From: Dehalococcoidia bacterium
GTDB taxonomy: Bacteria > Chloroflexota > Dehalococcoidia > Plut-88900
Reading direction: 5' to 3'
NCBI GenBank assembly: GCA_965197645.1
Contig: OZ240219.1
Location: 2,976,001 to 3,040,000 of the forward strand
Length of the DNA: 64,000 nucleotides
The position numbers and the translations under genes were made by a program. Shown in pieces: positions 1 through 64,000 of this stretch. Below the pieces are notes generated by a model. The model saw only the letters and a program-made list of their open reading frames with translations. It ran no database searches and was not told the origin of the DNA. Position 1 is the stretch's first letter. Each line of letters opens with the position of its first letter.

Positions 1-20
1 GCCGCCAGACCGGTGCCCGA

Positions 21-177
21 CGTGTGAAGCGATCAACTCCAACGCGCCGGACGGGTGTCCAGCGGGCGAAGGACCAACGTCAACTCCGACCCGCAGGACT
101 GGACCGATGACGAAGGACCAGCGTCAACTCCGTCGTTTCGGCCCGCGCTGCCTGCGAAGGACCAACGTCAAACTCCG
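21..177 (-). repeat. Tandem 22-bp repeats at 44-bp period (67-88, 111-132, 155-177; degenerate copy 21-44), each a bulged hairpin on the - strand
   Basis: CGAAGGACCARCGTCAACTCCG x3 (third copy has one extra A) with unrelated 22-bp spacers; - strand folds CGGAG-UU-GAC-GYUG-GUC-CUUCG. Confidence 0.85.
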
Positions 178-241
178 CTTCAGCAGCATTCCCTCTTGGG
201 CGACTCTACGGTCATGCCCGTGCAACAGGGAGATCACGCAC

Positions 242-296
242 CCAGGTTTCTATGGCGGGAAACCTTGGAGAAAGCCAAACAGTGAAGTCATTATCG
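242..296 (-). promoter_or_regulatory. Conserved non-coding motif with hairpin (also at 59356-59409)
   Basis: 45 of 55 positions identical by manual alignment to 59356-59409, at the same position relative to the paralogous gene; ends in GTTTC-CCGCCMTA-GAAAC hairpin. Confidence 0.75.
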
Positions 297-400
297 CCGC
301 GCACGACGCCGCAGGAGAGGGCCGGGGAGACCCCTTTGCCGAAACTGCCGCCAAATCGTTCACAAAAGTTAAGTGGCAACCCCGTGACCGCCCGGACCGG

Positions 401-1243
401 CTACCGCCACAACAGTCCGAAGGTCAGCCTGTTCAGAAGCTCCCGCTTTCTGATCGCTCTCCGCGTGTCGAAGAGCGCGGTCCTGCGCCAGTTGGTCTGC
501 CCGCTCCGGTCCAGGCCCCGGAGGGGCTGCCTCTCCGGGGGAAGCGTCATGTCGTGCTCTTCCAGCAGCGTCAGCTCCACCGCCAGCAAACGCTCCTTCT
601 CCGCCAGCCACGCAAGGCCCCTGCCCTTCGTGGAGTGCGAGTCCTTCAGCCCCCGCCACTCGACGACCAGCGGAAAGGCGTCGCCGAACACATCCTCGTC
701 GTCGGGGGCGGGCTCCCGCGTCACGAGGTCGGGGTACTCCCGCCGCACCCTCGGCCTCGACGCAGGCTTCCTTCCGCCGTCCGGCGCACCGGCCTCCGAT
801 TTGCCTGAACCTGGCTGGGAGCGACCGGCGCCGGCATGACCGGCCCCGGTCCCCTGGGCGCCGCTTCGCTTCAACGCTCCGACCTCGCCCTCGACGGCTG
901 CCATCCTCCTGCGCATCTCCTTGCCCAGCGCATCCACCTCGCTCGCCAGCCCCTTCTCCAGCGCCTCGACCCGTTCCTCCAGCCCGTCGTTGCGCTCCCG
1001 CTGACGTGCCGCCGCCGACCCGACGCCCTCCTGCAACGCACGCTCCAGGGCGTGACGCGCCCGCCGGGACAGCCTCCCGGTCGTCGCGCAGGTGGTCACC
1101 GTCCGGCGGTCCAACTCCAGCACCCGCGCCGCGCCTCTGTAGCCCTTCTCCCGCACCAGCTCTTGCAGCAGCGTCATCAGCCGCATGTGGTGCACGTTCT
1201 CAACGTCCCTGCTCTTCTCGATGCCGTGCTCCGTGGTTCTCAT
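401..1243 (-). CDS. Conserved ICE protein, N-terminal HTH, coiled coil, Arg-rich C-terminus
   Basis: 280 aa; RGAARVLELDRRTV HTH-like segment; paralog at 58455-59261 sharing TLPPE.QPLRG..R.GQ.NWRR.AL.DTR; divergent from transfer operon. Confidence 0.8.
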   Translation of the reverse strand: MRTTEHGIEKSRDVENVHHMRLMTLLQELVREKGYRGAARVLELDRRTVTTCATTGRLSRRARHALERALQEGVGSAAARQRERNDGLEERVEALEKGLASEVDALGKEMRRRMAAVEGEVGALKRSGAQGTGAGHAGAGRSQPGSGKSEAGAPDGGRKPASRPRVRREYPDLVTREPAPDDEDVFGDAFPLVVEWRGLKDSHSTKGRGLAWLAEKERLLAVELTLLEEHDMTLPPERQPLRGLDRSGQTNWRRTALFDTRRAIRKRELLNRLTFGLLWR

Positions 1244-1569
1244 GGCTCATCCTCCTTCTCTCGACTCGACCATAGCCTCCGACCCCGATTCCGGCCCCTC
1301 TCGACCCCTGGCACAAAAACGGGCCACTCAGGAAGGGGCTATGTGCCAGAGGCCCCGCACCGGCAGTGGCACAAAATGGCCCGTTCCAAGCTGCGACTTG
1401 TACCAGCCGACCGGAACCGGCCCTTTCACAAAGTGTTCACTGATTACCCTCCTGTAGGGGGGGAGATGTACCACCTTCCAGGTAGGAAATGACCCACATG
1501 CACCACTCCGGTACAAAACCCCTTTTCCTGTACACCCCCAATACTGCACGAAAAAGTCCGCCGAAAAGA

Positions 1570-1652
1570 GGGCCTATAAGGGCGCGCAAGTGTGCGCGGC
1601 CCTATGGGGGAGCGGGCCTATGAGGGCGCGCAGAAGTGCGCGGCCCTATGGG
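1570..1652. repeat. Two 39-bp direct repeats (44-bp period), each with internal dyad, upstream of transfer operon
   Basis: GGGCCTATRAGGGCGCGCA...GTGCGCGGCCCTATGGG at 1570-1608 and 1614-1652, followed by a T-run. Confidence 0.85.
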
Positions 1653-1740
1653 AGGTCTTTTTTCTCGTTTGATTTGTTCACACTCTTTTGCGAATGCCGC
1701 GGTCCGGTGAACCGCAGCAAACCGCAGGGAGGTGAACGAG

Positions 1741-2355
1741 TTGGCGCTGAAATCGAAACTCCGGTCCGCAAGGCGGCTACTGCCCCTGGCATCCGCGCTG
1801 CTACTGGCGGCGCTCCTGGCAATCCCCGCTAGCAACTTAGCCCTGGCTCAAGCCCCGCCCGGCGACGAGCTGACCCTCGTCAACGCCGAGCGGGATTTCG
1901 TCGAGCGCAAGGGCGGCGGCGAGTTCGTGGCACGCCCCGTCTTCGACCGCAAGATCGTGGACCTCTTCTACGCGGTGAGGGACGCCGACACCGGCGACTG
2001 GATCACCGCCATGTACCGGGTCAAGGGGGGCGAGAAGAAGCGGAGCGACGGCTGGGAATACTCCTGGGAGTACCCCGACCTGGACGAGCACCCCGAGCTC
2101 GACCGCGACCGGGCCTACCTGCTGGTGATGCTGGCCGTGGCCGAGGACGGCAAGCGGGGCGAGTTCTACGCCGTCGTCCCCATCCACCAGCCGGGCCGCA
2201 TCTGGGACAAGATTCTGAGCGCACTCAACCCGGCGCGGTGGGCGAGGGCCTTCGCCGGCTGGGTGATCGAGGGAGTCCACGGGACCCTCTGCGGCGTGGT
2301 GGAGAGAGCGAGCGGCGAGGACGCCGACAACTGCCGGAGGGAGTCCGGCAGATGA
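1741..2355 (+). CDS. Secreted/membrane-anchored ICE transfer-region protein
   Basis: TTG start after GGAGG; signal peptide (LALA-Q); paralog 57446-58069 (GTLCGVVE..SG.DADNCR). Confidence 0.8.
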   Translation: MALKSKLRSARRLLPLASALLLAALLAIPASNLALAQAPPGDELTLVNAERDFVERKGGGEFVARPVFDRKIVDLFYAVRDADTGDWITAMYRVKGGEKKRSDGWEYSWEYPDLDEHPELDRDRAYLLVMLAVAEDGKRGEFYAVVPIHQPGRIWDKILSALNPARWARAFAGWVIEGVHGTLCGVVERASGEDADNCRRESGR

Positions 2356-3332
2356 GCGACATCCTCACCGGCACCCCCGCAGACCTCACCTACGCCCACG
2401 ACCTGGTGCGCCAGGCGTGGATGGTCGTCTGGACCGTCACCTCCGGCGCGCTGGTGGTCATCCTCGGCTGGATGGGGCTGAGCTTCATCATGGCCGAGCA
2501 CCTGGGGACCCGTCAGACGGGCTGGCGGGAGATGGTCCCCCGCCTCGTCTTGGGACTGGTGGCCGCCGCATCGTCCCTCTGGTGGTGCGCCCTGGTCCTG
2601 GACGTGGCCGACGCCGTGTCCGGGTTCATCGCCGTCTCCCTCGACGTGACGGCGGGAGACATGCTCCGCTCCACGCTTCGCACCCTGATGACGGCGGTCA
2701 ACGCCGGGAGCGTGGGCATGGCGCTCTTGCTGGCGGTCCTCTACCTGGTCTACGGCTTCTTCGTCCTCTACGTGATCGTCCAGATGGTGCTGCGGCTGGC
2801 CCTCATCGACATCCTCCTGGCCCTGGCCCCGATTGCGTTGGGGCTGTGGATATTGCCCCACACGGCGGGATGGGGCCGCCACTGGCTGCGGCTCTTCATG
2901 ACGACGGTGTTCCAGCAGGCCATCCAGCTCATCGCGCTGGCGCTTGGGTTCGGCTTCCTGAAGGAGTTCGCGGGGATAGCGGCCTTCGAGCCGGTGCAGG
3001 ACCTGATCTGGAAGCTGCTCATGTCCCTGGCCTTCGTCTACATGGCAACCCGCGTCCCGTCGATGCTCGGCAATCACGGCACCTTCGACTCCTGGCTCTC
3101 GATGCTCTACTTCGGCATGAACCTGCCCTCGTCGCTGATGCGTTCGGCCCGGACCATCGGCTTGGTGGCGGGCGGCGCGGCGGGAGGGCCGGGAGGCATG
3201 GCGGTGGGAGCGATGGTGGCCAGCGCGGGCGTTTCGGCCGCCGCCAGCGGCCTCAGCTCGGCGGCTTCGATGGCGACCCCATCGGCAGGCGGGGGAGACG
3301 GCGGCGGCGAGCCCAGGAGCAGCGGCGAGTAG
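2352..3332 (+). CDS. VirB6/TrbL-like polytopic membrane protein
   Basis: Multiple TM helices, R.ALI.ILLALAPIAL..WILP motif, Gly/Ala-rich tail; ATGA overlap with upstream gene. Confidence 0.8.
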   Translation: MSDILTGTPADLTYAHDLVRQAWMVVWTVTSGALVVILGWMGLSFIMAEHLGTRQTGWREMVPRLVLGLVAAASSLWWCALVLDVADAVSGFIAVSLDVTAGDMLRSTLRTLMTAVNAGSVGMALLLAVLYLVYGFFVLYVIVQMVLRLALIDILLALAPIALGLWILPHTAGWGRHWLRLFMTTVFQQAIQLIALALGFGFLKEFAGIAAFEPVQDLIWKLLMSLAFVYMATRVPSMLGNHGTFDSWLSMLYFGMNLPSSLMRSARTIGLVAGGAAGGPGGMAVGAMVASAGVSAAASGLSSAASMATPSAGGGDGGGEPRSSGE

Positions 3333-3439
3333 CCGCAATACCACGACGGAGGCGGAGAGATGTGCAGCTAAACGGAGCTTACGGACACCGACCGATAGAG
3401 ACGAGCAAAGCACTCGAATCGAGAGAGGAGAAAGAAGGA

Positions 3440-3736
3440 ATGGAACAGCTGACTCAGACCATATCGAACCTGGTGGGAATCCTGCTGGGCGTCGTGGGAG
3501 CGATAGGCGTCGGCTTCTTCATCTACGGCGCGTACCTGTACCTGACGGCATCGGGAGCGCCCCACCAGATGGAGCGCGGCAAGAGCGCCATGATGACCGC
3601 CCTGGCGGGCATCGTCCTGGCCCTGGTCGCCTACGGCGTGGTGGAGCTGGTGATGAACGCCGTCGTGGACCCGGGAATCGACATCGACGACGTGCTGCCC
3701 GAACCCGAAGCGCCGGACGCACCCGCCGACGGCTAG
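3440..3736 (+). CDS. TrbC/VirB2-like pilin
   Basis: Two TM helices flanking YLTASGAPHQMERGKSAMMTALAG, a typical TrbC/VirB2 pilin pattern. Confidence 0.8.
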   Translation: MEQLTQTISNLVGILLGVVGAIGVGFFIYGAYLYLTASGAPHQMERGKSAMMTALAGIVLALVAYGVVELVMNAVVDPGIDIDDVLPEPEAPDAPADG

Positions 3737-3763
3737 GCGGACGTGAGAAGGGAGGAAAAAGAC

Positions 3764-5482
3764 ATGAGAGAACACGAGGTACCGACTCACGTTCAGGCCG
3801 AGGACCGGGTGCTGCTGGGATTCACCTTCCCGCAGGTCGTTGCGGTGGTGGCCGTGTGCGCCCTGTCCTACGGGGCCTACCGCTACGCCCCCATAGGCCC
3901 GTCCGAGGTGCGCATGGCCCTGGCCGTCGTCTTCGGACTGGTCGGCGTGGCGATGGTGGTGGGCAAGATAGGCGGTCGGCGGCTGCCCCTGGTGGCCGCC
4001 GACCTGCTGAAGTACCGGCTGGGGGCGCGGCTCTACGCCGGACAGATCGCTCAGCTGGTGAGAAGCGAGCCGCCCGCGCCGGCGCAGCCGGTGAAGAGCG
4101 GCCCCGGCCCGCTGAGCCTGATGGCGAAACGCGCCGGACGCGGGCTGGGAAGGTTGCGCAAGCCGCGCAAGAAGACCCGCAAGAACACGGAGCGCCGCAA
4201 TGGGCGCATGCGCTGGTTCGGCAAGCGCAGGGGGAAGGACGGGGGGAACCACCACGGCCAGGACCACCGGGTCGAGACCCTGGAGACGAGGAATCGGAAG
4301 CCCCGCGTGGGCTGGATTCCGGTCGTGGCCCTGGCCGTCCTGATGGCGGCTGTCGTGGCCGTCCCCCAGGCGGCGCTGGCCGACGACCACGAGCCCTGGC
4401 GGAACGAGGTCGACTTCGAGGTCACCGAGCCTGTCCCCGGACGGCGGATATTCGTCGAGGCCCTCACCGTCTCCGGCGACCGGGCCGCCGTCACGCTGAG
4501 GGCGGCAACGGACATAGACATCCGGGTGCGGGCCTTCGGTGGGCCGCAGGGCACGTGGCTGCGCTTCTGGGGTTCGGCAACCCTGGCCCAGGGGGAGCGC
4601 ATCGACTATTCGCTGCCCCTCCACGGTCCCGCGCCGTCCTTCACCGTGTCCTGGGAGGACACCCTCGGCCTGGCCGGGGCGCTGACCTTCGAGGAAGCAC
4701 AGCTTCCCTTCCCCCTGCCGGTCGTGGAGGGGGAGTTGTGCGACCTTCGCATGACCTCCCTGGGCTGGACGCCCGGAGCGGTCAGCGGCGTCATCGAGTC
4801 CGAGTGCGCCGCCGCCGTCGAGGAGGCCGTCGAGCTTCAGACGGTAGCCGGACACGAGAGCGTCACCGAGACCGCGCTCATGGACGCCCAGGTGACGGCA
4901 ATCGTCGGGACTCTCTCCGCTGCGACGGGAGCGTCGCAGACCAGCGTCCCCTTCGTCCCCAACGGCGAGACGAGCTTCCGGCTCGGCGTGCCCGCAGGCG
5001 AGGCGATTCACGCCGTGAGCGTGGACGTGAGCCTGGAGGCAAGCCTGAGCATCCCCATCCCCCCGCTGACGCAGCTCATCCACCACCCGGAGCGGGTCGA
5101 ACACGTCACCAGGACCGTGCACCTCCATCGCCCGGGGGACAGCGACTCCGACAGTGAGACGGCGACGGCCACCTGCGAGGACGGCGCCACGGCGTCCGCC
5201 ACCGCGACGGCCTACGCCTACGTCCCCAGCGCCACCATCGCCAGGGAGGTGACGGTGACCATAGTCCACCCGGAGCACGTCAAGGCGGAGACGGTGGAGC
5301 GGTCGCCCATCACGAGGACGAGGAGCGAAACGCTGGCTCTGGCGTCCGGTGTCGGCAGCGACGACACCTTCGCCGTCCTGGTCCTGCCGGAGCCCGAGCC
5401 GGTGGACCCGCCCGCGGAGCAGGAGCCCGCGGACGGGCTGCGCGGCTGGTTCGAGGCGCTGGGCTGGGAGTGGCCCTGGTGA
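3764..5482 (+). CDS. PrgI/VirB3-like domain fused to large extracellular domain
   Basis: N-terminus HEVPTHVQAEDRVLLGFTFPQ plus 2 TM (PrgI-like); K/R-rich linker, third hydrophobic helix, Thr/Val-rich C-domain; lies upstream of virB4. Confidence 0.7.
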   Translation: MREHEVPTHVQAEDRVLLGFTFPQVVAVVAVCALSYGAYRYAPIGPSEVRMALAVVFGLVGVAMVVGKIGGRRLPLVAADLLKYRLGARLYAGQIAQLVRSEPPAPAQPVKSGPGPLSLMAKRAGRGLGRLRKPRKKTRKNTERRNGRMRWFGKRRGKDGGNHHGQDHRVETLETRNRKPRVGWIPVVALAVLMAAVVAVPQAALADDHEPWRNEVDFEVTEPVPGRRIFVEALTVSGDRAAVTLRAATDIDIRVRAFGGPQGTWLRFWGSATLAQGERIDYSLPLHGPAPSFTVSWEDTLGLAGALTFEEAQLPFPLPVVEGELCDLRMTSLGWTPGAVSGVIESECAAAVEEAVELQTVAGHESVTETALMDAQVTAIVGTLSAATGASQTSVPFVPNGETSFRLGVPAGEAIHAVSVDVSLEASLSIPIPPLTQLIHHPERVEHVTRTVHLHRPGDSDSDSETATATCEDGATASATATAYAYVPSATIAREVTVTIVHPEHVKAETVERSPITRTRSETLALASGVGSDDTFAVLVLPEPEPVDPPAEQEPADGLRGWFEALGWEWPW

Positions 5483-5799
5483 GACGCGCCGCGACTCTGC
5501 TGATTCTCACCGGCGCGGCCCTCGTGTTCACGGGGGCTGCGCCGGAGGAGCACGACACGATGCTGGAGCAGTTCGACCGCGTGCTCACGGCGATGGCCTA
5601 CGCCGCCTCCGGCCTCTGCCTGTTCGCCATCGTCTGGGCGGGGTTCGTCCTGATGGCCGAGGGAGGCGAGGAGCGCGGCGGGGGCCGGGCCAAGGCCGCC
5701 GTCGTCATGGCGGTCGTCGGCCTGGCGCTGGTGCTCTCGGCCAAGGGCGTCGCCGCTCTCCTGAGTCACGGCGTTATCCCATCCTTCCCAACCCCATAG
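5479..5799 (+). CDS. Second pilin-like small membrane protein
   Basis: Signal-like N-terminus plus 2 TM with WAGFVLMAEGGEERG..RAK..V..AVVGL; GTGA overlap; paralog 53979-54290. Confidence 0.7.
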   Translation: MRRAATLLILTGAALVFTGAAPEEHDTMLEQFDRVLTAMAYAASGLCLFAIVWAGFVLMAEGGEERGGGRAKAAVVMAVVGLALVLSAKGVAALLSHGVIPSFPTP

Positions 5800-5819
5800 A
5801 GAAAAGGAAGCAAAACGAA

Positions 5820-8123
5820 TTGAAGAAGCTGATTGAACGAATCACGAGGCGCGGAGCGGGGAGCATCCCGGACGGGACCTCCGCTCCGCCTGAGACGCCG
5901 GAAGCGGGACTCTCGGCCAACCCGCACGACGCGGAACGGGAGCCCACGGCTCCCAAGCTCCCTCCCGAGCTGCCCCTCTTCTTCATGCTGTCGCACCTGG
6001 ACGACGACGGACCGGTGCGCCTGGACGGGGTGAAGCTCGGCGTGTGTGAGGTGATGGGCCTTGAGATCGACGAGCCGAAGCTGGGGGCCTTCGCCGGGGC
6101 GCTCAACGCCCTGGACTTCCCGGCCCAGTTGCTCATCAGACAGCACCCGCCGCGCCTTGAACGCCTGAGAGAGAACCTCAAGCAGGCCCAGCCGGAGGAC
6201 CTGCCCCCGCAGACCAGGGCCGCCGCCGAGTCCCTTCAGCGTCTCTTGACCGAGCTGGAGGCCCGCGACGGCATCCTCGACCGGCGCTTCTACGCTGTGT
6301 GCGAGTTCTCGCGCATCGACGATCTGCGCGGCCTGCTGGCAAGGGCCGGGCTGTCCGTCCATACCCTCAGAGGCCGCCAGCTTCGGATGATGCTCGTATC
6401 GGCCGCACTGGGCGGCTCACCTTCCGAGTTCGACGAGGACGCCCCCGTCGAGGTCGAGGTCAACCGACGCGACGTGCGCGTCGGAGACCGGCTGGTCCGC
6501 TCCCTTCACCTGGGCAAGTGGCCCCGGTCGCTGGCCCCCGGCTTCCTGCAAGGGCTCATGGCGGCGGGAGCGCCGATGGACCTGTCCGTCCACGTCGGCC
6601 CGATACCGGCTGAGCAGGCGGCCAGGACGCTGGAGTGGCAGAAGGTCCGCTTCGAGTCGGCGCAGTCCCTCTCATTCAAGCGGGGCCGCACCATGTCCCC
6701 GGAGGCGGAGATCGCCCTGGAGGACATCACCCGGCTCCGCGACGAGGTGCAGCGGGGCAGGGAGCGGCTCTTCCACGCCTCCCTCTCCGTGACCCTTCAC
6801 GCGAAGGACGAGGCTTCCCTGAAGGAGATGACCCAGCGGGCCAAGGCCCACTTCGCCGCCACCCTGGGCAAGCTCGACGCCCTGGCCTTCCGGCAGCGCG
6901 AGGGCCTGTTGTCCACGCTGCCGCTGGCCCTGAACGCCGTGGCCGAGTGGCGCAGCCTGGACACGTCCAGCATCGCCCGTCTCTTCCCCTTCTCGCCCCC
7001 GGACCTGGACACCCGGAGCGGCACGCTCTACGGCATCGACATGCGGGCCTGCTCCCCCGTGGTCTACGACCCCTGGGACGGCACCCACCTGAACGCGAAC
7101 ACGGCGGTATTGGCCCGCTCCGGCTCAGGCAAATCCTTCGCCACCAAGCTGGGAGTATTGCGCGGCATCACTCGCGGCGTCACCGCCTACGTCATCGACC
7201 CCGAAGGCGAGTACGCGGACATGGCCCGCGCAGCGGGCGGCAGGGTGCTGTCCCCCGGAGTGCCGGGCGAGGGCATGAACCCCTTCGTCATCGACAAGGG
7301 AGACTCCGAGGAGATGCTCCAGCGCATCGGCAGCCTGCGCAGGCTCATTGAGGTCATGGTGGGAGAGAGCCTCGGCGCGGAGCGCCGCGCCTCCCTCGAC
7401 CACGCCCTGGCGGGCTACTACTCCCAGCCCCGCGAACGCACCGGTTTCAGGGACTTCTACAAGTACCTTCAGGAAGACGAGGCGGGCGACCGAGACCCCG
7501 AATCGAGTTCGGGGCAGGCTCTGGCCCGCCTGCTGCGGCCCTTCGCCACCGGCAGCCTCCGCCACCTGCTCTCCGACGAGGGCGACGACCTGCTCGGCAA
7601 CGAGGCCCTGGTCACGGTCTTCGACCTTCGATTGCTCGAACCGGAGCTTCGGCCCGCCGCCGCGATGGTCTGCACCGAGACGGTGTGGGCCGCGGCCGCC
7701 CAGGACCCGAAGCCCCGCCTGCTGGTCGTGGACGAGGTGTGGAGCATCATGCAGCACCCCGAGGGCGCGGCCTTCATGGTCAGCATGGCGAAGCGGGCGC
7801 GCAAGCACCGGCTCGGACTCCAGTTCATCACCCAGGACGTGCAGGACCTCCTCTCCGAGGACACGTCTAGGACCATCACCGGACATTCCGGTCGCGCCCT
7901 GCTACAGAACGCCGCCTTCAAGCTGCTTCTCCAGCAGGACGCCGCGGCTATCAGCACGGTCGGCGACGCCTTCGACCTGCCCCAGGACCTCCAACGCTGG
8001 CTGCTGTCCTGCCCCAGGGGAGACGGCCTGCTGCTGGCGAAGGGCAACCGCTTCCCCGTCCGCATCGAGGCGACCCCGGAGGAGACGGCGGTCATCGAGT
8101 GGCGGCCGGGCCAGCACAGGTAG
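5820..8123 (+). CDS. virB4: VirB4-like conjugation ATPase
   Basis: Walker A ARSGSGKS, VIDPEGEY, Walker B LLVVDEVW, KRARKH, ITQ. Confidence 0.9.
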   Translation: MKKLIERITRRGAGSIPDGTSAPPETPEAGLSANPHDAEREPTAPKLPPELPLFFMLSHLDDDGPVRLDGVKLGVCEVMGLEIDEPKLGAFAGALNALDFPAQLLIRQHPPRLERLRENLKQAQPEDLPPQTRAAAESLQRLLTELEARDGILDRRFYAVCEFSRIDDLRGLLARAGLSVHTLRGRQLRMMLVSAALGGSPSEFDEDAPVEVEVNRRDVRVGDRLVRSLHLGKWPRSLAPGFLQGLMAAGAPMDLSVHVGPIPAEQAARTLEWQKVRFESAQSLSFKRGRTMSPEAEIALEDITRLRDEVQRGRERLFHASLSVTLHAKDEASLKEMTQRAKAHFAATLGKLDALAFRQREGLLSTLPLALNAVAEWRSLDTSSIARLFPFSPPDLDTRSGTLYGIDMRACSPVVYDPWDGTHLNANTAVLARSGSGKSFATKLGVLRGITRGVTAYVIDPEGEYADMARAAGGRVLSPGVPGEGMNPFVIDKGDSEEMLQRIGSLRRLIEVMVGESLGAERRASLDHALAGYYSQPRERTGFRDFYKYLQEDEAGDRDPESSSGQALARLLRPFATGSLRHLLSDEGDDLLGNEALVTVFDLRLLEPELRPAAAMVCTETVWAAAAQDPKPRLLVVDEVWSIMQHPEGAAFMVSMAKRARKHRLGLQFITQDVQDLLSEDTSRTITGHSGRALLQNAAFKLLLQQDAAAISTVGDAFDLPQDLQRWLLSCPRGDGLLLAKGNRFPVRIEATPEETAVIEWRPGQHR

Positions 8124-8175
8124 AGAACGCAACGACGGACACGCAGAGAGAACGCCAATAGAGAGGAGTAGAGCA

Positions 8176-10668
8176 TTGAAGCTGAACCCGAAGAACATCC
8201 TGTTTGGAGACGACAAAGAGAAGAAAGGCCCCGTCCTGCTGGCGGTGACGCCGCCGAGGGCCGGGGAGCGCACCCTGCTGGGCGTGGAGAACCTCCTCCA
8301 GTCCATCGCCGTGCCGGAGCCCTTCTCCCTAGAGCTGGCCGGGGACGTGGACGGCGTGATTTTGATGGCCCGCTGCCTGGACGACCAGGTGGTGCGGGGC
8401 CAGCTCTCGGCCCACTACCCCCAGGCGCGCATCCAGAAGGTGGAGCCGGAGGACGATCCCCTGCGCCTCGACGAGGGCGAGCAGGCGTGGTCGATCACGC
8501 TGCGGGCCGACGGCCCCGAGTACGTCCCCCTGAGAACCTTCCGCGACGACGACCTGCTCGACCCCGGCTCGGACCCCCTCATCGCCCTGATGGGCGCTCT
8601 GTCGGCCCTCCACGAGAGGGAGCGCGTGGTGGCGCGGCTGATGCTGCGCTCCCTGGGTCCCGACTGGTCGCAGCCCCACATGGAGAAGGCCCACAAGCGG
8701 CCCGGCATGGAGCCGAGGGAGCCCGCCTACACCTACCAGACCAAGCCGTTGCAGATGGACGGAGTGACGATGGCCGTCCTGGGCCTGGGCGCGCTTGCCG
8801 CCCTCAAGGGCTACCTGTGGGTGCAGGACGGGGAGATATGGAAGGCGGCGCTCCTGGGGACGGGAATGGTCCTGGGGCTGGCCGCAGGCGGCTGGGGATG
8901 GTGGCGCTGGAAGAAGGCCAGCAAGCGGGTGGAAGACCCTCTGCTCATCAAGGAGAAGGTCTCCCGCATCGCCTTCGACGCCGAGCTTCAGGTCGTCGCC
9001 GTCGTGCCCGCGGACGCCGAGCCGCAGCGGGCCAGGGAGCTTCTGGGAACGGTGGCCGCCGCCTACCGCCACTACGACAACCCCGCAGGGGCGCGGTTCA
9101 GGGTGGGGAAGGTAAAGCCGGCCGTCCCCAACCCGGACATGCTGCACCCGGCTGGCCCCGGACTGTTCGGGAGGCGGAGCGTCCTGGGAGTCCGGGAGGC
9201 GGCCTGCCTCTGGCACCCGCCCGGCGCAGGCGACGAGACGCCCCTGGTGGAGCGCTCCGGCGCGAGGGCGCTCAGCCCCTCGGCGAAGGGCGTCAGGGGC
9301 GGCGCCCTGGTGGGAGACACCACCGCAGGGGCGAAGAGGGAGATCCGCTTCCCCGCAGACCTGCTGCGCCGCCACCACCTCTACGTCGCCCGCACCCGCA
9401 TGGGCAAGTCAACCCTCATGCACCACCTCGTCACGCACAAGATGCGGGAGAAGGCCGAGGGCAGGGACCCCGACGCCATCGTGGTCATAGACCCCCACAC
9501 CGACCTGGTGGCCGGCATCCTCGAACACGTCCCCGAGTCCCTCGTCGGCAGGGTGCGGCTCATCGACCTGTCCGACGAGACGCGCTCCCCCGGCATCAAC
9601 CTGCTGGACACCCGCATCTTCGCCGACCGGGACCGCACCGCCGACTCGGTGGTGCGCGTCGCCAAGGGCCTGTGGGAGCAGTGGGGGCCGAGGATGCAGT
9701 CCATTCTCGAACAGACGGTGAAGACCCTTCACGAGGCCAACGAGCAAGTGGAGGCGGACAGGCAGTACACCATCCTCGACGGCCTCAAGCTCCTGTCGGA
9801 CGAGCCCTTCCGCAAGGACGTGCTCAAGAAGGTCTCCGACCCCTATCTCCTGGAGTGGTGGGCCAGGGACTTCGGCAGCTGGCACCGCCAGTACCGGGCC
9901 GAGGCCCTGGCGCCCGTGCAGACCCGCCTCTCCTACTACGCGTCCTCCAAGCGGGCGCGGGCCATCCTGGGCCAGCGCCGCTCCACCATCGACCTGCGAA
10001 AGACGATCCACGACGGCGGCGTCCTGCTCGTCTCAACCGCCCAGGGCGTCGTCGGCAGGGACGTGGCCGCCCTGGTGGGCGCGTCCCTCCTCAACCTCGT
10101 GGACGCCGTGATCCGGGAGCAGGCAAGCCTGCCATTGCACCGGCGCAGGGGCGCGCTGGTGGTGGTGGACGAGATGCAGTCGATGCCCGGCGTGGACTAC
10201 GAGTCGATGCTCTCCGAGCTGGGCAAGTTCGGAGCGAGCTTCATCCTCGCCACCCAGAGCCTCGCCAAGCTGGACGACCTCTCCCGCACCATGCGCGACA
10301 CCCTGCTCGCCAACGTGGGCTGCCTGGCCGTCTTCCAGGTCGCTGGCAACGACGCCAGGACGCTGGTGTGGGAGCTGGGCAAGGAGCGGGTGACCGAGGA
10401 CGACATCACCTCGCTGCCCGTCCACCACTGCTACGTCCGCGCCACCGTGGGGACGGAGCGGATGCCCGCCTTCTCGATGATGGTCAGAAAGCCCGAGGAG
10501 GGAGAAGCCGCCGTCGCCGACCGCATCCGCGAGGCCGCCTCCGCATACACGGTCTCCCACAGGCGGGTGGACTACGGCGACGCCGACGGCCACAGGAAGG
10601 TGGACGACTACCGCAAGGGCATAGACGACCTCGAAAACGACGAGCAGGGAGAGGAGGCCGGGGAATGA
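8176..10668 (+). CDS. virD4: VirD4/TraD-like type IV coupling protein
   Basis: 2 TM, RHHLYVARTRMGKST Walker A, VIDPH, VVVDEMQ Walker B, LSELGKFG..LATQ. Confidence 0.85.
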   Translation: MKLNPKNILFGDDKEKKGPVLLAVTPPRAGERTLLGVENLLQSIAVPEPFSLELAGDVDGVILMARCLDDQVVRGQLSAHYPQARIQKVEPEDDPLRLDEGEQAWSITLRADGPEYVPLRTFRDDDLLDPGSDPLIALMGALSALHERERVVARLMLRSLGPDWSQPHMEKAHKRPGMEPREPAYTYQTKPLQMDGVTMAVLGLGALAALKGYLWVQDGEIWKAALLGTGMVLGLAAGGWGWWRWKKASKRVEDPLLIKEKVSRIAFDAELQVVAVVPADAEPQRARELLGTVAAAYRHYDNPAGARFRVGKVKPAVPNPDMLHPAGPGLFGRRSVLGVREAACLWHPPGAGDETPLVERSGARALSPSAKGVRGGALVGDTTAGAKREIRFPADLLRRHHLYVARTRMGKSTLMHHLVTHKMREKAEGRDPDAIVVIDPHTDLVAGILEHVPESLVGRVRLIDLSDETRSPGINLLDTRIFADRDRTADSVVRVAKGLWEQWGPRMQSILEQTVKTLHEANEQVEADRQYTILDGLKLLSDEPFRKDVLKKVSDPYLLEWWARDFGSWHRQYRAEALAPVQTRLSYYASSKRARAILGQRRSTIDLRKTIHDGGVLLVSTAQGVVGRDVAALVGASLLNLVDAVIREQASLPLHRRRGALVVVDEMQSMPGVDYESMLSELGKFGASFILATQSLAKLDDLSRTMRDTLLANVGCLAVFQVAGNDARTLVWELGKERVTEDDITSLPVHHCYVRATVGTERMPAFSMMVRKPEEGEAAVADRIREAASAYTVSHRRVDYGDADGHRKVDDYRKGIDDLENDEQGEEAGE

Positions 10669-12317
10669 GACCCGAAGGATGCGAGGCCCGGCTGCTCCGC
10701 GCCCTGGCGTCCATGCCCTTCCTGGACAGGACGGAGATGGTCGCCGTCACCGGCCGGTCCAGGGGCGCGGTCTACGAGGCTGTCGAGAGGCTGGAAGCCT
10801 CCGGCCTCTGCGCCTCCGTGCTCCACGCCACGGAGCTGGTCCCCCAGGCCCGCAGATTCCACCTCACCGAATCTGGCCTGCGCAGGCTCGCCGAAGAAGA
10901 GGGCATGTCGCTAGACGAGCTGGTGCGCTCCCATCCCGTGTCCGCCCAGTGGCGGCGCAGCCTGATGGAGCGCCTCGACGCCGTGGCCGTCATATATCAC
11001 CTGGCCTCCGCCGTCTCGGACGTGGCCTACCCCATCCGGTTCCGCTGGTACCGCTCCATCCCCCTCGACGCCGCCATGACGCTGCCCGACGGGAGGACCG
11101 TGGGCATCGTCCGGCAGGGACTCACCGCCGACAGGTCGGGCTTCTCCGGGCGGCTCAGGCGGCTGCAAGGCGGCCCCATCCCCGGAACGCTTCTGGTCCT
11201 CATGGCCGACGACGTGCGGCTCAGGCACGCCCGCAGGGTGCTGTCGAACATCGACGTGCCGGCCCTTCTCGCCGTGGAACGCGAGGTGGTGCGAGCCGGG
11301 GCGGACGAGCGGATATGGACGCCCTCGGAGATCAGCGCCGACATCTCCCTGCGCTACGAGCTGGAACGGGCGGCCCCCGGAGGCGGGCTGCCCCACGAGC
11401 CGGAACCCGGACGGGCCGACGCGCCCTCCGACCTTTCCGGCAGGGCAGCGGCGGCGGACATCCCCGACCACATGCTGCCCGTCACCCTCAGCTCCGCCGA
11501 GAAGCGCGCCCTGGACCTGATATCCGATTGGCCCTGGACCGCCCTCGATGAGCTGGCCGGGCTGATGGGCGTGACGCCCCAGAGGGCGTCCCAGGTCGTC
11601 ATACCCCTCGAAGGATTCGGCCTCGCAGCCCGCCACCGCGACAGGGGCGGACGGCTGGCCCTCACCGACCGGGGGCTGGCGCTGCTGGCCCGCAGGGACC
11701 GCACCTCCGTAGTCCTGGCCAGGAGGCGGTGGAGCATCGCCCCGCAGGACCCCGACGCCCCCTTCGAGTGGCGCAACCTGTCCGGCGGCAGGAGCCGCCA
11801 GCTTCTCAGGAACATGGAGCACACCGCCGCCGTCCACGGGTTCCTGGCCGCGCTCACCGCCCAGGCCCCCCTCCTGGGGTGGGAGGTCGTCCAGCTCGAC
11901 CCGCCCAGGAGGGCCTCCCGCCACTTCCGGCACGACGACCGGGCGCGCGCCGTCAACCCCGACGCCTTCGGCGCGCTCAGAAGGGACGAGACTACCTGGC
12001 CCTTCTTCCTGGAGTGGGAGCGCCGCGCCGTGCGGCCCTCAACCATGTCGGAGCGTCTCGCTCCATATCTGCGCTACTACTCATCTCACAGGCCCACCGA
12101 CGACCACGGCGCGAGACCCGCGGTCCTGGTCGTCTTCGACGACGACATCGCCGCCACCCACTTCCTGCGCGTGGCGCGGGAGGAGACCCACGAATCGAGA
12201 GTAAACGTGCCCCTGTGGGTGTCCCACAGGGAGGCCACCGACGCCCTGGGGCCGCTGGGACGCGCATGGCGCTCCCCCGGCGACTGGAACTCGACCCAGG
12301 CCCTGCCGCCTCAATGA
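10665..12317 (+). CDS. Replication-relaxation family (wHTH + PD-(D/E)xK) protein, tandem domains; putative relaxase
   Basis: Two wHTH repeats; C-terminal HTAAVH...NPDAFG...FFLEWER...RLAPYLRYY; translationally coupled to coupling protein. Confidence 0.75.
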   Translation: MRPEGCEARLLRALASMPFLDRTEMVAVTGRSRGAVYEAVERLEASGLCASVLHATELVPQARRFHLTESGLRRLAEEEGMSLDELVRSHPVSAQWRRSLMERLDAVAVIYHLASAVSDVAYPIRFRWYRSIPLDAAMTLPDGRTVGIVRQGLTADRSGFSGRLRRLQGGPIPGTLLVLMADDVRLRHARRVLSNIDVPALLAVEREVVRAGADERIWTPSEISADISLRYELERAAPGGGLPHEPEPGRADAPSDLSGRAAAADIPDHMLPVTLSSAEKRALDLISDWPWTALDELAGLMGVTPQRASQVVIPLEGFGLAARHRDRGGRLALTDRGLALLARRDRTSVVLARRRWSIAPQDPDAPFEWRNLSGGRSRQLLRNMEHTAAVHGFLAALTAQAPLLGWEVVQLDPPRRASRHFRHDDRARAVNPDAFGALRRDETTWPFFLEWERRAVRPSTMSERLAPYLRYYSSHRPTDDHGARPAVLVVFDDDIAATHFLRVAREETHESRVNVPLWVSHREATDALGPLGRAWRSPGDWNSTQALPPQ

Positions 12318-12337
12318 AAGACGAGGGACGGGAAGAT

Positions 12338-12604
12338 ATGAAACATAAAGACGCCAACCAATCGAAAGGCCCCCGGAGGCGCGGAGGACGGACTGTTGTC
12401 CGGCTCGATACGGCGGCCGTCTGGAAGCGGCTCGCTCTGCTGAACCGCTCCCAGAACTGGCTCGCCAGGGAGATCGGGGTCAGCCCCGGATACGTCTCGA
12501 TGCTGGTCAACACGGGGCGCTCGCCCTCCGGTCGCATCCGCCGCCGGATGCTCAAGGCCCTGGAACTGACCGAGTTCGGAGACCTATTCAGATTGGAGGA
12601 GTAG
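12338..12604 (+). CDS. XRE-family HTH regulator
   Basis: SQNWLAREIGVSPGYVSMLVNTGRSPS. Confidence 0.8.
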   Translation: MKHKDANQSKGPRRRGGRTVVRLDTAAVWKRLALLNRSQNWLAREIGVSPGYVSMLVNTGRSPSGRIRRRMLKALELTEFGDLFRLEE

Positions 12605-12606
12605 CA

Positions 12607-12936
12607 ATGAACAACTTCAACGACCCGTCCCGTCACAACGGGACCACGCACCACACCACCCTCGAAGACCTGGCGCTGCCCATAGAGAGCGGCGTCTTCC
12701 CCGAGGACTTCCCCCGGTGCCTCGTGCGCCTCAAGGAGGCCAGCGGCCTCTCCTGGCGCGGCATGGCCAGAGCCCTCGGCGTGGACCCCAAGCAGCTGCG
12801 CAGGTGGCGCAGGGGCGTCGAGCCCGGTGGGGGAGCCATGCTCTCCCTCCTGCGCTTCGCCAGCCGCGTCCCCGGAGGCGTCCAGATCCTCATGGGCGAC
12901 GGCTTCCAGATGACCCTCTTCGAGGACGTTAGCTAG
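12607..12936 (+). CDS. XRE-family HTH regulator
   Basis: LKEASGLSWRGMARALGVDPKQLRRWRRGVEP. Confidence 0.8.
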   Translation: MNNFNDPSRHNGTTHHTTLEDLALPIESGVFPEDFPRCLVRLKEASGLSWRGMARALGVDPKQLRRWRRGVEPGGGAMLSLLRFASRVPGGVQILMGDGFQMTLFEDVS

Positions 12937-13092
12937 ACCGGAGGCCCCGCCGGGCGCACCGCGCAACGGCGGCGCGGCGGGGCCGGAACCGACGCCGCCT
13001 GCGCTCGCCCCTTCCGTCGGCGCAGGCGGCCTGTCACAGACCTGAAACGAGAGGCCAGCGGCCCAACCGATTCGCCGCTGCGACTATGCACC

Positions 13093-13296
13093 ATGAAAGA
13101 TACCACCGGAAAGAACCAAAGCAACGGAGAGGAGCAGACGGGCGAGGACGCCCCGGAGGTGTCCTACACCCCGGAGCAGCGGAGGCTCATCCGCAAGGGC
13201 CTGCGCATCTGGGCAAGGGTCGCCATCCGCTCCTACATGCGAAAGCACGGGGCCGGTTCCCTCACCGTAGACGACGACGCCGAGGAGGAGGACTGA
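13093..13296 (+). CDS. Small hypothetical protein
   Basis: 67 aa with ICE-like codon usage, amphipathic GLRIWARVAIR helix. Confidence 0.5.
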   Translation: MKDTTGKNQSNGEEQTGEDAPEVSYTPEQRRLIRKGLRIWARVAIRSYMRKHGAGSLTVDDDAEEED

Positions 13297-13363
13297 TGAC
13301 CCCCGCAGGAGCCGGGAGACTGAGATGTGCGGGAAGAAGGCACGCGGCCAGCGCCGCAACGTC

Positions 13364-13720
13364 CTAGTACAGGATCATGTGAGTGGGGACCAGCCGTTGA
13401 GCCTCCGGGTCCACCGCCAAGGCCAGACCCTCCAGAGTGTAGGCCCCCAGCAGCGGAGGGGCCTCGTCCTCTCCAAAGACCACGATGGTGACCACGCTCT
13501 CCCCGTCTATCGTGGCCCACGCCTGGCCGTAGTCCATCTCGATGCGACGCCCGTCCGCCAGCAGGAACCGGCGCTTGCCCGTGGCCTCGATACCCAACTC
13601 GCGGAGAAGGTTCGAGGGAAGCGTCGTGAACGATGCGCCGGTGTCCACCGTCGCCTCTATGTCCCGGGCCTGTTGGCCGTCCATGCTGGCAATCCGCAGC
13701 GGCCACTTGAAAGTCCCCAT
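13364..13720 (-). CDS. Clan AA (retropepsin-like) aspartyl protease
   Basis: VDTGAS active site and PLLGA..LE motif, 118 aa. Confidence 0.85.
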   Translation of the reverse strand: MGTFKWPLRIASMDGQQARDIEATVDTGASFTTLPSNLLRELGIEATGKRRFLLADGRRIEMDYGQAWATIDGESVVTIVVFGEDEAPPLLGAYTLEGLALAVDPEAQRLVPTHMILY

Positions 13721-13857
13721 AGGGAAGCCTCTCCATTGCTATTTCTACCATCCCATTTTACCCGATTTGGAGGCCCTCTTACAGACGCCCGGCCGTTGCG
13801 TTCATGACAAGAGTATGATATTGTAATACACAGGAAGGCAAAAAAGAGAGAGAGTCC

Positions 13858-14055
13858 ATGCCCAGAAAGTCCAAGGTCATCAGCTTCTCAATGCCCCCGG
13901 AGATGGCGGAGCAGGTGCAGCAGGTGGTCGACGAGGAGGGCCGCACCGTGAGCGAGTTCCTCCGAGACGCCATCCGCCTGTACATGGACGAACGGGAGTG
14001 GCTGCGGCACGAGCGCCGCCAACGGGCGAAGGCCCGCAGGAACGAACAGGAATGA
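13858..14055 (+). CDS. CopG/RHH DNA-binding protein
   Basis: VISFSMPPEM...EEGRTVSEFLRDAIR. Confidence 0.85.
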   Translation: MPRKSKVISFSMPPEMAEQVQQVVDEEGRTVSEFLRDAIRLYMDEREWLRHERRQRAKARRNEQE

Positions 14056-14072
14056 GCAAGGAGGAGGCACCC

Positions 14073-15728
14073 ATGAACCAGAACGCCGACTACACCCCCG
14101 CAGCCCTCTACGCCAGGGTCTCCAGCGACCGCCAGGACGTGGACCTGTCCGTGGCCGCCCAGCTCAGGGCGCTCAGGGACCACGCCCGCAAGAACGGCTA
14201 CATCGTCGCCCGCGAGTACGTGGACGAGGCCGAGAGCGGTCGCATCGCCGACCGCCCCGAGTTCCGCAAGATGATCGACGCGGCCAGCAAGACCAACGCT
14301 CCCTTCCGGGAGATTTTGGTATGGAAGTTTTCCCGCTTCACCCGCAAGCGGGAGCACGCCGTCGCCTTCAAGTCCATGCTACGGCGCAAGGGCGTCCGGG
14401 TGGTGTCCATCACCGAGCAGGCCGATGACACCCCCACCGGCAAGCTCCTTGAGGGAATCATCGAGTCCGTGGACGAATTTTACAGCGAAAATCTTGCCCA
14501 GGAGGTTACGCGGGGGATGCGGGAGGCGGCATCCAGGGGCTTCTGGGTCGCCAGCAGGACGCCCTACGGCTACAACAGGGTCATGGTGCAGGACGGACCC
14601 AAGAAGAGGCCCACCCTGGAACCCGACCCCGACGCGGCCCGCGTGGTCAAGCGCATCTTCGACATGGCCGAGGCCGGCACGGGGATGCTGAAGATCGCCC
14701 AGGCCCTCAACGACGTGGGCATCGCCAGCCCTGCGGGGAAGCTCTGGTCCAAGAACGGCATCCACTTCATCCTCAGAAACGAGGTCTACACGGGCGCCCT
14801 GGTCTGGGGCGCGAAGGGCAAGGGCAAGGATGAGCCGGTGCGGGTGGAGAAGGCGTTCCCCTCCATCGTCTCCAAGACCCGCTTCCGCCGCGTGAACCGG
14901 CTGATGCGCTCCCGCGCTCCCAAGAGGGCGCACCCCCGCAGGGTCGGGAGCACCTACCTGCTCAGCGGACTGGTCAAGTGCAAGGCGTGCAACAGGGCGC
15001 TCAGCGGCCAGGACGCCAAGAGCGGACAGTTCGCCTACTACGTCTGCCAGTCGATAATGAAGCGGGGCAAGGACGCCTGCGACACCCCCAGGCTCAACGC
15101 CCGCCGCTTTGAGGAGCTGGTGGTCGGCAAGATTCGCTCCAACATCCTAACCGAGAGCAGCATCACCGAGCTGGTGAAAGTCGTGGACGAGGAGATGGAC
15201 GGCGTGGCCCGCGAGCAGCGCAAGAGGCTTCAGACCGTCGAGGATGAGCTTGAGGACGTGAAGCGGAAGCTGGGCCGCATCTGGCACGTCATCGAGACGA
15301 CCGACATCGACATGGCCGACGCCGCAGGCCGCATCAAGGAGCACCGGGACCGGCAGGAGCGCCTTGAGGACGCGGCGGCGGAGGCGAGGGCCATCCTGGC
15401 CGACCGCAGGGCCGTCCTGGACGACGTGAACACCATCACCGCCTACGCCAAGGACATGAGGGACTTCCTGAACGAGAGCGAGCTGACCGAGCGCAGGGCC
15501 TTCATCGAGTCCTTCGTCAAGGAGATCGTCGTCATGCCCGGAGACGCCCTGATGCGCTACACCGTGCCCATGCCGGACGATTCCCTGATACCGGGAAGGG
15601 CCGCCGAAAAGGTGGCCCTGAACGGCTCAGTTCTGTCTACCGTCAAAAATGGTGGGCCTGCCAATACTGAATTCAGTCTGTCTCAGAAGGCCATTGCCCT
15701 CAGTCTGATCTCTGACCCGAGGGTCTGA
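14073..15728 (+). CDS. Large serine recombinase (integrase); last ~17 codons derive from the inserted IS
   Basis: YARVSS catalytic motif, SRFTR, PYGY, zinc ribbon LLSGLVKCKAC...YYVC...C, coiled coil. Confidence 0.92.
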   Translation: MNQNADYTPAALYARVSSDRQDVDLSVAAQLRALRDHARKNGYIVAREYVDEAESGRIADRPEFRKMIDAASKTNAPFREILVWKFSRFTRKREHAVAFKSMLRRKGVRVVSITEQADDTPTGKLLEGIIESVDEFYSENLAQEVTRGMREAASRGFWVASRTPYGYNRVMVQDGPKKRPTLEPDPDAARVVKRIFDMAEAGTGMLKIAQALNDVGIASPAGKLWSKNGIHFILRNEVYTGALVWGAKGKGKDEPVRVEKAFPSIVSKTRFRRVNRLMRSRAPKRAHPRRVGSTYLLSGLVKCKACNRALSGQDAKSGQFAYYVCQSIMKRGKDACDTPRLNARRFEELVVGKIRSNILTESSITELVKVVDEEMDGVAREQRKRLQTVEDELEDVKRKLGRIWHVIETTDIDMADAAGRIKEHRDRQERLEDAAAEARAILADRRAVLDDVNTITAYAKDMRDFLNESELTERRAFIESFVKEIVVMPGDALMRYTVPMPDDSLIPGRAAEKVALNGSVLSTVKNGGPANTEFSLSQKAIALSLISDPRV

Positions 15729-17164
15729 TCAGACGAAAGGGGTAAAGAGATATTTCGCCTTAAGCCCCGAGACGTGAGACAGGACGAGGTTCGGGACCGT
15801 CAGGTAGAGGGCTGAAGATGGACGGAGGAACTCCACACCCTCCAAAAAATGTGCGCAAGTTGAACGTGGTGACCTAGCACTTCATCGTGGGGCCCTATGG
15901 CTAGGCTTCGCTCGATCTCCTTGGCATTGGTACAGGCTCTGAGGGCTGGGCATGCCTGACAGACAGCACCTGCAGCCCGGTACATTCGCAATGGGACTCC
16001 GTTCACATGTTGTATGCGGACGAACGCGAGCGCCTGTACCTGGGGACACTTGAAGCTGTCACTGTGCCCGCTATAGGTGAATCTGTCCTTGTGATATGGG
16101 TCTTTGAGGAACCGTTGGCGTGCCTCTGAGACCACCACCTACTGACCGCGACGGTCGCACTCCGTCAGGTGGCTGGCGGCGAAGTATCCGGCATCGGCCA
16201 AGGTCATCTGCGACTTCGTTCCCGTCGTCTCCTCGGTCTGCTCCATCATCGGCACAAGTAGGGCATTGTCATTGACCTCATCTACCATGTCCACTGCGGT
16301 GACCAACATACCAGGTATTCCCTCTTCGGTCTTCGTAGCCGAGACCATCGCTTGGGCGTTGTATCCAGCCAGCCACGATGCTACCATGCCTTCCCTTCAT
16401 CACCCAGGCCTCTGGATTGGTCAGGATGATGCGACTATGGCGTTTCTGACTGGCGAGGTCAGCCCTCGCCAGCCTCACCTGCTCTTTCAGAACCTTCTTG
16501 TCGGCCAATTCCTCAGGCAGGCGGGCAACGGCAGCGTCTTCTCCCGCCTCGTTCTGAGCCTCAAGGTCGGTTATCGCCTGCTCCAGACGCTCCAGCAGCC
16601 CCCTCAGTTCCGCGGCATCGTAGTTCCTGTTCACCGAGGCGTTGGAGGCTACCTTCATCCCGTTCACCGCCTGGATCGCCAAATCCACTGGCTCCATCGT
16701 TACTGCCGTGCTTGCCGTCCGCTCGAATAGCTTCCTCATGGACTGCCGATGCCCTTTATAGAACCGCCACAGGATATTGTGGTCGGGGTGCTGCCACCCA
16801 GTCAGCCACAGGCGCACGGGATCTGATCCCGGCAGCCCACCCCCAGCTTCCTGCAGGAGCGCACTCCCGTCATGAACCCGTACTACCATACGCTCAACAA
16901 TGCACGGGGGTGGTACGTGGCGTTCCCATGGAATCGCCATCTATGTCCACGCCGAGCTTTGACCAGACCTCCTTGTTCAATGCGTCGATGAACTCCGCCA
17001 CAAACCTCGCTGGGTGATCCTTAGGAAATAACTCGTCTAGGGACGGCGGCACCAACCACATCTGCTCTCGGTCCATATCTCGAAGAGGCATCCCGTCCAC
17101 TCCTCACCCGTTATTGCACCACAGTCTACACCCAAGTTTTCACAAAGACTTCTGAGACAGACTC
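15674..17164 (-). mobile_element. IS1182-family insertion sequence (degraded)
   Basis: 15-bp terminal inverted repeats AGTCTGTCTCAGAAG (15675-15689 / 17149-17163) flanked by AATT duplication (15670-15673, 17165-17168). Confidence 0.88.
15800..17100 (-). pseudogene. IS1182-family transposase, fragmented
   Basis: Four frames with LVPPSLDEL..DHPARFV, PDH..LWRF, GYNAQ, LADAGY, FTY...D.FKCP; C-terminal catalytic region missing. Confidence 0.85.
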
Positions 17165-18142
17165 AATTGCGAACTTTTGTACACGATTCAGTACTTGACC
17201 AACCGGTTGCCTACTGTCCGCTAGCTTTAGCTTGACCGGCCACGAATCCCTAAATGTTACGTGTCTATTGAGTACTGTGAATGCGCATACCCGATTCAGC
17301 ACTTTCGCAACTCCGTGGTACTAGGACAAACACCGGCCGCCAGAGGTGATCGGGCGACATGGAGGCGCCGAACCGCACGGCGCGCGGATGTCGATGATCT
17401 GGACCTTTAGCCAGTCGTCTCCTGGTCATAGAGCCACCCTGTGGATCCGTGTTCGGATTATCATCACCGTACGGTTTGAGGGTCAAGCACCTCCTATCTG
17501 TTCAGTCTGTCCAGCAGGGTCCTGGGAAGAAGCCCTCAGCTTATCGCGCACATAGGTGGCCGGTCTCACACCGCTGTGCAGGGCGAGACCGTTCTGGTGG
17601 CTCATGGGCAACTCAACGTTGTGTTCCGAGCCGCCGTGAAATGCGCGGCTCGAGTCCAGTCTCGGTCAACTCCGCGTCTTGGCGGACCAGTGCTGGATGA
17701 TCTGGTATCTGAACTGCCCTACCGTCCGCTTGTGAGGCGTGGTGGCCGCGACGGGATGGAGAAGCCTTCAACTCTGGAGGGTCGGAGGCCCCTGGACTCA
17801 CCCGGAGTCCCTCGGCCAACTTCTTACAGCGCGACCTCCCACCGGAAGAAACATGGTTCACGGCAAGAATCGCGTCCCTTATTGGATAGACCGGTATTTG
17901 ACTGAACTCGCAGGACCTGACTATGATGCTACCACCTCGTTTGGGCAGCCCTTTGAGCCTGAAGACTCCCAATATCAAGAATCCTAGCATACGCTTCGAG
18001 GGTCGGTGGAAACGGTTTCAGCCGAGGACCCTGTGCCTGGAGTCTGGGGACGGGCTGCAAGGGAAGACAGAGACTGGGTAAGACCAGCCTACCCCTCGGG
18101 CGACCGTCGCCGGGAGACTCAAGTCGGACAGGCGTATAATCA

Positions 18143-19372
18143 ATGGCGAAAAGCAAGACCTCCGGTACAAGGCGGCGAGCGATGAACGCGCCAAAAACAA
18201 ATGCGCCCCTTCGAAACATAACGTTGAAGAACCTCTTGTCGTTCGGCCCTGAGGGTCTCAGCCTGGATCTTGAGCCTCTCAACGTGCTCATAGGTCCGAA
18301 CGGATCCGGCAAGTCCAATTTGCTTGACGGGATTGAACTCTTGAAGTCCGCCCCCGTGCAGGTTACAAACCCTATTCGCAGCGGAGGCGGTATCCGCAAT
18401 TGGATTTGGGGAAGACAGCCCGGCCCCACGGCCCGGGTTGAGACCATCCTGGAAAATCCCAATGACGGCAATCATATGCTTCGCCACAGGATCGAATTCA
18501 GAGAGTTCGAACAGGCCTTTCGGTTGGTCGATGAGAGGGTCGAAAACGAGCACCCCGACCTAGGACACCAAGACCCCTTTTTCTTCTATCGGTTCCAAGA
18601 GGGCCGACCAGCACTGGCGGTCAAGGGTGAGGATAACCGCAGGCCGCTTCAGAGAGAGGACGTAGCTGACGATGAGTCCATACTCTCGCAGCGAAAGGAC
18701 CCGGATCAATACCCGGAGCTGGCTCATCTAAGCAGCTTGTACGGGGGCATGAGGCTTTATCGCGACTGGGGTTCTGGACGGAAGGCTCCCTTTCGTCAAC
18801 CCCAGAGTACCGATGTCCGTCCGACTCCTCTCAGGGAAGATTTCTCCAATCTTGGCATGTTCTTGAATCGTATCCGGCAAGACCCTAGAACCAAGTCGAA
18901 ACTCATCGATTGTCTGACCGATGCTTACGAAGGGCTGAACGACTTTGAACTGAACTTCGAAGGAGGCACAGTTCAGGTGTTCTTCAGCGAAGGCGATCTT
19001 GCCGTACCGGCAACTCGACTGTCGGACGGCAGCGTGAAATACCTGCGTCTCCTGGCGATTCTGCTCAACCCGCATCCACCGTCAATTGTGTGCTTAGAGG
19101 AGCCGGAGATGGGTATGCACCCTGACCTGCTGCCGAAGATTGCCGACCTCTTGGTCGAGGCGTCACAGCAATGCCAGCTGATAGTCACTACGCACTCGGA
19201 TATTCTAGTTGACGCACTAACCGACCGGCCCGAATCGGTAGTCGTATGCGAAAAGCATGACGGCAAGACCTCGATGACCCGTCTCGATCGGCGGGGCTTG
19301 TCGAGTTGGCTGGGAAAATACCGCCTTGGTGAACTGTGGACAAAAGGGCAACTGGGGGGTGTCAGGTGGTGA
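18143..19372 (+). CDS. ABC/AAA_21-type ATPase
   Basis: Walker A GPNGSGKSN, signature LSDGS, Walker B VCLEEPE, TTHS. Confidence 0.88.
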   Translation: MAKSKTSGTRRRAMNAPKTNAPLRNITLKNLLSFGPEGLSLDLEPLNVLIGPNGSGKSNLLDGIELLKSAPVQVTNPIRSGGGIRNWIWGRQPGPTARVETILENPNDGNHMLRHRIEFREFEQAFRLVDERVENEHPDLGHQDPFFFYRFQEGRPALAVKGEDNRRPLQREDVADDESILSQRKDPDQYPELAHLSSLYGGMRLYRDWGSGRKAPFRQPQSTDVRPTPLREDFSNLGMFLNRIRQDPRTKSKLIDCLTDAYEGLNDFELNFEGGTVQVFFSEGDLAVPATRLSDGSVKYLRLLAILLNPHPPSIVCLEEPEMGMHPDLLPKIADLLVEASQQCQLIVTTHSDILVDALTDRPESVVVCEKHDGKTSMTRLDRRGLSSWLGKYRLGELWTKGQLGGVRW

Positions 19373-19965
19373 AGGCGCACATCTACCTGGAGGGAGGGGG
19401 AGGGAAGGACCTAAATTCCAGATGCAGAGAAGGGTTCAACAGACTTTTGAAAAAATGTGGGTTTGAAGGCCGGATGCCCAAGCTAACTGCCAGCGGGGGC
19501 AGAGATTCCGTTTACAACGACTTCAAGACTGCCCATGCGGGCGCGTCCAGCCAGGACTATATCGCAATGCTAGTAGACAGCGAGGACACGGTCAAGGACG
19601 TCCACTCCCCCTGGGCGCATCTTCACCAACTGGGAGGTTGGAGCGTGCCGACGGGTGCCACCGACGAGCAGGTGCTGCTGATGACGACTTGCATGGAAAC
19701 CTGGATAGTCGCGGACAGGAACGCCTTGTCCGTCCACTACGGCAAGTGCCTGCAGGTGTCCGCCCTGCCAGCGGTTAGCAACTTGGAATCCAAAGATAGG
19801 TTCACGGTTCAGAAGGATTTAACCCACGCAACAAGGGACTGCATCGGCCCATACGAAAAGGGGGGAAAGTCCTACGAAATACTGGGAGAGATCAACCCCG
19901 CATCCATCGAGCCCCTTCTGCCCAGCTTTAAGAGGGCACGGGATATATTGGATGGAAAACTGTGA
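19369..19965 (+). CDS. DUF4276-like (TOPRIM-like) partner protein
   Basis: IYLEGGG, LVDSED, METWIVAD, YEKG motifs; GTGA overlap with ATPase. Confidence 0.75.
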   Translation: MKAHIYLEGGGGKDLNSRCREGFNRLLKKCGFEGRMPKLTASGGRDSVYNDFKTAHAGASSQDYIAMLVDSEDTVKDVHSPWAHLHQLGGWSVPTGATDEQVLLMTTCMETWIVADRNALSVHYGKCLQVSALPAVSNLESKDRFTVQKDLTHATRDCIGPYEKGGKSYEILGEINPASIEPLLPSFKRARDILDGKL

Positions 19966-20300
19966 AACTGCTACTCTCATCGCGACAACCGCACGGGTCC
20001 TGCGACACGGGCAGGTTGTTCCCTCCGGCTCACCAACGAGGATTCGAACCGCCTCTACTATAGTCGGTGCGCTCGTGGCGTCCGTGTGGGATCCGCATGC
20101 CAAGGACCATATCGTCGAGCATTAATTGGTCCTCACTTGCCGCTAGCGGGCACTTCTGGGTACGTCCTGGCGTTAGCCTCACTAGCCATTAGTATCTGAG
20201 CTTTACGTGTCTATTGTGAATTGCGAATGTTTCGGTGGGAGGTTCTGTTATAGTGCCGGCGAAGCCATGCCGAACAGTACAGATTGCGTCCAGTTCTATT

Positions 20301-20324
20301 TGGTGAGCCAACATCGGCTCACCA
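20301..20324. repeat. Perfect 9-bp inverted repeat between convergent genes
   Basis: TGGTGAGCC-AACATC-GGCTCACCA. Confidence 0.7.
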
Positions 20325-20390
20325 TTCATGCGTTGTACGCCTTTTGATTCATCCCATTTCCATTGACGACCTACCGTATGATGCCCTTGA

Positions 20391-23192
20391 TTAATCAGAA
20401 ACCTTCATCTTAGACCCGAGTTCTCTCAAGAATTTAGTCGCCCCCATTAAATCGGTAAATCCGGGTTCCCCTTTGTCGTGGCCTCCACTAGCTGTCATAT
20501 TCAAGATTTCCTTCAGGCGTTTGCCGGCATTTGGATCTATAGTGACGATTATGGACCCAACTCCACCACCGTCCCACATATAGTCAGCCGTTTGGTCTCT
20601 CCACGCGTCAGGAACAAAGTCACTTGGCCCGTACTTTATTTTGGCTATGATGTATAGGCGTTCAATTGCGAACCGCACACGTATCCAGGACTCCTTAAGT
20701 TCCCCTTCCTTGGCTAACTTTTCAGCGTTTCGGAGACGTTCACTGAACCGTCGATTGCCCTCATCGATCACGCAGCCGTTCTTTTGGGACATTCGCGCCG
20801 TGAGTGTGACGTAATCAGGGCGTTCATGATGCCAGTAGCTCAGGTCTCTGGCAAAGGTCTCATTGTGAGTCAAAAGAAAAACTTGACGGCCTTCATCAAG
20901 GATCGGAGGCAAAACATCTCTGGCAAATGTCTTGAAATGGTCTTCGTCCATCGATTGAACAGGATCATCGAAAATCAACAAATCGTGTCCCAACAGTCTC
21001 GAACGGGTTACAAAGGCCGCTACTCCAAGGGCATTGACCTGAGACTCACTAAACACCTTGAGCGCATCAATCTCTTTGGTTTCAACCCCATCGTTGAGTT
21101 TGGCTTTAACTTCGAGAACAATTGGAAAACCCTTCCCTTTGGGTTCCGGGACTTGGAGATTACTGAACACGGAGTAAGAGTCCTCACGCAAACTTGACCA
21201 CACCTCCTGCATTCCCTGACTAAATGACGCTCTTCGACCCTCAAGGTAACTTCCGCGGAACTTCATCAGCTCACTTCTAATAGTCGCTAGGTCTTTTTGA
21301 GCTGCTACTTTTGCCTTCTCCCACTTGAAGTCATTTAGGACATCTGCCTGGGACTTAGCGCAGGAAATCCAGGATTGTCGGTTCCGATATTCTTCGTCAG
21401 TGGAAGCCGTTTGCCCTACGATGGCCTCAAGCGATCTAAACGCTCGGCGGTATTCTTCAGCTTGCTCGGGGAGGACCTTCAAATTATCGATGCACGTCAT
21501 ACATTCCGATACATGGGTTTCGACCGTTGCTAGGGTGTCAATTTGACCCATGTCTGCTTTGGCCAGGGGTTGAGCTTTATCCAAGTGTTGCCGCACCTTA
21601 GTTTCGATCCGAGATCGAACCCTAACCAAAGTCGAGACTGAATCAAAAAGCTCTGAAGATGCCCCTTTCAAGTGTTCATCTAGGTGTGGGAGGTCAGGGA
21701 GTGTGTCGCTGGCCTCTTGTATCAGGGTTTGTAGATCGCGCTTCAGTCCTTCGACTTCAGAATCGAAGTTGGCTCGGGCCCGTTTCTCAGCTTTCGCAAG
21801 AGGCTTCCATTCATCAATTTCCAGTAGACGTTTCTGAGTTAATGTTGTTGGGCTTTCATGACCGCACAAAGGACATAATTGGACAGCTTTTTCCCGATCA
21901 ATCAGGCCTGCCTGAATCATGCTTTCTAAAGCGTCCGCAATTACAAGGGCACTTTCCTGCACAGCGTTAGTTGACGCCTTTGCAGACTCATATTCCTTCC
22001 ATCTTGCTTCAATACTTGCTTTCCGCTCTTGAGATTCCGCCAAGATAGTCGACAACTCATGATTGGGCTGCTTTTTCGGACGCAATTGCGCCAGGGGAGG
22101 GAATGACTTTTGTCGGGCTGCACTTTGCTGCTGCTCCACCCAAGTCTCCACCTCTGCCAGGTCTGAGTCTGGGGATGAGAATTCTAGGGCTGCTACACGG
22201 ATAAGAGCCTCTGACAGGGCTTTAGGTTGAATGGTTTGTGAGCGCGACTTAACCTTCTGCGCAATTGCTTTAGCATCCGAGTTCTTCAGCTGGCCAATCA
22301 GAGTTTCCCACTGCGATAAGCCAGAGCTTCCTTGGGGACTCTTGAACCCTGGCAACTTCGCATTACCAATCACCGCCCTGCCAATAAGATCGGTTAGCTC
22401 GTCCAAGGCAAGGATGCGCTCGAAGTATTGCCTCCTACGGGAAGGTGGGCTTTGTACAAAAGACCGCAGAGTGTGCTGCATTAGCAGTGGTGATACGAAT
22501 GAAAACAATTCCTCTAAGACAGCGGCTTCATCTTCTTTCGACAGCTCTGAGCCATCCAAATGAAGTTGGGACTCACAAGAGGCCGTACTAGTGGTGCCGT
22601 AATCCTTGGTTAGGAGCCGCCTTAACACTAGAGGCTTTTCGTCTGGCGTTCCCGAGTGCCTGACAAATGCTGCTTCTACGAAGGTGCTTTCTTCGCTCGG
22701 CCGAAGTTGATTCTCAATACAGTTTTCCAGCTCTTCAGGGTTGCCTTCTCCATGTTCCTCTCGACGCGACAAGGAACCCCGGAAGAGGAACTCGAGGGCT
22801 TCGGCAAGACTAGTCTTACCACTACTGTTCTTTCCTTCGATGACAATCAGGGTGCCTGATAAATCAATTGGTTCCGGCAGAGCTTTGAATCCCCTAAAAT
22901 AGTGCGGCCTGATTGAGACAAGACGCAGCCCTGGTCGCTGGCCCAACTGTGGTGCATGAGTGGCTTTCAACTCCATAGGAACAACTTGATCATCCTCGGG
23001 GATAGCGGGGGCGCAATGAAGCTGCGTCCTGTTCAAGAACCACGACTCTAACCAGTCATCCCCCTCGTCGTCCTTTGACACGTAGGCCCGCACCAGGTCC
23101 CCAGCGGGCCCTTTTGCGTCCATCAGCAAACCAAGAGCTGTTGGCTTAACATCCAGATCTTTAGGTGTACCAGCCGCATTTCCATCTGTCAT
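20391..23192 (-). CDS. SMC/Rad50-like ATPase with zinc hook and putative C-terminal HEPN (RloC-like)
   Basis: GKNSSGKT, long coiled coils around CPLC, FSESQ, LLIFDDPVQSMD, LLTH; C-terminal RVRFAIE...N...GH; lower GC. Confidence 0.75.
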   Translation of the reverse strand: MTDGNAAGTPKDLDVKPTALGLLMDAKGPAGDLVRAYVSKDDEGDDWLESWFLNRTQLHCAPAIPEDDQVVPMELKATHAPQLGQRPGLRLVSIRPHYFRGFKALPEPIDLSGTLIVIEGKNSSGKTSLAEALEFLFRGSLSRREEHGEGNPEELENCIENQLRPSEESTFVEAAFVRHSGTPDEKPLVLRRLLTKDYGTTSTASCESQLHLDGSELSKEDEAAVLEELFSFVSPLLMQHTLRSFVQSPPSRRRQYFERILALDELTDLIGRAVIGNAKLPGFKSPQGSSGLSQWETLIGQLKNSDAKAIAQKVKSRSQTIQPKALSEALIRVAALEFSSPDSDLAEVETWVEQQQSAARQKSFPPLAQLRPKKQPNHELSTILAESQERKASIEARWKEYESAKASTNAVQESALVIADALESMIQAGLIDREKAVQLCPLCGHESPTTLTQKRLLEIDEWKPLAKAEKRARANFDSEVEGLKRDLQTLIQEASDTLPDLPHLDEHLKGASSELFDSVSTLVRVRSRIETKVRQHLDKAQPLAKADMGQIDTLATVETHVSECMTCIDNLKVLPEQAEEYRRAFRSLEAIVGQTASTDEEYRNRQSWISCAKSQADVLNDFKWEKAKVAAQKDLATIRSELMKFRGSYLEGRRASFSQGMQEVWSSLREDSYSVFSNLQVPEPKGKGFPIVLEVKAKLNDGVETKEIDALKVFSESQVNALGVAAFVTRSRLLGHDLLIFDDPVQSMDEDHFKTFARDVLPPILDEGRQVFLLTHNETFARDLSYWHHERPDYVTLTARMSQKNGCVIDEGNRRFSERLRNAEKLAKEGELKESWIRVRFAIERLYIIAKIKYGPSDFVPDAWRDQTADYMWDGGGVGSIIVTIDPNAGKRLKEILNMTASGGHDKGEPGFTDLMGATKFLRELGSKMKVSD

Positions 23193-23840
23193 AGGTTTTT
23201 CCTGTTCGCCGGATTAATTTTCGAAGTGAGAGCAACTCGCTATCGTTAAGAACAACACCTCGAAGTCTGATCCAAACAACTGGTCCAACTTTTGTAAATT
23301 GTCGCTAATCGAAGGAACTCGAGCCACTCAGATCTTACGTGTGAAGAGTAGCCTTTGACTCCCATTTGGACCCCTGTGTGCCTGCTGCATTGAAGCATCA
23401 GCATTAGTCACTTTTGTAAATCTAATTTCCTCTTATTCGGACAATTTGGTCACACAGAACCTCTTGGACGATCGTCGCGGAGCATTCTGCGTTCACAACC
23501 AGGTCGCAATGGGCGATGATCATGCCGAGGCCGACCTCAACCGGGTGGCTGTCGAAAATCAAGAACTCTTCCAGAGACCAACCTCAAACTTGTCTAGCCC
23601 GGCAACTGCGAAACCTCTCTTCTTAATTCACCTCCAAATAGACTGCCATAGTTGCTTCGGCAGCTTGCCGAATGGTTGTCAATATCCCTAAGTGCCGAAC
23701 TCCGTCCTTATTGACTCCATTTCTGTCGGGTCGGGACGTCACTCCGACCACGGACTTCGAAAGGTGGATGCGAGTCTAGGTAGGGGGGTTCTCATCGTAG
23801 GTCGGCCTGCGGCGAGGTCAATGCAACGGTTGTCCCGAGG

Positions 23841-24506
23841 TCATGCAACGCGAGCAATGACTTCAGGATCGTCATTGGCTGCGGAGTTGACCAGGGTTGA
23901 GACCTCGTAAGCCTCCATCCCATCGCCGGGATAGGAATTGAGCACACTGCTGAGAGCGCCCGGGTCTTCGACGCTCCCGTCCAGCCAGAACGCTTCCATT
24001 TCCCTGGGCAGGATAGCCGACATCCGATCGTGTATCGGCCTGAGCAGGTCACTGGCCGCGGTCGTGATAATGGTGCAAGACGGGATGCGGTTGCCATCAG
24101 GGCCTCTCCATACTGCCCATAGCCCTGCGAATGCAAAGGGCTCTCTCGATCGCATGACGATGCGCATGGGCCTCTTCGAGGGCCCGATCCGTTGCCACTC
24201 GTAAAAGCCGTCCGCGAGAACCAGGCATCTCCGACACCTCAGCGCGTCGCGGAAAGCGGGCTTCTCGGCGACGGTCTCCGCCCGGGCGTTGATCATCCGG
24301 GTGCCTATCTTGGGGTCCTTTGCCCAGTGCGGAATCAACCTCCAGCGCATCAACCCGCCGCGCCTCGTCTCTCCGCCTACAACTGTCAGGACCTCCTGGA
24401 TGGGAGCGACGTTGAATCTCGACTCGAACTTGACCCAATCGCCGTCGAACTCAAACCGCGCCGCCAATTCCCCGATATCGCCTATCAGACTGTATCTACC
24501 ACACAT
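23841..24506 (-). CDS. SOS response-associated peptidase (SRAP/YedK/HMCES)
   Basis: MCGRY N-terminus, INARAET, GFYEW, IHDRM. Confidence 0.92.
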   Translation of the reverse strand: MCGRYSLIGDIGELAARFEFDGDWVKFESRFNVAPIQEVLTVVGGETRRGGLMRWRLIPHWAKDPKIGTRMINARAETVAEKPAFRDALRCRRCLVLADGFYEWQRIGPSKRPMRIVMRSREPFAFAGLWAVWRGPDGNRIPSCTIITTAASDLLRPIHDRMSAILPREMEAFWLDGSVEDPGALSSVLNSYPGDGMEAYEVSTLVNSAANDDPEVIARVA

Positions 24507-24567
24507 CTCCCGTCAATTATGAACTCCCTCCAGACGCAAGAGCAATCCTTGGACACCGGGATCAACG

Positions 24568-27375
24568 TCAGTGCCAGTCCGTGGGATGGCGGCATGACCA
24601 CCCCGGACCGGATGGCCCGCAGGTCGGTCGCTATCACGTTGATGGTCTCGTCCCACCTCGATACGCGCCCTGTGACCTCCACCATCTGGGTGCTGAGCTC
24701 CCTCCGACGCCTGGCGAACAAGTCGCGCCAAACGATTACTTGCGCATCTCCCGTCTCGTCCTCGATAGTCACAAACACCGTTCCGTCCCGCCCCCGCGGG
24801 TGCTGCCTCGCCACCGGCCAACCGGCAACCTTAACCATTTCGTCATCTGCATGCCCTTCAACGTCAAACGTAGTGAGCACGGTGGAGCCGACGCCGGGCC
24901 TGACGAACTCCATGAGGTGTCCACCAGGGTAGATGCTCATCACCTGGTACTCGCCTATCATCTTCTCGCGGTCCGTGAAGTCCGGGATCCGGGGCACGCT
25001 AGCCTGCATGGACACCGGCAACGCGCTCTGGCCGTTACGGGGTGGGCGGGTGCGTAGACCCGCCTCCCACAGAGCCTCTCTGTGGGAGCACTTGAGCCAC
25101 GCGGCCTGGTAGGCGGTCACGCCGAAGGCATGGGAGTGGGACTCGGGGAACATGTAGTGGCCGTTGATCTTGCCGAATATCTTCATAGCGGTCTCTTCGG
25201 TAACCCCGTTGCGCCGTGCGCCCTCCAGGAACCTCTCCCGGTGCATGGCGATCAGGTGCTCGCTGTTGGGCCTGGTGAAGGCCCTGCGCACCTCGTCGGC
25301 CTCTGCCGCTGTCATCTCGGCTACGTCCTGGATGATCTGGACGACCTGTTCCTGCCATACGATGATCCCGTAGCCACGCTCCAGGGCGCGCTTCTCCAGC
25401 GGATGGTCGTACTCCCACTCCGCTCCATGCCGGTAACGCTCCACGAACTGTGACACGGCGCTGCCCTGGACACCGATGCCGGGCCGGATGAGGGCGACTT
25501 GGTATGCGAGGTCGAGGAGATTGCGGGAGCGCAGGCGTTAGGCCATCTTGAGCTGGGCGGGCGACTGGAGCAGGAAGACCCCCTTCGACCGGCCCTCGTT
25601 GATCATGTCGTAGACGTTGGGGTCCTCGGAGTCGATCCTGCTAATGTCGGGCCGTTTGCCCTCTCGCTGTTCCACGAGATCGAGGGCTTCCTCTAACTGG
25701 TCGAGCACTGGTAGGGAGAGGATGTCGATCTTGGCGAACCCGGCGTCGGCCACGCTGTCCTTGTTCCAGTCCATGATGAAGCGCCCGTCCGTCGCCCCCG
25801 CCCTCATGGGTACCATCTCCGGAATGGGGGAGCTGCTGAGCACCATGCCGCCGACGTGCTGGCTGAGACGCCTGGGGGCGTCCATCAGTTGCGGGGCCAG
25901 GACTGGCAGGTCCCGCCAGCCCGGCGCGTCCACCCTGTCCCTGAAGTCCGTTAGCTGCGCTATCTCGTCCCGCAGGTCAGCCGCGTCGTGTGAGTGGAGC
26001 TGCTTCGACAGCAGGGAAAGGTACTCCTGCGGAAGCCCCAGAGCCTTGCCCTGGTCCTGGATGATGCCCTTCACCTTGTAGGTGGTGATGGCTCCCGTTA
26101 GGACGGCGTACTCCGGACCGAAGTGGCGATGCACACGCTCGGTCAGCTCGTCTCTGAGAGCCCTGGGGAAGTCGAGGTCGATGTCGGGTAGGGTTGTCAT
26201 GTCCTCGGAGATGAATCGCTCCAGGGTGAGATCCCACTTGAGGGGATCGACGTGGCTGATGCCTATGAGGTATCCGATGAGCAGCGCAACCGACGATCCC
26301 CGCCCCCTTCCGGGCGGCCTCTCCTCCACCGACGTCTCCGGGCCAACCAGCCCTCTCTCCTCCATGATCCTTTGAGTGAGAAGCGCTATTTCTCTGTAGA
26401 GCAGCAGGAACCCCGCCAGATCCAGGTGCTCTATGAGACGGAACTCTTCCTTGAGACGGTTCTCCACTCGCTTCGCAGGGAACCGTAGCGCCAAGCGGCC
26501 GCCTCGTAGCAGAGGCGTTTCAGGTAGCTCTCCGGTGTGTAGCCCTCCGGCACGCCGGGGTCCGGCAGCGTGTAACCCAGGTCGGTGCTGAGGTCGAACT
26601 GGCACCGCTCGCCGACGACGAGGGTGTTGCACACGGCCTCCGGGCACTCAACGAAGAGCCGCTCCATCTGGGCATGGGACTTGAGGTGGAAGTGACTGTT
26701 GGGTTTCAGATGCGGGAGTGCCTGATCGATGGTCGTGTTGAGCCTTGCGGCGACCAGTGCGTCCTGAAGGCGGGAGCGTTCGGGATGATGGTAGTGGACG
26801 TCGTTGGTGGCGACCACGGGAACACCGATCTCTCCGGCGACCCTCGCCAGCTTCCTGTTGCTGTCGGTGTCGCCCTGCAGGAGGTTCTGGTTGAGTTCGA
26901 CGTACACCGAGCCTGGGCCGTACCAGTCCATGTATCGCTTCAGGAGTTCATGGGCCTCACCCAGACGGCCATCCAGTGTCAGCCTGGCAAGTGACCCGTC
27001 TCGCCCGCCGGCCAGCAGGATGACGCCCTCCGAGTGGTAGGGCAGGTGAGCGGGATCGAGCCTAGGCTCCCTGCGGTCGAGGGCGTTCGCAATGATGAGC
27101 AGCTGCGAGATGTTGGAGTATCCCGCCCGCGTCTTCGCAAGAAGCGTCAACCTAGATCCATCCATCAGGGCCAGCTCACCCCCCGTGATGGACCGGATGC
27201 CCAGGCTGTAGGCCAGCCTCGAGAACTCCAGCGCGCCGCAGAGGTTGGTGTCGGTCAGCGCCAGCGCCGGGTAGCCGTGTTCCTTCGCCTGGGCCAGCAA
27301 CTCGTGCGCGTGGGACGCTCCCACTCCAAAGGAGTAGAAGCTCTTGGCGTGAAGCTCGACGTAGCCATCTGTCAT
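24568..27375 (-). pseudogene. dnaE2: Error-prone DNA polymerase III alpha (DnaE2/ImuC), disrupted
   Basis: PHP domain, GRGRGSS, PDIDLDF, SQHVGG, FPESHS, OB fold; frameshift near 26470, TAA at 25538-25540, internal deletion after AAWLKC, 3' frameshift. Confidence 0.9.
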
Positions 27376-28826
27376 CAGGCGCTCTGCCGGTACCAGCGTT
27401 CGCCCCACTGGTCGCGGAACAGCGTCAACAGCCTGCCCCCGCCCGGGTCGATCCGGTAGTAGGAACGGGCAACGGGCTCAATGAGCCACCATAGGTCGAA
27501 CGTCCACCGGTCGTCTATGCGCATCACCCGCTGCCAGCGCCCCTTTATTCGCACGGATTCCGGCTCTCCCTCGGGCCCTTCCCGAACCTCCACCGGCCTG
27601 GGGGTGTGCAGGAGCCTAATGGAATCTCTGGCTGACGAGTCGATTGGTACCTGCAATGCCCGCATCTCCGGCGCCGGATGCCAGGGCGCCACCTGCGCGA
27701 CCCTGTGGAGGACGTGGGCTCCTCCCATCAACGGCTGCAACCTACGGTCCACCTCCACGAGACGGCCGTGCCTGTTGCTCTGGACGTCGTAGAACAGCCG
27801 CAACTGGGCCCCCGACTCCCCCGTGAAGCGGGACAGCTTGAGAGTCACGTCCTCCAGGGGATTGCGCGGAGGGTTCCCCTCCATCCAGCTCGGTACGATC
27901 TCGGAAACTTTCTCCCATGCGCCTACGGGCTATTTGAACCTGACACTCTTCTCCCATGCCGGCCAGCCCGCCCCCGTAGACAGAAGGTACGCCGTGCCCG
28001 CATACCGGCCTCTCATGTCGGGCCGAGCGAACGCCCTCCTGAGAAGGGCATCCACCGTCACGAACAGGACCTCCATGGAAGAGGAGTGAAACGGTAGCGA
28101 TATGTGCTCGGCCACCGACTCCTCGAAAGCCAGGGGAACTAGAGGGATATGGTCAGTCCCGTTGCAGAGCGCCCAGGCGCGCATTCCCTCACGCCCGAAG
28201 CGGTCCGCCAGCATGTGCACGCTCATGGAGGCGACTGCCCCCATCGTGTGGAGGCCGAACCGGTGTAGGTCCTCCCTAAACTGGCCTGAGACGGGGAGCA
28301 GGTCAATGCTATGAGGAGCTAGGAAGCTCCTGACGTCGTCGGGGACCTTGAACACTTCGTGAGCCGGGCACGTCTGTGCCGCAACCAGAGCGGGAAACTT
28401 GCCATCGGCCACGCCGATTCGCCGGACCAGATGGGCGGGAACCGCGTTCAGCAGGGCGGAGACCACTCCCGCCTCCCCACGGTACACTCCTTCGAGACCG
28501 TCGATGCGCACGTAGGCAGTGCCGAGCTCTGCCCCTTCTACCCTGTCGCTGATACCCTGTAGAGCGGAGAGTATCTGGCCGTAGACCTGGCAGTATCGCG
28601 GCTCGTCGGCATCCAACACCACGGCGTTCGTGTGGCGGGAAACGGCCTGCTCCAGGGTCATCCCGGCCGTCACTGCTGAAGCACCGGGAAGCCGGTCCAA
28701 CACCAGGGGCCTTGCCCTCGATGCGTTCCGGTCGACGATCAGGACAGGCGTGTCCTTCAGGTGGGGCTGTCGGCTCATCTCCACCTTGGCTCTCAGGTGA
28801 GGGACGAGCACATAGGCGACCCTCAT
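27375..28826 (-). pseudogene. imuB: ImuB-like inactive Y-family polymerase with C-terminal DUF6504-like domain; in-frame TAG at 27930-27932
   Basis: GMTL..A, AYVRIDGL, LAPHSIDLL, LHRFGLHTMG; reading frame continues past the stop to a TGATG overlap with dnaE2. Confidence 0.82.
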
Positions 28827-28871
28827 GTATCCACCTCAAACATGATGGGAGTCTGGACTGGCAATGATAGA

Positions 28872-28883
28872 GAACGTGTGTTC
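28872..28883. promoter_or_regulatory. LexA/SOS box (GAAC-N4-GTTC)
   Basis: GAACGTGTGTTC about 46 bp upstream of the imuB start; matches the Firmicutes/Actinobacteria/Chloroflexi LexA consensus. Confidence 0.85.
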
Positions 28884-29468
28884 GCATTATCAATATCCCC
28901 TCGTCTTTTCTACGGTGGGATGATTCTGCGTACACCGGTTGACCCAGATTGTCGGTGGATAGTGGGTTGACCTGAACCATGCCAAGGCTCTACACACACT
29001 CTCGATCCTGAATCGAATAGGCAAGGGGATAGTGCGCAGTGCGACTTTGAGACAGTTGCCTGGTATGACGATCCGAGGGAGAACGTGGTGCGCCAACCAC
29101 CGGAAACAGACCCACAGTCGAACGGTTCTCTGTGGATGAACAAGCTGTTGCGGATCAACACCCGCTCATGTCATACGATAGCCGCCACCAACTATTGCCT
29201 TGGAAGGATCCATCAGAAGCTTGCTGAGTGAAGCGTTGGTTCAAGTGGACGATAGGACACGCCCAGGGGATCACGTTCAAGGACGGTCTCCCTGATACTC
29301 GGGGTGTATACCCAGTCTGTTCCACAGGGGTTTTTCGGATCGGGGAGGCCTGATAGACCGGCACTCTTCACAATCGAGGTCCCGAGATTTTGGAAGATCG
29401 ACTATCCCCGCCAGTTTCGCCGCAACTCTGACGCCTACCTGCCGCTTTCTGCCTTTTCAGTGCACTCA

Positions 29469-29948
29469 TTAGGGATTCCCGCTCTGCCAATGCCGAAACC
29501 ATAGCATCATCACCGCGAAGACAGCCAGGATTACAAGTGCACCCAGGAAGTCCTGGGCTAATGCAGCATCCTTAGCATCTCCGATCAGAGGCCTGATGGC
29601 GCTGGAACCGATCACGCCCGCTAGGATGAAGATCGGAGCGGCCACACCTAAAGGAATATAGCGATCACGCCCGACTCTAGCTATGTTGAAGAATGTGGCA
29701 TTGGAAAACGCCAGGTACACAGCGAAGAAGTAAGAAGCTCCACGTATGAACCCCAGGTCATCAAACACTGCTGTTGTAAGAACCCAAGTCATGAGGATGC
29801 CCATGCTTAGGCCGAGGAAGCGCAGATATCGATACGGACCTTGCCAAGCGGACCCCCATGCTTCTTGCCAGCTTCTTAGGTGCCAAACCAGGAGCCTGCC
29901 CAGAAGTCTAAGGGCTTCCGCCCGGAGTATTTCGAGGAAACCACCCAT
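29469..29948 (-). CDS. Four-TM membrane protein, last gene of Ubl operon
   Basis: Four hydrophobic segments; starts 18 bp after the DUF6527 stop, with AGGAG-like RBS. Confidence 0.7.
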   Translation of the reverse strand: MGGFLEILRAEALRLLGRLLVWHLRSWQEAWGSAWQGPYRYLRFLGLSMGILMTWVLTTAVFDDLGFIRGASYFFAVYLAFSNATFFNIARVGRDRYIPLGVAAPIFILAGVIGSSAIRPLIGDAKDAALAQDFLGALVILAVFAVMMLWFRHWQSGNP

Positions 29949-29966
29949 TCCGCTTAGCTCCTACCC

Positions 29967-30356
29967 TTACGCCCTTTTGCGCCTGAGCCGACTCAGGATC
30001 GCTCGCCAGAATCTGCCGCGGCGTAGCGCTGTACCGATACGGTCGAAGGCACGGCCTCTCTTGATCTCAAACATCCAACGCTCTCGAGCCCATCGCACCT
30101 GATTCCGATGAATCCAGTAGTGAGATTGACAAGAAAGGCTCCCATTACCAATCGACGGAGAGAGGGACACTGAATTCCCGTCGAAGGTCATCTGCCAGTC
30201 GGTTGGATCCAAAGGTGTCACGATCTCGTTGCCACATCCACAGCAACAACGGTGCATGACCGTAGCGAAGGGTATCGACACGTACAACACCCCATCATCT
30301 AGGGCTTCTGGGATGTAGCTGACGAACTCGTGCCGGAGCGAGTTGATCCGAGTCAC
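29967..30356 (-). CDS. DUF6527-family metal-binding protein
   Basis: H.CCCGCG...TPL...W...SLSPSI...C.SHYWI. Confidence 0.85.
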   Translation of the reverse strand: MTRINSLRHEFVSYIPEALDDGVLYVSIPFATVMHRCCCGCGNEIVTPLDPTDWQMTFDGNSVSLSPSIGNGSLSCQSHYWIHRNQVRWARERWMFEIKRGRAFDRIGTALRRGRFWRAILSRLRRKRA

Positions 30357-31525
30357 GCTTTGTCCTCATTGACCAAGTGATTCCCGTCTATCTGGTATAG
30401 GCTAGTATGCTCATTCTCAAGATCGGCGTAGAACCCGCTAACCTTCTTCCACTTGATCACGGCCAGAGCCGCGTTCAGGGCATTGAGGTCAGCGATTTGG
30501 ATGTTGCGGGAATAGTCGTCTTCGCCGTCGCGGTCGGAAATCGGGAGCGTCGAACGGACTTGGTCACGAGACAGGTCCGTGCTCGCGGTCACTCTCAATT
30601 GGCCCAGCAGCGAACTCTCAACCTCCTCTACACCCATACCAACGTCGATGAACGGAACGCCGAATTCCTCCAGCTTCTCTACAAGGAGCCTCCTAGGCCG
30701 ACCCTTGTCAACCGCCATGAACACGAAGTCCATAGCCCGCAGGGAGTCCACTACGGATTCATCTACAAATCCGTGGGCGAAGATGTTCCGTCGCATCTCG
30801 GAGTAAATGTCTCGGTAGTAGGCCGTCTTCTGCGGTGCGGCCCTCAGTGTTTCGATGGAAGGTGCTCCCGGCGAACGGAAGGCGTTGTGCTGTCCAAATC
30901 TGTCGCCGTCGAATAGGTGGATCTCCCGCACGGGAGTCTTGGCCACCAAGTCGAGTATGTATGATCCCGTGCCGCCCACCCCGACGATGGCTACTGCTCC
31001 GCATTCCAGCTTTTCGGTAATGGCGCTGATGCCGGCACGGCTCGATGCCGTATCGATATACCTGAACACGGACTCCTCCTGCCGAGCCTCAACTACTGCA
31101 AAGGTTCGAGCGGTGACGTTGGGGTCAATCGATTGGGCCGGCCCGGCGATGATGGCCTCGTAGGTGGTCATCTTCCGGTAATAGTCGGTATAGCCCTCCG
31201 GCGGCTTACTCGAGAATCTGTGGTCCACGACTAGTCCTTCAGCGAGTTCCCTACGGCGACTGGAGTGGCGGATCTGGGTCAATGGACGCCCTCGCTGGTC
31301 ACAGGGCATTTCTCCAGCGAACATGACGACATGCGTACTCGGCTTCGTGGTAGTGTCTGCCGCCAAGCTGAGCTCAGAAACTAGAGTCCCGTACTTGATG
31401 ACTCGGTCCTCGGTGACATACGGCACGTGTCGCAGAAGTAGGTGACCAGACCGAACTTCGACCTCGTAGCCCTCGTCTTCAAGACGCTGGAGGTCGGCGC
31501 TACGATCTATCAGTGAATGAGACAT
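30353..31525 (-). CDS. ThiF/E1-like adenylyltransferase with N-terminal E2-like (DUF6791-type) domain
   Basis: VAIVGVGGTGS, LFDGD..GQHNAFRSPG, FMAVD, DVGMG, NIQIADLNALNA. Confidence 0.88.
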   Translation of the reverse strand: MSHSLIDRSADLQRLEDEGYEVEVRSGHLLLRHVPYVTEDRVIKYGTLVSELSLAADTTTKPSTHVVMFAGEMPCDQRGRPLTQIRHSSRRRELAEGLVVDHRFSSKPPEGYTDYYRKMTTYEAIIAGPAQSIDPNVTARTFAVVEARQEESVFRYIDTASSRAGISAITEKLECGAVAIVGVGGTGSYILDLVAKTPVREIHLFDGDRFGQHNAFRSPGAPSIETLRAAPQKTAYYRDIYSEMRRNIFAHGFVDESVVDSLRAMDFVFMAVDKGRPRRLLVEKLEEFGVPFIDVGMGVEEVESSLLGQLRVTASTDLSRDQVRSTLPISDRDGEDDYSRNIQIADLNALNAALAVIKWKKVSGFYADLENEHTSLYQIDGNHLVNEDKA

Positions 31526-31769
31526 TGAATATAGTCCCGTCCTCGATCTTCACGCTCTTACCCGCGACGAGCCTTCCGTCCGGAGGCCTCCCAGCACCGT
31601 CCCGGTAGCTCACCGTGAACACGATGTCCGGCCCAGATGGCAGTGGGTCGAACGCCAGCCTTACTACCTGTTCGAAGGAGAGTTCCCTGTCGGAATTGAG
31701 TTCCTTAAAAGGAATGACCTTCTCCCGTCCGTTCACTACAATTGTGACTGTATCTTTGTCTTCCACCAT
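31500..31769 (-). CDS. Multi-ubiquitin-family ubiquitin-like protein (single beta-grasp domain)
   Basis: TIVVNGREK...LSFEQVVRLAF...TVSY...G.LVAG.SVKI.DG.IFNV..TDRS. Confidence 0.82.
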   Translation of the reverse strand: MVEDKDTVTIVVNGREKVIPFKELNSDRELSFEQVVRLAFDPLPSGPDIVFTVSYRDGAGRPPDGRLVAGKSVKIEDGTIFNVSFTDRS

Positions 31770-31802
31770 CGCTATACTCCTTTAGGGTTGTCCCACAACA
31801 TC

Positions 31803-31887
31803 TTGACAGTACCAACCTTGGTACTACAAAATACAGCCTAACTCGTGGCCCACACCCGTGTCAATACCTTATCGGTACAGTGTACCG
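31803..31887. promoter_or_regulatory. Face-to-face promoters with palindromic operators
   Basis: TTGACA at 31803 (+) and 31864-31859 (-, followed 18 bp later by TAGGCT); palindromes AGTACCAA-CC-TTGGTACT (31808-31825) and CGGTACA-G-TGTACCG (31873-31887). Confidence 0.65.
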
Positions 31888-31907
31888 GTATGGGCACAGG
31901 AGGAGAC

Positions 31908-32387
31908 ATGAACCCAAGTAGGCTTGAGCTCAACGATCTAGGTGGTCTCGTCCTGGCAGAGCGAACACGGAGAGGGATGAGTCTCCGGGAATCCGCCCGG
32001 GCGATAGGCATTCCTTTCAACACTCTGGCGCGTGTCGAGAAAGGACACGTCCCAGACCTGCCTAAATTCAAGCGCCTCGTCGAGTGGTGTGGTGCGGACA
32101 TCAAGCAGTTCTTTGAAATTCAGGAAAGGGCGACTACCACCACTGATGTAATTGCTGAACACCTTCGTGCAGACCGCAACCTGCCCCCTGACGCTGCGGA
32201 GCGGATCGCTAGCATCGTCGGCGACCTGTACCAAGCTCTGGCGCGCCCCCAGCAAATCGCGGCAGTGCATCTGCGGGCGGCAAACACGTTCCGCCCAAAC
32301 GCGGCCCGCTACCTAGGGTCGTTGCTGAGCGACTTAAACCAAGCCCTCATGGAGGAAGCCTCTGATGGCTCTGCGGAGAGGGTTTAA
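31908..32387 (+). CDS. XRE-family HTH repressor (CapH/ImmR-like)
   Basis: RRGMSLRESARAIGIPFNTLARVEKGHVPD; GGAGG RBS. Confidence 0.85.
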   Translation: MNPSRLELNDLGGLVLAERTRRGMSLRESARAIGIPFNTLARVEKGHVPDLPKFKRLVEWCGADIKQFFEIQERATTTTDVIAEHLRADRNLPPDAAERIASIVGDLYQALARPQQIAAVHLRAANTFRPNAARYLGSLLSDLNQALMEEASDGSAERV

Positions 32388-32940
32388 GTCCGAAGCTGAG
32401 AGAATCGCCCGAGGCGTTAGGTCGGATATGGGCCTCAATGCCGCTAAGTCCGTTGCGCCCGAAGACCTAGCCACACTGATCGGTATAGAGATCAGAGCGG
32501 GAGACGAGTTGGTTCAGCGTGAAAGGTTCAGAGAGCTTGAGCGCATTCAGCCAGAATCTTTCTCGGCCTGCACACTCCGCCCTTCCCCTGAACGCGTGGT
32601 CATCGTCTACAACCCTCTCTCAGCTAAGTCGCGGCGACGGAGCGATTTGGCACACGAACTTGCCCACATCCTTCTTGACCACGAGTTGAGTCGGCTTGAA
32701 AGACTCGGCGAGGTAACGTTTTTTTCGTGTGATGCCATACAGGAGGAGGAAGCTGGCTGGTTGTCAGGGTGTCTCCTTCTCCCTAGGGCACTACTCTTGG
32801 CGGAGACCAGAAGGGGGGTAAGCGCCAAAGAGATTGCAAGGAAATGTGGGGTCAGCGAGCAGATGGCTCAGTACAGGTTGAATGTCACTGGCGTGCTCAG
32901 GCAGAGGCGGGCGATCCAGAAGAAGAGCCGGAACCCGTGA
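32365..32940 (+). CDS. ImmA/IrrE-family zinc metallopeptidase (CapP-like)
   Basis: R.RSDLAHELAHILL...EEEA...SGCLLLP, C-terminal HTH. Confidence 0.9.
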   Translation: MALRRGFKSEAERIARGVRSDMGLNAAKSVAPEDLATLIGIEIRAGDELVQRERFRELERIQPESFSACTLRPSPERVVIVYNPLSAKSRRRSDLAHELAHILLDHELSRLERLGEVTFFSCDAIQEEEAGWLSGCLLLPRALLLAETRRGVSAKEIARKCGVSEQMAQYRLNVTGVLRQRRAIQKKSRNP

Positions 32941-33100
32941 TGATGCCCGGCGTGGATATGCCGCGAGTGGCCAAGGCACTGTGGCCCCAACGGATGGATG
33001 TCAATGACGCAGTTGACCGAAGGTCCAAGGCGGAATGTGTGTCGCAAGTGAAGGTCCTAACCGTGGTGGCACCTGCGTCTGCAATGAGGAAGCATCGGAC

Positions 33101-33853
33101 ATGCCCTCAACGATAGAGTGGACCGACGAGACGTGGAATCCTGTGACGGGATGCTCCCGCGTTTCCCCCGGTTGTGACAACTGCTACATGTTCGCATTGT
33201 ACCCCAGGCTGCGGGCTATGGACGTTCCAGGATATAAGGCCTCACCCGACACTGTGCAAATGCTTCCAGAACGTCTGCGCGTCCCGCTGTCATGGCGACG
33301 CCCCAGGCGCGTATTTGTCAACAGCATGTCCGACTTGTTCCACCCTCGCGTGGAGTACGACTTCATATCTGACGTTTTCGCCGTCATGGGACAAGCTCGC
33401 CAGCACGTGTTTCAGGTGCTTACGAAGCGACCGGGCAGGGCCGCCGGTTGGTGGGGAAGCCACGGCCAGAGCAGGTTCGGTGAGTGGCCTGAAAACGTGT
33501 GGATGGGCACATCTGTTGAGAGCCAGAAGTATGCGCCTCGACTGTCCGTGCTACGACGGATCCCTGCCACCATCCGTTTTGTTTCCGCGGAGCCTCTGCT
33601 TGAGAGAATCGATCTCGCCAAGTGGCTGGAGGACGGCACCATCCACTGGGTGATTGCCGGTGGCGAGAGCGGCCCTCGCGCAAGGCCGATGGTTCTAGAC
33701 TGGGCGCGGGACCTTCGGGATCAGTCCGCAAGGGCAAACGTGGCCTTTTTCCTGAAACAACTAGGGGGCAAGCGCGGCAAGCAGTCAGGTGTGGATGCCA
33801 TTTTGGACGGCGCAACGTGGCTGGCATTGCCTGGGAGCAACGGGAAATGGTGA
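33101..33853 (+). CDS. DUF5131 / phage Gp37Gp68 three-Cys-motif protein
   Basis: IEWTDETWNPVTGCSRVSPGCDNCY, FVNSMSDLFH, SAEPLL, WVIAGGESG, FFLKQLGG. Confidence 0.92.
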   Translation: MPSTIEWTDETWNPVTGCSRVSPGCDNCYMFALYPRLRAMDVPGYKASPDTVQMLPERLRVPLSWRRPRRVFVNSMSDLFHPRVEYDFISDVFAVMGQARQHVFQVLTKRPGRAAGWWGSHGQSRFGEWPENVWMGTSVESQKYAPRLSVLRRIPATIRFVSAEPLLERIDLAKWLEDGTIHWVIAGGESGPRARPMVLDWARDLRDQSARANVAFFLKQLGGKRGKQSGVDAILDGATWLALPGSNGKW

Positions 33854-33856
33854 CCA

Positions 33857-34992
33857 ATGCCCCCTAAGGAGACACTTTGGCCTCTTGACGACCACACCCG
33901 TGGCAAGCACATGGTCCTGCGGGCTTACATGGACGCCTGGCTTCCCATCAACTTGAGCAAGTTTGAGAGAGCGAGGTTCGTTGATGCGTTTGCCGGGCCT
34001 GGAGAATACGAGAAAGGGGAGCTTGGCTCACCGGTCATTGCGCTAAACGCCCTCGCCCAACACTCTTCACAGAGCATGATGACTGGTCAGATGGACTACG
34101 TCTTCATTGAGGAACGTTCTGACCGATTCGTTCACTTGAAGAACGTAGTCGCCCATCAACGAACCAAAGGCTCTATCCCTTCCATCTGCCAAATCAGTAT
34201 GTTTAACGATACGTTCGCCCACGTACTTCCGAAACTGATCGCTCCGATGAAATCAGATCGCATCCCCACTTTTGTCATGATTGATCCCTTTGGTATATCT
34301 GGAGTCGGCATGGAGTTGATACGGGCATTAATGCAGCATTCCAGCACTGAGATCTACGTTTCCTTCATGTATGAGCATATGAACCGATTCAGGAGTCAAC
34401 CTAACTTCGAACCACACCTAAACGACCTATTTGGCTGTGAAGAATGGCAACAAGGCATAGACATGCCAGAGGGCAAAGCACGAAAGGACTTTTTTATGGA
34501 CTATACAGAGAGCAACTTAAGCTTTCGGGAGCCCAGCATGTCCTGAGCTTCGAGCTGTACGGTGGTAACCAGCTAAAGTATGCGCTGTTCTTCGCTACCC
34601 AGAAGGATGAGGGCTGTGACAAAATGAAACAAGTCATGTGGAAAGTAGCTCCGCTCGGAGGCTATCGTTTCAGGAGTGACGCTCTAGGCCAACTCTCGTT
34701 TGAATCAGGGGTTGTGGACTTCGATGAATTAAATAAAGCGTTAATCAGAGAATTCGGGATGCATCAATCGATCAAGATCGAGTCAATTGAAGAGTTCATG
34801 TGCTCCGACAGGATTCTATTCCACTCTGGTCAACTGAAGAGCCGTCTGGCAGATATGGAGCGAGCATCTACACTCATCGTCGACCAGAGTCCGAGAAAGA
34901 AGCGTTTTACCTTCCCACAGGGCACAATTCTACGTTTTGTCGAGCCTCCACCGCCATCGCCAATACAAAAGTTGTTGATACCAGCCAAATAG
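33857..34992 (+). pseudogene. Three-Cys-motif partner TcmP (methyltransferase fold + wHTH), split by a 1-bp frameshift in T6 at 34490-34495
   Basis: HT.GKH..L..Y..AW, VDAFAGPG, FVMIDPFG; a seventh T would give RKDFFYGLYREQLK and join the two ORFs. Confidence 0.8.
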
Positions 34993-35868
34993 TGTCCATG
35001 CCCCGCCCTCCGATGCCCGCAGGTACCCTTAGCCGTGCGGCCATCCACGCAAGCAGCGAAGGTGCCGGCCCTAGAGCCGCCACCAGCATTGGGTAGACTT
35101 CCTGTCGGCCCCCGTCGATAGGCAATGGGAAATCATCTTCGTAGCCGGTGAGCCTGCAAAGGGGCAACCAGTTCTGCACAGACCATAAAATGGTACCGGC
35201 CTTACTACTTATCACCATCGTTTGCTGAGAGGTAAGCTTCGGCCGACCAAGCGTACTGTAGCAGGCGTCCTAGCTCGCTGCGCGGGTTTTGGGGGGCTAT
35301 GGCGTGGCTCTTGATGCCAAGGTTGAAGAAGGGGTTGCGGTGTCTTCCCTGGCAGATCCATTCCTCCACGGAGTAGACCCAAGAGAGGGGCCTGGAACGT
35401 CCTGTAGTGCTCGGTACCCTGACAACCACCCTTCTCCCATTGTCAGCGCCCTGGTCGTCGACAACCTCCACCTCAGGTTGGCCTCACTGTGCTATTTCCT
35501 CTTCACGGAGCGGACACCTGCATCTCGAACGCCATTTGTCCCCACCTGCGCTTGCTGTTGAGGCTGTCGGCCATCGAGTGTCGGTTGTCCTCCCCAAGTC
35601 TGGCCAGATACCAATTTTCATTGGTGTGTTTCTTGCGAAACCGGAGCGATGGGATCCTTTCGGCGCCTAGGACCCAACTGCTCCCCTTAGACTTGATACG
35701 CCGACCCGCCAACTGGGTTTGGAGCGCCATCTGCTCGACCCCCTCGAAGGGAAATAGGGGAACCCTGTCGCCTTGCAGAATCACGGGGACCGTCCGCCGA
35801 TAGACCTTCATGACCAATTCCGCTATTCTGGGGAAGAAGCGGAGATTTTCTTAGGCGGGGAGGCCGGA

Positions 35869-37107
35869 TTGAGCGCTCCGATTTCTGATCGTATTGCGCA
35901 GCGCGGAGTGGCGTTAGCTATGGGGGCTTTCGAGGCCCTCAGCTTCGCGTTTCGGGTTCAACACGACGAAGACTACGGTGTTGACGCTCACGCCGAACTG
36001 ATTGAAGATGGACAGCCGACTGGAATGCTACTTGGAATCCAGTTGAAGACTGGACCCAGCTACTTCAAGGAATCCCAAGGGGACTCGTACGTTTTCAGAG
36101 CCGATAGCCGGCACGTTGAGTATTGGTTTGACCACTGCCTGCCAGTGTTGATCTGTCTGTGTGATTTGGACTCCCGACGGGTGCATTGGCAAGCCGTCGA
36201 TGCAGAAACTGCCACTTCTACGGGTAAGGGGTTCAAGATTCTCATACCGATGTCCCAAAAGTTAGATTCCAACTCTGAGTCCAACTTACGCAACCTCTTG
36301 ACGCCGGTGGTAGCTGGGACCCGATATACGATTTTCGAGCAGTCCGATGTGAGCCACGGAAGCGCCAAGCGGTACTCCTACAAGGTCGTAGTCAACGGCG
36401 ATGCCAACAAATCAGAGGTGGCATCCATTGTGAGGCAGGTGACGATCTACGGTGCCAAGAGGGTGTACAACCGCAATCACCTTACTCAGGGACACTGGGG
36501 GGACTCCGAAGCCCAGGTAGTCTGGACTTTCGTTTATCCGAGTGCCGAGGATCACGCAAGGGACAACTACATTTGCCGGAGCCTCTGGATCCACCCCGAC
36601 TTGCCGATAAGAGATCGGCCATTGGGCCACCGAGGCCAAAATATTGGTGACGGCATCATCGTTAATTGGAATCCAATGCACGCAGAGTCGGCCCACCTCG
36701 TCTCGGCTAATACATGTACGAAAGGGGAGTACCTTTCAAGGGTTCCTCAGTTGGTTGAAGAGCTGTCCTCGCTACTCACGAATCTTGATGTCCAACACTC
36801 GGCGTTATTCAGGGGAACCGCCTCAGAGGAGTCGTTCCTAATCAAGACCGAGAGAACACGAGCCCGAATAGTAGAGATCGAAGATGAGGTCTTCGACATG
36901 CCGCTCGCCCCGTTTGAGTGTAATCAAGTTGATCAGGCGTTCAAAAGGCTTCTAGTTTCCTGTAGTAACATTGCCCTCTTTTATTCAGAACGGGGCAGGG
37001 AGACTTGGAAAGATGTCAACCGAAAGGGTTGGCTAGTCACCCAACAGCGAGAAGCCGCTCGGGAGTCACTCAGCCGGGTAGAATCCGAAATCAGTAAAAT
37101 ACGGTAA
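35869..37107 (+). CDS. DUF4365-domain (PD-(D/E)xK) protein with unknown C-terminal domains
   Basis: FR.QHDEDYGVDAHAE...GIQLKTG...YW...LPV; TTG start after GGGGAGG. Confidence 0.8.
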   Translation: MSAPISDRIAQRGVALAMGAFEALSFAFRVQHDEDYGVDAHAELIEDGQPTGMLLGIQLKTGPSYFKESQGDSYVFRADSRHVEYWFDHCLPVLICLCDLDSRRVHWQAVDAETATSTGKGFKILIPMSQKLDSNSESNLRNLLTPVVAGTRYTIFEQSDVSHGSAKRYSYKVVVNGDANKSEVASIVRQVTIYGAKRVYNRNHLTQGHWGDSEAQVVWTFVYPSAEDHARDNYICRSLWIHPDLPIRDRPLGHRGQNIGDGIIVNWNPMHAESAHLVSANTCTKGEYLSRVPQLVEELSSLLTNLDVQHSALFRGTASEESFLIKTERTRARIVEIEDEVFDMPLAPFECNQVDQAFKRLLVSCSNIALFYSERGRETWKDVNRKGWLVTQQREAARESLSRVESEISKIR

Positions 37108-37790
37108 AAGAATAGTTCCACATCCGAACCAGAATTCTCCGACCTTTGAGGGTAGGTCTGAGCTATGGATCCGTCGGCCTCCTCTAAACTCCTTCTAACA
37201 GTCCCTCCTTGCTCCGACGCGTCCCCTCGGGACACCCGCAACGGCGATCTGACCCAATCTCCAACACGATGGTACACCTTCATCCGAAAGACACCCTAAC
37301 AACGGAAACCTGCTCCTATCGCGGGCGATCAATCTTGTTGCCAGCAAATTGAAGCTTATCTGATGTCCAATCACACCAAGAACTCAGGTCACATGGTAGT
37401 GGGACTGAGTGACAAGTGACCACGACGTCTCTTGACCGAGCCTTCGAGCAGCATTCCATCCACCACTAAGGACCTTTGCAGCATCTTGGTCACCAGCTTC
37501 AGGGCGTTAAACTTTACCGACTCGGGGCTGCCCCATGCCCACGATCGTCACGACGCATCCCTCATCACCTAAGCGACGCGATCCAGCGCATGCTAGGTGA
37601 CGATGCGTACAACCCTCCCCACATCTTCGAAGAGCCCAGCACGGCAATCGAATCAGGGAGGGATGACTTCTGAAGACTGTAGAGTCTACTGATTATCTGA
37701 GAGACCCCTACTGCTGGGAGTGGTCCGGCGGCGCCTCCCAGTGCTTTGTCTTCGCGGAGACGCAGCGACCATAACGAGGTCAAGGGTAGT

Positions 37791-37913
37791 AGCAGTGATG
37801 GGGAGCCCCTTGCTCTCGTAGTAGGCTTCCATCTCGCCTATCTCCACGGGGATGAATGTCTTGTCCTCTCCGGCCTCGCTCTTGCCGGAGACGCAGGCGT
37901 AAATGGGCACCCG
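37791..37913 (-). pseudogene. Remnant of a serine recombinase N-terminus
   Basis: RVPIYACVSGKSEAGEDKTFI..EI.EMEAYYESKGL resembles IYARVS..Q....S...Q.....Y....G; GAGGAGG upstream; rest of gene absent. Confidence 0.55.
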
Positions 37914-38071
37914 ATTCGCCTCCTCTTTCCTTGTGGTGAGTAGCACCATTGCTGACTTCTTCTGCATGTTCCAAATCACATCTGCCCACTACTGTCGAGA
38001 GCAGGTCTGCGGGTAGTACAATCTATTCATATCACCTGGATTCAACAAGAGAAGCTCAGGGAGTAAGAACT

Positions 38072-39650
<1,579 letters not shown>

Positions 39651-39664
<14 letters not shown>

Positions 39665-39842
39665 GGAGGCCATACAGCTCATAGAGCAGGACGGGTGGAG
39701 GCTTGTTCGCACCAGGGGAAGCCATAGACAATACAAGCATCCGGTCAAGCCTGGCCGCGTGACCATACCCGGCAAGCCAGGAGATGACCTGCCGCCGGGC
39801 ACCTGGAACAGCATATTGAAGCAATCAGGGCTAAAGGAGTAA
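39651..39842 (+). CDS. hicA: HicA mRNase toxin
   Basis: [26 protein letters not shown]...[12 protein letters not shown]. Confidence 0.92.
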
Positions 39843-39850
39843 GCAGAGCC

Positions 39851-40078
39851 ATGAAGTACACGGTAGTAATCGAAAGGACTACCAATAACTATGCAGCCTA
39901 CGTGCCGGACCTGCCTGGCTGTGTGGCTACCGCCGGCACCCGCGAAGAGCTGTTGAAGGAAATCCGAGAGGCCATAGAGTTTCACATTGAAGGCATGCGT
40001 GAAGACGGCGAACCCATACCGGATCCTCAGACTACGGCGGCATTGGTGGATGCGGCCATACCGGCGCCGGGTGTCTAA
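39851..40078 (+). CDS. hicB: HicB antitoxin (short, no DNA-binding domain)
   Basis: YTVVIE....YAAYVPDLPGC.A.A.T.EE....IREAIEFHIE. Confidence 0.92.
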   Translation: MKYTVVIERTTNNYAAYVPDLPGCVATAGTREELLKEIREAIEFHIEGMREDGEPIPDPQTTAALVDAAIPAPGV

Positions 40079-40086
40079 CTGAGGGC

Positions 40087-41427
40087 ATGGCTACGGAACG
40101 AACTATCAAGAGCCAGTGGCGGGAATCGGTGTACGGGATGTTCTGGCCCGACTTTGTTGAGGCTCCTTTAGGGAATCTTTGCGACGACGTCAACGGGATT
40201 CAAACAGGGCCGTTCGGCAGCCAGCTACACCAACGGGACTATGTCTCAACCGGAACACCGATCATCACCGTCGAGCATTTGGGCGAGAATCGCATTACGC
40301 GCCGGGATATGCCCTGTGTATCGGAATACGACAGGAATAGACTATCCAAGTACTCTCTTCAGGAGGGTGACATTGTTTTCAGCCGTGTCGGTTCTGTTGA
40401 TAGGCGGGCCTTGGTGCGTCAGTCCGAGCAAGGGTGGCTGTTTTCGGGACGCTGCCTAAGGGTGCGTCCTAACGGCAACGAGATTTACCCAGCGTACCTT
40501 TCATATTTTTTTGGTCTACCGGCATTTCGAGAATACATAAGATCGATTGCAGTTGGGGCGACCATGCCATCGCTAAACACCCAACTATTGAGTGAAGCGC
40601 CGATTCTGTACCCTCCTCTCCCCGAGCAACGCGTCATTGCCCACGTCCTCGGCACACTGGACGATAAGATCGAGCTGAACCGCCGCATGAACGAGACCCT
40701 GGAGGAGATGGCGCGGGCGCTCTTCAAGTCATGGTTCGTGGACTTCGAGCCGGTGCGAGCCAAGATGGAGGGCAGATGGCGTCGCGGCCAGTCCCTCCCC
40801 GGCCTCCCCACCGACCTCTACGACCTCTTCCCCGACCGCCTCGTGGACTCAGAGTTGGGAGAAATCCCGGAGGGGTGGGAGGTGAAGGCGCTGGGGGATT
40901 GCTACGACTTGACGATGGGACAGTCCCCACCAGGCAGTACCTATAACGATAACGGTAATGGAACACCGTTCTTCCAGGGCAGTACGGACTTCGGGCAGCG
41001 CTACCCCACCAATCGCCGTTACTGTACGGAACCCACGCGGCTGGCACAGGCTGAAGACACCTTGGTAAGCGTCCGTGCGCCTGTGGGGACAATCAACCGT
41101 GCGTGGGAGCGGTGCTGCATAGGCAGAGGGGTTGCCGCGCTCCGGCACAGTTCGGGCTCCGCGCCCTACACATACTACGCTATTTGGGGGGCTCAACCGC
41201 AAATAGGCCAATACGAACACACTGGGACCGTGTTTGGCGCAATCGGCGGTCAGCAGTTCAAGGCATTGCTGATGTTGGAACCACATGACAAGACGGTCGC
41301 AGCATTCCACCGTCTCGGGCAGGACTTGGATAGTCGCATCAGGTTCAATGTCGATGAGTCACGCGCGTTGTCCGTCCAGCGTGATGAGCTGCTGCCGGGG
41401 TTGGTGAGTGGGGAGATACATGTATGA
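40087..41427 (+). CDS. hsdS: Type I RM specificity subunit
   Basis: Two TRDs, PPLPEQRVIA..L..LDDKIELN, GEIPEGW, RDELLP.LVSGE. Confidence 0.93.
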   Translation: MATERTIKSQWRESVYGMFWPDFVEAPLGNLCDDVNGIQTGPFGSQLHQRDYVSTGTPIITVEHLGENRITRRDMPCVSEYDRNRLSKYSLQEGDIVFSRVGSVDRRALVRQSEQGWLFSGRCLRVRPNGNEIYPAYLSYFFGLPAFREYIRSIAVGATMPSLNTQLLSEAPILYPPLPEQRVIAHVLGTLDDKIELNRRMNETLEEMARALFKSWFVDFEPVRAKMEGRWRRGQSLPGLPTDLYDLFPDRLVDSELGEIPEGWEVKALGDCYDLTMGQSPPGSTYNDNGNGTPFFQGSTDFGQRYPTNRRYCTEPTRLAQAEDTLVSVRAPVGTINRAWERCCIGRGVAALRHSSGSAPYTYYAIWGAQPQIGQYEHTGTVFGAIGGQQFKALLMLEPHDKTVAAFHRLGQDLDSRIRFNVDESRALSVQRDELLPGLVSGEIHV

Positions 41428-42701
41428 CTGAGTTCAATGATCGCGTCAGAGACTCTGTAGCAGTAGCGAACCTGAAACAAGCCAATGCTACTTTAGCCCA
41501 GTTGTCAGCTATGGATTGGGAACATCAGACAAGGGTCGATCTCATCAACAGGCTCTCCTCTGTAGGGAAAGACACGCTCGCTCGGCTAAGCACTAATCGT
41601 GACTTCATAGCCCAGCATATGCTCGACAACCTCGAAAATCCATCCCGAGAGTTTCTCAATTGGATCAACAACATTGCTGATACGCCCATGGAAGATGACT
41701 CGTACTGGCAAGAGGCAAGTAACGCTGCCGACGATCTTCTGTTGGCTGCATCAACGTTGCCAAGCCTGCGTATTCGTACAACTGGAGAGGTATTTGAGAG
41801 AGCCACAGCACAATTCGATCACGAAGTGCAATCGTCTATGAGCGCACTCTCAGAGCGATTAGCAGAGATAAGCTCTGAAATGGCCGACACAAATAACCGT
41901 ATCGAGCAAGCCTCGACGGCATTCAACGAGCAAATTGCACAACTTGAGGCCAGAGCAAGCGATCAAGTTGCTCAAGCAGAAAACTCAACAAATGCTCTCC
42001 TGGAAGAAGCACGAGCAACCAGAGACTCCTTGCTAGGGCAAATTCAAGGGGCCAGTGAGAGGTTGCAGCGTGAAGTTACAGGCATTCAAGAAGTTTTTCG
42101 GGACTCCCAAAGCGAGCGCGACGAGGAATTCAAGAGTTCTCAAGATACGCGCTACGAGGAATTCCATCAACGGCTTAACCCTTCTATAGTGGACGTAGAG
42201 GATTTTCGGGATCAGGCAAGAAGTATGCTGGAGGAAGTAGCTGGTGCAGGCACGGCGGAACACTATGTCGGCCACAGCCAACAACAAAACAAGACCGCAA
42301 ATATTTGGCGTTGGATAGGCGTTAGTGCGCTATTTGTCATGGCCCTAGCCTCTGTTTGGGTATTCTATGAGTCCTCACGAACAGCACAGGATTTTTCATT
42401 TGCATGGCTAATTGCTCGTACCGGCCTATTGGGGTCCATACTTATATTTGCTGCTTATGCTTTAAGACAGTCCAGCCATCATCGACGGCAGGCAGAGAAT
42501 ATGGGACGACTAGCCAACGAACTGCAGCTGCTCTGGCCGTTCATGAATCGACTACCTAGTGAACATAGGGAAGCTCTTCTTTTGGAGATCACTCCTTTGT
42601 ACTTTAGGGGTGAGTCAAGTGATGACCCAAGAATCGATAGTCAGGGCCTAGCTAGTAGGCTGCTAGAAAAGCTAGGGAAAGCCAGAGTAGAAGGCGACTG
42701 A
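41424..42701 (+). CDS. Coiled-coil protein with two C-terminal TM helices, inside the RM operon
   Basis: 425 aa, long heptad region, two hydrophobic helices near C-terminus; ATGA overlap with hsdS; lower GC. Confidence 0.8.
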
Positions 42702-42709
42702 TTACTCAC

Positions 42710-45700
42710 ATGACCACCCTCACTGAGGCTGACGTCGAACAGGTCGCCCTTGATTGGCTGCAAGGCCTTGCCTGGACTGTCGCACGCGGCCCGGACATCG
42801 CTCCCGGAACGCCCGGTGCCGAGCGGGACGACTACGGGCAAGTTGTGTTGGAGCGACGGTTGCGGGACGCCCTCGCGGACCTCAACCCCACCCTGCCCAC
42901 TGATGCCCTGGACGATGCCTACCGCAAGCTCACCCGCCCTCAGGGTTCCTCCCTCGAAGCTCGCAACAGCGCCTTTCATCGGATGCTGGGCAACGGCGTG
43001 GACATCGAGTATCGGGATTCCGATGGACGGGTGCGCGGAGACCAGGTCCGGGTCATCAACTTTGAGAACCCGGCCAGCAACGACTGGCTGGCCGTCAACC
43101 AGTTCTCCGTCACAGAAGATTCGCACACCCGCAGGCCGGACGTCGTGCTGTTCGTCAATGGCCTGCCCCTGGGCATCATCGAGCTCAAGAACCCCGCAGA
43201 CGAGGACGCCACCATCTGGACGGCGTGGCAGCAGCTGCAGACCTACAAGGCCGAGCTACCCACCCTGTTCTCCATGAACGAGGCGCTGGTGGTCTCGGAC
43301 GGGACCGAGGCCCGCATTGGCACGCTGACGGCGGGACGGGAGTGGTTCAAGCCCTGGCGCACCGTCACCGGTGAGACGCTGGCCGACCCGCATGTGACCG
43401 AGCTGCAGGTGATGCTGGAGGGCGCCTTCGAACCAGGTCGCTTCCTCGCCCTCGTGCGCGACTTCGTCGTGTTCGAAGACGATGGCGGCGGCGCCCTGGT
43501 CAAGAAGATGGCGGGCTATCACCAGTTCCACGCCGTCCGCGTCGCGGTGGATGAAACCCTACGGGCGGCGATGCTGCAACGGGCGGAGACTCGGGCCGCG
43601 GAGGAGAAAGGTCACTACGAATCGGGGCGAAAGCCAGGTGGGGAGCCGGGGGACCATCGCATCGGGGTAGTCTGGCACACCCAGGGGTCGGGCAAAAGCC
43701 TGACTATGGCCTTCTATGCAGGGGCTATCATCAGGGAACAGGCGATGGAGAACCCGACCATCGTGGTGCTCACGGACCGCAACGACCTGGACGACCAGCT
43801 CTTCAGCACATTCTCTCGCTGCCAGGATCTGCTGCGCCAGCCGCCAACCCAGGCGGAGAACCGCGCCGACCTGCGCAGCAAGCTGTCGGTGAACGCCGGG
43901 GGCGTGGTCTTCACCACTATTCAGAAGTTCTTTCCAGAGGAGAAGGGCGACACCCACCCTACGCTATCGGAACGGCGCAATATCGTCGTCATCGCCGACG
44001 AGGCCCACCGCAGCCAGTACGACTTCATCGACGGGTTCGCCCGGCACATGCGAGACGCCCTGCCCAACGCTTCCTTTGTCGGCTTTACGGGAACGCCCAT
44101 CGAGTTGCAGGACGCTAACACCCGCGCCGTGTTCGGCGACTACATCAGCATCTACGACATACAACGCTCCGTCGACGACGGGGCTACCGTACCTATCTAC
44201 TACGAGAGCCGCCTGGCCAAGCTAGCCTTGGACCAGAACCAGAGGCCGAATATAGACCCGGACTTCGATGAGGCGACCGAGGGTGAGGAGGTAGAGCGAA
44301 AGGAGAAGCTCAAGACCAAGTGGGCGCAGCTCGAGGCGATAGTCGGCTCGGAGGAGCGTGTAAAGCAGATCGCCGAGGACATAGTGACCCACTTCGGCCA
44401 GCGGACCGAGGTGCTGAAAGGCAAGGCGATGGTCGTATGCATGAGCCGGCGCATCTGCATCGACCTATACCAGGAGCTGGTTCGCCTGCGCCCCGACTGG
44501 CACGATAACGATGACGCCAAGGGGGCTATGAAGGTGGTGATGACCGGCTCCGCCTCCGATCCCCTGGACTGGCAGCCCCACTTCCGCAATAAGTCCCGAC
44601 GGGAGGAGTTGGCCCAACGGTTTCGCGACCCTGTCGACCCGTTGAAAGTCGTGCTGGTGCGGGACATGTGGCTAACGGGCTTCGACGCGCCCAGCCTGCA
44701 CACGATGTACGTGGACAAGCCGATGCGGGGACACGGCCTCATGCAGGCCATCGCCCGCGTGAACCGGGTGTTCAAGGACAAACCAGGAGGCCTAGTCGTG
44801 GACTACCTGGGGCTGGCCCAAGACCTGAAACAGGCCCTGGCTACCTACACAGAGAGCGGCGGCAAGGGACGAACGGCGCTGGACCAGGACGAAGCAGTGG
44901 CGGTGATGCTGGAGAAGTACGACGTGTGCTGCGCCCTGTTGCACGGATTCGACTGGTCGCTGTGGACCACGGGCAACGCACAGGACCGGTTGGGACTGTT
45001 GCCACCCGCTCAGGAGCACATCTTATCCCAGGAGGACGGCAAGGAACGATGCATGAAAGCAGTGCGAGAGCTGTCGCAGGCTTTCGCCCTGGCCGTGCCC
45101 CACCCGGAGACGACACGTATCCGTGACGACGTGGGGTTCTTCCAGGCAGTGAGGGCGGCCCTGTCGAAGCGGGCGACTGCAGAGGCACGCCCGGAGGAAG
45201 AGCTGGACCTTGCCGTGCGCCAAATAATCTCCCAGTCGGTGGCGTCCGAAGGAGTGATGAACATCTTCGCTGCCGCGGGACTGGATAAGCCGGACATCTC
45301 GGTGCTCTCCGATGAGTTCCTGGCCGAGGTTCGTGACATGCCTCATCGCAACCTCGCCGTCGAGTTACTTCAGAAGCTGCTCAGTAGCGAGGTGTCCACT
45401 CGGCGCCGTAAGAACGTGGTGCAAGCCCGCTCCTTCGCCGAGATGCTGGAGCAGACGCTGCGCCGTTACCAGAACCGGGCGATAGAAGCAGCCCAGGTAA
45501 TCGAGAAGCTGATCGAGCTTGCCAGGGACATGCGAGAGGCTAACGCACGCGGCGAGCGGCTAGGGCTGTCCGAAGACGAACTGGCCTTCTACGACGCGCT
45601 AGAAACCAATGACAGCGCGGTGCAGGTGCTCGGCGACGAGACGCTTCGGGACATCGCCCGACAGCTGGTCGAGACCATCCGTAACAATGCCACCATCGAT

Positions 45701-45853
45701 TGGACGTTGCGGGAGAACGTCCGAGCAAACCTCCGCCGGTCAGTTCGCCGCATCCTGCGCAAGCACGGCTACCCACCCGACAAGCAGGAGAAAGCGACAA
45801 AGACCGTCTTGGAACAGGCGGAGGTCCTGTCAGAAGGCTGGGCAGTTGCCTGA
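42710..45853 (+). CDS. hsdR: Type I RM restriction subunit
   Basis: [47 protein letters not shown]. Confidence 0.95.
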
Positions 45854-46606
45854 GGCTCAATGCCGTATAACCTAACGGTTGGTACAAAGACTGGGGGCTT
45901 AGCAAACCTATGAATGGATCGCACGCTGGGAGTCCGCCGCCGGCTCGATTGCTCTAGGTGGAAACACGTCGAAACTCTGCGTAGCGTTGATTTACCACAC
46001 CTGCCTATTAGGCGGCAGGGTCGAGACCGCCTTAGGTGCGCTCTCTTTCTATATTGAGGTAAGCGATTGATCACCAACACCCACATGGAAGACCTCAGTA
46101 CGACACCTACAAGGGTTCCCCCAGACTTCCCCGAGCGGCCGGTGCTGGTGGGCGAAGGGACGCCAAAGCATGGCAGCTGACGATGGCGACTCAGGGCTAT
46201 CCACTGGACGACGCTTGGTGGTTACCAACCGCTCCGAGGGTGGCGGTGTCGAGTTGGAGTTGGTCTCCGCGACAGAGGAACACCTGGAGGACAGACTTGC
46301 TTGCATGGGCGAGAACCCGAAGGTTTCCAACGATCGCGACATCTCATTCCGCCTTCTGCGCCACCTCTCCTCGTCCGTCAGGCACCAACAAGTACCACAG
46401 TGTAGACATCGTGTCCGTCAACGTTACGAATACGGGAACCCGATTAGCACCTACATAGAGGATGGCGCGGTACGCAAATCTGTGTCCTGCTGACGTGAGT
46501 AGCGGCTGTAGACAACCCTGAGAGACAGCTGTCAGGAGGCCCTGACTTGTCCCAGCATTTCCCCTCCTGCAAACTAAGACCCAGGCTGAACCGGAACTCT
46601 CCCCAT

Positions 46607-47362
46607 TCACCGCCTGACGACTCCCTGGGGATCGGATGTCGACGCCTTCCGGTTGAGCGCCTTATCTAGGATGGAGAAGGCTTCGTGGATTCCAAGGCTC
46701 TCCTCCCGGCATTTGCAGGTCTCCTCTTGTACGAGTAATGCTTGGGCGATGAACCCGGCCATCTGCAGCAGGTAGTCGTCCTCGGAGCTTCTGAAGGTGG
46801 GTCCTCCTATGACGTTCTCCACGGGGATGTTCCTGGTCCGCTCACCCTCCTCCCACAGCTCGTACCTGCTGGGCACGGGGTTGAACATCCTCAGCCGCCG
46901 GTAAGCCCGGGTGATCATCTCCTCTTTGCCTTCATCGAAGATGAGGAAGGCGTGCCGGACCGCCGACTTTACCGAGGTGTTGACGCGGTTTAAGAGCCGG
47001 TCGAGGCTGACCTGCTCGTACCGCTGGCTCTCCAACCTTTTCAGGCAGACGTTAATGACCTCTACGCCGCCTGAGCTCCTAGCAGCATTCTCGATGCGGA
47101 GCAGCCCGCCCAGGAAAATATCTGCTCCCTGTACCGGGGTGACCAACCGGCAGATCTTCCCGTCCCGGACCAGCATCCCCTTCGCCAGCAGGTCGCAGGT
47201 GTGAAGCCCCATGTCCGTGGGAATGCCGTATCGATCTCGCAGCTCCAGCCTCCACTCCCTGATGGCTTCGAACAGGTCATCCCACCGCTCCGCGTCAACG
47301 CCCAGCGCGGATCGGACATAGTACCAGGGCCCCTCGGACTCGCTGATATAGTACAGTCTCAT
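46607..47362 (-). CDS. DUF3800-like protein with degenerate acidic motifs
   Basis: YYISES (cf. Y.DESG), LIFDEG, LLQMAGFIA (cf. Q.AD..A); AAGGAGG RBS. Confidence 0.65.
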   Translation of the reverse strand: MRLYYISESEGPWYYVRSALGVDAERWDDLFEAIREWRLELRDRYGIPTDMGLHTCDLLAKGMLVRDGKICRLVTPVQGADIFLGGLLRIENAARSSGGVEVINVCLKRLESQRYEQVSLDRLLNRVNTSVKSAVRHAFLIFDEGKEEMITRAYRRLRMFNPVPSRYELWEEGERTRNIPVENVIGGPTFRSSEDDYLLQMAGFIAQALLVQEETCKCREESLGIHEAFSILDKALNRKASTSDPQGVVRR

Positions 47363-47375
47363 AACTTTCACCTCC

Positions 47376-49043
47376 TTAACAGACTCTCCGTTCAGTGGCC
47401 CTCGTATCGAATATGAAGCTGGGTCCCGAGCCCTTGGCCGTATGCCACGCCGACCCCAGGGGCCCCACTTCCTCCAGCAGCCTCCTGTGGGACACGAGCA
47501 GAGGGACCCTTACTCCCGTTACGTCCATCTCCTCCCCTGCCACCCGCAGGAAGTGAGACGCCGCCAGGTCGTCGTCGAAGATGACCAGTACGGCGGGCTG
47601 AGCGCTATGATCGTCGGTGGGTTTCTGGGACGAGAAGTAGCGCAAGTAGGGAGCGAGCCGGTCGGCCATGGTCACCGGCCGTACGGCCCGGCGCTCCCAC
47701 TCGAGAAAGAAGGGCCGTTTGTCGGCGTCCCTGCACAGGACGCCGAAGGCGTCGGGGTGGATGGAGCGCAGCCCGCCCCGGTGGCGGAAGTATCTCGCCG
47801 CCCGCAGAGGAGGGTCGAGCTGAACCAGCTCCCACCCCAGGGAGCTGGCCTGGCGTGCCAGAGACGAAACGAAGGCGTGGACCGCCGCCGTGTGCTCGAC
47901 GTTCCTGAGCAGCTGGCGGCTCCTCCTGCCTGATACGTTCCGCCAGTCGAAAGGGGCCTGCGGGTCAGTGGGCGACACGCTCCACCGCTTCTTGGCCACG
48001 CCCACCGAGGTGCGGTCCCTACGGGCCAGCAGCTCCAGCCCGGCGTCGGTGAGAGCCAGACGGCGGCCGGCTGCGGGAACCCGTGCCGCCAGGCCGAACC
48101 CTGCCAAAGAGTTCAGCAGCTGGGACACCCTGGGACCCGATACGCCCAGCAGTCCACCCAGGTCGCTGGGGGTTATCCAGGGCCAGTCGTAGAGCAGGTC
48201 GAGGACGCGTTTCTCGGAGGGCTTGAGCAGGGCCGGCATCACGTGGTCCGGGAGGTCCCGCTCCGGATCCCCCGGGACCAGGTCACCGGACAGGGTTGCC
48301 CGGGCCAATGGCCGCTCCGGCGAAATAGGGTCGCCGGGACGTGCCCGGGCCAGCACCGACCGTAGGTCGATGGTCGCGCTTACCGAAGGCAGATGCCACA
48401 CCGGGTCGTCGACGCCGGCCAGGACTGCATCGCGCTCCAGCGCCAGCGCGGCTGTCACGGGAAGACCTGCCAACAGCCTGCGGGCATGTCTCAGCCGCAC
48501 CCCGTCGGGCACGAGGAAGAGGACGGCGCCGGGGAGGGTTCCCTCCCTGAGCCTCCAAAGCCGCTTGGCGAAGCCCGTCCTGTCGGAGGTGCGCCCCTGC
48601 CGGACCACTCCCACGGCCCCCCCATCGGGAAGCTCGAGGACGGCGTCCACCGGCATGGCCCTGTACCAGCACAAGCGTACGGGGTGTACGACGTCGGAGA
48701 CCGCGGATGCCAGGCGGTAGATGACGGCCACGGCGTCCAGGCGTTCCATCAGGAGGCGACGCCAGTGGGCGGAGACGGGCCGGCTGTGCAGCAGCTCTTC
48801 CAGGCCGATGCCCTCCTCCTCCGCCACCCGGAGGAGCCCAGCAGTGGTGAGGTGGAATCTTCTCGTCGGCGGGACCAGATCGGTGGCGTGGGGGACGGCG
48901 GCGACCAGCCCCCGGTCCTCCAGCCTGCGCACCGCCTCGTAGACGGCGCCCCTGGACCTTCCCAGGATGGCCGCCATGTCGAGGCGGTCGAGGAAGGGCA
49001 TCCCGGCCATGATTCGCAGCAACTGAATGTCTACGGGACTCAT
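47376..49043 (-). CDS. Replication-relaxation family protein (tandem domains), putative relaxase
   Basis: Paralog of 10665-12317; HTAAVH, HPDAFG, FFLEWER. Confidence 0.75.
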   Translation of the reverse strand: MSPVDIQLLRIMAGMPFLDRLDMAAILGRSRGAVYEAVRRLEDRGLVAAVPHATDLVPPTRRFHLTTAGLLRVAEEEGIGLEELLHSRPVSAHWRRLLMERLDAVAVIYRLASAVSDVVHPVRLCWYRAMPVDAVLELPDGGAVGVVRQGRTSDRTGFAKRLWRLREGTLPGAVLFLVPDGVRLRHARRLLAGLPVTAALALERDAVLAGVDDPVWHLPSVSATIDLRSVLARARPGDPISPERPLARATLSGDLVPGDPERDLPDHVMPALLKPSEKRVLDLLYDWPWITPSDLGGLLGVSGPRVSQLLNSLAGFGLAARVPAAGRRLALTDAGLELLARRDRTSVGVAKKRWSVSPTDPQAPFDWRNVSGRRSRQLLRNVEHTAAVHAFVSSLARQASSLGWELVQLDPPLRAARYFRHRGGLRSIHPDAFGVLCRDADKRPFFLEWERRAVRPVTMADRLAPYLRYFSSQKPTDDHSAQPAVLVIFDDDLAASHFLRVAGEEMDVTGVRVPLLVSHRRLLEEVGPLGSAWHTAKGSGPSFIFDTRATERRVC

Positions 49044-51651
49044 TCGCTCTGCTCCCCGTCAGGCACGCTCTCGTCGTCCCCGCCATCCCGGTCGTGCTTG
49101 CTTCGGCGCTTCCACCGCCTCAGGGGCTTGGGATCGTCGCTCTCATTCTCCGCCTGCCCCTGTCCCGGAGAGGAGTCCTCACCTTCTCCGATGGTCTCTA
49201 GATTTTTCCGGTACTGCTGCACCTTCTTCTGTGCTTCCGCGTTGGCTTCCTCTATGTCGCTGGCATCGGTGACGTATGAGGACGTTGCGGCGCGGATGCG
49301 GGCCGCCCTCTCCGGGTCTCCCCGCTCGGGCTTGCGCACCATCATGGAGAAGGCGGGCATCCGCGTCGTGCCCACCGTGGCGCGTACGTAGCAGTGGTGC
49401 ACCGGCAGCGACGTGATGTCGTCCTCGGTCACCCGGTCCCTGCCCAGCTCCCACACCAGCTGGCGGGCGTCGGACCCGGCCACCTGGAAGACGGCCAGGC
49501 AGCCCACGTTGGCCAGCAGCGTATCCCGCATGGTGCGGGAGAGGTCGTCCAGCTTGGCGAGGCTCTGGGTGGCCAGGACGAAGGAGGCGCCGAACTTCCC
49601 CAGCTCCGACAGCATCGTCTCGTAGCCCACGCCGGGCATCGACTGCATCTCGTCCACTACGACGAGAGCGCCGCGCCGCTTCTCGGGGGGAAGGCCTCCC
49701 TGCTCCCTGATCACGACGTCCACCAGGTTGAGCAACGACGCGCCCACGAGGGCGGCTACGTCCCGGCCCGCAACCCCCTGAGCGGTGGATACCAGCAGGA
49801 TGCCGCCCTCAAGGATCGTGCTGCGCAGGTCGATGGTGGAGCGGGACTGGCCCAGGATGGCCCGCGCCCGCTTGGAGGAGGCGTAGTAGGAGAGGCGGGT
49901 CTGTACCGGGGCCAGCGCCTCGGCCCGGTACTGGCGGTGCCAGCTTGCGAAGTCCCTGGCCCACCACTCCAGCAGGTAGGGGTCGTTCACCTTGGCCAGG
50001 ACCGAGTTGCGGAAGGGGTCGTTGGAGAGCAGCTTGAGGCCGTCCAGGATGGTGTGCTGCTCCTCTGCGTCGGTCGTGGGGTGCTCGTTGGCCTCGTGGA
50101 GGGTCTTGACAGTCTGCTCCAGGATCGACTGCATCCTGGGCCCCCACTGCTCCCAGAGACCCCTGGCGACCCGCACCACCGAGTCGGCGGTGCGGTCGCG
50201 GTCTGTAAATATCCTCGTATCGAGGAGGTTGATGCCGGGAGCGCCCCCCTCGCCGGCCAGGTCTATGAGGCGCACCCGGTCGATGAGGGGCTCGGGAACA
50301 TGCTCCAGCAGCCCCTCCACCAGGTCGGCGTGGGGGTCCACCACGACGATGGCGTCTCCGTCCCTGCCCGCCGCCTTCTCCTGCATCTTGTGAACGACCA
50401 GGTGGTGCATCAGGGTGGACTTGCCCATGCGGGTGCGGGCCACGTAGAGGTGGTGGCGACGCACCACGTCGCCGGAGAAGTGGACCTTCCGGGGCGCTCC
50501 CGTGGTGGTGTCCCCCACGTGGGCCCCGCCCTTCACGCTCTGCGCCGTGGGAAGGAGCACCCTTGCCCCGGAGCGGGTCACCAGGGGCGTCTCGTCCCCC
50601 GCTCCCGGCGGGTGCCACAGGGCGGCGACCTCCCGAACACCGAGGACGCTGCGCCGGCCGAATATCCCCGCTCCAGCAGGCTGCAGGGATGCGATGGGGG
50701 CAGCAACGGGGCGGACCTTCCCCACGCTGAAGCGTGCTCCTGCGGGATGGTCGTAGTGGCGGTAGGCCGTGGCCACCTGGCCCAGCAGCTCTCCGGCGCG
50801 CTGGGGCCGGCTGCCCCGGGGCAGGACGGCGACGACCTGGAGCTCGGCGTCGAAGGCGATGCGGGAGACCTTCTCCTTTATCAGCAGCGGGTCGTAGACG
50901 CGGGAGCGGGCCCTCTTCCACCGGTGCCAGGCCCAGCCCGCCGCCGCCAGTCCCAGGGCCGTCCCGGCGCCCAGCAGACCGGCCTTCCAAGTCTCTCCCG
51001 CCTGCACCCACGTGTAGCCCTTGACGGCCGCCAGGGCGCCGCTCCCAGAACGGCCATGGTTACGCCGTTGACCTGGGGAGGCCCGGTGGGGTGGGTGTAG
51101 GGGGTATCCCCTGCATCAACCACCGGACGCCGGTGGGCCCTCTCCATGTGGGACCGGGACCAGTCGGGTCCCAGGGAGCGCAGCAGCAGCCTCGCCACGA
51201 TGCGCTCTCTCTCCTTCAGGTCGGCCAGGGCGCCCAGGAGTGTGAGAAGGGGGTCGGAGCCGGGGTCCAGCAGGTCGTCGTCCCGGAAGGTGCGCAGGGG
51301 GGCGTACACGGGGCCCCGGGACCGCAGGGTCATGCTCCATGCTTGCTCCTCTTCCCCCAGAACCAATGGGTCTTCTTCCTCCGGCACCTCGCGAATGCGG
51401 GCCTGAGGGTAGTGGATCGATATCTGCTGCCTCACCACCTCGCCGTCGATGCAGCGGGCCATCAACGTCACGCCGTCGGCCTCTCCCGCCAGCTCCAGGG
51501 AGAAGGGCTCGGGGACCGCTATCGACTGGAGCAGGTTCTCCACACCCAGCAGGGTGCGCTCTCCGGTGCGCGGCGGGGTGACCGCCAGCAGCACCGGGGG
51601 TCTCTTGTTGCTGTCGTCTCCAAACAGGAGTTTCTTGGGGTTCAGCTTCAT
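49040..51651 (-). pseudogene. virD4: VirD4-like coupling protein with 1-bp frameshift near 51040
   Basis: ORFs 50881-51651 and 49040-51007 together match the 831-codon ICE-A gene; break falls in the first TM helix. Confidence 0.82.
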
Positions 51652-51723
51652 AGGGTTCAGTCCTTTCTGTACAGATGCACATGCAATGCTGGTGCATCCG
51701 TCGTTCTGCTTCTTCTCTCCGGC

Positions 51724-53952
51724 CTACCTGCGGGAGCCCGGTCTCCACTCGATCACCTCGGTCTCCTCCGGCGTGGCCTCGATGCGCACCGGGAAGCGGC
51801 CGCCCCTGGCCAGGAGCAACCAGTCCCCCCTGGGGCAGGAGAGCAGCCAGCGCTGCAGCTCCTCCGGCAGGTCGAAGGCGTCTCCCACGGTGCTTATGGC
51901 CGCGGCGTCCTGCTGCAGTAGCAGCTTGAAGGCGGCGTTCTGGAGGAGGGCACGGCCGGAGTGGCCGGTGATGGCCCGGGAGGTGTCCTCGCTGAGAAGG
52001 TCCTGGACGTCCTGGGTGATGAACTGCAGCCCCAGCCGGTGCTTCCTGGCCCTCTTGGCCATGCTCACCATGAAGGCCGCCCCCTCGGGGTGCTGCATGA
52101 TCGACCACACCTCGTCCACCACCAGCAGGCGGGGCTTGGGGTTCTGGGCCGCGGCGGCCCACACCGTCTCGGTGCAGACCATCGCCGCGGCGGGGCGCAG
52201 CTCCGGCTCCAGGAGGCGCAGGTCGAACACCGTCACCAACGCCTCTTTGCCAAGCAGGTCGTCACCCTCGTCGGAGAGGAGGTGACGCAGGCTGCCGGTG
52301 GCGAAGGGCCTCAGCAGCTTTGCCAGGTCGGGGTCTCCCGCCTCGCTCTCCTGCAGATACTTGTAGAAGTCCCTGAATCCGGTGCGGTCCCGGGGCTGGG
52401 CGTAGTAGCCCGCCAGGGCGTGGTCCAACGATGCCCTGCGCTCCGCGCCCAGGCTCCCACCAACCATCACCTCGATTAGCCGCCTCAGGCTGCCGATGCG
52501 CTGGAGGAGCTCCTCCGGGTCCCTCCCCTCGATGACGAAGGGGTTCATGCCCTGGCCCGGGACTCCCGGCGACAGCACCCTGCCGCCCGCAGCGCGGGCC
52601 ATGTCGGCGTACTCCCCCTCCGGGTCTATGACGTAGGCGGTGACTCCGCGTGTGATGCCCCGCAGCACGCCCAGCTTGGTGGCGAAGGACTTGCCCGAGC
52701 CGGAGCGGGCCAGCACCGCCGTGTTGGCGTTGAGATGGGTCCCGTCCCAGGGGTCGTATACCACCGGCGAGCAGGCCCGCAGGTCGATGCCGTAGAGGGT
52801 GCCGCTGCGGGTGTCCAGGTCGGGGGGAGAGAAGGGGAACAGCCGGGCAAGGCTGGAGGTGTCCAGGGTGCGCCACAGTGCCACGGCGTTCAGCGCCAGG
52901 GGCAGGGTGGAGAGCATCCCCTCCCGCTGCCTGAAGGCCAGCGGGTCCAGCTTGCCCAGCGCGGCGGCGAAGTGGGCCTTGGCCCGCTGGGTTATCTCCT
53001 TCAGGGATTTAGCGTCCTTGGCGTGTAATGTGATGGATAGGGAGGAGTGGAAGAGCCGCTCCCGTCCCCGCTGCACCTCGTCCCGCAGCCGGGTGACGTC
53101 CTCCAGGGCTATCTCCGCCTCGGGGGACATGGTGCGGCCCCGCTTGAAGGAGAGGGACTGGGCAGACTCGAAGCGCACCTTCTGCCACTCCAGCGTTCGG
53201 GCCGCCTGCTCCGCCGGTATGGGTCCCAGGTGGACGGACAGGTCCATGGGCGCCCCCGCCGCCATCAGGCCCTGCAGGAACCCCGGAGCCAGGGAACGGG
53301 GCCACCTCCCCAAATGCAGTGAGCGGACGAGGCTCCCGCCGATGCGCATGTCGCGGCGGTTGATCTCGACCTCGACGGGCGTCTCCTCGTCGAACTCTGC
53401 GGGCGAGCCGCCCAGGGCGGCGGCCAGGATGAGCATCCGCAGCTGGCGGCCCCCCAGGGGATGCACCGACAGACCGGCCCGCGCCAGCAGGCCCCGCAGC
53501 TCATCAACCCGCTCGAACTCGCACACTGCGTAGAAGCGCCGGTCGAGGATGCCCTCGCGGGCTTCGAGGTCGATCAACAGACGCTGAAGCGACTCCGAGG
53601 CAGCCCTGGTCTGCGGGGGCAGATCATCGGGCTGCGTTTGGGCGAGGTCATCCCGAAGGCGGTCCAGGCCGGGCGGGTGCTGGCGCACCAGCAGCTGTAC
53701 CGGGAAGTCCAGGGCGTTGAGGGCGCCGGCGAAGGCACCAATCTTGGGTTGGTCCAGCTCCAGGCCCATCACCTCGCAGATCCCCAGCTTCACCCCGTCC
53801 AGGCGCACCGGCCCATCCTCCTCCAGGTGGGAGAGCATGAAGCAGAGAGGCAGGGGCGGCAATTGCTTGGCCTCGATGCTTTCGGGATCACCCTCTTGGA
53901 GTTCCTGGACGGGGGTGACCGGGTGTTTCTTCTTTCCGAATAGTAATCTCAA
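51724..53952 (-). CDS. virB4: VirB4-like conjugation ATPase
   Basis: ARSGSGKS, LLVVDEVW; close paralog of 5820-8123. Confidence 0.9.
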   Translation of the reverse strand: MRLLFGKKKHPVTPVQELQEGDPESIEAKQLPPLPLCFMLSHLEEDGPVRLDGVKLGICEVMGLELDQPKIGAFAGALNALDFPVQLLVRQHPPGLDRLRDDLAQTQPDDLPPQTRAASESLQRLLIDLEAREGILDRRFYAVCEFERVDELRGLLARAGLSVHPLGGRQLRMLILAAALGGSPAEFDEETPVEVEINRRDMRIGGSLVRSLHLGRWPRSLAPGFLQGLMAAGAPMDLSVHLGPIPAEQAARTLEWQKVRFESAQSLSFKRGRTMSPEAEIALEDVTRLRDEVQRGRERLFHSSLSITLHAKDAKSLKEITQRAKAHFAAALGKLDPLAFRQREGMLSTLPLALNAVALWRTLDTSSLARLFPFSPPDLDTRSGTLYGIDLRACSPVVYDPWDGTHLNANTAVLARSGSGKSFATKLGVLRGITRGVTAYVIDPEGEYADMARAAGGRVLSPGVPGQGMNPFVIEGRDPEELLQRIGSLRRLIEVMVGGSLGAERRASLDHALAGYYAQPRDRTGFRDFYKYLQESEAGDPDLAKLLRPFATGSLRHLLSDEGDDLLGKEALVTVFDLRLLEPELRPAAAMVCTETVWAAAAQNPKPRLLVVDEVWSIMQHPEGAAFMVSMAKRARKHRLGLQFITQDVQDLLSEDTSRAITGHSGRALLQNAAFKLLLQQDAAAISTVGDAFDLPEELQRWLLSCPRGDWLLLARGGRFPVRIEATPEETEVIEWRPGSRR

Positions 53953-53978
53953 GTTAGCGCTCTCCCTCTATTGGCTTG

Positions 53979-54290
53979 CTAGGGGATGGGGACGACGCCG
54001 CTGAGCAGGGCCAAGGCCACGCCCTTGGCCGACAGCACCAGCACCAACCCAACCACCGCGCCCACGACGGCGCTCCTGGCCCGTCCCCCGCCCCGGTCCT
54101 CTCCTCCCTCGGCCATCAGGACGAAGCCCGCCCAGACGATGGCGAAGAGGCAGAGGCCTGCGGCGGCGTAGGCCATCGCCGTCAACGCCTCGTTGACGGC
54201 CCCGAGCATCTCCTGCTCCTCGGCCGGGGCCGCGCCGGTCGAAGCCAGCGCGGCGCCGGCCACCAGCAGTAGGGTGGCAACCCGTATCAC
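53979..54290 (-). CDS. Pilin-like small membrane protein
   Basis: Paralog of 5479-5799. Confidence 0.7.
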   Translation of the reverse strand: MIRVATLLLVAGAALASTGAAPAEEQEMLGAVNEALTAMAYAAAGLCLFAIVWAGFVLMAEGGEDRGGGRARSAVVGAVVGLVLVLSAKGVALALLSGVVPIP

Positions 54291-56020
54291 CTGGGTCTCC
54301 GTCCCTCGAGGGTCTCGAGGACCTCGTTAAGCTCCTCGCCGGTGAGGGGCGCCTGCTCGGCGGGGAGCGGTTCGGGCTCGGCATCGGGCAGTACCAGCCT
54401 CTCGAAGGGCTTGTCGGACCCGATGCTCGACCCCATCTCCAGAGACTCGTGCCTGGTGCGGGCGGTGGGCCATCGCTCCACCACCTCGGCCTCTATCCTC
54501 TCCGGGTGCAGGATGGTGAAGGTGACCTGCCGGTCGACCATCTCGCTGGGCACCGACAGGTGGGCGGTGATGACGTGCTCCGTGGTCGTGCCGCCGGGGT
54601 GGTCCACCGTGACCGTCTCGCTGACAGTGCGGCTCACCCCAGGGCGCAGCAGGACCACCGTCTCGGTGCGCCGCTCGGTCCACCCGGGAATACGGGTGAG
54701 CCGCACCAGCGGGGGCCTGGCAATGCTCAGTGACGCCTCCAGGTCGGCCTCGATGTTCACGACGTGGACCGCCGCGCCCACGGCGAGGTCAACCCGGAAG
54801 GTCGTGTCGCCCCCGGCAACGAACGGTACGCTGGCCTGCGACCCGCCAGCGGCGACGCTAACGCTCCCGCTAATGGCCGTGACCTGGGCATCCATCAACG
54901 CCGTCTCCATCACACTCTGGTATCCGGCCACTGTCAGGAGGTCTACGGCCTCCTCCACCACCGGTACGCAGTCGGACCGGATGGTGCCGTTGACCGTCCC
55001 CGGAGCCCAAGCCAGGGAGACAACCCGGAGACGGCACAGCTCGCCCTCGACCGAGGGCAGGGGGTGGGGCAGCTGGGCATCCTCGAGGGTGTAGGCCCCG
55101 GCCTGTGCCAGGCCGTCCACCCAGGAGAAGGTGAGGGAGGGCGTCGGACCGTGGAGGGGCAGGGAGTAGGTGGCCTCCTCCCCCTGGGCCAGCCTCGACG
55201 ACCTCCAGTAGCGCTGCTCCCGCCCGTCATCGCCGCCGTAGGCCCGCACCCGCAGGTACAGGTCGGTTGCCGCGCGAAGGGTGACCTCGGCCCGCTCTCC
55301 CGACACCTGCAGCCCCTCGATGTATATCCTCCGCCCCGGGACCGGCTCGGGCACCTCGAACTCGATCTCGTCCCGCCAGCGGTCCTGCGGTGGCCCCGGC
55401 CCCTCGCCGTGCTCGTCGGCCGTCGCAGGCTGCGGCAGCCCCAAGGTCGCCGCGGCCAGGGCGAAAGCGGCCACGACCGCCTGCCACGTCTTCGGGGACT
55501 TCTTTCGTTTATTCCTACGGGCCTCAGTCTCCTCCGCCCCGCGCCGGCGTCGCTTGCCGAACCATCCGTGGGGACGGAAGGGCCTACGCTTGTTCCCGCG
55601 CTCGTCCTCCTTCCGCCTCTTCCTGTTCTCTCCGGTGTTTCTCCCCAGGGCCCGCCTCGCCATGAGGCCGAGGGGTCCGGGGCCCGTCTTCGCCGGCTGT
55701 ACCGGCGCCGGGGGCTCGCTACGCACCAGGTCCGCCGGGGGCCCGGCGTAGCGCCGGGTCCCCAGCCAGAACCGCAGCAGGTCGGCGGCCACCAGCGGCA
55801 ACCGCCTCCCTCCTATCTTCCCAACGATCATCGCCACTCCCGCCAGGCCCTGGACCACGGCCAGCGCTATCCTGGCCTCCGCAGGACCCAGCGGGGCGTA
55901 GCGGTAGACGCCGTAGGAGAGGGCGCACACCGCCGTCAAAGCAACGATCTGGGGAAAGGTGAACCACAGCAGCACCCGGTCCTCGGCCTGCACGTGGGTG
56001 GGCACCTCGTGCTCTCTCAT
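54287..56020 (-). CDS. PrgI-like domain fused to extracellular domain
   Basis: Paralog of 3764-5482. Confidence 0.7.
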   Translation of the reverse strand: MREHEVPTHVQAEDRVLLWFTFPQIVALTAVCALSYGVYRYAPLGPAEARIALAVVQGLAGVAMIVGKIGGRRLPLVAADLLRFWLGTRRYAGPPADLVRSEPPAPVQPAKTGPGPLGLMARRALGRNTGENRKRRKEDERGNKRRPFRPHGWFGKRRRRGAEETEARRNKRKKSPKTWQAVVAAFALAAATLGLPQPATADEHGEGPGPPQDRWRDEIEFEVPEPVPGRRIYIEGLQVSGERAEVTLRAATDLYLRVRAYGGDDGREQRYWRSSRLAQGEEATYSLPLHGPTPSLTFSWVDGLAQAGAYTLEDAQLPHPLPSVEGELCRLRVVSLAWAPGTVNGTIRSDCVPVVEEAVDLLTVAGYQSVMETALMDAQVTAISGSVSVAAGGSQASVPFVAGGDTTFRVDLAVGAAVHVVNIEADLEASLSIARPPLVRLTRIPGWTERRTETVVLLRPGVSRTVSETVTVDHPGGTTTEHVITAHLSVPSEMVDRQVTFTILHPERIEAEVVERWPTARTRHESLEMGSSIGSDKPFERLVLPDAEPEPLPAEQAPLTGEELNEVLETLEGRRPR

Positions 56021-56046
56021 AGGTCTTCCTCCTTCCTCGCGCCCGG

Positions 56047-56334
56047 CTACCCGTCGTCAGGTGTGGGGGTTTCAGGCTCTGGCAGCTCCACCTCCACCGC
56101 GGGGTTCACTACGGCGTTCATCACCAGCTCCACGATGCCGTAGGCCACCATCGCCAGCACGACGCCCGCGATGGCGGTCATCATCGCCGACTTGCCCTTC
56201 TCCATCTGGTGGGGAGCTCCCGACGCCGTCAGGTACATGTAGGCGCCGTAGACGAAGTAGCCCACGCCCACCGCTCCAACCACGCCCAGCAGGATCCCCA
56301 CTATGTTCGATATGGTCTGTGTCAGGTCTTCCAA
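56047..56334 (-). CDS. TrbC/VirB2-like pilin
   Basis: Paralog of 3440-3736. Confidence 0.8.
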   Translation of the reverse strand: MEDLTQTISNIVGILLGVVGAVGVGYFVYGAYMYLTASGAPHQMEKGKSAMMTAIAGVVLAMVAYGIVELVMNAVVNPAVEVELPEPETPTPDDG

Positions 56335-56471
56335 CCTTTTCCTCCTCTCTGGTTTCCAGCGTTCCCGTCGTCCCTAACTCGCCGTTCAGTTGCACATCTC
56401 CCCACCTCCTCTGCATGGTGATCGGTTCAGGCCGTAGTCGAGATGTATCTCCACCGACGGCCCGATTGTCG

Positions 56472-57449
56472 TTACTCCCGGGCGCTCCTGGGTGCTGCGC
56501 CGCCTTCTCCCCCGCCGGCTGGGGTGGCCATCTCCGCCATCGAGCGGACGCCGGAAGACGCCGCCGACAGACCGGCTCCCGCCGCCATCCCCGCCGCAGC
56601 AACTCCACCCGGGCCTGCGGCGGCTCCGCCGGTCATCAGGCCGAGGGTCTTGGCCGACCGCATCAACGTCCCGGGCAGCGAGAAGCCGAAGTACATAGCG
56701 CTCAGCCAGGAGTCGAAGGTGCCGGCGTTGCCCAGCATCGAGGGCACCCGGGTCGCCATGTACACGAAGGCCAGGGACATCAGCAGCTTCCACGCCAGCT
56801 CCTGCACCGGCTCGACCTCCCCTATGCCGGCGAACTGCCGCAGGAACCCAAAGCCCAGGGCCAGGGCGATGAGCTGTACCGCCTGCTGGAACACCGTGAT
56901 CATGAACAGCCGCAGCCAGTGGCGGCCCCAGCCCGCCGTGTAGGGCAGGATCCACAGCCCCAGGGCTATGGGCGCCAGGGCCAGCAGGATGTCTATCAGC
57001 GCCAGGCGCAGGATCATCTGCACCAGGACGTACAGGACGAAGAAGCCGTAGACCAGGTAGAGCGCCGCCATGAAGATCGCCATGCCCACGCTGCCCGTCT
57101 CCACCGCAACCAGCAGCGTTTTCAGCGCCGTTCGCAGCAGGTCTCCGGCGGTGACGTCTAGGGATGCTGCTATGAAACCGGAGACGGCGTCGGCGATATC
57201 GATGACCAGGGCGCACCACCACAACGAGGTGGCGGCGGCCACCAGCCCCAGCACCAGCCTCGGGACCATCTCACGCCACCCGGCCTGGGTCTGTCCCAGG
57301 TGGTGCTGCACGATGAGGCTCAGGCCCATCCAGCCCAGTATCAGGACCAGGACGCCGGAGGTGATAGCCCAGACCACGGCCCAGGCCTCCCGCACCAAGG
57401 GGTTGAGGTAGGTCAGCTCGGGAGAGGTGCCGGTGAGGATGTCGGTCAT
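56472..57449 (-). CDS. VirB6/TrbL-like membrane protein
   Basis: Paralog of 2352-3332 (MTDILTGT...). Confidence 0.8.
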   Translation of the reverse strand: MTDILTGTSPELTYLNPLVREAWAVVWAITSGVLVLILGWMGLSLIVQHHLGQTQAGWREMVPRLVLGLVAAATSLWWCALVIDIADAVSGFIAASLDVTAGDLLRTALKTLLVAVETGSVGMAIFMAALYLVYGFFVLYVLVQMILRLALIDILLALAPIALGLWILPYTAGWGRHWLRLFMITVFQQAVQLIALALGFGFLRQFAGIGEVEPVQELAWKLLMSLAFVYMATRVPSMLGNAGTFDSWLSAMYFGFSLPGTLMRSAKTLGLMTGGAAAGPGGVAAAGMAAGAGLSAASSGVRSMAEMATPAGGGEGGAAPRSARE

Positions 57450-58069
57450 CGACCGCCGTCCCCCCGGCAGTTGTCCGCGTCCCGGCCGCTGGCCTTCTCC
57501 ACCACCCCGCAGAGGGTCCCGTGGGTCCCCTCCACGGTCCAGCGGGCCAGGGCCCTGCCCCACTTTCCGGGGTCGAAGGCCCTCAGCACCCGGTCCCACA
57601 GGCCTCCGGGCTGGTACACGGGGATGATCGTGTAGAAGACGTGGATCTCCCCGCTGCCCAGGTCCCGGGGCATCAGCGCCAGCAGGTAGGCCCGGTCCGG
57701 GTCCAACGTCTCCTGGTCGTCCTGGAAGGGGTACTCGAAGGAGTACTCCCAGCCGTCCTGGCGCTCCTTCTCCCCGTCCCGGACCCCGTATACCGTGGTG
57801 AGCCACTCGCCGGTGTCGGGGTGGCGCACGGCGTAGTAGAGGACGGCGGGCTTGCGATCGAAGACGGGCCTGGCTATGAAGCGCCCGTCCTTCTTCCTCT
57901 CGACGAAGTCCTCGTCCCCGTTGACCAGATGAACGCCCTCTTCGGGCGGGTCCTGGGCCAGGACTAGGTTGCTGGTTGAGACGATTAGAAGCGTCGCCAG
58001 GAGCAACACAGCGGCCAGGGGCAGCAGCTTCCATGCTTTGAGGGGATTGGGATTCGATTGCAGCGCCAT
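57446..58069 (-). CDS. Secreted ICE transfer-region protein
   Basis: Paralog of 1741-2355; signal peptide. Confidence 0.8.
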   Translation of the reverse strand: MALQSNPNPLKAWKLLPLAAVLLLATLLIVSTSNLVLAQDPPEEGVHLVNGDEDFVERKKDGRFIARPVFDRKPAVLYYAVRHPDTGEWLTTVYGVRDGEKERQDGWEYSFEYPFQDDQETLDPDRAYLLALMPRDLGSGEIHVFYTIIPVYQPGGLWDRVLRAFDPGKWGRALARWTVEGTHGTLCGVVEKASGRDADNCRGDGGR

Positions 58070-58236
58070 GGACTCCTCCCTGCGTCCGATGGATCCGGAC
58101 GCATGCGACGGAGTGTGGGCGCTCCTGGAATTAGACGGTATCCCCTGCAGGGGACTGCATCGATGTAACCCCCTCCAGGGGATTACACGGAGGTGGGCCG
58201 CTGTGATGTCATCGGGGTGTACAGGGATTTGCGGCA

Positions 58237-58439
58237 GTTCCCAAAAGGGAAGTGAGGGGCACACTCAAGGCTAAAACAGGGGAAGTTGAGCCCCCTAGAG
58301 GACGGGAAGAGAGAACACTTTTTCTGAAGTCCCCATTCCGGACCGGGTGGACAGCGCCAGGCACGACGGTTCCCAAAAGGGAACCGGGCAAACCAGACGA
58401 AACTTCCCATTCCGTGTCGTGGAAGTTCCCAAAAGGGAA
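58237..58439. promoter_or_regulatory. Three palindromic operator-like boxes in the divergent intergenic region
   Basis: GTTCCCAAAAGGGAA at 58237, 58369 and 58425; the last lies next to the RBS of the HTH gene. Confidence 0.8.
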
Positions 58440-58454
58440 GTGAGGGAGGTACGA

Positions 58455-59261
58455 ATGAAAGAGGAGCATGCAGCGACGGCGGACAACCTGCGTCATCTGC
58501 GGTTGAGTGGACTTCTGCGGGACCTGGTCCGCCAGGAGGGCCGCATGGAGGCCGCCGAGCTGCTGGGGGTCAATTACAAGACCCTCGCCAGGGCCATCGA
58601 GTCGGGTAGGCTCACGCCCCGGCTGTCCGACGCCCTGGAACGGCTGGTGCTGGAAGGTGAAGGTTCTGCTGCGGCCCGGCAGGATCAGCGGATCGAGGCC
58701 CTGGAGGGACGGGTGGAGTCGCTGGCGGAGGACCTGCGGGGCGGCCTCGAGGAGCTCAGAGCAGTCGTCCAGGAGAAGGACGCGGCCCCACGGGACGAAA
58801 GCACGGGAGAAGAGGCGCAGGTGGAGGAGCGACCTGCGCCTGTGGAAAGGTCCCGGGCAGGTGAGGAGCCGCAGGAACCCGGGCCGTTGAAGTGGGCTCG
58901 TCACCGCCGGCTGGATCCCCTGGTTGTCCCCGAGGAGCCGGAGCCCGACGACGAGGAGGTCTATGGCCCGGCGTGGCCGGTCATAGAGGAGTGGCGCAGG
59001 CTCAGGAGGGGCCATCCGCACCGGGGCGGGAGCCTGTCGTGGCTGGTGACGGAGGAGCGCATCCTGGGGTTGGAGCTGGCGATCCTGGAGGAGCACGGGT
59101 TGACGTTGCCCCCGGAGGTGCAGCCGCTGCGGGGCTTCGGGCGCAACGGCCAGATCAACTGGCGAAGGAAGGCCCTCTACGACACTCGGAACGCCCGGGC
59201 CCGGCGGCAACTGCTGCGGTGGGTGCGCCGGATGGTGACCCTGGGGTTGTGGTGGAGGTAG
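58455..59261 (+). CDS. Conserved ICE HTH/coiled-coil/Arg-rich protein
   Basis: Paralog of 401-1243; MEAAELLGVNYKTL HTH. Confidence 0.8.
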   Translation: MKEEHAATADNLRHLRLSGLLRDLVRQEGRMEAAELLGVNYKTLARAIESGRLTPRLSDALERLVLEGEGSAAARQDQRIEALEGRVESLAEDLRGGLEELRAVVQEKDAAPRDESTGEEAQVEERPAPVERSRAGEEPQEPGPLKWARHRRLDPLVVPEEPEPDDEEVYGPAWPVIEEWRRLRRGHPHRGGSLSWLVTEERILGLELAILEEHGLTLPPEVQPLRGFGRNGQINWRRKALYDTRNARARRQLLRWVRRMVTLGLWWR

Positions 59262-59355
59262 CCGCTTACGGCGAGCGCTTAGGGTTTCGATAGACACGAT
59301 CAAACACTTCGCTTTGGTGAGCCACGGACCCCTGGACATTGGTACAACCGTTCTA

Positions 59356-59540
59356 CGATAATGAACCCACTGTCAGGCTTTGCCAGAGTTTCCCGCCCTA
59401 GAAACCTGGAGGGTCCCATCCCCGACCCGGCAAGGACCGCTTAGGATCGAGCACTGCTCTCCGAACGGTCCACCAACAGGGACAAGCGCATCCGGCTGCG
59501 ATAAACGGTGGAGGGGTCGAGCAATGCTCCCCCAACGCTG
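59356..59540 (+). ncRNA. Candidate structured leader RNA: conserved 54-nt motif plus two bulged hairpins
   Basis: Motif shared with 242-296; GGA-UC-GAGC-ACU-GCUC-UCC (59444-59462) and GGGG-UC-GAGC-AAU-GCUC-CCCC (59513-59533). Confidence 0.5.
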
Positions 59541-59847
59541 CTTTGAAAGCCGGGAGGACCCTGGGAGAAGTGTGCCCTACGCCTCGGCGTGAACGGCCAT
59601 TCTCATCGAAGTGCGCCATGCGCCACGACTTTCCCCCAAGGCCCAGCCCAGCTCGAAGAGTCGGCCGCCGTTACGCCACGAGGCTGTTACGGCCAACCCC
59701 GAGCCGAGCCCCATCTTCTTCAACCTCGCTCCCCCTCCACGTCAGGCATCCGACCGTGGCGGGAGTGCGTCCACTTCGTCAATAGAACCCACAGCCCAAG
59801 CCTGCGCCACGGATGCCGGCACGGGCAGCAACAGAAAGGAGGCGTCG

Positions 59848-60120
59848 ATGCACGCCAGGAAAGAAGTTCCAAGGATCGTAGCCGCAGTCGCCGGGACCGG
59901 CAGGTTCCTGCGGCGGCGAAAGCGGGCGGTGATTGCGCTGCTGGTGACAGGGCCCCTTCTGCTGACCGGCGACCTGGATCTCTTCGCCCTGAACCTGGTC
60001 GGGCTGGGCTTAGGGGCGCTCCTGCTCCGGCAGATGACACTGTCCACGGCCGCGAGACCGGCGACTACGAAACGACAGACGGCGGAAACAACGGTACAAA
60101 CAGATAGGAGGACACGATGA
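59848..60120 (+). CDS. Small membrane protein
   Basis: AAGGAGG RBS, two short hydrophobic segments; first gene of a coupled operon. Confidence 0.6.
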   Translation: MHARKEVPRIVAAVAGTGRFLRRRKRAVIALLVTGPLLLTGDLDLFALNLVGLGLGALLLRQMTLSTAARPATTKRQTAETTVQTDRRTR

Positions 60121-60596
60121 CGACGGCAACGGCAACACTGGGCAACCGGACGCTGGCAGGGGCCCGGCCCAGCCTGGAACAGCTGGTCGACCGGCTGATA
60201 GCGGTCCTGTTCAGGGACGAGCCGGAGACGGCGGAGGCCACGGCAGAGCCAGCCCGGAGCGTGGCCCGCAGCGTCCATGAAGCGCGGCGGCTGCGGCAGG
60301 CGGGGGAGATCGACTCCGCACTGGCGGTCTTCGGCGGCATGGACATGGAGAAGGCGACACAGGAGGAGGCCCGCTGGGCCTTCTCCGAGTGGATGCAGCT
60401 TGTAAGGAGGCGGCGGTTCGGAAACCGGGACGCCCTGGTCTACAGCCAGGGAACGGGCAGGGCCGCCGCGCTGGTTCCCACGTCCGATGGCGGCACGCTG
60501 GAGGTCGCCGCTGTCCTGGGGATGCGCTGGCCAACCGGCAAGCTGGTCTCGCGGCGGAGCCTGCGGGGACTAAAGCCCCTGTGCGGAGGTGGATGA
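60117..60596 (+). CDS. Hypothetical protein
   Basis: AGGAGG RBS; ATGA overlaps on both sides. Confidence 0.7.
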   Translation: MTTATATLGNRTLAGARPSLEQLVDRLIAVLFRDEPETAEATAEPARSVARSVHEARRLRQAGEIDSALAVFGGMDMEKATQEEARWAFSEWMQLVRRRRFGNRDALVYSQGTGRAAALVPTSDGGTLEVAAVLGMRWPTGKLVSRRSLRGLKPLCGGG

Positions 60597-61633
60597 TGGT
60601 CACCGCCAACGTGGACATCCCCACCCTGAAGGCCCGGCACCCGCTGGGAGACACGGTGGAGGCCGCCGGGGTGAGGCTGAGGGGAAGGGGCAGGGTCCGC
60701 CAGGGCGTCTGCCCCTTCCACGACGAGGGCGAGGGCAGCTTCACTGTCTACGCCGACTCGGAGCGGTTCTACTGCTTCGGGTGCGGTGAAGGGGGAGACG
60801 TGCTGGATTTTATCCAGAAGTCCGAAGACCTCACGCTGTCGGAGGCGATCCGGCATCTTGACGAGGACGCTTACCCCAGCGTCTCCCACCCGGTTCCGGC
60901 ACAGCGTCGTACGGCAACTGCTCTCCCAGTCAGGGACCCGACACTCCTGACGGCGGCATCCCGCTTCTACGCCGGTTGTCTCCGGCGTTCCCCGGAAGCG
61001 CGGGAGTACCTGGCATTGCGGGGCGTCGGCCCGATAGCTGCAAGCCGCCTGGGTCTCGGCTTCTCACCGGGCGGCGGGTTGCGGCAGGCCCTGGAGTCGG
61101 CCGGCTTCTCCGAGAGGCGCATCCGGGACTCGGGGCTGTTCACGGACCGGGGTGCGGAGCGGTTCGCAGGAATGGTCGTCGTACCCGACATCTCCGGCGG
61201 CTTGGTTCGCTGGCTCGCTGGTCGGGCCATCGATCCTGGCGCGAGGCCCCGGTTCCAGGCCCTTCCGGGCCCCAAGCCGGTGCTTGGGCTTGGGCGACTT
61301 GGCCCCGCACCACCCTGGACGGTCCTGACCGAGGGGGTCTTCGACTGGATTGCGCTTGCCCAGTGGGGCCTCCCCGCCTGCGCCGCCCTGGGCACCCAGG
61401 GCGTTGAGCGCATCGCCTCGGCCCTCCGGGGCTGTCCCCACATCTTCCTCGCCTTCGACAACGACGATGCAGGCCTTGAGGTCACAGAGCGGCTTGCGTC
61501 CTTGCTTGGAAGGCGCTTCGCCGCCGTCACCCTTCCCCAGGGCGTCGGCGACGTGGCCGAGCTTGCCACCCACCCCACCGGGAGCGCCGCTTTCCTCCGC
61601 CTGCTCTCCCAGGCCGCCCGCGCTGCCCGCTAG
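60593..61633 (+). CDS. DnaG-like primase (CHC2 zinc finger + TOPRIM)
   Basis: CPFHDE...FYCFGCG..GD, EGVFD, AFDNDDAG. Confidence 0.9.
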   Translation: MMVTANVDIPTLKARHPLGDTVEAAGVRLRGRGRVRQGVCPFHDEGEGSFTVYADSERFYCFGCGEGGDVLDFIQKSEDLTLSEAIRHLDEDAYPSVSHPVPAQRRTATALPVRDPTLLTAASRFYAGCLRRSPEAREYLALRGVGPIAASRLGLGFSPGGGLRQALESAGFSERRIRDSGLFTDRGAERFAGMVVVPDISGGLVRWLAGRAIDPGARPRFQALPGPKPVLGLGRLGPAPPWTVLTEGVFDWIALAQWGLPACAALGTQGVERIASALRGCPHIFLAFDNDDAGLEVTERLASLLGRRFAAVTLPQGVGDVAELATHPTGSAAFLRLLSQAARAAR

Positions 61634-61814
61634 CGGCTCCCCGCCGCTCTCCAGCGGGCTTCGTTTCCCCCGCTTTCTCCCACTCCCCATTCTCACCCGC
61701 CTGGGAGGAGCTATGCCCATTTCATGACGGGCTTCGCCCGCGCACGGCTTCCCCTAGAAGAATCCGCCCACCGACCATTGGCCACAGGAACTACATCACG
61801 GAAGGAGACGCAAC

Positions 61815-62696
61815 ATGCCGAACAAGAACGGAAGCAACAACGGAAACGGCGTCCACGAGGACACCGCCATGGCCACCCGGAACGGAAACGGCCACAAGCC
61901 TGAGGCCGAAATCACCGGCGGGCACGACCTTCTCTGGGACGGTCTCTCGCCCGCCGTCACCAGGGCGCTGGAACAGCCCCTCGACCCCGTACTGGTCTCC
62001 CAGCGCAAGGGACGCGCCGGCAGGGTCTTCGACTACCTGGAAGGCCACGTCGTCATCGACCAGGCCAACCGGGTGTTCGGATACGGTGGCTGGGGCTACG
62101 AGATGGTCGGAGAGGTGGCCCTACGCCGGATCGAGACCGTCGACGTGAAAACGGGAGAGGTGAAGGTGTCCTACGGTTACAGCGCTCCCGTCCGGGTCAC
62201 CGTCCCCGGCGCCCCGCCGCGCACCGACACCGGCTTCCATGCCGTTACCGACGAGACCGCTGACGGGCATGAGACTGCCCTGAAGGGAGCTGTCACCGAC
62301 GGCATGAAGCGCGCCCTGCGCAGCTTTGGGGACCGGTTCGGCAACGGCCTGTACGGCGACCGGCAGTCCCAGGAGGCGAGAAGCCGAGGGACCGACGCCG
62401 GGCGGACGGGCGGAAAGGGTGGCGGCACGCCCCGCCCTCAGCGCGTCTCATCTCCGGCCAAGGGGACGTTCAGCCCCGTGCCGGGCAACGACCTCGACGA
62501 GACCCATGTGCGGTACCTGCGCAAGCGGATCTTGGAGCTGGGCGTCGAGCAGGGCTTCGAAAAGGGGCAGGTGCGGGCCGCCGTTCGCAACAGGACGGGC
62601 CGGGACCTAGAGGACCTGGCGGCGGCGGATCTGACACCCCTGGTCGAGGGCGCAACCCGGAGGCTCCACCAGATGCAGCAGGGAGATGCCGCATGA
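61815..62696 (+). CDS. Rad52/Rad22-family single-strand annealing protein
   Basis: R.GRAG..FDYLEGH.VI..ANRVFGYGGW...A.KGAVTDGMKRALRSFG..FGNGLY. Confidence 0.9.
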   Translation: MPNKNGSNNGNGVHEDTAMATRNGNGHKPEAEITGGHDLLWDGLSPAVTRALEQPLDPVLVSQRKGRAGRVFDYLEGHVVIDQANRVFGYGGWGYEMVGEVALRRIETVDVKTGEVKVSYGYSAPVRVTVPGAPPRTDTGFHAVTDETADGHETALKGAVTDGMKRALRSFGDRFGNGLYGDRQSQEARSRGTDAGRTGGKGGGTPRPQRVSSPAKGTFSPVPGNDLDETHVRYLRKRILELGVEQGFEKGQVRAAVRNRTGRDLEDLAAADLTPLVEGATRRLHQMQQGDAA

Positions 62697-62763
62697 GCCA
62701 GGGGGCCATGACAACGAGCGGGGGCGTCTCCGCTCTCCATTTACGGGACAAGGAGGAGAAGAA

Positions 62764-63108
62764 ATGGCAACCACAACCGCGATCTACACACCCTGGGGTT
62801 GGACCCGGGACATTGAGGAGTTGGCCGATGGGGTCTTGAGAGTTTCCACGCCCAGCCACGGAGGGTTGAAGCTCAGCGGCGAGCGGTGGAACTCCCTGCC
62901 CGCCGAGGTCCGGGACGGTATGTACACACCGACCTTCGCCGAGGAGGACTGCGAGGAGTCCATCGTCAGGACACTGCTGGGCCTGGGGGATGACCGGGAG
63001 AGGGAGCTTGCCCTCAGGGTGGCGGGCTACTTTGACCGCTACGCCCCGGCGCTGCCCCACCTGCGGGCTGCCGCCCGGGGGCCGCACTACCACGTCATCG
63101 GCTACTAG
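62764..63108 (+). CDS. DUF7007-like protein, possibly truncated by a premature TAG
   Basis: TPWG...LADG...VSTPSHGG..LS...EEDC; frame continues with protein-like sequence after TAG 63106-63108. Confidence 0.65.
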   Translation: MATTTAIYTPWGWTRDIEELADGVLRVSTPSHGGLKLSGERWNSLPAEVRDGMYTPTFAEEDCEESIVRTLLGLGDDRERELALRVAGYFDRYAPALPHLRAAARGPHYHVIGY

Positions 63109-63254
63109 GGCGGCTACGGGACCTGCTCCTTCGGGCACTTCGATACCAGGGAGGAGGCGGAAGCCTTCGCCGGCGACGGTGGGAACCTGCGGGACCACGG
63201 ACGGCTCGAGGCCGTCGAGTGCGACAGGAATCACGACGGGAAGGGGGAAGGGCC

Positions 63255-63665
63255 ATGAGCACGACGACAAGGGCCAGGCCCCGCAGCCTTCCCAGCACCA
63301 CCACCAAGCTGCAGACCGAGTACGGGAACCTGTACGTCACCGTCTCTACCGACGAAGAGGGTCGGCCCTTCGAGGTCTTCGGCTGGCTGGGAAAGGGCGG
63401 CAGCTTCCAGCACGGGGTCACCGAGCTGGCCTGCCGGTTGATCTCCCTGCACCTGCGCAGGGGTACCCCGCTCGAGGAGGTGATCGACCAGATCGCCGGC
63501 ATCCAGGAGATGCAGCCCTTCTTCAACAGGATGGCCGACGGCGCCAGCGTGGCCGTCCTGGGACTGGGAGATGGCATTGCTCACATCCTGAAGGGTTACC
63601 TAAAGGATGGGGAAGACGGGGAAGTGGTGCAATCGACAGAAGCGGCCGAATCGAAGGTCGCATGA
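63255..63665 (+). CDS. Stand-alone TSCPD domain (class II RNR C-terminal-like)
   Basis: RP..L...T.K..T..GNLYVTV..D..G.PFEVF...GK.G......E...RLISL.LR.G...EEVIDQI.GI. Confidence 0.8.
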   Translation: MSTTTRARPRSLPSTTTKLQTEYGNLYVTVSTDEEGRPFEVFGWLGKGGSFQHGVTELACRLISLHLRRGTPLEEVIDQIAGIQEMQPFFNRMADGASVAVLGLGDGIAHILKGYLKDGEDGEVVQSTEAAESKVA

Positions 63666-63756
63666 CCGGCACGGCTCAAAGAAGCGTGGATCGAGGCGGG
63701 TTGCTCTCCAAGGAGACGGCTCCGCTTTCATCTACAGGAGATCAGGAGGTAAAAAA

Positions 63757-64000
63757 ATGACGACTGAGACCATCGACAGGACAGGGGTCTTCTCCCGTCC
63801 TGCGGCACGGTTCGACGCCGGCGGCAACCTGGAGGTGCGGGCATCGGCGGCCCTGGGCTGCCGCCGCGCCCTCTGGTACGCGGCGACGGGACACACGCCC
63901 ACCAGATCCCCCAGCGAGGAGTCCCGCATGGCGATGGAAGCGGGCAACGCCCTGGAGCCGGTGGTGGTCCGGGCGATGGAGCGGACCGGTTGGAAGGTCG
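63757..64000 (+). CDS. Cas4/RecB-like PD-(D/E)xK exonuclease, N-terminal part (runs off window)
   Basis: AGGAGG RBS; RAS..GCRRALWY.......M..G...E. Confidence 0.6.
   Translation, partial: MTTETIDRTGVFSRPAARFDAGGNLEVRASAALGCRRALWYAATGHTPTRSPSEESRMAMEAGNALEPVVVRAMERTGWKV

Follow-up and report, generated by a model that had tools for sequence, protein, structure and literature searches.

A conserved one-strand module of tandem bulged hairpins downstream of a predicted HTH-like protein gene in conjugative elements of Dehalococcoidia

Long leader RNA control of conjugative elements has, to our knowledge, so far been worked out in Firmicutes, in conAn and Tn916. In HIV Tat-TAR and lambda N-boxB, Arg-rich motifs read bulged or looped hairpins and control transcription elongation, and the arginine-binding motif of HIV TAR is a pyrimidine bulge followed by G-C and A-U pairs. 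Near-identical repeated hairpins are a hallmark of titrating RNAs, e.g., CsrB/RsmZ, and in sopC of F, 43-bp repeats that each contain an inverted repeat form an array. PMC8191782 describes conAn, which is present on pLS20 and other conjugative plasmids of Firmicutes, as a bipartite processive antitermination system: behind a protein gene, the intergenic region (383 bp in pLS20) encodes a cis-acting RNA, and two genes and then the terminator Ter30 follow. According to the same paper, some ConAn1 proteins have an N-terminal HTH, and all conAn matches but one are in Firmicutes, although homologue lists might hold further non-Firmicutes members. The Frpo hairpin imitates a -35/-10 duplex promoter, as stated in PMC11541004.

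The window that we analyzed is a stretch of 64,000 nucleotides from a Dehalococcoidia bacterium with two conjugative elements, ICE-A and ICE-B. In ICE-A, the gene of a 280-aa protein lies at 401..1243 on the minus strand, and the preliminary description had reported tandem TAR-like hairpins behind it as a candidate control system of RNA and protein. We confirm that this observation is real and that its extent is larger than first described, while the interpretation placed on the repeats is partly supported. The 22-bp repeats are the visible end of a conserved non-coding module of ~600 nt (550-700 nt by a wider estimate) that starts ~100 nt past the stop codon of the protein gene. In ICE-A and its relatives, the protein gene is immediately followed, in the same direction, by a large RNA element that precedes an operon, and the module shares its orientation with both. 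The source genome has 4 copies of the module, and several are present in each of the genomes of sponge-associated Dehalococcoidia. A homologue of the protein lies directly upstream of the module, co-oriented with it, in 14 of 17 family copies, and 1 additional copy of the 17 is at a contig end. Most of 80 additional loci of Dehalococcoidia, located through the protein, likewise have the module behind a homologue of the 401-1243 gene. The 5′ element (GTTTC..GAAAC) was found in 71 of these 80 loci, mostly ~136 nt past the stop codon, and 72 of 82 regions (ICE-A, ICE-B, and the 80 loci) have at least three GGRGU(1-3)GR motifs. A weak terminator-like hairpin just past the stop of the protein gene (375..392, minus strand; L001 1892-1875 in the terminator scan) is not conserved in the other module copies compared.

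The architecture resembles that of pLS20 conAn, and antitermination is a candidate activity here. The layout of gene and then RNA agrees with that of conAn in PMC8191782, but there is no detectable sequence relationship. Both systems have, in a conjugative element, a long structured RNA right after a protein gene and at the head of a long operon, in which genes and then a strong terminator follow. Compared with conAn, the RNA of the Dehalococcoidia unit is about twice as long and is made of tandem bulged hairpins, the operon that the unit heads is one of replication/establishment genes transcribed away from the type IV secretion genes rather than a conjugation operon, and the host phylum is Chloroflexota, whereas conAn is mainly found in Firmicutes. 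The RNA sequences are unrelated, and the protein here has no match to PF17362 (pXO2-34), the processivity domain of ConAn1, which is absent from a Pfam search at E up to 1 that returned only two chance-level families.

From sequence and structure prediction, the 280-aa protein has an HTH-like N-terminus, a long coiled-coil helix, a disordered linker, and a conserved C-terminal domain that ends in an Arg-rich helix (NWRRTALFDTRRAIRKRELLNRL), predicted at residues 246-279 and conserved. It has at least 1583 unnamed homologues, counted as sequence clusters, and at least 490 loci were confirmed to encode a relative. NCBIfam and PDB sequence profile searches with the 280-aa protein gave no match, Foldseek matches in the PDB were limited to weak Cro/C-protein HTH structures (E above 1), and VIA-align (wide) with residues 208-280 gave only generic helical hairpins with Z below 8. 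XRE-type HTH clusters in the ESM Atlas (score 0.80) serve as a lead only. PLSDB plasmids, searched at the protein and DNA levels, had no match, and profile and fold searches found no likeness of the protein to ConAn1 or any known antiterminator.

A search of Rfam at E up to 10 with window 1-2000 and L001 700-2000, so that both halves of the region were covered, gave only chance-level rows far below the gathering scores. No family thus matches the region, and the control region appears in no database or paper that we searched, in line with the preliminary description, which knew of no earlier account. We found no paper on ICEs of sponge Dehalococcoidia and none linking an arginine-rich motif, antitermination, conjugative elements, and hairpins. 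By title and abstract, the element is also absent among the matches listed for Chloroflexota conjugation, T4SS, and sponge symbionts.

The window part of the tandem hairpin array, as placed by folding and a repeat search, is at 1..176 on the minus strand and extends past the left edge. Three 22-nt direct repeats lie at 67-88, 111-132, and 155-176, with spacings of 44 and 44, and the 17-nt core pattern has 3 matches versus 0.27 expected, a count of 3 being reached in 2 of 100 shuffles. The hairpins as originally described are exactly the minus-strand minimum-energy fold, where the lower stem of each repeat is CGGAG/CUUCG and includes one G.U, and above it come a U bulge of 2-3 nt on the 5′ side, the upper stem GAC/GUC, and a loop of 4 nt. 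The differing flanks of the copies do pair in this fold (G/C, GA/UC plus C-G, and GCGGG/CCCGC), and the degenerate fourth copy is present at 26-42 as U GGAG UUGAUCG CUUC A. When window 1-400 is folded, the minus strand has z = -2.26 and the plus strand z = +0.99. The array was first drawn as ending at base 21, but two more units lie to the left of the window (genome positions 2975944 and 2975985), and the full array has 6-7 units, of which only the end portion is inside the window. Every unit of 41-47 nt also has a second, G.U-rich hairpin of the type GCUGGAC-N4-GUCCGGC in the spacer. Across copies, the units recur in tandem at a period of 41-47 bp and number from ~3 to 7, and the distance between the GGAG and CUUC halves ranges from 7 to 13 nt depending on the unit type. 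Many units have no upper stem (the GGAG-UUGAUCG-CUUC and GGAG-UGAUAAGCC-CUUC types), and what the units have in common is GGRG-UY-GA and a closing CYYC, that is, a short stem with a 5′ pyrimidine bulge. CsrA-type GGA-in-loop sites were set aside, as the GGA is located in the stem.

The likeness to Tat-TAR and N-boxB lies in the type-2 units, which have a 2-3 nt 5′ pyrimidine bulge followed by G-C and A-U pairs, and in the neighboring protein, which ends in a predicted Arg-rich helix. The hairpins here are in arrays of 3-7, however, whereas theirs are single, and there is no homology. The TAR analogy drawn earlier is a resemblance only; it fits the GGAG-UU-GAC...GUC-CUUC units and the UC-GAGC hairpins of ICE-B but not the UUGAUCG and UGAUAAGCC units, where the upper stem is missing.

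In ICE-B, a protein homologue of 304 aa that is 43% identical is encoded at 58347..59261 on the plus strand, followed on the same strand by a non-coding region at 59350..59848 whose 3′ part is divergent. The preliminary description called the ICE-B sequence unrelated apart from two hairpins of the same layout. The two UC-bulged hairpins (59444-59462 and 59513-59533) are present and form in the minimum-energy fold, but "unrelated" was an overstatement, since the shared 5′ element at 59356-59409, with GATAAT at 59357-59362, is 82% alike over ~55 nt and the core GGRG-UY-GA is common to both. Alone, the ICE-B region folds no better than shuffles (z = -0.71 sense and -1.53 antisense). Its downstream operon (59849..63760, plus strand, by ORFs and protein comparison) contains a small membrane-protein ORF, a 159-aa ORF starting MTTAT, a DnaG-type primase (60389-61633), and a Rad52-like protein (61815-62696) followed by one further ORF.

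Selection acts on one strand, and this is the strand of the upstream gene. In a strand-blind scan for perfect 6-bp hairpins, the arrays of 16 copies have 58 on the sense strand versus 8 on the antisense strand, and the 80 further loci have 706 versus 364, with the sense count above the antisense count in 77 of the 80; a coding control gave 422 versus 405. Bulged hairpins of the described layout number 793 sense versus 248 antisense in the same kind of scan. As the preliminary description proposed, the structure is kept together with the upstream gene and is read on the strand of that gene in the homologous loci. The whole 611-nt module has z = -2.84 sense versus -0.07 antisense. In an alifold of 16 copies, the energy is -129.2 sense versus -80.6 antisense, with 120 pairs and 96.0% of cells paired, compared with 35-49% when the partners are slid by 1-3 columns. 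Alifold does have a prediction bias, in that its antisense prediction gathers G.U cells too. Double-sided changes occur in 37 cells of the 16 copies versus 15.2 in shuffles, a level reached in 0 of 500 shuffles.

Covariation in homologs, which the preliminary description had proposed as a check, was seen as compensatory changes and as three-state pairs that vary among G.U, G-C, and A-U. In the 5′ half (66 sequences), one pair is CG in 33 and GC in 27, another is GU in 24, AU in 20, and GC in 19, and changes on both sides occur in only 2 of 45 pairs, the sequence being so conserved that many pairs never vary. In the 3′ domain (64 sequences), 16 of 58 pairs have two or more Watson-Crick types. 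Within conserved closing stems of the module, hairpins of variable length are inserted.

These results bear on whether the repeats are dsDNA sites, either origin iterons or a sopC-like centromere, for the adjacent HTH protein, with the hairpins as a by-product of imperfect palindromes. Like iterons and sopC, the locus has tandem repeats of ~43-44 bp with inverted repeats beside a DNA-binding-type protein gene in a mobile element; the repeats are direct, with a regular 41-47-bp period of ~four helical turns similar to that of sopC, and the GGTTTC-N8-GAAACC element of the 5′ domain is invariant rather than covarying and could well be a DNA operator. The pairing is, however, strongly asymmetric between strands, which a duplex site would not see, and the iteron option that the preliminary description left standing, as a symmetric dsDNA repeat would be, does not fit the strand scans. 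Changes run through G.U, the half-site spacing and the unit number both vary, no AT-rich unwinding stretch is visible by eye, and the neighbors tested include no Rep, ParA, or ParB family above threshold, with a sub-threshold ParB-HTH line only for the multi-HTH protein. We consider duplex sites very improbable.

Covariation alone does not distinguish RNA from ssDNA, so the same structure might be a single-stranded DNA element of conjugative transfer or rolling-circle replication, such as a single-strand origin or priming site (sso/ssi type) or part of an oriT, with the hairpins folding in the strand that is displaced or transferred. The module is indeed strand-specific, lies in a conjugative element, and is near primase, Rad52-like, and helicase genes. 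It shares with Frpo, ssi, and sso the character of a folded non-coding element upstream of early or replication genes, and ssDNA promoters and priming sites are documented in conjugative leading regions in PMC11541004. With RNA parameters, however, the 301-nt array has z = -5.15, with none of 100 shuffles as good, whereas DNA parameters give z = -0.90 for the sense strand, a value matched by 19 of 100 shuffles, and z = +0.26 for the antisense strand. The 58 stems contain 135 G.U pairs, a mean of more than 2 per 6 bp, and the folds contain no long Frpo-like hairpin resembling a -35/-10 duplex. A site of the Frpo type would be expected on the template strand, where a G.U becomes an A.C mismatch, but the pairs that need G.U are on the sense strand. 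The region is also covered by contigs from RNA libraries. One-strand pairing, changes through G.U, and the z-scores with RNA versus DNA parameters argue against dsDNA iterons and weaken the ssDNA reading, which we regard as quite improbable.

The 5′ domain of the module is at 177..289 on the minus strand, as delimited by comparison of copies. It contains a nearly invariant element, TTGG-N6-CCAA plus GGTTTC-N8-GAAACC, at 245-278 (minus strand), and a GGGC/GCCC stem that closes a hairpin of varying length. Module conservation begins exactly at a -10-like hexamer, GATAAT, at 290..295 on the minus strand. Among 53 distinct upstream regions, the hexamer is GATAAT in 29, AATAAT in 17, GATACT in 5, GACAAT in 1, and CATACT in 1, but no conserved -35 was found in these regions (mean score 2.0 of 6, equal to control offsets). 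A promoter scan matches the hexamer spot in 2 of 4 source-genome copies, with no match in ICE-A. A 13-codon ORF from the ATG of GATAATG to the TAG of CATAGAAAC was rejected, because its third codon positions vary as little as the first and second and because 1-nt indels disrupt the frame in several copies.

Contigs from four sponge RNA libraries, all strandless and from one study, cover L001 1379-1883 and leave the protein gene body and the 3′ domain at L001 1190-1379 uncovered, which is not evidence of absence. Because the module has several copies and its flanks are less conserved, DNA carry-over would equally favor its coverage. One of these contigs (L001 1728-1883, 2 mismatches) spans the -10-like hexamer.

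The 3′ part of the module is a domain of covarying helices, and near the module end are 1-4 repeats of ~100 nt, each closing in GCUGCGUCUUC. A conserved stem with a pyrimidine tract, present 1-4 times, ends the module. Farther downstream, 62 of the 80 loci have a strong sense intrinsic terminator with a stem of at least 9 bp. This is followed by the ATGACNACNGC start in 62 of 62, with a gap of 58-74 nt in 60 of them, and antisense terminator matches number only 3 in all 80 loci. No sigma-70-like -10 or promoter was found in the ~65-nt gap between the terminator and the next start codon. The general order of the operon is a small Cys-rich membrane protein, the strong terminator, the "MTTAT" gene, and then regulator, primase, Rad52-like, and helicase genes. 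The operon points away from the type IV secretion genes (TrbL and a VirB4/TraG-like P-loop protein), which are encoded on the other strand and run in the opposite direction, away from the protein gene. In ICE-A, the only gene downstream is a four-HTH XRE-type regulator, beyond which cadherin/Calx-beta and histidine-kinase genes lie on the other strand, outside the operon. The term "replication operon" in the preliminary description suits ICE-B (primase and Rad52-like) and two other source-genome copies but not ICE-A.

The module might instead be a stand-alone RNA that starts at a GATAAT promoter, ends at the GCUGCGUCUUC elements or the strong terminator, and has no role in read-through, serving as a trans scaffold or sponge with 3-7 protein sites or as a long 5′ UTR for the small membrane-protein gene. 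The onset of conservation at the hexamer with its two promoter matches, the stem and pyrimidine tract at the module end, and the array of near-identical hairpins, as in titrating RNAs, are consistent with this, as is ICE-A, which retains the module and terminator though its small membrane-protein gene is a remnant. The module is, however, always co-oriented and is flanked immediately by the protein gene on one side and the downstream operon on the other, one library contig bridges the hexamer, and the GCUGCGUCUUC elements are non-canonical as terminators and were missed by the terminator scan. We rate a stand-alone RNA as somewhat unlikely.

The single-strand, RNA-type structure of the module and its strand, the synteny, and the conserved terminator are shown here, whereas the start and end of transcription, binding of the protein, and antitermination are inferred. 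Our preferred reading, which is tentative and a little short of an even chance, is that the module is a cis-acting leader RNA that governs terminator read-through into the replication genes. A structured RNA of ~550-700 nt would be transcribed on the minus strand of the window, either along with the 401-1243 gene or from a promoter at the conserved GATAAT, and would consist of the near-invariant 5′ element, 3-7 double-hairpin units, the 3′ helices, and the GCUGCGUCUUC-ended repeats. Probably with a protein bound to its hairpin array, it would act in cis on the polymerase during transcription, and the co-encoded HTH, coiled-coil, and Arg-rich protein would be the obvious candidate for this partner. 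The complex would let transcription continue past the conserved terminator and reach the genes of replication and establishment. The conserved strong terminator, which has no visible promoter behind it, lends indirect support to a role of the antitermination type. The two copies scanned in full have a single strong terminator per operon, so that processive antitermination is not required.

A more specific form of the leader reading, which we think unlikely, is a tandem bacterial counterpart of Tat-TAR or N-boxB, where the DNA-binding-type regulator, with its coiled coil and Arg-rich helix, would oligomerize on 3-7 pyrimidine-bulged hairpins of the nascent leader to give a terminator-resistant polymerase, gating the replication/establishment genes. 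If that were true, the protein family and the RNA family would both be new, in undescribed Chloroflexota conjugative elements.

Mobile elements of uncultivated, sponge-associated Dehalococcoidia thus have, in a position equivalent to that of conAn, an unrelated and more repetitive RNA and an unnamed protein family. Even if the function proves different, an RNA of 600 nt that combines covarying helices with tandem bulged hairpins is a clean target for in vitro work with recombinant parts, for which the host is not needed. If the leader reading is true, the module would be a new RNA family for Rfam, with a new RNA-binding or antitermination protein family beside it, and would offer a way to study how the elements time their replication once transferred.

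Three 22-nt direct repeats lie within the first 300 bases of the window (67–88, 111–132 and 155–176), spaced by 44 and 44 nt, and their 17-nt core gives 3 matches against 0.27 expected, with 3 or more reached by 2 of 100 shuffles. When the minus strand of positions 1–400 was folded as RNA, it reproduced the bulged hairpins of the preliminary description, each having a lower stem CGGAG/CUUCG with a G·U pair, a U bulge of 2–3 nt, an upper stem GAC/GUC and a 4-nt loop, with flanks that differ among copies yet pair. The z-score of this strand was −2.26, versus +0.99 for the plus strand, where shuffles fold equally well. The window edge cuts the array; leftward in the genome there are further units, GGAG-UUGAUCG-CUUC, and the array spacers carry a second hairpin, GCUGGAC-N4-GUCCGGC, with 3 G·U among its 7 pairs in some units.

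The array is part of a non-coding block of ~600 nt (2975690–2976300 of the genome, a single 3.21-Mb contig in which the window spans 2976001–3040000) that is present in four copies, alignable over its full length while the flanks are far more divergent. This module was matched in 9 of 12 family genomes, this one counted, and many times over in several. In RNA orientation (minus strand), it starts with a −10-like GATAAT (window 295–290) and continues with a near-invariant element (TTGG-N6-CCAA and then GGTTTC-N8-GAAACC), a stem closing a hairpin of highly variable length (0, ~14 or ~35 nt), the hairpin array of 3–7 units, a 3′ domain, and 1–4 tandem copies of ~100 nt, each with GCUGCGUCUUC at its end. 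A 13-codon ORF, M-x-x-LFGFLQGF-x-P, runs across the invariant 5′ element (window 290–252, minus strand, and the same place in related loci), but a leader peptide is improbable, since what is conserved is the nucleotide sequence and several copies are disrupted by 1-nt indels.

In 14 of 17 family copies, the module is directly preceded on its own strand by a homologue of the 280-aa protein of ICE-A, the conjugative element at the left end of the window (gene 401–1243, minus strand); one further copy is at a contig end. A search of species genomes for the protein confirmed at least 490 stretches, of which the best 80 were analysed; all 80 are from Dehalococcoidia or Chloroflexota metagenome-assembled genomes. 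The 5′ element was found in 71 of these loci, mostly 136 nt past the stop codon, and the 3′ element in 68. When ICE-A and ICE-B are added to these loci, 72 of the resulting 82 regions have three or more GGRGU(1–3)GR motifs. The protein itself has no sequence relative in Pfam, NCBIfam or PDB and no match in PLSDB; its matches at E ≤ 0.001 comprise at least 1583 unnamed clusters. Its AlphaFold model is all-helical (pLDDT 71.8), with an HTH-like bundle (residues 8–72), a 50-residue helix (77–126), a disordered linker (127–171), two helices (182–202 and 210–228) and a terminal helix (246–279) carrying the conserved NWRRTALxDTRRAxxxRE. Structure searches returned only weak Cro/C-protein HTH matches and generic helical hairpins. 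Taken together, the HTH-like model, the weak HTH matches and the conserved C-terminal motif make it plausible that the N-terminus binds DNA and that the C-terminus is Arg-rich.

With RNA parameters, the folding energy of the 301-nt array is −161 kcal/mol (z = −5.15, matched by 0 of 100 shuffles), and with DNA parameters z was −0.90 for the sense strand, that of the protein gene, and +0.26 for the other strand. For the whole module, z was −2.84 sense versus −0.07 antisense, and sense was more stable by 25–69 kcal/mol in 14 of 16 copies, the reverse being true of copies G7_b and G9. When the 16 copies were aligned with MAFFT, the consensus fold was −129.2 sense versus −80.6 antisense. The consensus structure has 120 pairs with 96.0% of cells standard, and sliding the partners lowers pairing to 35–49% of cells. 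Cells changed on both sides numbered 37 versus 15.2 in column shuffles, matched by 0 of 500 shuffles, and one 13-pair helix, which encloses an optional inserted hairpin, has compensatory changes at 6 pairs. Among 66 distinct 5′ halves, one pair flips between C-G and G-C (33/27) and others take three states (GU 24/AU 20/GC 19; GU 41/GC 23/AU 2); overall, 99.3% of cells are paired. The 3′ domain, in 64 sequences, folds at −66.8 sense versus −22.5 antisense and has at least two Watson-Crick types at 16 of 58 pairs.

A predicted structure favors its own strand, so we compared G·U with A·C cells on both strands. The sense prediction contains 294 G·U versus 29 A·C cells, but wobble cells accumulate in the antisense prediction too; where the two predictions share a pair (51 pairs), the counts are 15 and 5. 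Because of this bias, we added strand-blind scans that are independent of the predicted structure. Uninterrupted 6-bp hairpins numbered 58 sense versus 8 antisense in the 16 arrays, and 706 versus 364 over the 750 nt that follow the protein gene at the 80 independent loci, with sense ahead in 77, whereas the protein's own coding sequence gave 422 versus 405. Bulged hairpins of the layout first described (4-bp stem, 5′ bulge of 1–3 nt, stem of 3–4 bp, loop of 3–5 nt) numbered 793 versus 248. Strand asymmetry and covariation cannot be explained by a duplex binding site and can be explained by a single strand. Duplex iterons or a centromere are thus very unlikely, as a duplex site cannot account for strand-specific pairing, although the invariant palindromes at the 5′ side could still serve as a DNA operator while the rest works as RNA. 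The energy model favors RNA over DNA as the single strand, and a single-stranded DNA origin or priming element is an improbable reading.

ICE-B, a second conjugative element further right in the window, repeats this layout: the protein gene (58347–59261), GATAAT, the shared 5′ element at 82% identity, two hairpins (GGA-UC-GAGC-ACU-GCUC-UCC and GGGG-UC-GAGC-AAU-GCUC-CCCC), and then a small membrane ORF, a primase and a Rad52-like gene. As a single sequence, this region folds no better than shuffles. The variant has five relatives in the family, and in the six ICE-B-type sequences the bulge and upper stem are invariant; by eye, hairpin 2 has G-C (2), G·U (3) or A-U (1) as its third lower-stem pair, and an outer stem enclosing hairpin 1 is GACCG/CGGUC in some sequences and GGCCG/CGGCC in others. 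The ICE-B region had been called unrelated in sequence, which the 82% identical 5′ element and a common GGRG-UY-GA...CYYC contradict; from their sequences, the two hairpin types appear to have diverged from a single motif.

In other copies, the next same-strand gene encodes a small protein that is rich in Cys and has a membrane helix at its C-terminus; no family match was found for it. By eye, this gene has shrunk in ICE-A to a 9-codon remnant, MHVNEVHRR, with its ribosome-binding site (~910–940, minus strand, of L001, the genome stretch around the ICE-A module, left of the window); ICE-A keeps the module and terminator. Then comes a strong intrinsic terminator, a GC-rich stem (12 bp by our own scan, 13–14 pairs by a terminator tool) followed by CTTCTTTGC. 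It is present in 62 of the 80 loci, all 62 having a ATGACNACNGC start codon behind it, 58–74 nt away in 60; its stem covaries, and antisense terminator hits total only 3 over all 80 loci. The ~100-nt repeats on the 3′ side of the module (L001 ~1190–1290 and leftwards; 560–960 nt past the stop codon in the 80 loci) each consist of a 12-bp hairpin with G·U and a stem ending GCUGCGUCUUC(UUU), and could be weak terminators or additional protein sites.

Between the terminator and the next start, the 65-nt gap contains a ribosome-binding site and another small hairpin, and no sigma-70-like −10 was found in it. In a subgroup of the 80 loci, a hairpin GCAC-UUAGGAG-GUGC encloses the ribosome-binding site ~20 nt before the MTTAT start, which suggests an extra layer of translational control. 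Behind the terminator, both ICE-A and a second copy encode a four-HTH XRE-type protein, the copy at 1.36 Mb encodes a helicase, and ICE-B and the copy at 3.2 Mb each encode a DnaG-type primase with a Rad52-like protein. The type IV secretion genes are oriented divergently, on the opposite strand. MTTAT is the invariable start of the gene after the terminator (related loci L039 18166–19272, minus; L040 8143–8646, minus; L042 10828–12384, plus; window 60117–60596, plus). The ~160-aa N-terminal part that it begins matches no known family. It is stand-alone in two copies, in one it is fused to a DnaG-type primase, and in ICE-A it leads into the four-HTH XRE protein.

Parts of the stretch are present in one sponge metatranscriptome study, where contigs of four runs cover L001 1379–1883 (window −121 to 383), including one of 236 nt with 7 differences and one of 116 nt with 0 differences. 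One 157-nt RNA-library contig spans GATAAT and reaches within 18 nt of the protein stop codon, and no contig from the four runs lies in the protein gene body. These contigs support module transcription weakly, since they are strandless and DNA carry-over would equally favor a multi-copy conserved module. Separately, ~34 nt around a hairpin CCCCGUA-UCAAG-UACGGGG (L001 1083–1119, genome 2975583–2975619, left of the window) reach a summed depth of 336–503 over all four runs; the matching contigs diverge from the locus on both sides, and this is probably a short motif common to abundant RNA of other organisms.

The layout is thus a protein gene, a long structured RNA, a small gene, a strong terminator and essential downstream genes without a visible promoter. 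The conAn system of plasmid pLS20 has the same arrangement, with gene 28 (conAn1), a 383-bp intergenic region with the cis-acting conAn2 RNA, genes 29–30 and Ter30 (PMC8191782). Because of this shared arrangement, we tentatively rank first a cis-acting leader RNA that would govern terminator read-through, at somewhat less than even probability. In this reading, a protein would load onto the repeated bulged hairpins, the co-encoded protein being the simplest candidate. Three points speak against a read-through leader: only one terminator per operon was seen in the copies scanned, the protein lacks homology to ConAn1, and the element heads the replication operon rather than the transfer operon. 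A discrete non-coding RNA, or a long 5′ UTR that belongs to the small gene, is a possible but more doubtful reading.

No Rfam family matches the module, and our literature searches on Chloroflexota or Dehalococcoidia conjugative elements and antitermination found no paper on this RNA. Comparisons with HIV TAR, lambda N, sopC, CsrB and single-strand origins are general knowledge. Leader-RNA control of conjugative-element operons is a known kind of system; this RNA, its tandem bulged-hairpin architecture, the protein partner and the phylum appear to be new. The protein-plus-RNA unit occurs at least 8 times in the relative G008 and six times in this genome (1365370, 1954384, 2542997, 2975690, 3035340 and 3207476; four of ICE-A type and two of ICE-B type), and six copies in a 3.2-Mb chromosome suggest several related conjugative elements or remains thereof.
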